From the IMG/VR virus record IMGVR_UViG_2681813261_000024: a stretch of DNA of 6,769 nucleotides; one strand, given 5' to 3'. Source of the DNA: a virus (lineage: Duplodnaviria; Heunggongvirae; Uroviricota; Caudoviricetes). The translations under genes and the position numbers were made by a program. Shown here piece after piece: positions 1 to 6,769 of the stretch. Position 1 is the first letter of the stretch; the number at the start of each line of letters is the position of its first letter. The notes below the pieces were generated by a model that was not told the DNA's origin, ran no database searches, and saw only the letters and a list, made by a program, of their open reading frames with translations.

Positions 1-33
1 CCTCAAAAACACCATCATACACTAAATCAGTAA

Positions 34-546
34 GTTGGCAGCATCACCGGGGGCGCAGACCCTGATTATGTTATCTGGGCGAAAGAAGTTCAGGGTATTA
101 ACCGTGCATGGACTTTCAGACACTGGAAAGGCACTGGAACGGTTGGCGTGATGGTGGCGACAAACGATCCGGAACGCCCGGCCCCGGATGAAAGCGTGAT
201 TAACGCAGTCAGGGACCACATCCTTCCTCTGGCACCTGTTGCCGGAAGCGGATTGTATGTATTCGGTGCCACAGAAAAAGTCATCCCGATGACGATTGCA
301 TTATCGAAAGACACACCGCAGATCAGGACTGCAATAAAAGCAGAGCTGAATGCACTGATGTTACGGGATGGTGTGCCAGAGGGGCGTATGTATCTGTCCA
401 GAATCAGTGAGGCCATCAGTTTGTCTGCTGGTGAAGTGGCCCACCGGTTAATCGTCCCTTCATCGGATATTGACCTGGGGGAGACCGAGCTTCCGGTGCT
501 CGGCGAGATCACCTGGCAGGCTTATGACCCGGCAAGGAGTAAATAA
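34..546 (+). CDS. Baseplate J-like protein (Mu gp47 / P2 gpJ family), C-terminal portion only; 5' end truncated or disrupted
   Basis: Frame-1 translation from nt 34 (VGSITGGADPDYVIWAKEVQGINRAWTF...) shows the GG..DY..WA..V.G..RAW motif typical of baseplate J proteins, recalled from memory. The first in-frame start is GTG 148, an in-frame TAA lies at 31-33, and the other two forward frames stop at 23-25 and 63-65. The stop TAA 544-546 overlaps the ATG of the next gene (TAATG), suggesting translational coupling. Confidence 0.6.
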   Translation, partial: VGSITGGADPDYVIWAKEVQGINRAWTFRHWKGTGTVGVMVATNDPERPAPDESVINAVRDHILPLAPVAGSGLYVFGATEKVIPMTIALSKDTPQIRTAIKAELNALMLRDGVPEGRMYLSRISEAISLSAGEVAHRLIVPSSDIDLGETELPVLGEITWQAYDPARSK

Positions 547-1136
547 TGGATTCGTTACAGGATGATTATACAAAGCTGCTGTACGGACTGATGCCGCCGG
601 GGCCTGCATGGTCAGATACCGACGGTGTACTTGACGGTCTGGCACCATCGCTTGTGCGTGTTCACCAGCGGGCTGATGAACTGGTGATTGAAATCGATCC
701 CGGTCAGTCCACAGAGCTGATTGAACGTTATGAAGAATTGTATGGTTTACCTGATTCCTGTTCCCCTGTCGGAACCCAGACATTACGCCAGCGTCAGCAA
801 CGTCTTGAAGCAAAAGCCAATGTGGCTGGTGGCATAAATGAGCAGTTCTTCCTGGATCAGCTTGAGGCGCTGGGATATACCGGCGTAACGATCGAACAGT
901 TCCAGCACTTGGATGCAAGCCCCGATCCGGAATGGGGAGATCGCTGGCGTTATTTCTGGCGTGTGACGTTGCCGATGGATGCCGGTGCTCAGTGGCAGAC
1001 ATGCACGGACGCCTGCAACACACCGATCCGGACGTGGGGGGATACGGTTGCGGAGTGCGTGATTAATAAATTATGTCCGTCACACACCGTCGTTTTATTT
1101 TCCTATCCAGATGAGGATGAAGATGCACAGGATTGA
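546..1136 (+). CDS. Phage baseplate/tail protein, Mu gp48 / e14 YmfQ-like (DUF2313 family, distant P2 gpI analogue)
   Basis: 196-aa ORF with an LMPPGPAW N-terminal motif and a GG....FF...LEALGY.....IEQF central motif resembling the YmfQ/gp48 family (from memory). It sits between the J-like gene and the tail fibre as in Mu-like baseplate modules, with a 1-nt start/stop overlap upstream. Confidence 0.65.
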   Translation: MDSLQDDYTKLLYGLMPPGPAWSDTDGVLDGLAPSLVRVHQRADELVIEIDPGQSTELIERYEELYGLPDSCSPVGTQTLRQRQQRLEAKANVAGGINEQFFLDQLEALGYTGVTIEQFQHLDASPDPEWGDRWRYFWRVTLPMDAGAQWQTCTDACNTPIRTWGDTVAECVINKLCPSHTVVLFSYPDEDEDAQD

Positions 1137-2163
1137 TACGCTGACTGCGGTAAAAGATAAGTTTGGTCCGGGTAAGAACGGATTTACTGACGGAAATCTT
1201 CGCACAGGACGTCTTGCTACCTGGCTGAACAGTGCCATGTGGAATGCCATTCAGGAGGAAATCTGTGGTGTCATTGAGAAGGCCGGGATAGAACTGAATA
1301 AAGAAGAACACGACCAGCTATATAAGGCTATATTATTGCTGGTGGGCGGTGCAATTAACGAAGAGGCATTGCTGATAAAAAATAACCTTTCGGATGTGGA
1401 AGACAGGGATGAGGCTGTTGAAAACCTCGGATTAAAACCCACGGTGGATAAGGCAAAAAATGCCGTTCAGCGTGATGGCGACACCATGACCGGAGAGCTG
1501 AAAATCCGTGGTGTTAATGCGCTGAGGATTTTCAACGAAGCTTTTGGCCTGATTTTTCGTCGTTCGGAAGAGTGCCTGCACCTTATTCCCACCAGTGAAG
1601 GTCAGGGGGAAAATGGCGATATTGGTCCCCTGCGCCCGTTCACCATTAATCTGCGGACGGGTGAAATATCCATGTCGCATAAAGTGTCTGTTGGCGGTGG
1701 TTCGCAGGTCAATGGTGCGCTGGGTATCGGCGTTCAGAACGCCCTGGGGGGGAATTCAATTGTTCTTGGTGATAATGACACCGGATTCAAACAGAATGGT
1801 GATGGCCTGCTGGATGTTTATGCCAATAGCGTGCATGTGTTGCGTTTTCAGAGTGGCAGTATCCAGAGTAATAAAGCTGTAAACGTTACAGGACGGGTAA
1901 CACCGTCAGACTACGGAAACTTTGATGCCCGTTACCAGCAGCGAAATGGTGGCGTGCAGGATGTGCGGTATGGTTATGAAATGTATTACACCCCCGGCAG
2001 TAACACCGTTTCGTGGACATTTCGCTCACCTTCGGGACACGGGCTGTCAGGGATATCGATATCGGATACCGGCCGTAACTCAGCGGATAACGTCAACGGC
2101 GTGTATTACCGACCGCTGCAAAAACTGATTAATGGCACCTGGTATAACGTAGCGAGTATTTAA
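1111..2163 (+). CDS. Tail fibre protein; C-terminal part resembles the P2 gpH receptor-binding region, with a distinct ~110-aa N-terminal anchoring domain
   Basis: 350-aa ORF. The C-terminus (NALGGNSIVLGDNDTGFKQNGDGLLDVYANS ... LINGTWYNVASI) closely matches the recalled P2 gpH C-terminus (NALGGSSIVLGDNDTGFKQNGDGILDVYANS ... INGTWYNVAQV). Start is ambiguous among ATG 1111, 1117 and 1123; 1123 has the best AGGA spacing. It overlaps the end of the upstream gene. Confidence 0.8.
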   Translation: MRMKMHRIDTLTAVKDKFGPGKNGFTDGNLRTGRLATWLNSAMWNAIQEEICGVIEKAGIELNKEEHDQLYKAILLLVGGAINEEALLIKNNLSDVEDRDEAVENLGLKPTVDKAKNAVQRDGDTMTGELKIRGVNALRIFNEAFGLIFRRSEECLHLIPTSEGQGENGDIGPLRPFTINLRTGEISMSHKVSVGGGSQVNGALGIGVQNALGGNSIVLGDNDTGFKQNGDGLLDVYANSVHVLRFQSGSIQSNKAVNVTGRVTPSDYGNFDARYQQRNGGVQDVRYGYEMYYTPGSNTVSWTFRSPSGHGLSGISISDTGRNSADNVNGVYYRPLQKLINGTWYNVASI

Positions 2164-2165
2164 CA

Positions 2166-2711
2166 ATGTTGCATTTAAAAAATATTACGGCAGGTAATCC
2201 GAAAACCGCGGAATAATATCAGCTGACAAAACAGTATGATGTCACCTGGCTTTTTTCGGAAGACGGCAAAAACTGGTATGAAGAACAGAAGAACTTTGCC
2301 AGTGACACCATAAAAATGGTTTACACCGGAGACGGGCGCGTGGTGTGGGTCGGTAAGGATGTGACAGGCATTGAACCCCGTAACGCCAGTGTTATTGAAG
2401 TTCCTGATATTACCGCCAACCGCCGCATTACCGCGCCGGGTTACTGGTTTTACCGCAATGATGAATTTGTCTTTGACTACAGACTCAAAGCGGAAGATGA
2501 GCGTGATGCCCTTCTGGCTCAGGTCAGTGCCCGGACAGGGGAATGGGAAGAAGACCTGCTGCTGGGGCTAATCAGCGACGAAGACCGGGAAAAACTGAAA
2601 GCGTACCGTATTTACGCGAAATCGCTGCAGGCGATGGATTTCAGCACCATCACTGATAAATCCTCATATAACGCCATTGAATGGTCCGTCTCTCCGGAAG
2701 GTTCTTCCTGA
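2166..2711 (+). pseudogene. Tail fibre assembly protein (P2 gpG / Mu gpU family) interrupted by an in-frame TAA at 2214-2216; the longest intact ORF is 2316-2711
   Basis: Translation from ATG 2166 reads [43 protein letters not shown]..., colinear with the recalled P2 gpG N-terminus ([22 protein letters not shown]...DGKNWYEE). The stop replaces the conserved Gln (CAA to TAA). The same frame continues to TGA 2709-2711, and VEVPDITANRR plus a Tfa-like C-terminus are present. Confidence 0.7.
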
Positions 2712-2734
2712 TTTAATTTATCGCGAGAAAAACT

Positions 2735-4003
2735 ATGTCTGTAGTGATATCAGGTGCGCTGACTGATGGCGCAGGCATCCCCATGTCCGGATGCCAGATT
2801 ATTCTGAAATCCCGTGTAAACACCTCAGAAGTGGTGATGCGTACCAGGGCTGATGTAGTGACCGGAAATAACGGTGAATATTCGTTTGAGGCACAGGTCG
2901 GAAAATATTGCGTGTATCTGAAACGGGACTGGCGCGACGAGTACTGTGTTGGCGACATTGCTGTATACGACGACTCAAAGCCCGGCACGCTGAATGACTT
3001 TCTGATTGCTCCTGATGAGGGCGACCTGAAACCGGATGTCGTCAAACGCTTTGAGGAAATGGTGGCGCAGGCGCAGCAGAGCGCCGGGGCCGCAGCCGGA
3101 AACGCACAGCAGACGGCGCAGGATGTGGCGGCAGCCGCAGGTTATGCCCGCGCAGCAGAGCAGGCCAAAAATGACATTGATGCTGCGCTGACCGGCACTC
3201 TGAAAACGGCTAACCATCTGTCTGAAATCGCAGCAGCAGGCGAAAAGGCACAACAGAAGTCCCGGGATAATCTGGGGCTGAAAAGTGCGGCCACGATGGA
3301 AGCACAGAGCGACATTTACGACCGGACAAAAGGCCGTCTGGCGATACCCGGCGCATTCGGCTTTGGGTGTGCTTTTCTGCCTGAAGATGTTATCCGTTTT
3401 GACACTAAGAGTGATTTCCTGGCCTGGGTAAGGAATGCGCTGCCAGGTGAATATTCCGTTGCTGGCCCCTACGACATCATCATACCCGACACACGGTTTG
3501 AAGGGGTGCTCAGCATCCGGTGGACTGATGCACGCCCTGAGACAACAGAACCGAGGTACAGAGCCAAATCCCTTACTTTTTACGGCATTAACGGCCCCAT
3601 TTATCACACCCGCTACTGCTACTGGCCCATATCCAGACTGACTGGCTGGGTGAAAATAAATATAACCACAGAAGATATTATTTACAGAATCGTGGCGAGC
3701 TCTGTCTGCAACAGATGGGGAGACCCTGACATTGGCGGGCTGATTATTGCTGCGTACCAGGGAGAAGCTGACGGTGATAAAGTCATCAGACTTGTCAGGG
3801 GGCAGTCATACAGAGGCTCACGACTGGGACCGGTGGGGATTTCAGTGCCCAGTACTCCCACCGGAACGTATATAGCATCCCCACAATTTTTCATTACGGG
3901 ATGTTCAGAGCATTCATTACCGGGGTCATATAGCGCCCTGTCCGGGGTGCCGGATGCTCATGTCTCTGGCGCAATGCCCGGGCTTTTTATTCGCACATCG
4001 TGA
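2735..4003 (+). CDS. Side tail fibre protein with lambda Stf-like N-terminal domain, Ala/Gln-rich shaft and unrecognised C-terminal domain
   Basis: 422-aa ORF. The N-terminus (MSVVISGALTDGAGIPMSGCQIILKSR...GEYSF...GKYCVYL...IAVYDDSKPGTLNDFLIA) follows the lambda Stf / StfR pattern (MAVKISGVLKDG...CTIQLKA...VYEDSQPGTLNDFL, from memory). An Ala/Gln-rich low-complexity stretch follows, then a C-terminal ~230 aa with no family I recognise. Confidence 0.75.
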   Translation: MSVVISGALTDGAGIPMSGCQIILKSRVNTSEVVMRTRADVVTGNNGEYSFEAQVGKYCVYLKRDWRDEYCVGDIAVYDDSKPGTLNDFLIAPDEGDLKPDVVKRFEEMVAQAQQSAGAAAGNAQQTAQDVAAAAGYARAAEQAKNDIDAALTGTLKTANHLSEIAAAGEKAQQKSRDNLGLKSAATMEAQSDIYDRTKGRLAIPGAFGFGCAFLPEDVIRFDTKSDFLAWVRNALPGEYSVAGPYDIIIPDTRFEGVLSIRWTDARPETTEPRYRAKSLTFYGINGPIYHTRYCYWPISRLTGWVKINITTEDIIYRIVASSVCNRWGDPDIGGLIIAAYQGEADGDKVIRLVRGQSYRGSRLGPVGISVPSTPTGTYIASPQFFITGCSEHSLPGSYSALSGVPDAHVSGAMPGLFIRTS

Positions 4004-4013
4004 GGAATGCACC

Positions 4014-4520
4014 GTGGAAATTAAAAAAATCATTAATCCCCGTTATACCGAAAGTGGCGCAGTAGACTGTGACGTTTTTTTTGACGACAGGGACCAGGCA
4101 GTCCCCTACACAGCCACCGCTGATGATGTCGCACCGACGGGTCAGCGAATCTGGCAGGAACTGCAAAGTGGCAAATGGGGTGAGATAGCCCCATTCACTG
4201 TGACACCAGAAATGCTGGAAGCGGCCAGAGAGGCCAGACGTCAGGAAATTGAAGCATGGCGCACAGAACAGGAGGCGAAGCCGTTCACGTTTGAATGGAA
4301 CGGTCGTATCTGGAATGCTGGCCCCNNNNNNNNNNNNNNNNNNGATGCCGATAATCAGCAGGTGAAACTGTCGATGCCGGAACTGGAAGAACTGGCGGCA
4401 GCAATGGTGCAGGCGCAGGTCGATCGCAACGATGAGATTTATCGCCGTCAGCGTGAAATGAAAGAGGAGCTGAGTGGTCTGGAGGATTTGGGAACAATTA
4501 GAGCGTTTGATGTTACGTAA
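4014..4520 (+). CDS. Putative tail fibre assembly/chaperone protein (non-canonical); contains an 18-N gap
   Basis: The ORF lies immediately downstream of the fibre gene in the same frame as track ORF 3954-4520. GTG 4014 is preceded by GAGGA (4002-4006) and avoids a 50-nt overlap, so it is my preferred start; ATG 3954 and 3960 are alternatives. The assignment is positional, since the sequence lacks the classic Tfa C-terminal motif. Confidence 0.45.
   Translation: MEIKKIINPRYTESGAVDCDVFFDDRDQAVPYTATADDVAPTGQRIWQELQSGKWGEIAPFTVTPEMLEAAREARRQEIEAWRTEQEAKPFTFEWNGRIWNAGPXXXXXXDADNQQVKLSMPELEELAAAMVQAQVDRNDEIYRRQREMKEELSGLEDLGTIRAFDVT
4326..4343. other. Run of 18 ambiguous bases (N), an assembly gap or masked bases inside the putative chaperone gene
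   Basis: Directly visible as n x18; the length is a multiple of 3 so the frame is preserved and the track shows XXXXXX. Confidence 0.95.
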
Positions 4521-4566
4521 TTGGTAAGCTGCATCGTGTTAAATTGTTACCCTTATTTACAACTAG

Positions 4567-4600
4567 AAAAGCCTCTGACTTCATAATCAGAGGCTTTTTT
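4567..4600. terminator. Bidirectional rho-independent terminator between the phage tail operon (+) and ssrA (-)
   Basis: AAAA, then GCCTCTGA (4571-4578), loop CTTCATAA, TCAGAGGC (4587-4594), then TTTTTT (4595-4600): a perfect 8-bp stem flanked by an A-run and a T-run, so it can act on either strand. Confidence 0.6.
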
Positions 4601-4718
4601 GAAATGCACGTGCATTTTGCGTGTATATTTTTGTCTTTTTCTGGTCCGCTTACTGTCTGGTCAGTGTCCGTAAGTGACTGTTTTTATAGTCTCTGTCCGG
4701 TTGCAGTCCTGTCAAAAG

Positions 4719-5081
4719 TGGTGGAGCTGGCGGGAGTTGAACCCGCGTCCGAAATTCCTACATCCTCGGTACTACATGCTTAGTCAGTCTTTACATTCGC
4801 TTGCCAGCTGCGGACGGACACGCCACTAACAAACTAGCCTGATTAAGTTTTAACGCTTCAACCCCAGGCAGGGCTTCCACGCGATCTCTTTTGGGTTTGA
4901 CCTCTCTTGATCCCCGTCCTAAGAGCGGAGGCTAGGGAGAGAGGGCTCTAAGCAGGTTATTAAGCTGCTAAAGCGTAGTTTTCGTCGTTTGCGACTATTT
5001 TTTGCGGCTTTTTACGAGGCCAACCGCCCCTCGGCATGCACCTTGGGTTTCGCAAATCCCGTCGAATCCAGAATCAGCCCC
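4719..5081 (-). ncRNA. ssrA: tmRNA (SsrA, 10Sa RNA), 363 nt, apparently identical to the E. coli sequence
   Basis: The reverse complement begins GGGGCTGATTCTGGATTCGACGGGATTTGCGAAACCCAAGG and ends GGACGCGGGTTCAACTCCCGCCAGCTCCACCA. It contains the tag reading frame GCAAACGACGAAAACTACGCTTTAGCAGCTTAA (ANDENYALAA*), seen on the + strand as its complement at 4961-4993. Confidence 0.95.
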
Positions 5082-5095
5082 AATGTGTAAAGGTA

Positions 5096-5125
5096 AGTAT
5101 ACCAGATTTATGAGCGCCATGACCA
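5096..5125 (-). promoter_or_regulatory. Candidate sigma70 promoter for the ssrA precursor (-10 TATACT at 5096-5101 on the - strand, weak -35 TGGTCA around 5120-5125)
   Basis: TATACT lies 14 nt upstream of the mature tmRNA 5' end, consistent with a short leader removed by RNase P. The -35 is poor and its placement is approximate. Confidence 0.35.
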
Positions 5126-5295
5126 GCCTCAATGGCGTTATCGTTAAAGATTTAGCACCCATGTAGCCTGATTTTTATTCGATTAAGCAATGGGATGGCA
5201 ACATTTGTGTCGGATGTGATAGCCAATAAGATGTTCATTCGCGCCGCCGGAGAGGGAGGCGCGGTGAGGAACTGGTCAATAATTGGAGTGCAGGT

Positions 5296-5778
5296 TTAAC
5301 GGTGGGCGTTTTTCATGATACGTGCTTTATCCACCTGCCATTCGCGTTCTTTGATATCTGAACGTTTATCGTGCTGTTTTTTACCTTTGGCGACGCCGAT
5401 TTTCACTTTGCACCAGGCATTTTTCCAGTACAGGGAGAGCGCCACTACGGTATAGCCTTCTCGATTGACGCGACCGTACAATGAGTCCAGTTCGCGCTGG
5501 TTGAGAAGTAACTTGCGGGTACGGGTAGGATCGCACACCACATGCGTGGAGGCCACGGCCATTGGCGTGATGTTAGCGCCAAACAGAAATGCCTCTCCGT
5601 CACGCAGAAGGACGTAGCTGTCGCTGATATTGGCTTTTCCTGCGCGCAGGGATTTAACTTCCCAGCCTTGCAGGGCAAGTCCCGCTTCGAACTCTTCTTC
5701 GATAAAGTATTCGTGACGGGCGCGCTTGTTAAGCGCGATGGTCGCTGAACCAGGTTTATGTGCTTTTTTCTTCGTCAT
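5296..5778 (-). CDS. smpB: SsrA-binding protein SmpB
   Basis: 160-aa ORF ([81 protein letters not shown]...[10 protein letters not shown]) matching E. coli SmpB as I recall it. It lies immediately upstream of ssrA on the same strand, the conserved arrangement. Confidence 0.95.
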
Positions 5779-5909
5779 AAGCGTCGTGAATCATCGGTAA
5801 TCTGAAATCGAAAACACCCCATATCAATCCTGCGGGGGACAAGGCTCTATCTTAGCATGAACCCGATGTTACCCAGCGCCGGGATAGCGTTTTTTTTACA
5901 GCAGGATAA

Positions 5910-6386
5910 ATGATATTATTTGTTGGATTTTTGTTGATGGAAATAGTTATGCCTCAGATTAGCCGGACCGCACTGGTACCCTACAGCGCGGAGCAAATGT
6001 ATCAGTTAGTGAATGACGTTCAGTCTTATCCTCAGTTTTTGCCGGGTTGTACCGGAAGTCGGATTCTGGAGTCCACTCCTGGGCAGATGACTGCGGCGGT
6101 AGATGTCTCTAAGGCTGGGATCAGCAAAACGTTTACTACCCGCAACCAGTTGACCAGTAACCAAAGTATTCTTATGAATCTGGTGGATGGGCCGTTCAAG
6201 AAATTGATTGGTGGATGGAAGTTTACGCCGCTGAGCCAGGAGGCGTGTCGTATCGAGTTTCATCTCGACTTTGAGTTTACCAATAAGTTGATTGAACTCG
6301 CCTTTGGTCGCGTGTTTAAAGAGCTGGCGTCTAATATGGTCCAGGCTTTTACGGTTCGTGCGAAAGAGGTTTACAGTGCTAGGTAA
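5910..6386 (+). CDS. ratA: Ribosome association toxin RatA (YfjG; SRPBCC/polyketide-cyclase-like fold)
   Basis: 158-aa [50 protein letters not shown]... matching E. coli RatA from memory, divergent from smpB as in E. coli. An alternative internal start is ATG 5949 (MPQISRT...). Confidence 0.9.
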
Positions 6387-6666
6387 AATTGCCGTTGAGG
6401 TGGCTTATGCGCTACCTGAGAAGCAGTACCTGCAGCGCGTGACGCTGCAGGAGGGCGCGACGGTTGAAGAAGCTATTCGCGCCAGTGGCTTGCTGGAATT
6501 GCGTACCGATATCGATTTAACTAAAAACAAAGTCGGCATTTACAGCCGTCCGGCAAAACTAAGCGATAGTGTGCATGATGGCGATCGGGTGGAGATTTAT
6601 CGCCCTCTCATTGCCGATCCGAAAGAGCTTCGCAGGCAACGAGCAGAAAAATCAGCGAATAAATAA
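6376..6666 (+). CDS. ratB: RatB (YfjF, UPF0125 family) protein
   Basis: GTG 6376 gives [45 protein letters not shown]...[10 protein letters not shown] (96 aa), matching E. coli YfjF from memory. The start overlaps the last 11 nt of ratA. The track ORF start at 6292 is an upstream in-frame extension inside ratA and is probably not used. Confidence 0.85.
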
Positions 6667-6769
6667 CAGACAGAAAAAAGGTGCTCATTGAGCTAATGCC
6701 GATCAGTTAAGGATCAGTTGACCGATCCAGTGGCTGTGTAAGAATCCGGAAACGCTCACTTGTTTCCGG

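Follow-up and report, generated by a model that had tools for sequence, protein, structure and literature searches.

Why would the tail operon of a single prophage end with two fibre genes, each followed by its own chaperone gene, when the two fibres carry different N-terminal domains, and do such domains imply one virion or two? This question is raised by a window of 6,769 nucleotides in which four co-oriented ORFs were confirmed, with family assignments from Pfam and PHROG that agree with the first description of these genes. We have good confidence that positions 1123-4520 make up the last part of the late (tail) operon in a phiP27-like temperate phage with a Mu-type contractile tail, inserted at ssrA; this confidence applies to the explanation as a whole, namely two fibres with their own chaperones, one virion and an inactive copy. 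The host of the integrated phage would be a Shigella sonnei-type chromosome, with ssrA as the integration point. The arrangement is already known, the genes being annotated in phiP27, and the locus is what phiP27-like prophages ordinarily have at their tail-fibre end, two different fibres, each with a folding helper, being the normal set of the family.

Indeed, the match to phiP27 (Stx2e phage, NC_003356) spans positions 49-4490 with the gene order L52-L57 retained, covering 49-1967 at 93% plus later segments (megablast and blastn), and the J/gp47, gp48, fibre, Tfa, StfN fibre and DUF4376 genes are collinear. In phiP27, L54-L57 are likewise a fibre, a Tfa, an StfN fibre and a DUF4376 gene, in the same order after the J and gp48 baseplate genes, with identities to the window of 98% for gp48, 89% for the collar and 69-79% for DUF4376. 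phiP27 differs in being intact, with full-length Tfa and J, in having its own 11-bp attL/attR features in the record rather than an ssrA junction, and in carrying other alleles of the fibre 1 C-terminus and of the fibre 2 C-domain (28% identity for the latter). The window recurs at 99.7-100% identity in eight NCBI chromosomes, the FDAARGOS_944 prophage is an intact copy at 98% identity, E. coli C311 has the same module at ssrA, and among public assemblies more than 700 indexed blocks contain the identical fibre 2 protein.

Regarding the operon itself, the genes from baseplate J to DUF4376 all lie on the plus strand. A strong hairpin followed by a U tract at 4564-4601 (plus strand; RNA fold -20.6 kcal/mol, z -6.7) is the likely terminator of the late operon. 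Between positions 900 and 4800 we found no promoter-like site, with 4.3 expected; an internal promoter belonging to the second cassette was hence rejected, and the lack of such sites together with the hairpin after the DUF4376 gene argues for one operon. Beyond the terminator, ssrA (tmRNA, 4719-5081, minus strand, ARAGORN), the integration target, has its 3' end facing the prophage and is followed by smpB, ratA and yfjF, with the same layout in E. coli C311. In the loci L008 and L012, the part matching the window stops at 4756, within ssrA, and the genes called further on are an integrase and other phage-like genes.

Upstream, the baseplate wedge gene of the Mu gp48/YmfQ type (546-1136; PF10076, 2.3e-25; 98% identical to phiP27 L53) is directly followed by fibre 1, whose gene overlaps the gp48 stop by 14 nt. 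The longest ORF of fibre 1 begins at 1111. The start is nonetheless most likely the ATG at 1123 (gene 1123-2163), since homologues are called as 346 aa and the alignment to the PHROG 6859 tail fibre (E 1.6e-209) begins at residue 5. Fibre 1 matches Mu S (PDB 5yvq_A, E 2.5e-25), its N-terminus being Mu S-like (8ju3, E 7e-9), and residues 99-346 align with residues 376-669 of P2 gpH at 33% identity (E 3e-30), so that the P2 gpH-type C-terminus first proposed is correct. Because its N-terminal ~120 residues track the gp48 wedge, fibre 1 is the baseplate fibre, and it is folded by a Tfa of the Mu U/P2 G type.

This chaperone gene (2166-2711, Caudo_TAP, PF02413 at 7.3e-21) starts at ATG 2166 and is a pseudogene: its lesion is one nonsense codon and not a frameshift, codon 2214-2216 being TAA in all eight identical chromosomes versus CAA in the FDAARGOS_944 prophage, and the ORF at 2316-2711 is merely the remainder after the TAA. 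An intact homologue matches Mu U (5yvq_B, 9e-39) and P2 gpG (41% identity, 1e-47). The description of the first cassette as a fibre with a gpG-type, broken chaperone was thus borne out. Fibre 1 and chaperone 1 are homologues of Mu S/U and P2 H/G, where the fibre gene also directly follows the gp48/gpI wedge gene; in contrast, fibre 1 has 346 aa versus 504 for Mu S and 669 for P2 H, Tfa is here a pseudogene, and the features of the Mu G segment (invertible segment, inverted S'/U' genes, invertase) are missing in the window. Among the ORFs of the window all four genes are co-oriented, with no inverted S'/U' genes and no recombinase, and the inverted repeats are weak and at chance level; on these grounds fibre switching by an invertible segment or by repeats was rejected.

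The second fibre (2735-4003, 422 aa) is built on another plan. PF08400, the prophage tail fibre N-terminal domain, covers residues 1-131 (2.4e-63), and the protein comprises a collar domain of the lambda StfN/XM1 gp40 type (residues 1 to ~95), an Ala/Gln-rich coiled-coil shaft (~100-180, with helices predicted at 100-126 and 135-179 in the AF2 model) and a C-terminal domain; the lambda Stf-type N-domain, coiled shaft and unrelated C-terminus of the original prediction were rightly called. In a PDB sequence search, fibre 2 matched 9e7m_Ta (E 4.6e-17) and 7kjk_A3 (E 1.1e-6, over residues 1-198). Foldseek returned for the model just Ur-lambda Stf (TM 0.84, rmsd 2.3 A and 46% identity in the Foldseek alignment) and XM1 gp40 (E 7.3e-7) at E <= 0.001, so the homology of the collar fold to Ur-lambda StfN and XM1 gp40 is seen both in sequence and in structure comparison. 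The C-terminal domain (residues ~215-422, pLDDT 66-91) had no PDB match with Foldseek, and the BFVD matches of fibre 2 were driven by the N-domain and shaft; the C-terminal domain is a receptor-binding domain with no solved relative. In the proposed explanation, a beta-sandwich "collar" of ~95 residues leads into a coiled coil and then into a variable receptor-binding domain.

Ur-lambda Stf shares with fibre 2 the homologous collar, the coiled-coil shaft and a chaperone gene downstream. Lambda Stf, however, sits at the gpV/gpM junction of a non-contractile tail and is paired with a Caudo_TAP Tfa, whereas here the C-domain has no solved match, the chaperone is of the DUF4376 type, the upstream baseplate genes are of the Mu type and phiP27 has a sheath gene. 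The collar spike gp40 of Vibrio myophage XM1 (PDB 7KJK) has a homologous N-domain with an Ala/Gln-rich shaft on a contractile-tailed phage; it differs by its 839 aa and by having been shown to bind the neck proteins gp4 and gp5, the neck being a putative site in phiP27-like phages. A fibre at the neck has to extend as far as the cell surface, and for this the 422 aa of fibre 2 are few.

The last gene of the operon (4014-4520) encodes the chaperone assigned to fibre 2, described at first as atypical; it indeed belongs to the DUF4376 family (PF14301) and is unrelated to Tfa. Its longest ORF begins at 3954, yet the start is most likely the GTG at 4014, as a GAGGA motif lies at 4002-4006 and most of the homologues listed are 187-193 aa; the ATG at 3954 would overlap fibre 2 by 50 nt, while GTG 4014 lies 10 nt past the fibre 2 stop. 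In the explanation retained, the gene is translationally coupled to fibre 2. The domain scores 6.7e-8 in the window, where 18 N at 4326-4343 replace 75 nt present in the identical chromosomes, versus 8.2e-17 in an unmasked homologue, and it makes up a ~190-aa protein just after the fibre. Mu U has been stated to carry DUF4376 (PMC7882524). We did not adopt this placing, since BLASTP between Tfa and the DUF4376 protein gave chance matches only and the DUF4376 model (pLDDT 84.7) had no PDB match at E <= 0.001 with Foldseek. DUF4376 proteins have been experimentally required for active fibres in Alteromonas V22 (gp27/A5) and Campylobacter CJIE1, in which the domain is likewise C-terminal and the gene immediately follows the fibre; the relation is at the family level only, and the partner fibres are unrelated. 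By analogy, the protein presumably acts as the chaperone of fibre 2. The DUF4376 protein was also divided into an N-half taken as variable and a C-half taken as conserved, to test its pairing with the fibre tip, without clear contrast (67-73% vs 59-81%).

Was the second cassette then captured from elsewhere? It could be a rather recent acquisition from a lambdoid siphovirus, with an N-domain that fits another virion and a fibre 2 that is foreign to this tail. The N-domain is indeed homologous to that of lambda Stf (45-46% identity), of 311 phage records containing the domain nearly all belong to lambdoid phages or other siphoviruses, and the next relatives by baseplate, ST64B and SfV, possess just a fibre and a Tfa. 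Synteny is nevertheless conserved in phiP27, IMG/VR contigs and E. coli genomes: among 17 close IMG/VR relatives with contigs extending far enough to show them, 15 have all four genes (five more contigs end inside fibre 2), and at least 88 complete E. coli genomes contain the Tfa-to-StfN junction. The finding named in advance as speaking against capture, that both fibres are standard co-occurring components of one well-characterised family with conserved synteny, is thus largely what we obtained, phiP27 itself being structurally uncharacterised. Moreover, the nearest prophages devoid of fibre 2 carry a microhomology deletion scar and not an empty site; the scar in this sister group indicates that the cassette is ancestral, and the suggestion that it might be an insertion with its own boundaries fails.

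The collar tells the same story. Fibre, Caudo_TAP, StfN fibre and DUF4376 genes are also carried by pPE4 and by Salmonella and Yersinia prophages with other baseplates, and the collar subtype is 67-100% identical among contractile-tail contexts versus 43-48% to lambda-J contexts, always occurring with contractile-tail genes (three genera and three baseplate types). A scan of genome contigs by shaft motifs retrieved 11 loci only and under-samples taxonomic breadth. StfN has a dN/dS of 0.12-0.13 at a dS of ~0.45-0.50, i.e., purifying selection. What lambda-J-type prophages of Shigella flexneri do share is the distal fibre tip (97% identity) and the DUF4376 protein (95%), which could be taken as a trace of capture; it is however not the anchor that is shared. 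The modular exchange with lambdoid phages first proposed is hence real, while a lambda-lineage anchor on the wrong virion is not what we find, and recent capture, which we judge quite improbable, is already largely refuted. In these sequence comparisons, the collar type follows the tail type, with the distal tip and DUF4376 chaperone swapping between both.

It is more improbable still that the second cassette is a non-structural passenger of the variable right end of the prophage, with no role in the virion. The same slot does hold cargo genes in relatives (an IpaH-like E3 ligase in L020, ipaHe in FDAARGOS_944), and the cassette has been deleted in one sublineage. Against this, it lies within the late operon, upstream of the terminator and with no promoter of its own, and its homologues are proven virion fibres. 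Purifying selection acts on the anchor and on the chaperone (dN/dS 0.09-0.29 for DUF4376), whereas identity in the C-domain has dropped to 27-37%, a pattern typical of receptor-binding proteins.

The two N-termini most likely correspond to two attachment sites on one virion, and both fibres would be borne by the same particle; the operon end would encode two receptor-binding fibres, each with its own folding chaperone. As to where fibre 2 docks, the solved homologues encircle hexameric tail rings, with 12 copies at the Ur-lambda gpV/gpM junction and 18 at the neck of XM1. Since the sheath covers the tube of a contractile tail, the lambda attachment site cannot be carried over directly. By analogy, fibre 2 may be held in place by forming a ring collar, most likely at the neck like that of XM1, with nearly even chances for the neck specifically. 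phiP27 and pPE4 have collars that are 99-100% identical, yet no tblastx similarity in heads, necks, sheaths, tubes or baseplates, which fits poorly with docking on a specific partner: the collar type covaries with no tail protein sequence in this pair, and this neither confirms nor places the docking site. Likewise, the phiP27 neck proteins L42 and L43 had no PDB sequence match to XM1 proteins, and the ORFs of the pPE4 neck region gave nothing useful in Pfam.

As nothing but lysis genes and the fibre module is common to phiP27 and pPE4, the sole conserved candidate partner of the collar lies inside the module. Fibre 2 might hence attach to fibre 1, or to the Tfa kept at the tip of fibre 1, rather than to a tail ring, and Mu Tfa has been stated in a cited paper to stay bound to the fibre. 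Such a branched fibre is unlikely, though, given the ring-encircling homologues and the Salmonella and Yersinia prophages with contractile-tail baseplate genes, in which both cassettes are present but separated by an acetyltransferase or glycosyltransferase gene, fibre 1 and Tfa are of other types (Collar-domain fibre, lambda-like Tfa), and the collar is still 73-77% identical. Within the ring-collar reading, we tentatively propose, as somewhat less than an even chance, that the contractile-tail Stf collar subtype is a portable ring clamp for the tip and DUF4376 cassette on contractile tails that have no sequence relation to one another, with the neck as its probable place, like in XM1.

The copy of the module in this genome is inactive. 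The window begins with an IS1 terminal inverted repeat (1-48, unstranded; matching at 100% the ends of IS1 from P1 and other records), which interrupts the baseplate J/Mu gp47-type gene, whose 3' part lies at 49-546 (Pfam Baseplate_J 3e-8; PHROG 1608 1.1e-40; collinear with phiP27 L52). The rest of this IS1 copy is outside the window, on its left; in the eight identical chromosomes the element measures 768 bp and has a 9-bp target duplication (GGGGGCGCA), and its in silico excision restores a 360-aa J ORF. As all the identical chromosomes have J interrupted by IS1, no tail can be made from this prophage, and neither cassette now sets host range; the idea that the second one had become the functional determinant after loss of the first chaperone does not hold. 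With Tfa also cut at codon 17 by the CAA-to-TAA change, the genes persist only as decaying cargo and, possibly, as recombination material for other prophages.

For this locus itself the consequences are thus limited, the phiP27 genes being already annotated and this copy decaying, and the practical value lies in a corrected annotation (gene starts, a nonsense codon instead of a frameshift, IS1 in J and the 75 masked nucleotides). More generally, an inference rule needs correction: two different fibre N-termini in one operon speak for a particle with two attachment sites rather than for two virions. That the collar subtype follows the tail type while tip and chaperone swap could guide fibre engineering as well as cryo-EM of phiP27-like phages. 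Finally, if the collar is a portable clamp, phiP27-like, pPE4-like, Salmonella and Yersinia prophages would gain a second receptor specificity that can be exchanged independently; the ~95-residue collar alone would set the compatibility with a tail type, and tips with their chaperones would move freely between siphovirus- and myovirus-type prophages residing in one genome.

Six-frame ORFs, ARAGORN, and Pfam and PHROG scans of the window resolve a co-oriented string of genes that starts next to an IS1 terminal repeat (1-48) and runs from the 3' part of the baseplate J (Mu gp47) gene (49-546) through the wedge gene (Mu gp48/YmfQ; 546-1136), fibre 1 (1111/1123-2163), the remainder ORF of its Caudo_TAP chaperone, Tfa (2316-2711), and fibre 2 (2735-4003) to a DUF4376 protein (3954/4014-4520). 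Downstream lie a strong hairpin (4564-4601; fold -20.6 kcal/mol, z -6.7), ssrA (4719-5081) on the strand opposite to the fibre genes, smpB on the same strand as ssrA, and ratA and yfjF on the + strand. Since a promoter scan found no sigma-70-like site in 900-4800 (4.3 expected) and the hairpin follows, the four fibre and chaperone genes are taken to form the last part of a single late operon. In chromosomes matching the window, the genes upstream are also of Mu type (tape measure, DNA circularisation protein, hub, gp45 and gp46). ORFs, Pfam/PHROG scans and homology searches thus confirm, with five corrections, two co-oriented fibre and chaperone cassettes with the domain types claimed in the original prediction.

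Regarding the integration site, the 114 nt from the terminator to ssrA (4605-4718) share 91% identity with the outermost end of Cronobacter phage phiES15 (39861-39974) and may, from this likeness, be att-adjacent sequence common to ssrA-integrating phages. In L008 and L012, two Shigella sonnei-type chromosomes, identity to the window ends 38 nt inside ssrA; from 12081 (window equivalent 4757) the sequence differs, and instead of smpB the gene calls past the break give an integrase of 391 aa along with further phage-like genes. These calls suggest a tandem insertion of another element at ssrA.

Fibre 1, whose probable start is 1123 (346 aa in the homologues as called), matches P2 gpH (residues 99-346 against 376-669; 33% identity, E 3e-30) and Mu S (5yvq_A; E 2.5e-25), and its N-terminus is Mu S-like (8ju3, E 7e-9). 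Its chaperone gene begins with ATG 2166 and is interrupted by an in-frame TAA (2214-2216), where the 98% identical FDAARGOS_944 prophage has CAA and all eight chromosomes matching the window at 99.7-100% have TAA; the defect, anticipated in the original prediction, is a single nonsense mutation. An intact homologue is 41% identical to P2 gpG (1e-47) and matches Mu U (5yvq_B; 9e-39).

The decay of this copy extends to the tail itself. IS1 entered gene J as a simple 768-bp insertion with a 9-bp target duplication, GGGGGCGCA (window 1-57; 6536-7303 in L007, one of these eight chromosomes), and its in-silico excision restores a 360-aa J ORF. Behind the tape-measure gene there is another IS1 in at least five of these chromosomes, namely where IS1 ORFs were called there. 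Relative to the window, L007 also shows a gap of 11 nt somewhere within 1-4325, its position being judged by eye. The prophage is dead and its tail cannot be built, so that neither cassette works as a host-range determinant here; the proposal that cassette 2 had taken over this function fails on the split J gene.

The N-terminal domain of fibre 2 is of the lambda Stf type (StfN, or collar domain). Residues 1-92 match the Stf N-domain of Ur-lambda (9e7m_Ta; E 4.6e-17) and residues 1-198 the collar spike gp40 of Vibrio myophage XM1 (7kjk_A3; E 1.1e-6). In an AlphaFold2 model built from 32 input sequences (mean pLDDT 63.6), the N-domain reached about 80, the shaft less than 50 and the C-domain 66-91; a Foldseek search of the PDB with this model returned these same two proteins as sole matches at E <= 0.001, with TM 0.84 and rmsd 2.3 A to lambda Stf. 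Fibres of sipho-, myo- and podoviruses are among the BFVD matches. In Ur-lambda, 12 StfN copies form a collar round the gpV/gpM ring junction, from which four trimeric fibres emerge (PMC12617516), while in XM1 six gp40 trimers sit on the neck proteins gp4 and gp5 via an N-domain of about 100 residues (PMC10457771). The StfN domain would appear to be a general adaptor that binds rings.

For the DUF4376 gene, GTG 4014 is the probable start, with GAGGA upstream at 4002-4006; most of the homologues listed have 187-193 aa. In chromosomes that otherwise agree fully with the window, the 18 N at 4326-4343 correspond to 75 nt encoding DSLGRLSPVVMLAKSVTAQTHMAWG; the N run does not preserve length, and the ORF as read lacks 19 codons. 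Active fibres depend on DUF4376 proteins in Alteromonas myophage V22 and in Campylobacter CJIE1 prophages, and in phage A5 such proteins have been proposed as transient fibre caps (PMC7289586, PMC7882524, PMC10579305). Family and position suggest that the protein serves as a fibre chaperone here as well. It has no sequence relation to Tfa, and its confident model (pLDDT 84.7) found no solved structural relative. Mu U (TfaMu) has been said to carry a DUF4376 domain (PMC7882524), whereas its homologue here matches Caudo_TAP (PF02413) only and does not resemble the DUF4376 protein; by sequence, the two families of chaperones look separate.

Against phiP27, E. coli C311 and pPE4, dN/dS is 0.12-0.13 for StfN (dS ~0.45-0.50) and 0.09-0.29 for DUF4376, while the identity of the fibre 2 C-domain falls to 27-37%. 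A conserved anchor and chaperone together with a diversifying tip are what marks a functioning receptor-binding protein.

The two-cassette layout is nothing unusual. Public assemblies contain the exact sequence of the fibre 2 protein in 723 indexed blocks; close homologues carry the source names Shigella sonnei, flexneri, boydii and dysenteriae, and proteins of a chromosome that matches the window at 99.5-99.9% as far as the ssrA junction are named S. sonnei. Genes L52-L57 of phiP27 follow the order of the window, C311 has the two-cassette layout at ssrA, FDAARGOS_944 carries an intact two-cassette copy adjoining ipaH, and the Tfa-to-StfN junction (window 2316-3100) is covered to at least 80% in 88 of 5,426 complete E. 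coli genomes. Among 27 IMG/VR contigs with gp48 97-100% identical, 15 hold the complete set of four, five break off within fibre 2 and another five before that; the two exceptions are a truncated prophage and a contig with an IpaH-like E3 ligase gene after Tfa, replacing cassette 2. The more distant baseplate relatives ST64B (gp48 70%) and SfV (57%) have fibre and Tfa only. In relatives, the place behind the fibre genes is taken by type III effector cargo: an IpaH-like LRR-NEL E3 ligase in place of cassette 2 (L020 10389-12689 (-)) and a frameshifted ipaHe after DUF4376 in the FDAARGOS_944 prophage (L003 8874-10515 (-)).

Fibre 2 is absent from 14 contigs whose gp48 is 93% identical, and in seven of them a DUF4376 remnant (some or all of the final 37-38 codons) directly follows Tfa. 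At the junction in one contig, L044, window 2563-2776 runs into 4404-4490 with about 11 nt of microhomology at the join, a deletion scar which indicates that cassette 2 is ancestral in the lineage and was lost later. The comparison of the locus across related prophages thus speaks against a local insertion, the nearest relatives without fibre 2 showing this scar. In this sister group (L043-L056; e.g., L044 4960-5131 and L049 8001-10033), fibre 2 and DUF4376 codons 1-149 are gone via microhomology deletion, gp48 is lengthened to 319 aa with a repeat-rich tail, and an additional 349-aa ORF without Pfam match precedes fibre 1. Several complete E. coli genomes have a "DUF4376 domain-containing protein" annotated directly 3' of Tfa, probably the same deletion-scar fusion.

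A genome scan and local comparisons of loci, with the collar compared over its first 100 residues, bear on the proposed capture from a different phage lineage. Exchange with lambdoid prophages is real for tip and chaperone and did not involve the anchor: in S. flexneri lambda-J-type prophages the last ~120 residues of the fibre are 97% and the DUF4376 partner 95% identical to the window, and the collar only 47-48%. Collar identity is 67-100% among all contractile-tail contexts and 43-48% between contractile and lambda-J contexts, so that the collar goes with the type of tail and the tip does not. Five loci with this fibre type are present in each of two genomes, Shigella flexneri SFBU1023 and "E. 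coli" ECMA0423 (among L060-L070). In either genome, two of the five follow a lambda-J-type gene and combine a sipho-type collar with the same distal tip and DUF4376, which suggests tip exchange between co-resident prophages. Salmonella and Yersinia prophages, with J/gp48-type baseplate genes only ~30% identical, have the fibre, Caudo_TAP, StfN fibre and DUF4376 genes; between the cassettes (L067 7650-8956 (-), L069 7737-8738 (+)) stand a hexapeptide acetyltransferase and an unknown ORF in Salmonella and a family-2 glycosyltransferase in Yersinia, which may be surface-modification cargo.

Fibre 1 is most likely the baseplate fibre and fibre 2 a second set, clamped round a hexameric ring on this same contractile tail. 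By analogy, the neck is our best guess for this ring because XM1 is the only solved contractile-tail precedent; phiP27 neck proteins have no sequence link to those of XM1. The weak point of a ring clamp is pPE4, whose collar domain is 99-100% identical to that of phiP27 and whose head, neck, sheath, tube and baseplate have no similarity to those of phiP27 by tblastx. The collar may dock by recognising some structural feature that such rings share. That the partner of the collar lies inside the fibre module itself is a weakened explanation, as Salmonella and Yersinia relatives have fibre 1 and Tfa of other types, yet their collars are still 73-77% identical. The original interpretation is thus partly supported: local capture of the second cassette is not borne out, and the two-cassette arrangement, already known, is the norm of this phage family, as in phiP27, the 15 IMG/VR contigs and the 88 E. 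coli genomes.

Follow-up and report, generated by a model that had tools for sequence, protein, structure and literature searches.

Where the conserved N-terminal domain of an E. coli prophage tail fibre gives way to the distal part, the fibre gene contains a short sequence resembling the sites used by Din-family invertases, raising the question of whether it is a crossover site, working or disused, or simply fibre coding sequence. A Din-family crossover site spans 26 bp, with 12-bp half-sites (about TTC---AAAC-) in imperfect inverted repeat on either side of a 2-bp core, and Din invertases require two such sites together with an enhancer on one supercoiled molecule, the adjacent serine invertase gene carrying the enhancer too. 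A preliminary description of this locus proposed that the sequence may be the fossil of an inversion switch that was active in an ancestor and has since become fixed in a single orientation. The analysis below suggests that it is probably a degenerate, recombinationally inactive homologue of a gene-internal crossover site of the gixL/pixL type.

The stretch of DNA analyzed here (6,769 nucleotides, referred to as the window) is the right end of an E. coli prophage adjoining the 3' end of the tmRNA gene ssrA (4719-5081, minus strand), past which lie smpB and then homologues of ratA and yfjF. The prophage genes are the 3' end of a baseplate J gene (148-546), a gp48/YmfQ protein gene (546-1136), the tail fibre 1 gene (1111-2163, plus strand), a tail fibre assembly gene on the same strand as fibre 1 (2166-2711; Mu U/U'-like, Pfam Caudo_TAP), fibre 2 with a 'prophage tail fibre N-terminal' domain (2735-4003), and a DUF4376 gene (3954-4520). 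Fibre 1 begins with a conserved, baseplate-proximal N-terminal domain (MHRIDT...QEE..., 1123-1414, plus strand) equivalent to the 'Sc' part of invertible relatives, and has a Mu S-related distal part; its orientation is predicted to be fixed. The product of the assembly gene is 49% identical to Mu U' (E=5e-56, plus strand), but the gene contains an in-frame stop at codon 17 (2214-2216; KTAE*YQ versus KTAEQYQ in the strain C311 orthologue) and its longest intact ORF restarts at 2316, which suggests that the chaperone gene is a pseudogene and that the prophage is decaying. Read from its first start, the DUF4376 ORF overlaps the end of fibre 2 by 50 nt (3954-4003) in another frame, and among relatives this arrangement ranges from overlap to a short gap; the gene also contains a run of 18 N at 4326-4343, either a masked stretch or an assembly gap, and its translation therefore carries X residues. 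The boundary between prophage and chromosome lies within 4533-4718, just before the ssrA 3' end: similarity ends at 4533 in a relative integrated elsewhere, and reaches the query end at 4700 in an ssrA-integrated relative. There is a terminator-like hairpin (AAAAGCCTCTGA...TCAGAGGCTTTTTT) at about 4568-4601.

The preliminary description had placed the candidate sequence at 1416-1440, and although the bases are as described, the full 26-mer starts one base earlier, at the preceding C, and occupies 1415-1440 on the plus strand. It consists of an outer (left) half CTGTTGAAAACC (1415-1426), a TC core (1427-1428), and a segment-side (right) half GGATTAAAACCC (1429-1440), and in the fibre 1 frame it reads gCT GTT GAA AAC CTC GGA TTA AAA CCC, encoding A V E N L G L K P. 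Its left half shares 10 of 12 positions with the hixL half as published (TTCTTGAAAACC) and 10 of 12 with the outer half of pixL (CTCTCGAAAACC), both taken from PMC3241671 Table 3, in agreement with the 9-10 of 12 initially reported. Scoring with position weight matrices, as had been suggested, used a locus-derived matrix built from 24 unique halves from Mu, e14 and six more loci with an invertase and an inverted partner, and a second matrix built only from the published hix, gix, cix, pix, mix and bix sites (PMC3241671 Table 3). The left half scores 7.3 bits with the locus-derived matrix and 10.4 bits with the published-site matrix, inside the range of working halves. The right half is degenerate, as first described: it scores -5.4 and 0.5 bits respectively, its nearest published half is only 7/12 identical, and relative to the Din consensus it matches 0/3 of the TTC and has AAT instead of AAA. 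The location was also well judged, since a tblastn alignment of e14 StfP covers 1123-1434 of the window and ends at the site.

The other components of a switch are missing. Neither matrix finds a second good full site in the window, no inverted repeat in the window involves 1415-1440, and tblastn with PinE and Gin gives no match in the window, the complete phiP27 genome, 186 or P2, bearing out the preliminary report that the window has neither inverted partner nor invertase gene. There is likewise no minus-strand remnant of an alternative fibre or chaperone gene (Sv'/U') in the window, all of the fibre and chaperone homology being on the plus strand. In relatives, the best inverted 15-mer has at least 3 mismatches, which is at chance level, and in 199 E. 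coli genomes with matches the alignments are, at the level of assemblies, single same-strand pieces with no break at 1427/1428. Two candidates for the missing parts were rejected. The second NLGL motif of the window, in fibre 2 at 3269-3280, is in direct orientation and its DNA is unlike a site; and a weak inverted repeat between 1459-1474 and 2986-3001 (13/16 complementary), considered as a remnant of longer flanking repeats, was dismissed as chance because 2986-3001 lies in the coding sequence of the fibre 2 N-domain and there is no minus-strand fibre homology. Of the features of a functional Din site, 1415-1440 thus has the in-frame location at the constant/variable junction of fibre 1, but not two good halves, an inverted cis partner with the same core, an adjacent invertase or inverted alternative genes.

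To place the site among its relatives we surveyed 160 loci with a related N-domain, found by an alignment-based scan; in IMG/VR, at least 553 relatives were confirmed and 80 of these were examined. A Pin/Gin-type match lies 2-4 kb downstream of the fibre start in 13 of the 160 loci, and 11 of these 13 yielded an N-[LV]-G-L site for scoring. Neither half falls below 11.7 bits in any of the 11, and in ten an inverted partner was identified that precedes the invertase by about 80 bp; at the remaining locus (L019) a partner was looked for and not found. Invertible relatives therefore do exist at this same locus, in e14 (PMC12529663), in Mu and in 11 of the 160 surveyed loci, so that prophages combining the baseplate J, YmfQ and fibre order with an invertase at this position, whose absence would have counted against the initial proposal, are on record. 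The experimentally supported EC958 sites (PMC4134206), which were kept out of matrix building, have a segment-side half that is always strong (12.3-19.0 bits) and an outer half that varies from -11.3 to 14.3 bits. A strong segment-side half is thus present in every working site scored.

The exact 26-mer of the window is found in 21 loci. None of the 21 has an invertase or a partner site, and this includes nine in which 5 kb or more of DNA is available downstream. Across the family the sites form a continuum, running from perfect ones accompanied by an invertase, to perfect ones lacking it (L137, L140, L143-L147, L062 and L063 are examples), to half-eroded ones and finally to fully drifted codons. 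In the N-domain subgroup that shares the NNLSD motif of the window, the NLGL codons have drifted or the motif has changed, and the sample contains no invertase in this subgroup. Near-perfect 12-2-12 sites are present at the fibre hinge in a set of loci (L137, L140, L143-L147, L062, L063, L066, L010-L012 and L017) in which neither an invertase nor an inverted partner was found, with at least 5 kb of downstream DNA available for all except L143 and L147; these sites may be recently orphaned, or may be served by an invertase elsewhere in the genome. At two Arsenophonus loci, L019 (10407-11039) and L024, the fibre ORF ends at or just past the NLGL hinge, with an invertase homologue within about 100 nt of the fibre ORF in L019 and a truncated invertase homologue in L024, and both look like collapsed or decayed inversion modules.

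Comparison with complete E. coli genomes shows that the site has also travelled with a small piece of DNA. Many matches start at query position 255 (window 1377), and some span only 1377-1493 (plus strand; KNNLSDVEDRDEAVENLGLKPTVDKAKNAVQRDGDTMTG), a junction cassette that includes the site. The matches starting at 1377 sit in P2-like 'tail-collar' fibres with tfa and sheath genes directly after them, as arranged in 186, and no invertase was found near the cassette in the P2-like contexts examined. The site therefore rides a short junction cassette circulating among non-invertible fibres. This cassette of about 117 nt (NNLSDVEDRDEAVENLGLKPTVDKAKNAVQRDGDTMTG; loci L170 and L171) is 93-96% identical between phiP27-like and P2-like 'tail-collar' fibres, the N-termini of which appear unrelated, and it behaves as a small mobile mosaic unit between two conserved peptide motifs. 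Among 17 distinct close relatives there is a low-diversity block at 1123-1480, with diversity rising only after GDTMTG near 1483, and the working mosaic junction of the window's clade is about 50 nt past the site, after GDTMTG. We considered the site as a conservation island, but it is indistinguishable from the N-domain block (pi 0.017 vs 0.059, over only 26 nt), and as a working mosaic breakpoint, but the breakpoints are at about 1377, 1486 and 1750 and not at 1427/1428.

How much of this resemblance calls for a relationship with crossover sites at all? As a bare motif the 26-mer is within chance expectation: with the published-site matrix it ranks 1 of 6744 in the window, yet 20% of random windows match or beat it, and with the locus-derived matrix 97% of random windows contain a better full site. 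Half-sites equal to the left half are expected two to ten times per random 6.8-kb window across both matrices (about ten with the locus-derived matrix), as would be the case if an A/T-rich 12-mer with no relationship to crossover sites simply happened to resemble a half-site. We nevertheless find pure coincidence scarcely credible, given that the sequence lies in the exact register of gixL, pixL and the 186 site, in homologous genes with homologous flanks on both sides. The non-random element of 1415-1440 is this position: at the constant/variable junction, within a homologous fibre gene, it keeps a codon register common to Mu gixL, e14 pixL and the annotated phage 186 site. It could also be supposed that only the peptide is constrained, the NLGL hinge being kept for structure, the DNA likeness being a by-product, and the cassette and lineage never having been tied to inversion. 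The N-[LV]-G-L motif indeed occurs widely across the family, whether or not an invertase is present, the bare motif falls short of significance, and no close relative has an invertase. To separate codon choice from peptide, every synonymous encoding of AVENLGLKP was enumerated, with weights taken from codon usage in the prophage itself. The right half does not stand out for its peptide (P=0.31), but the left half falls in the top 2.3% of synonymous encodings for likeness to a working half-site (P=0.023), and the peptide is therefore not the full explanation of the left half. This codon-choice signal is modest and comes from one site, and genuine crossover sites give P of 0.0002 or less in the same test. 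The fibre 2 NLGL motif (AAT CTG GGG CTG, 3269-3280, plus strand) served as an internal control and gives no site-like signal (P=0.87), showing that an NLGL peptide does not force crossover-like DNA, and many other NLGL fibres use AAT/TTG/CTG/GGG codons that are unlike a site. With the 77% nucleotide identity between window 1427-1501 and gene K of phage 186, and a clear DNA alignment to Mu gixL and its flanks, we consider an explanation by peptide constraint unlikely; codon constraint, which the preliminary description had named as a possible refutation, accounts for the right half but not fully for the left.

A different possibility is that the sequence is a weak live quasi-site, which invertases acting in trans (PinE, PinQ, PinR, or that of a P2-like prophage) join at low frequency with another TC-core site, so that fibre ends are swapped between prophages or chromosomal DNA is inverted. 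PinE, PinQ and PinR have been shown experimentally to act in trans on the e14 sites (PMC12529663), a passage of PMC4134206 cites inversion in trans and Cin 'quasi-sites' for which the central dinucleotide is decisive, E. coli prophages have TC-core sites, for instance TTATTTAAAACC-TC-GGTTTACGAGAA (PMC4134206), and the cassette with the site is found in several fibre contexts. Such activity would mean that Din invertases drive the exchange of fibre ends between prophages, beyond inversion within one. It is nonetheless very unlikely here: the segment-side half is without the features of every working site scored, the window has no cis partner, and the mosaic breakpoints in E. coli fall elsewhere than at 1427/1428. 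The requirement of Din invertases for two sites and an enhancer on one supercoiled molecule also weighs against it.

The positional and sequence homology to working sites, the asymmetry of the two halves, and the lack of a partner and an invertase instead favor the reading of 1415-1440 as an inactive crossover-site homologue. The sequence is the DNA for a conserved A-x-E/Q-N-L-G-L hinge that joins the constant N-domain to the variable distal part in the group of fibres including e14 StfP, Mu S and 186 K. In invertible relatives, the hinge codons AAC CTN GGT TTR ... GAA form a 12-2-12 palindrome, and its inverted counterpart lies some 80 bp before the start of the invertase gene. In the window, the constant-side half is still site-like, while the segment-side half is without the GGT codon and the GAA end that all working sites keep, having GGA for GGT and Lys-Pro (AAA CCC) for x-Glu (NNN GAA). 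With this half eroded, and with no partner and no invertase, 1415-1440 would therefore now be only coding DNA, and fibre 1 and its chaperone would be fixed in one orientation. If only the right half is limiting, its repair to GGTTTAAAAGAA would restore activity.

The kinship with Din-family sites that was originally suspected thus holds, the sequence being a positional and sequence homologue of Mu gixL and e14 pixL, but a former switch of this prophage, locked in one orientation, is not supported by the data. The 21 loci with the same site and the complete phiP27 genome are all without invertase or partner, the window retains no inverted Sv'/U' remnant, and the right half is of the non-invertible 186-K type; nor does the NNLSD-motif subgroup, with its drifted NLGL codons and no invertases in the sample, speak for an invertible ancestor of this lineage. 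We infer that the DNA likeness reflects common descent with working sites, either by loss of an ancestral switch or by import of the cassette from another fibre gene, and import by recombination is at least as likely as loss of a switch.

The sequence at 1415-1440 is a real but ordinary feature, and its practical impact is small. The idea of a vestigial crossover site has been on record for decades in the annotation of phage 186 gene K (GenBank U32222), and passages in PMC4134206 and PMC3241671 cite Sandmeier (1994) as having discussed the phenomenon. The continuum of sites would fit a history in which fibre-switching modules were gained and lost repeatedly around a single conserved hinge motif. 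It also advises caution in annotation: a crossover-like half-site at an NLGL hinge is not evidence of phase variation unless the segment-side half is strong as well and both an inverted partner and an invertase are there.

Among the known systems closest to the window is phage 186, in which a misc_recomb feature at 12962-12987 of U32222, annotated as a "Mu-like inversion crossover site", maps onto window 1415-1440. Its 26-mer, TTGTCCAGAATA-TC-GGTTTAAAACCC, matches the register of the window's site exactly and has the same TC core, and its segment-side half GGTTTAAAACCC is one base off the window's GGATTAAAACCC, a type of half that was encountered in non-invertible fibres alone. The peptide encoded by both is N-[LI]-G-L-K-P-T-V-D-K-A, the coding sequence 3' of the site is homologous, with homology to 186 K, like that to Mu S, continuing across the site, and both are without invertase and without partner site. 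The outer half of the 186 site, TTGTCCAGAATA, is more degenerate than that of the window (-2.0 vs 7.3 bits), and 186, unlike the window, has a P2-type fibre N-terminus. Gene H of P2 itself has no N-[LIV]-G-[LI] motif and is therefore unusable as a comparison. The sequence at 1415-1440 can be aligned in register with both the 186 feature and gixL and, as in 186, phiP27 and the cassette-bearing P2-like prophages, it lies in an element without invertase and partner, and we class it with the vestigial sites of the 186-K type. In the Stx2e phage phiP27, gene L54 is 95% identical in nucleotide sequence over window 1111-1520 with an identical 26-mer, and the two-fibre module is at attR, the right end of the prophage, as in the window; unlike the window, phiP27 has another integration site and other distal fibre parts.

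In e14 and Mu the corresponding sites belong to working switches. The fibre 1 gene directly follows the gp48/YmfQ gene and has an N-domain of the form MHRIDT...DKFGxGKNGFT...QEE followed by A-x-x-N-L-G-L, as is characteristic of StfP/Mu S-type fibres, and this N-domain is 58% identical to e14 StfP residues 1-65. The e14 gene order in E. coli K-12 is also like that of the window, with a baseplate J pseudogene, ymfQ, stfP and tfaP, and then inverted tfaE-stfE and pinE. The pixL site in stfP, CTCTCGAAAACC-TT-GGTTTGGGAGAA, encodes A-L-E-N-L-G-L-G-E and shares the window's position and frame (ALENLGL vs AVENLGL), the outer halves differing at 2/12 positions. Unlike the window, e14 has a strong segment-side half (GGTTTGGGAGAA, 18.8 bits) and a TT core, an inverted partner 1797 bp away, the inverted tfaE-stfE genes, and pinE; its repeats bound the 1797-bp P segment, which PinE, PinQ and PinR invert (PMC12529663). 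In Mu, the gixL site in gene S (TTATCCAAAACC-TC-GGTTTACAGGAA), at which Gin inverts the G segment, shares with the window the TC core and an identical central 10-mer, AAAACCTCGG. It encodes I-Q-N-L-G-L-Q-E followed by TVNRARNAVQ, where the window encodes ENLGLKP followed by TVDKAKNAVQ, and the coding sequence is homologous on either side (NLGLQETVNRARNAVQKNGDT against NLGLKPTVDKAKNAVQRDGDT). The right half of the window is without the ...GGAA end of gixL, and Mu, unlike the window, has a perfect inverted gixR, the S'/U' genes and gin. Mu S residues 146-194 align to window 1357-1500, spanning the site, and residues 268-503 align to 1486-2157 (E=3e-18), so that the distal fibre is related to Mu S as the chaperone is to U/U'. 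The phiP27-like prophage family would thus carry a 186-type vestigial crossover sequence at the very hinge where Mu, P1 and e14 have working sites.

Follow-up and report, generated by a model that had tools for sequence, protein, structure and literature searches.

Does the tail fibre assembly gene at positions 2166-2711 of a 6,769-nucleotide stretch of viral DNA (IMG/VR record IMGVR_UViG_2681813261_000024; hereafter, the window) still encode a chaperone, given that a stop codon interrupts its reading frame close to the start? Translation of 2166-2711 on the plus strand yields 16 residues followed by TAA at 2214-2216, which is codon 17 and the sole premature in-frame stop; about 164-165 open codons then lead up to the TGA at 2709-2711. 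Intact relatives of this gene encode 181 amino acids, and every intact homologue that we aligned has CAA (Gln) where the window has TAA, a difference of a single C-to-T transition. A first-pass annotation of the window had stated that a TAA replaces a conserved Gln at codon 17 and that the frame stays open from there to 2711, and the translation and the relatives with CAA bear out both statements. The first in-frame ATG, GTG or TTG past the stop in the list of open reading frames is the ATG at 2316, so that 100 nt separate the TAA from the next canonical in-frame start. The residual open reading frame from this codon, Met51, spans 2316-2711 on the plus strand and encodes 131 amino acids; it lacks residues 1-50 of the fibre-binding N-terminal domain, and it is annotated in Shigella sonnei Ss046 as a putative tail fibre assembly protein. 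Since the stop at codon 17 denies the locus an uninterrupted frame for the whole protein, we class it within the Caudo_TAP / Mu U / P2 G family as a pseudogene and not as one of its functional genes.

The assignment to this family is clear when the stop is repaired. The repaired protein scores 87.7 bits against PF02413 (Caudo_TAP; cut-off, 22.1 bits) over residues 40-178, and its residues 1-178 match the 178-position profile phrog_136 (tail fiber assembly protein) at 1.7e-59. A search of solved structures returned a sole match, the Mu tail fibre assembly protein U (5YVQ, E = 8e-39), in which query residues 1-158 align with chain B residues 1-164, residue 1 to residue 1. Likewise, Mu U', P1 U' and P2-type G align from residue 1 with 47-50% identity and have Gln at column 17. 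Both Gln17 and the start Met are kept in E. coli prophages, E. albertii, phage pPE4, Mu U, Mu U', P1 U' and P2-type G. The profile score, the colinearity from residue 1 and the position directly after the fibre gene thus all agree with membership of the family. The first-pass annotation had described a P2 gpG-like gene that is colinear with its family from ATG 2166 and had proposed an alignment to P2 gpG and Mu homologues as a check; the description is confirmed by PF02413, phrog_136, 5YVQ, Mu U', P1 U' and P2-type G, and the alignment matches from residue 1 with Gln17 kept. The idea that homologues start near the position corresponding to 2316 is refuted, as phrog_136, 5YVQ, Mu U', P1 U' and P2-type G all align from residue 1. 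An AlphaFold single-sequence model of the repaired protein had a mean pLDDT of 33 and was left unused.

E. coli FDAARGOS_944 (L001), the closest relative among complete genomes, carries an annotated 546-nt tail fiber assembly protein gene in the same place. Around the start of the gene, 180 of 181 bases are identical to the window, the sole difference being C in place of T at 2214, and the complete genes differ at 4 of 546 positions. This near-identity around codon 17 indicates that the similarity upstream of the stop is not spurious. Four more E. coli prophage copies encode 181 amino acids from the same ATG, all with CAA. When GTDB species representatives were scanned for the motif with either allele, only E. 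albertii was found, with CAA, and a scan of JGI metagenomes for the motif gave no match.

The window gene has a second derived change, at position 2685 (codon 174), where Pro174 has become Ser. All aligned E. coli relatives retain Pro174, as do Mu U', P1 U' and P2-type G. An intact 181-aa allele (P0001) that equals the window gene but for Gln17 exists publicly and shares Ser174, so the Pro174-to-Ser change is older than the nonsense mutation. Separately, a 162-aa tail fiber assembly protein from Shigella flexneri (P0004), present on 524 contigs, has a Met start that aligns with family residue 20; it may have arisen when a paralogous S. flexneri copy independently lost its N terminus.

We considered whether the stop is an error of sequencing or assembly in one record whose true genome has CAA, as the first-pass annotation had allowed. 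The record is indeed a draft with a run of N at 4326-4343, and part of the tail module recurs at another site in the genome. The same stop is found, however, wherever this version of the locus has been sequenced. The exact 131-aa open reading frame is in the databases as AAZ89357.1, putative tail fiber assembly protein [Shigella sonnei Ss046], an annotation of the truncated frame that dates from a 2005 deposit, and as UniRef100_Q3YYQ5 (n = 14, Shigella); the longest contig with this frame measures 4,825,265 bases. Looking up this frame in Logan gave 10 contigs from 10 sequencing runs, each separately assembled, and all 10 read GAA TAA TAT. Ten complete or near-complete chromosomes, sampled by looking up the neighbouring fibre 2 protein, have a tail fibre assembly gene (tfa) identical to that of the window at 546 of 546 positions, TAA included. 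Among IMG/VR contigs with the motif, TAA is present in 3 of 11 and CAA in 8 of 11. The lesion is thus reproduced in more than 20 independent assemblies (10 + 10 + 3), which excludes an error in one record; such an error has next to no probability. The TAA is a genuine allele, present in the S. sonnei-type genomes that were sampled.

The allele also has a restricted distribution. A 63-base query centred on the stop has no perfect match in 5,426 complete genomes labelled E. coli, the best matches differing by one base. The TAA allele is present in every sampled complete genome with the Shigella sonnei-type locus and was found only in that type, although its frequency across S. sonnei lineages is that of a sample. 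The comparison with E. coli genomes that had been suggested as a check on strain specificity therefore places the TAA in the S. sonnei-type version only.

The repeated part of the module is a second remnant (L053, 7980-11730, and L054), present in the same genomes as the window-type locus and about 90 kb away from it. It contains an IS66-truncated fibre 2 (388 aa), a DUF4376 gene and, on the opposite strand, an ipaH effector gene (LRR plus NEL), which occupies the place that ssrA has in the window; in the E. coli/EIEC relatives L001-L003, ipaH likewise comes directly after DUF4376. No tfa sequence was found in the ipaH-adjacent remnant. A collapsed repeat could therefore not have produced the T at 2214, and the candidate source of an intact tfa paralogue acting in trans is rejected on the same ground.

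The 18-N run at 4326-4343 corresponds to 75 nt in every complete genome and every read-set contig. The ssrA-side and ipaH-adjacent remnants are 97.8% identical before the gap and 94.4% identical after it. Because the two remnants cease to be nearly identical at this point, the run has the appearance of a scaffolding gap where a repeat ends. In two short-read contigs (L007 and L048), the copy with TAA crosses into the ipaH context at the N gap. One of these, the IMG/VR contig L048 (6,768 nt), was considered as an equivalent of the window and rejected, as it diverges past window position 4344 into the ipaH context.

The window covers the right-hand end of a prophage that has a Mu-like tail and lies alongside ssrA in Shigella sonnei. 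Its first 48 bases (1-48, minus strand) are the end of an IS1 element that sits within the baseplate J gene, a sequence with tens of thousands of matches across E. coli genomes; E. coli prophage relatives match the window only from base 49 on. Positions 49-546 (plus strand) encode the C-terminal fragment of baseplate J (Mu gp47-like; PF04865 profile positions 132-255 of 255). An intact open reading frame for a baseplate wedge protein of the Mu gp48 / YmfQ family follows at 546-1136 (plus strand; PF10076 at 2.3e-25), and its product has exact matches on at least 1000 contigs named Shigella. Tail fibre 1, the partner of the chaperone, occupies 1123-2163 (plus strand; 346 aa, phrog_6859). Downstream of the pseudogene, an intact open reading frame at 2735-4003 (plus strand) encodes tail fibre 2, a 422-aa phage_tail_N protein (PF08400 at 2.4e-63) with exact matches on 674 contigs named S. 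sonnei. The gene for a DUF4376 protein lies 3' of fibre 2, at 3954-4520 (plus strand), and is interrupted by the N gap. The prophage end abuts the 3' end of ssrA, the tmRNA gene that ARAGORN places at 4719-5081 on the minus strand, beyond which the window holds smpB and then the ratA/rnfH genes. The junction of DUF4376, ssrA and smpB is also present in 17 E. coli genomes, which indicates that the ssrA-side position is natural for this phage type. A literature search for a description of the ssrA-side S. sonnei prophage returned nothing relevant.

Complete chromosomes confirm the identity of the element at the left edge. The genes adjoining base 1 of the window match the IS1 InsA and DDE_Tnp_IS1 families, and the IS1 separates the N-terminal 224 codons of baseplate J from the window in complete genomes. 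Reading the junctions against an uninterrupted baseplate J copy gives a clean insertion with a target-site duplication of 10 bases, GGGGGCGCAG, at window positions 49-58. Farther upstream, beyond the window, the same prophage has a second IS1, with the tape-measure gene on one side and the DNA-circularisation (Mu N-like) gene on the other (L027, 1411-2108, and corresponding places in the other loci with called IS1 genes). Two IS1 insertions thus accompany the stop codon as further lesions in the same element, and the splitting of baseplate J makes the tail module non-functional independently of that codon. The module is nevertheless degraded unevenly: fibre 1, gp48, fibre 2 and DUF4376 are still intact open reading frames.

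The fibre gene itself had been placed at 1111-2163. The fibre is confirmed, whereas its start is most likely the ATG at 1123: positions 1-346 of phrog_6859 correspond to residues 5-350 of the open reading frame from 1111, gene calls in most of the listed complete genomes give a fibre 1 of 346 aa, and the RefSeq start in FDAARGOS_944 is placed likewise. From ATG 1123, the fibre gene overlaps the gp48 stop by 14 nt. Compared with the fibre of FDAARGOS_944, 34 nt in the window (1857-1890) replace 202 nt (L001 4747-4948) in frame, between flanks that are 98% identical, giving 346 aa in place of 402 aa. This length difference probably reflects variation in repeat units of the fibre shaft. At the other end of the prophage region, the match of two chromosomes (L028 and L032) to the window ends at 4756, approximately 38 nt inside the ssrA 3' end, and from 12080 on these two carry another element with an integrase; the arrangement suggests tandem use of the ssrA attachment site.

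The order of the lesions can be read from close relatives. Two contigs with the intact P0001 allele, L024 and L026, share the identical junction of IS1 and baseplate J while keeping CAA, and across 3,141 bases L026 departs from the window at no more than 2, one of them position 2214. Thus, the IS1 insertion came first and the nonsense mutation later. The stop had been taken as a possible sign of early decay of the tail module; decay is supported by the two IS1 elements and the split baseplate J, but it is not early, the IS1 being older than the TAA. In two other chromosomes, L017 and L018, the ssrA-side remnant is present too, but its tfa is intact, with an insertion sequence in fibre 2 and another replacing baseplate J. 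These differing lesions indicate that the orthologous prophage decays by different routes in different lineages.

Given two fibre cassettes side by side, the chaperone might also have been lost adaptively, fibre 2 and DUF4376 having taken over while cassette 1 (fibre 1 and its chaperone) is being discarded. The open reading frames of cassette 2 are intact, and a further copy of cassette 2 lies next to ipaH elsewhere in the genome, as an adaptive loss would allow. That further copy of fibre 2 is itself truncated by an insertion sequence, however, and the fibre 1 frame is itself intact. Both cassettes occur together with an intact 181-aa chaperone in relatives and in the isolated phage record PP818812.1, which argues that two fibres are the normal state of this tail type. 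Moreover, it is fibre 2, not cassette 1, that carries an insertion sequence in L017, L018 and L024, and with baseplate J split by IS1 neither cassette would be usable on a particle. We therefore regard an adaptive loss as highly unlikely, and the earlier suggestion that cassette 2 superseded cassette 1 finds no support in intact relatives that hold both.

Whether any product could still be made from 2166-2711 depends on where translation would begin. The fibre 1 stop codon (2161-2163) ends 2 nt ahead of ATG 2166, an arrangement also seen in relatives. Shine-Dalgarno scores are -3.0 kcal/mol for ATG 2166, -3.5 kcal/mol for CTG 2223, from which some annotations call a 162-aa product, and -2.3 kcal/mol for ATG 2316; against a window-wide median of -3.3 kcal/mol, none of the three has a match above background. 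Because ATG 2166 lacks a Shine-Dalgarno match and sits 2 nt past the fibre 1 stop, the chaperone gene is probably translated by coupling to that stop.

A shortened chaperone that still folds fibre 1 would have to start at ATG 2316 (131 aa) or at CTG 2223 (162 aa). CTG is a very poor initiator codon in E. coli, and neither codon is preceded by a Shine-Dalgarno sequence better than background. In support of a shortened product, 165 codons remain open past the stop and annotators call both the 131-aa and the 162-aa open reading frames. According to a published account of Mu Tfa, the N-terminal domain binds the fibre and the C-terminal helices mediate trimerisation (PMC9608196), and the C-terminal part would be retained. 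The form from Met51, however, lacks residues 1-50, and with them half of the N-terminal domain, the block that the family conserves best and 11 residues of the Pfam domain, which starts at residue 40. That the frame is still open reflects how recent the mutation is, the intact allele being one base away, and with baseplate J split no tail could be assembled in any case. A working short chaperone is therefore very unlikely, and the truncation from ATG 2316 that the first-pass annotation had offered as a way out is unsupported, its Shine-Dalgarno score being at background.

Readthrough or recoding of the stop, whether programmed or through a suppressor tRNA, would restore the full-length protein, and the open downstream frame, but nothing else, speaks for it. 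A recoding site should be conserved; instead, the stop is conserved in no homologue, CAA being present in every intact one examined. TAA followed by T is an efficient termination context in E. coli, and ARAGORN finds no tRNA gene in the window, only the tmRNA gene. The probability of this route is close to nil, and the earlier proposal of readthrough has no backing among the homologues. On balance, 2166-2711 is unlikely to yield a functional chaperone, and we would expect none, even if low-level reinitiation at ATG 2316 may occur.

Together, these observations lead us to conclude, with high confidence, that 2166-2711 is a chaperone pseudogene of a defective prophage with a Mu-like tail in S. 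sonnei, and that it arose after the IS1 insertion and persisted as presumably neutral decay. A C-to-T transition converted the conserved Gln17 codon from CAA to TAA, so that coupled translation of the chaperone gene would now end after 16 residues. With the following start 100 nt on and lacking a ribosome-binding site, no functional chaperone would be produced. As IS1 had already split baseplate J, the nonsense mutation would have carried no further cost and could have persisted as neutral decay; the change itself thus appears to have been neutral. It is quite improbable that the 131-aa fragment is instead made at a low level and acts on the fibres of other prophages, or that loss of the chaperone was selected in expanding S. 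sonnei.

The biological weight of this pseudogene is small, as it is one among hundreds in S. sonnei and belongs to a prophage tail that was already dead. Annotators should flag as pseudogenes the 131-aa and 162-aa tail fibre assembly proteins of S. sonnei, which are remnants of the 181-aa gene. The locus also offers a worked example of how prophage decay can be ordered, with an IS1 insertion followed by a point mutation, and the SNP at 2214 could serve as a lineage marker dating from after the IS1 expansion.

Compared with Mu U (TfaMu, 5YVQ), Mu U', P1 U/U' and P2 gpG, the repaired protein is alike from residue 1 at 43-50% identity, and it shares the N-terminal block M-x-HLKNI..NPKT.EQYQLTK with its Mu U, P1 U' and P2 G kin. 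In these phages, as here, the gene lies directly behind a tail fibre gene. The window gene differs from its Mu, P1 and P2 kin in the TAA at codon 17, which makes the full protein impossible, and in lying outside any invertible G/C segment; its C-terminal 20-25 residues are unlike those of Mu and P2. The intact orthologues in E. coli prophages (such as WP_000902847.1 of FDAARGOS_944, and E. coli W) and in the phage record PP818812.1 have the same layout of fibre 1, tfa, fibre 2 and DUF4376, with about 90-99% nucleotide identity to the window and the same 546 nt from the same start. Unlike the window, they have CAA at codon 17, Pro174 and an uninterrupted baseplate J.

The closest parallel to the process is pseudogene formation in Shigella at large. 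Hawkey et al. 2020 (PMC7373316) reported that an insertion sequence, a nonsense mutation or a frameshift inactivates 719 CDS (14%) in one or more S. sonnei genomes, insertion sequences accounting for roughly half of these, and that IS1 expanded rapidly on the branch to S. sonnei lineages II and III. There, as in the prophage described here, nonsense mutations stand beside IS1 insertions in non-essential genes. We see no substantive difference between that process and the decay of this locus, which is one instance of it. The tfa pseudogene is ordinary Shigella genome degradation, a well-described process, and fits known biology.

Follow-up and report, generated by a model that had tools for sequence, protein, structure and literature searches.

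The window (the whole 6,769-nt stretch of DNA analysed) contains a phage tail module on the plus strand, followed on the minus strand by an intact ssrA gene and its chromosomal flank (Table 1). The tail genes run from the 3' part of a baseplate J gene, whose reading frame is open from position 49, where the homology to C311 and FDAARGOS_944 also begins, to a DUF4376 gene in which a masked N-run is found (4326-4343). The exact 422-aa protein encoded by the second tail fibre gene is named Shigella sonnei and is present on 674 contigs. The ssrA gene is full length (363 nt) with its CCA end at 4719, and is 100% identical to E. coli ssrA. Beyond it lie smpB, ratA and rnfH, in a flank that is 99.75% identical to E. 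coli. The sequence-only reading that preceded this analysis had described a tail module abutting an intact ssrA with no integrase in between, the two being separated by about 200 bp with only a terminator and short repeats. All of these elements were found where that reading had placed them. The spacer between the last tail gene and ssrA measures 198 bp (4521-4718) and is without a credible reading frame, and no integrase gene was detected in it or elsewhere in the window by an ORF and Pfam scan. The only spacer ORF of at least 40 aa (4544-4783) overlaps ssrA and was rejected as spurious.

Table 1. Features annotated in the window, with positions counted from its first nucleotide.
Feature	Position	Strand	Remarks
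IS1 end, terminal 48 nt, left window edge	1..48		interrupts the baseplate J gene
Baseplate J/gp47, 3' part, cut by IS1	49..546	+	Pfam Baseplate_J, profile 171-255 of 255
Mu gp48/YmfQ-like baseplate protein	546..1136	+	Pfam Phage_Mu_Gp48, E = 2.3e-25
Tail fibre protein	1111..2163	+	350-aa ORF; syntenic with the C311 'phage tail protein' gene
Tail fibre assembly protein	2316..2711	+	Pfam Caudo_TAP, E = 7e-21
Second tail fibre, prophage tail fibre N-terminal domain	2735..4003	+	Pfam phage_tail_N, E = 2.4e-63
DUF4376 protein, last gene of the tail module	3954..4520	+	Pfam DUF4376; TAA stop at 4518-4520
Short linker	4521..4542		outside the conserved arm; travels with the DUF4376 gene
S arm, tail-side arm of the attachment site	4543..4718		analogous to the lambda P arm; read as joined to ssrA by integration
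Two-way intrinsic terminator hairpin, predicted	4567..4598		arms 4567-4578 and 4587-4598
Motif A cluster	4602..4626	+	palindrome of ATGCAC and GTGCAT; GTGTAT at 4621
Motif B array (TGTCT, GGTCC, TGTCT, TGTCC)	4632..4669	+	starts at 4632, 4643, 4654 and 4665, exactly in 11-bp phase
Core-proximal motif B pair (TGTCC 4694, AGTCC 4705)	4694..4709	+	columns invariant in the alignments
Attachment core (identity block)	4716..4745	-	last 27 nt of ssrA and 3 nt past CCA
ssrA (tmRNA), intact	4719..5081	-	ARAGORN; Rfam 295.8 bits, model 1-374
smpB, chromosomal flank	5296..5778	-	Pfam
IS4 end, right window edge	6694..6769		inserted after rnfH/yfjF; matches an annotated IS4-like transposase

Both edges of the window were found to be the ends of insertion sequences. 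The sequence at the left edge (cctcaaaaacaccatcatacactaaatcagtaagttggcagcatcacc) matches the IS1 inverted repeat. It is multi-copy, being found at a median of 10 and at most 68 places in an E. coli genome, and it occurs on plasmids too. In complete S. sonnei genomes, an IS1 transposase gene stands immediately to the left of the stretch that corresponds to the window, and the 5' part of the J gene is found on its far side. At the right edge the homology to E. coli ends at 6693, and the complete S. sonnei genomes continue with an IS4 transposase gene. With repeats at both borders, the window has the look of a draft contig. Its entire length is matched at 99.9-100% by complete S. sonnei genomes, where the locus was located in CP151357.1 (window start at about 928,217, reverse strand), CP022457.1 (about 99,807), CP060117.1 (about 3,953,179) and CP049163.1 (about 3,611,277), and about 75 nt stand in place of the 18-nt N-run of the window.

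The prophage extends at least 7 kb left of the window in the 10-kb flanks of these genomes. IS1, the 5' part of J, gp46, gp45 and a baseplate protein gene are found there, and farther left the gene for a DNA circularisation protein, a second IS1 and the tape-measure gene. The IS1 in J is a simple insertion. By breaking up the baseplate gene it has damaged the prophage, which nevertheless continues past the window edge. To the right of IS4, the gene order in S. sonnei jumps to raiA-pheA.

The spacer contains a hairpin with a 12-bp stem that is 100% complementary, preceded by an A-run and followed by a T-run. Its folding energy is -20.6 kcal/mol on the plus strand and -19.7 kcal/mol on the minus strand (z = -6.5 and -6.1 respectively), with tails of TTTTTT on the plus strand and UUUUC on the minus strand, and four of the 12 pairs show compensatory changes across eight elements. 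The bidirectional terminator of the sequence-only reading thus stands as far as the hairpin is concerned, being stable, covarying and supplied with T-runs on both strands. From this structure we infer termination itself, so that the hairpin would end the tail operon on the plus strand and ssrA transcription, 121 nt past the CCA, on the minus strand. In the circular phage the hairpin is located downstream of int. A simple consensus terminator scanner left the hairpin at 4567-4598 unflagged, the likely cause being that the T-run is taken into the extended stem. The weak hairpins that the scanner flagged at 4604-4626 (z = -1.5) were not adopted.

Alignment of the elements that share the spacer gave a common block with a left boundary at about 4543 and a right boundary within ssrA. 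The part of this block outside ssrA, the S arm, is kept across nine elements with differing neighbour genes, including free phages and a Cronobacter phage. The arm adjoins a P2-like tail in the Stx2e prophage of cq9, a Mu-like tail in the same layout as the window in C311, the lambdoid J-lom-stf-tfa genes in WAT, dinI in UMNK88, CP-1639 and O157, and a dinI-like pseudogene with the effector genes espK and espN beyond it in 2013C-4538. The 22 bp of the linker (4521-4542) are common only to the elements that carry the DUF4376 gene (cq9, C311 and NY1601), and the other elements diverge here.

Two free phages place this arm within a complete attachment site. In the Escherichia phage LMessi, the order is tail fibre, arm, ssrA-like core and the 3' end of int on the opposite strand, the arm being 86% identical along the length of window 4543-4718. 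In the Cronobacter phage phiES15, the arm is 91% identical over at least 115 bp of the window arm. The circular record of this phage was opened at its annotated attP, which is the equivalent of window 4719, and it has the arm at its end and two cargo genes, int and xis at its start. Because the block 4543-4718 is contiguous with the core and int in these free phages, we read it as one arm of attP. In every phage record with the arm, the integrase shares at least 87% identity with the C311 integrase, and integrases of 68-70% identity to it accompany a diverged arm.

The integrase of the related prophages was found at the end away from ssrA. The prophage in C311 runs 43.6 kb from ssrA to a 41-bp repeat of window 4714-4754 (95% identity), with an integrase (PF12167 Arm-DNA-bind_2 and PF00589 Phage_integrase) and an excisionase just inside this far end. 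In cq9, window 4716-4745 is repeated perfectly over 30 bp next to the integrase, and the P4-type integrase of a second, tandem island comes after that repeat. The integrases of LMessi, cq9, C311 and phiES15 all contain PF12167. This integrase family is spread through the Enterobacteriaceae. The sequence-only reading had suggested a search of the genome beyond the left edge for an integrase and a direct repeat of the ssrA terminus. What was found there is a prophage that continues for at least 7 kb, and it is the relatives C311 and cq9 that provide the far-end core repeat with the integrase. No clean empty attB was obtained among the far junctions examined, which precede other islands or fossil arms. 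One E. coli genome carries a fossil phiNP-type arm after the far-end core.

The core itself corresponds to an attachment site known from another phage. The Citrobacter phage phiNP, a member of the same family, was shown by experiment to integrate in E. coli K-12 at a 25-bp site and to reconstitute ssrA (PMC6456863). This site (TGGTGGAGCTGGCGGGAGTTGAACC) is identical to window 4719-4743, which places a core of about 25 nt at the 3' terminus of ssrA in the window. The base at position 4746 is C in all eight of the ssrA-side junctions examined and T in all fourteen of the core-containing attP, far-end and inter-prophage junctions examined. Since this base separates the junction classes, the crossover lies on the CCA side of 4746, within 4716-4745. 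The T-loop (4735-4741) lies in the core, flanked by both halves of the T-stem, and is presumed to be the 7-bp overlap region. Symmetric halves around the overlap are the arrangement expected for the core of a tyrosine recombinase.

Both kinds of short repeat pointed out by the sequence-only reading were observed in the arm. The palindrome at 4602-4617 (AAATGCACGTGCATTT) is perfect over its 16 bp, although an 8+8 palindrome arises in 14.5% of whole-window dinucleotide shuffles and is not rare alone. The TGTCCG-like repeats are real and more regular than had been claimed, being units of the form kGTCy (k = G or T, y = C or T) that all lie on the plus strand, four of them (4632 to 4665) in exact 11-bp phase and a further one at 4694, with AGTCC at 4705. 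The GTGCAT at 4610 and the GTGTAT at 4621 are likewise 11 bp apart and in register with the kGTCy units. The longest 11-bp chains observed have four GTC units, or six units when both motifs are combined. Not even three units in a chain arose when the spacer was shuffled 20,000 times with its dinucleotides kept, a figure that overstates the significance because the motif was defined after inspection. Independent support for the array comes from its conservation in the sequences compared and from its recurrence on the other arm.

The arrays on both arms were read from LMessi, cq9, C311 and phiES15, and the window holds the tail-side arm only. Counted from the core start, units of the GTGCAT type stand at -115 (inverted), -109 and -98 of the tail-side arm in all four elements, and kGTCy units at -87, -65, -54 and -25. 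The unit at -76 is kGTCy in LMessi, phiES15 and the window, and AGTCC in cq9 and C311. On the integrase-side arm, GTGCAT-type units occur at about +87 and +98 without a palindrome (LMessi, C311 and phiES15), followed by GTCC units at about +109, +120 and +131, which are also in 11-bp phase and have the same orientation as those of the tail-side arm.

Phage phiNP shows a variant of this architecture. Its GTC units keep to -87, -76, -65, -25 and -14, and a GGCTCC/GTATCC type stands in for motif A on either arm. Its tail-side arm has a GGCTCC-type palindrome with a direct copy 11 bp on. A GGCTCC-type integrase-side arm was also found in the Klebsiella phage Kp4866-6 and in a second S. sonnei prophage, both of which have the phiNP type of Int N-domain and Xis. 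The type of motif A thus co-varies with the type of Int N-domain and Xis in seven elements, and this is what binding sites for the Int arm domain or for Xis would do. As int and xis travel together, either protein could be the one that reads a given motif. Comparison of these elements supports the arrays as candidate binding sites for Int, Xis or both, and the suggestion of the sequence-only reading that the repeats might bind proteins can be retained, as they are kept from E. coli to Cronobacter and recur on the integrase-side arm. Strict consensus scans found no IHF sites in the tail-side arm. A conserved sequence in the integrase-side arm (TAACCTATTGAAT) is one mismatch from the reverse complement of the IHF consensus, which hints weakly at an IHF site.

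On this evidence, we consider that the window very probably shows a phiP27/SfV-like prophage of Shigella sonnei, equipped with a Mu-like tail and inserted in the 3' end of ssrA, at its integrase-distal junction (attR in lambda terms). The attP of phages of this family consists, in order, of the tail or cargo end, an arm of about 176 bp, a 27-30-bp copy of the ssrA 3' end, a second arm, the 3' end of int, and xis. The integrase gene is transcribed toward the core and the core has the polarity of ssrA. With attP oriented in this way, integration fuses the tail-side arm to ssrA and leaves int and xis about 40 kb off. No gene is then missing between the tail and ssrA because these phages carry int at the other end. 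The proposal of an integrase-distal prophage end made from the sequence is in this respect corroborated, as the spacer adjoins ssrA in several prophages and the integrase with the core repeat is distal in C311 and cq9. The premise that had made the arrangement look unusual, namely that the integrase usually lies next to ssrA, is true of P4-like islands and not of the phiNP/phiES15 type of phage.

The phage would, on this model, supply at most the last 27 nt of ssrA, depending on the point of exchange, and everything downstream, including the hairpin. The 11-bp array, with its three GTGCAT-type units, four kGTCy units and two more beside the core, together with its equivalent on the integrase-side arm, would be the expected docking surface for the N-terminal arm-binding domain of Int, the excisionase, or both. 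The far end of the complete prophage would be predicted to read as a type-1 int/xis pair followed by ...CACGGGTTCAACTCCCGCCAGCTCCACCA.

The arm is also found where it has no part in a junction. The arm and about 27 nt of the core occur inside prophages that abut prfC (NY1601) and torT (1002W03), where they continue into other phage DNA. These copies indicate that the arm can survive as a relic without serving integration. They leave the reading of the window unchanged, as the arm here is joined to a complete ssrA as it is in functional phages. Lambda-type arm motifs were observed farther on in 1002W03.

The sequence-only reading had offered as its other possibility a remnant left after deletion, either with the integrase-proximal part lost beside ssrA or with the whole prophage decayed to an integrase-less stump. 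In keeping with this, there is an IS1 at window position 49 in J and a second IS1 between the tape-measure and DNA-circularisation genes, the S. sonnei genomes are IS-rich and rearranged, as in the jump to raiA-pheA past IS4, and the integrase of the prophage itself was not found in the 10-kb flanks or in the type-1 integrase clusters, where none of the members listed has a Shigella name. However, the junction equals, base for base, those of intact inducible phages and full prophages from 4543 to the core, and no deletion is required to account for it. The IS1 has merely inserted into J, the remainder of which follows on its other side. The integrase may have been lost at the far end, but such a loss would leave the junction unexplained. 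A deletion remnant is improbable in our view, and what survives of the suggestion is the damage to the prophage by IS1 at J and a possible loss at the far end.

The conservation of 4600-4718 might alternatively reflect an RNA function, with the region serving as the trailer 3' of tmRNA in its precursor, or giving rise to a small RNA, and not as protein-binding DNA. Transcription of this region is probable from its place between the terminator and the mature 3' end, a z of -5.0 was obtained for the minus-strand fold of 4560-4718, and a few predicted pairs keep pairing after two-sided changes. Most of the folding energy is, however, supplied by the terminator hairpin. The consensus fold without the hairpin has a covariation term of only -0.23 kcal/mol, and the tmRNA is the only Rfam match there. 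The phasing at 11 bp on one strand also argues for DNA, as do the motifs on the integrase-side arm, which is outside that transcript in the lysogen. We regard an RNA function as very unlikely.

An equally small chance is given to the palindrome being an independent element, such as the operator of a regulator or a restriction-type site, with no relation to recombination. It is perfect and lies right after the terminator, and dimeric regulators bind sites of this kind. Yet only its inner TGCACGTGCA is invariant, its right half is the first of two GTGCAT-type direct units that stand in the register of the GTC array, and this pair of units recurs without the palindrome on the integrase-side arm. 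In addition, phiNP keeps the layout of a palindrome and a direct copy with a different sequence, and an 8+8 palindrome arises in shuffled windows at the frequency given above.

The reading of the spacer as native chromosomal DNA 3' of ssrA, with the tail genes belonging to a more distant insertion, retains virtually no probability, for although the spacer comes straight after ssrA and includes the terminator of that gene, the arm is present in just 572 of 5426 complete E. coli genomes (about 10%) while ssrA is present in all, and the reading is refuted by the phage records, in which the arm lies beside int. The arm also occurs away from ssrA in the prfC and torT prophages.

Among the closest known counterparts of the prophage junction in the window are phiNP and phiES15, which are inducible phages that integrate in ssrA and have DUF3596/Arm-DNA-bind_2 integrases. 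They are alike in the core, in the layout of late or cargo end, arm, core, arm, int and xis, and in the distances of the kGTCy units from the core. Differences were observed in phiNP, which has the GGCTCC type of motif A and an integrase that is 68% identical to the type-1 integrases. The window for its part differs from both phages in that its prophage resides in S. sonnei, has a tail module of the Mu-like kind and bears IS insertions.

In CP-1639 (O111), in the O157:H7 ssrA prophage and in the phiP27-like Stx2e prophages, ssrA is joined to the arm and core in the same manner, with the late end facing ssrA. These Stx and effector prophages at ssrA have dinI, effector or stx cargo and other tails, and their arms are 78-94% identical to that of the window. 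In contrast to them, the tail gene of the window ends just 22 bp before the arm. ssrA is a published insertion site of Stx phages (PMC8065619; PMC10673567).

Comparison with lambda attP reveals a similar arrangement. In both, int points toward att, a long int-distal arm is paired with a shorter int-side arm, a hairpin is found beyond att, each arm has repeated motifs, and an arm-binding domain forms the N-terminus of the integrase. The lambda-like combination of a motif on both arms, helical phasing and an arm-binding Int is observed in LMessi, cq9, C311 and phiES15, at -109 to -54 on the tail-side arm and +87 to +131 on the integrase-side arm. However, the Int N-domain of the window family is PF12167, the core lies in a tmRNA gene, and the motif sequences are unrelated. 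Also unlike lambda, two motif classes are arrayed on both arms, and a sib-like role for the hairpin is an analogy only.

Two S. sonnei genomes (CP032523.1 and CP044191.1) contain a further junction of this type, in which the tail module of the window, with its arm, leads through a core to a second arm, and from there to two cargo genes, to int and xis, and to early genes. We rejected this junction as the attP of one phage or an assembled circle, as its arm types differ. Two tandem prophages fit better, because the tail side is of the GTGCAT type and the phiNP type is found in the integrase-side arm, in the Int N-domain and in Xis. A second prophage would lie in tandem between the first prophage and ssrA in these two genomes.

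The kind of junction seen in the window is already known, being ordinary for CP-1639, phiNP, phiES15 and the Stx and effector prophages. In the literature searched, arm sites for the ssrA attachment site of this family are undescribed, and the phased arm architecture with two motifs, together with its co-variation with the Int and Xis type, seems to be the new part. It is possible, though somewhat short of likely, that this represents an undescribed attP architecture of the PF12167/DUF3596 family of integrases acting at the ssrA T-loop, which is very widespread in enterobacteria, and that fossil half-sites (arm and core), left in the prfC and torT prophages and downstream of far junctions, mark a route of mosaicism and tandem polylysogeny. 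If so, the class of motif A would swap on both arms along with the Int N-domain and Xis while the core and catalytic domain stay fixed, and exchange at the ssrA core, either mediated by the integrase or guided by the core, would be a route by which prophages become mosaic and come to lie in tandem.

What appeared to be an anomaly is thus the normal geometry of these phages, which helps in annotating the ends of ssrA prophages in Escherichia and Shigella. The arrays with two motifs offer a ready target for footprinting the Int and Xis of the Stx and effector phages that use ssrA. As the stretch 4543-4745 supplies part of the last 27 nt of ssrA and its terminator, gain or loss of the prophage can alter tmRNA expression. 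For CP4-57, a different ssrA element, excision has been reported to leave a defective ssrA (PMC10107115).

Two other groups of elements use the same gene. P4-like islands of the CP4-57 type use the ssrA 3' end and can sit in tandem at a displaced copy of the core. In these islands the integrase gene (with a PF13356 arm domain) starts a transcript that leads away from the core copy, about 180-290 bp downstream of which it is located, and this downstream position is why they place int beside ssrA. Such a gene is absent from the window, as is any other integrase gene, and the prophage was not assigned to this group. The window was also found not to belong with the P2-like ssrA phages, as its tail genes are Mu/SfV-like. 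Fels-2, SopEPhi and RE2010, which are P2-like, match window 4719-4760 only and not the arm, with an identity to ssrA of at least 42 nt.

Two Shigella sonnei genomes, CP032523.1 (comparison locus L021, 11844-14860) and CP044191.1 (L025), carry the tail module of the window and its tail-side attachment-site arm, followed in order by the core (the block of identity to the ssrA 3' end), an arm of the variety found in Citrobacter phage phiNP rather than of the GTGCAT type seen in the window, two cargo genes, the integrase gene and the excisionase gene. This arrangement most likely represents two different ssrA phages in tandem, which implies that the junction of arm, core and ssrA is still usable as an attachment site. 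Earlier occupants of the ssrA site have also left arm fossils behind, as in an E. coli prophage (L034, 8652-8770) where the core repeat at the end away from ssrA is followed by a reversed relic of a phiNP-type tail-side arm and then by csiD. Upstream of its lysis genes, a related prophage at ssrA in E. coli cq9 (L002, 6037-7272) has stx2e together with three tRNA genes; Stx2e-converting phages therefore use this attachment module.

Copies of the arm, each with about 27 nt of ssrA-like core, were also found within prophages at prfC in E. coli NY1601 (L012, 3501-3800) and at torT in E. coli 1002W03 (L013, 3501-3800). Both copies end at the T-stem and are followed by a 120-bp segment common to the two prophages, after which the lambda-type arm motifs CAGGTCACTAAT and CATAGTGACTGG occur in 1002W03. 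The arm-core copies look like fossil half-attachment sites that remained after modules were exchanged at the core. The 120-bp segment itself (L012, 3693-3800) is multi-copy, with matches in 5412 of the 5426 E. coli genomes at a median of three places, frequently close to dinI-like genes.

Insertion-sequence ends were observed at both edges of the window, which appears to be a draft contig of S. sonnei with repeats at its edges. In complete genomes, the region beyond IS4 is raiA-pheA instead of bamE-recN, which indicates a rearrangement.

Features noted in the window
Feature	Position	Context
IS1 end	1-48	interrupts baseplate J gene
Replaced segment, 34 nt in place of 202 nt	1857-1890	end of first fibre gene (compared with FDAARGOS_944)
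N-run, 18 nt	4326-4343	within DUF4376 gene
IS4 end	6694-6769	located after rnfH/yfjF

The tail module closest to that of the window is found in E. coli FDAARGOS_944, where it adjoins an ipaH gene. Besides the replacement in the first fibre gene, the two differ in the next gene, an assembly gene, which encodes 131 aa in the window and 181 aa in FDAARGOS_944; these changes could reflect either mosaic variation or decay. The counterpart of the N-run is about 75 nt long in FDAARGOS_944 and in complete S. sonnei genomes, the latter being identical elsewhere, and the true length is therefore not preserved by the run.
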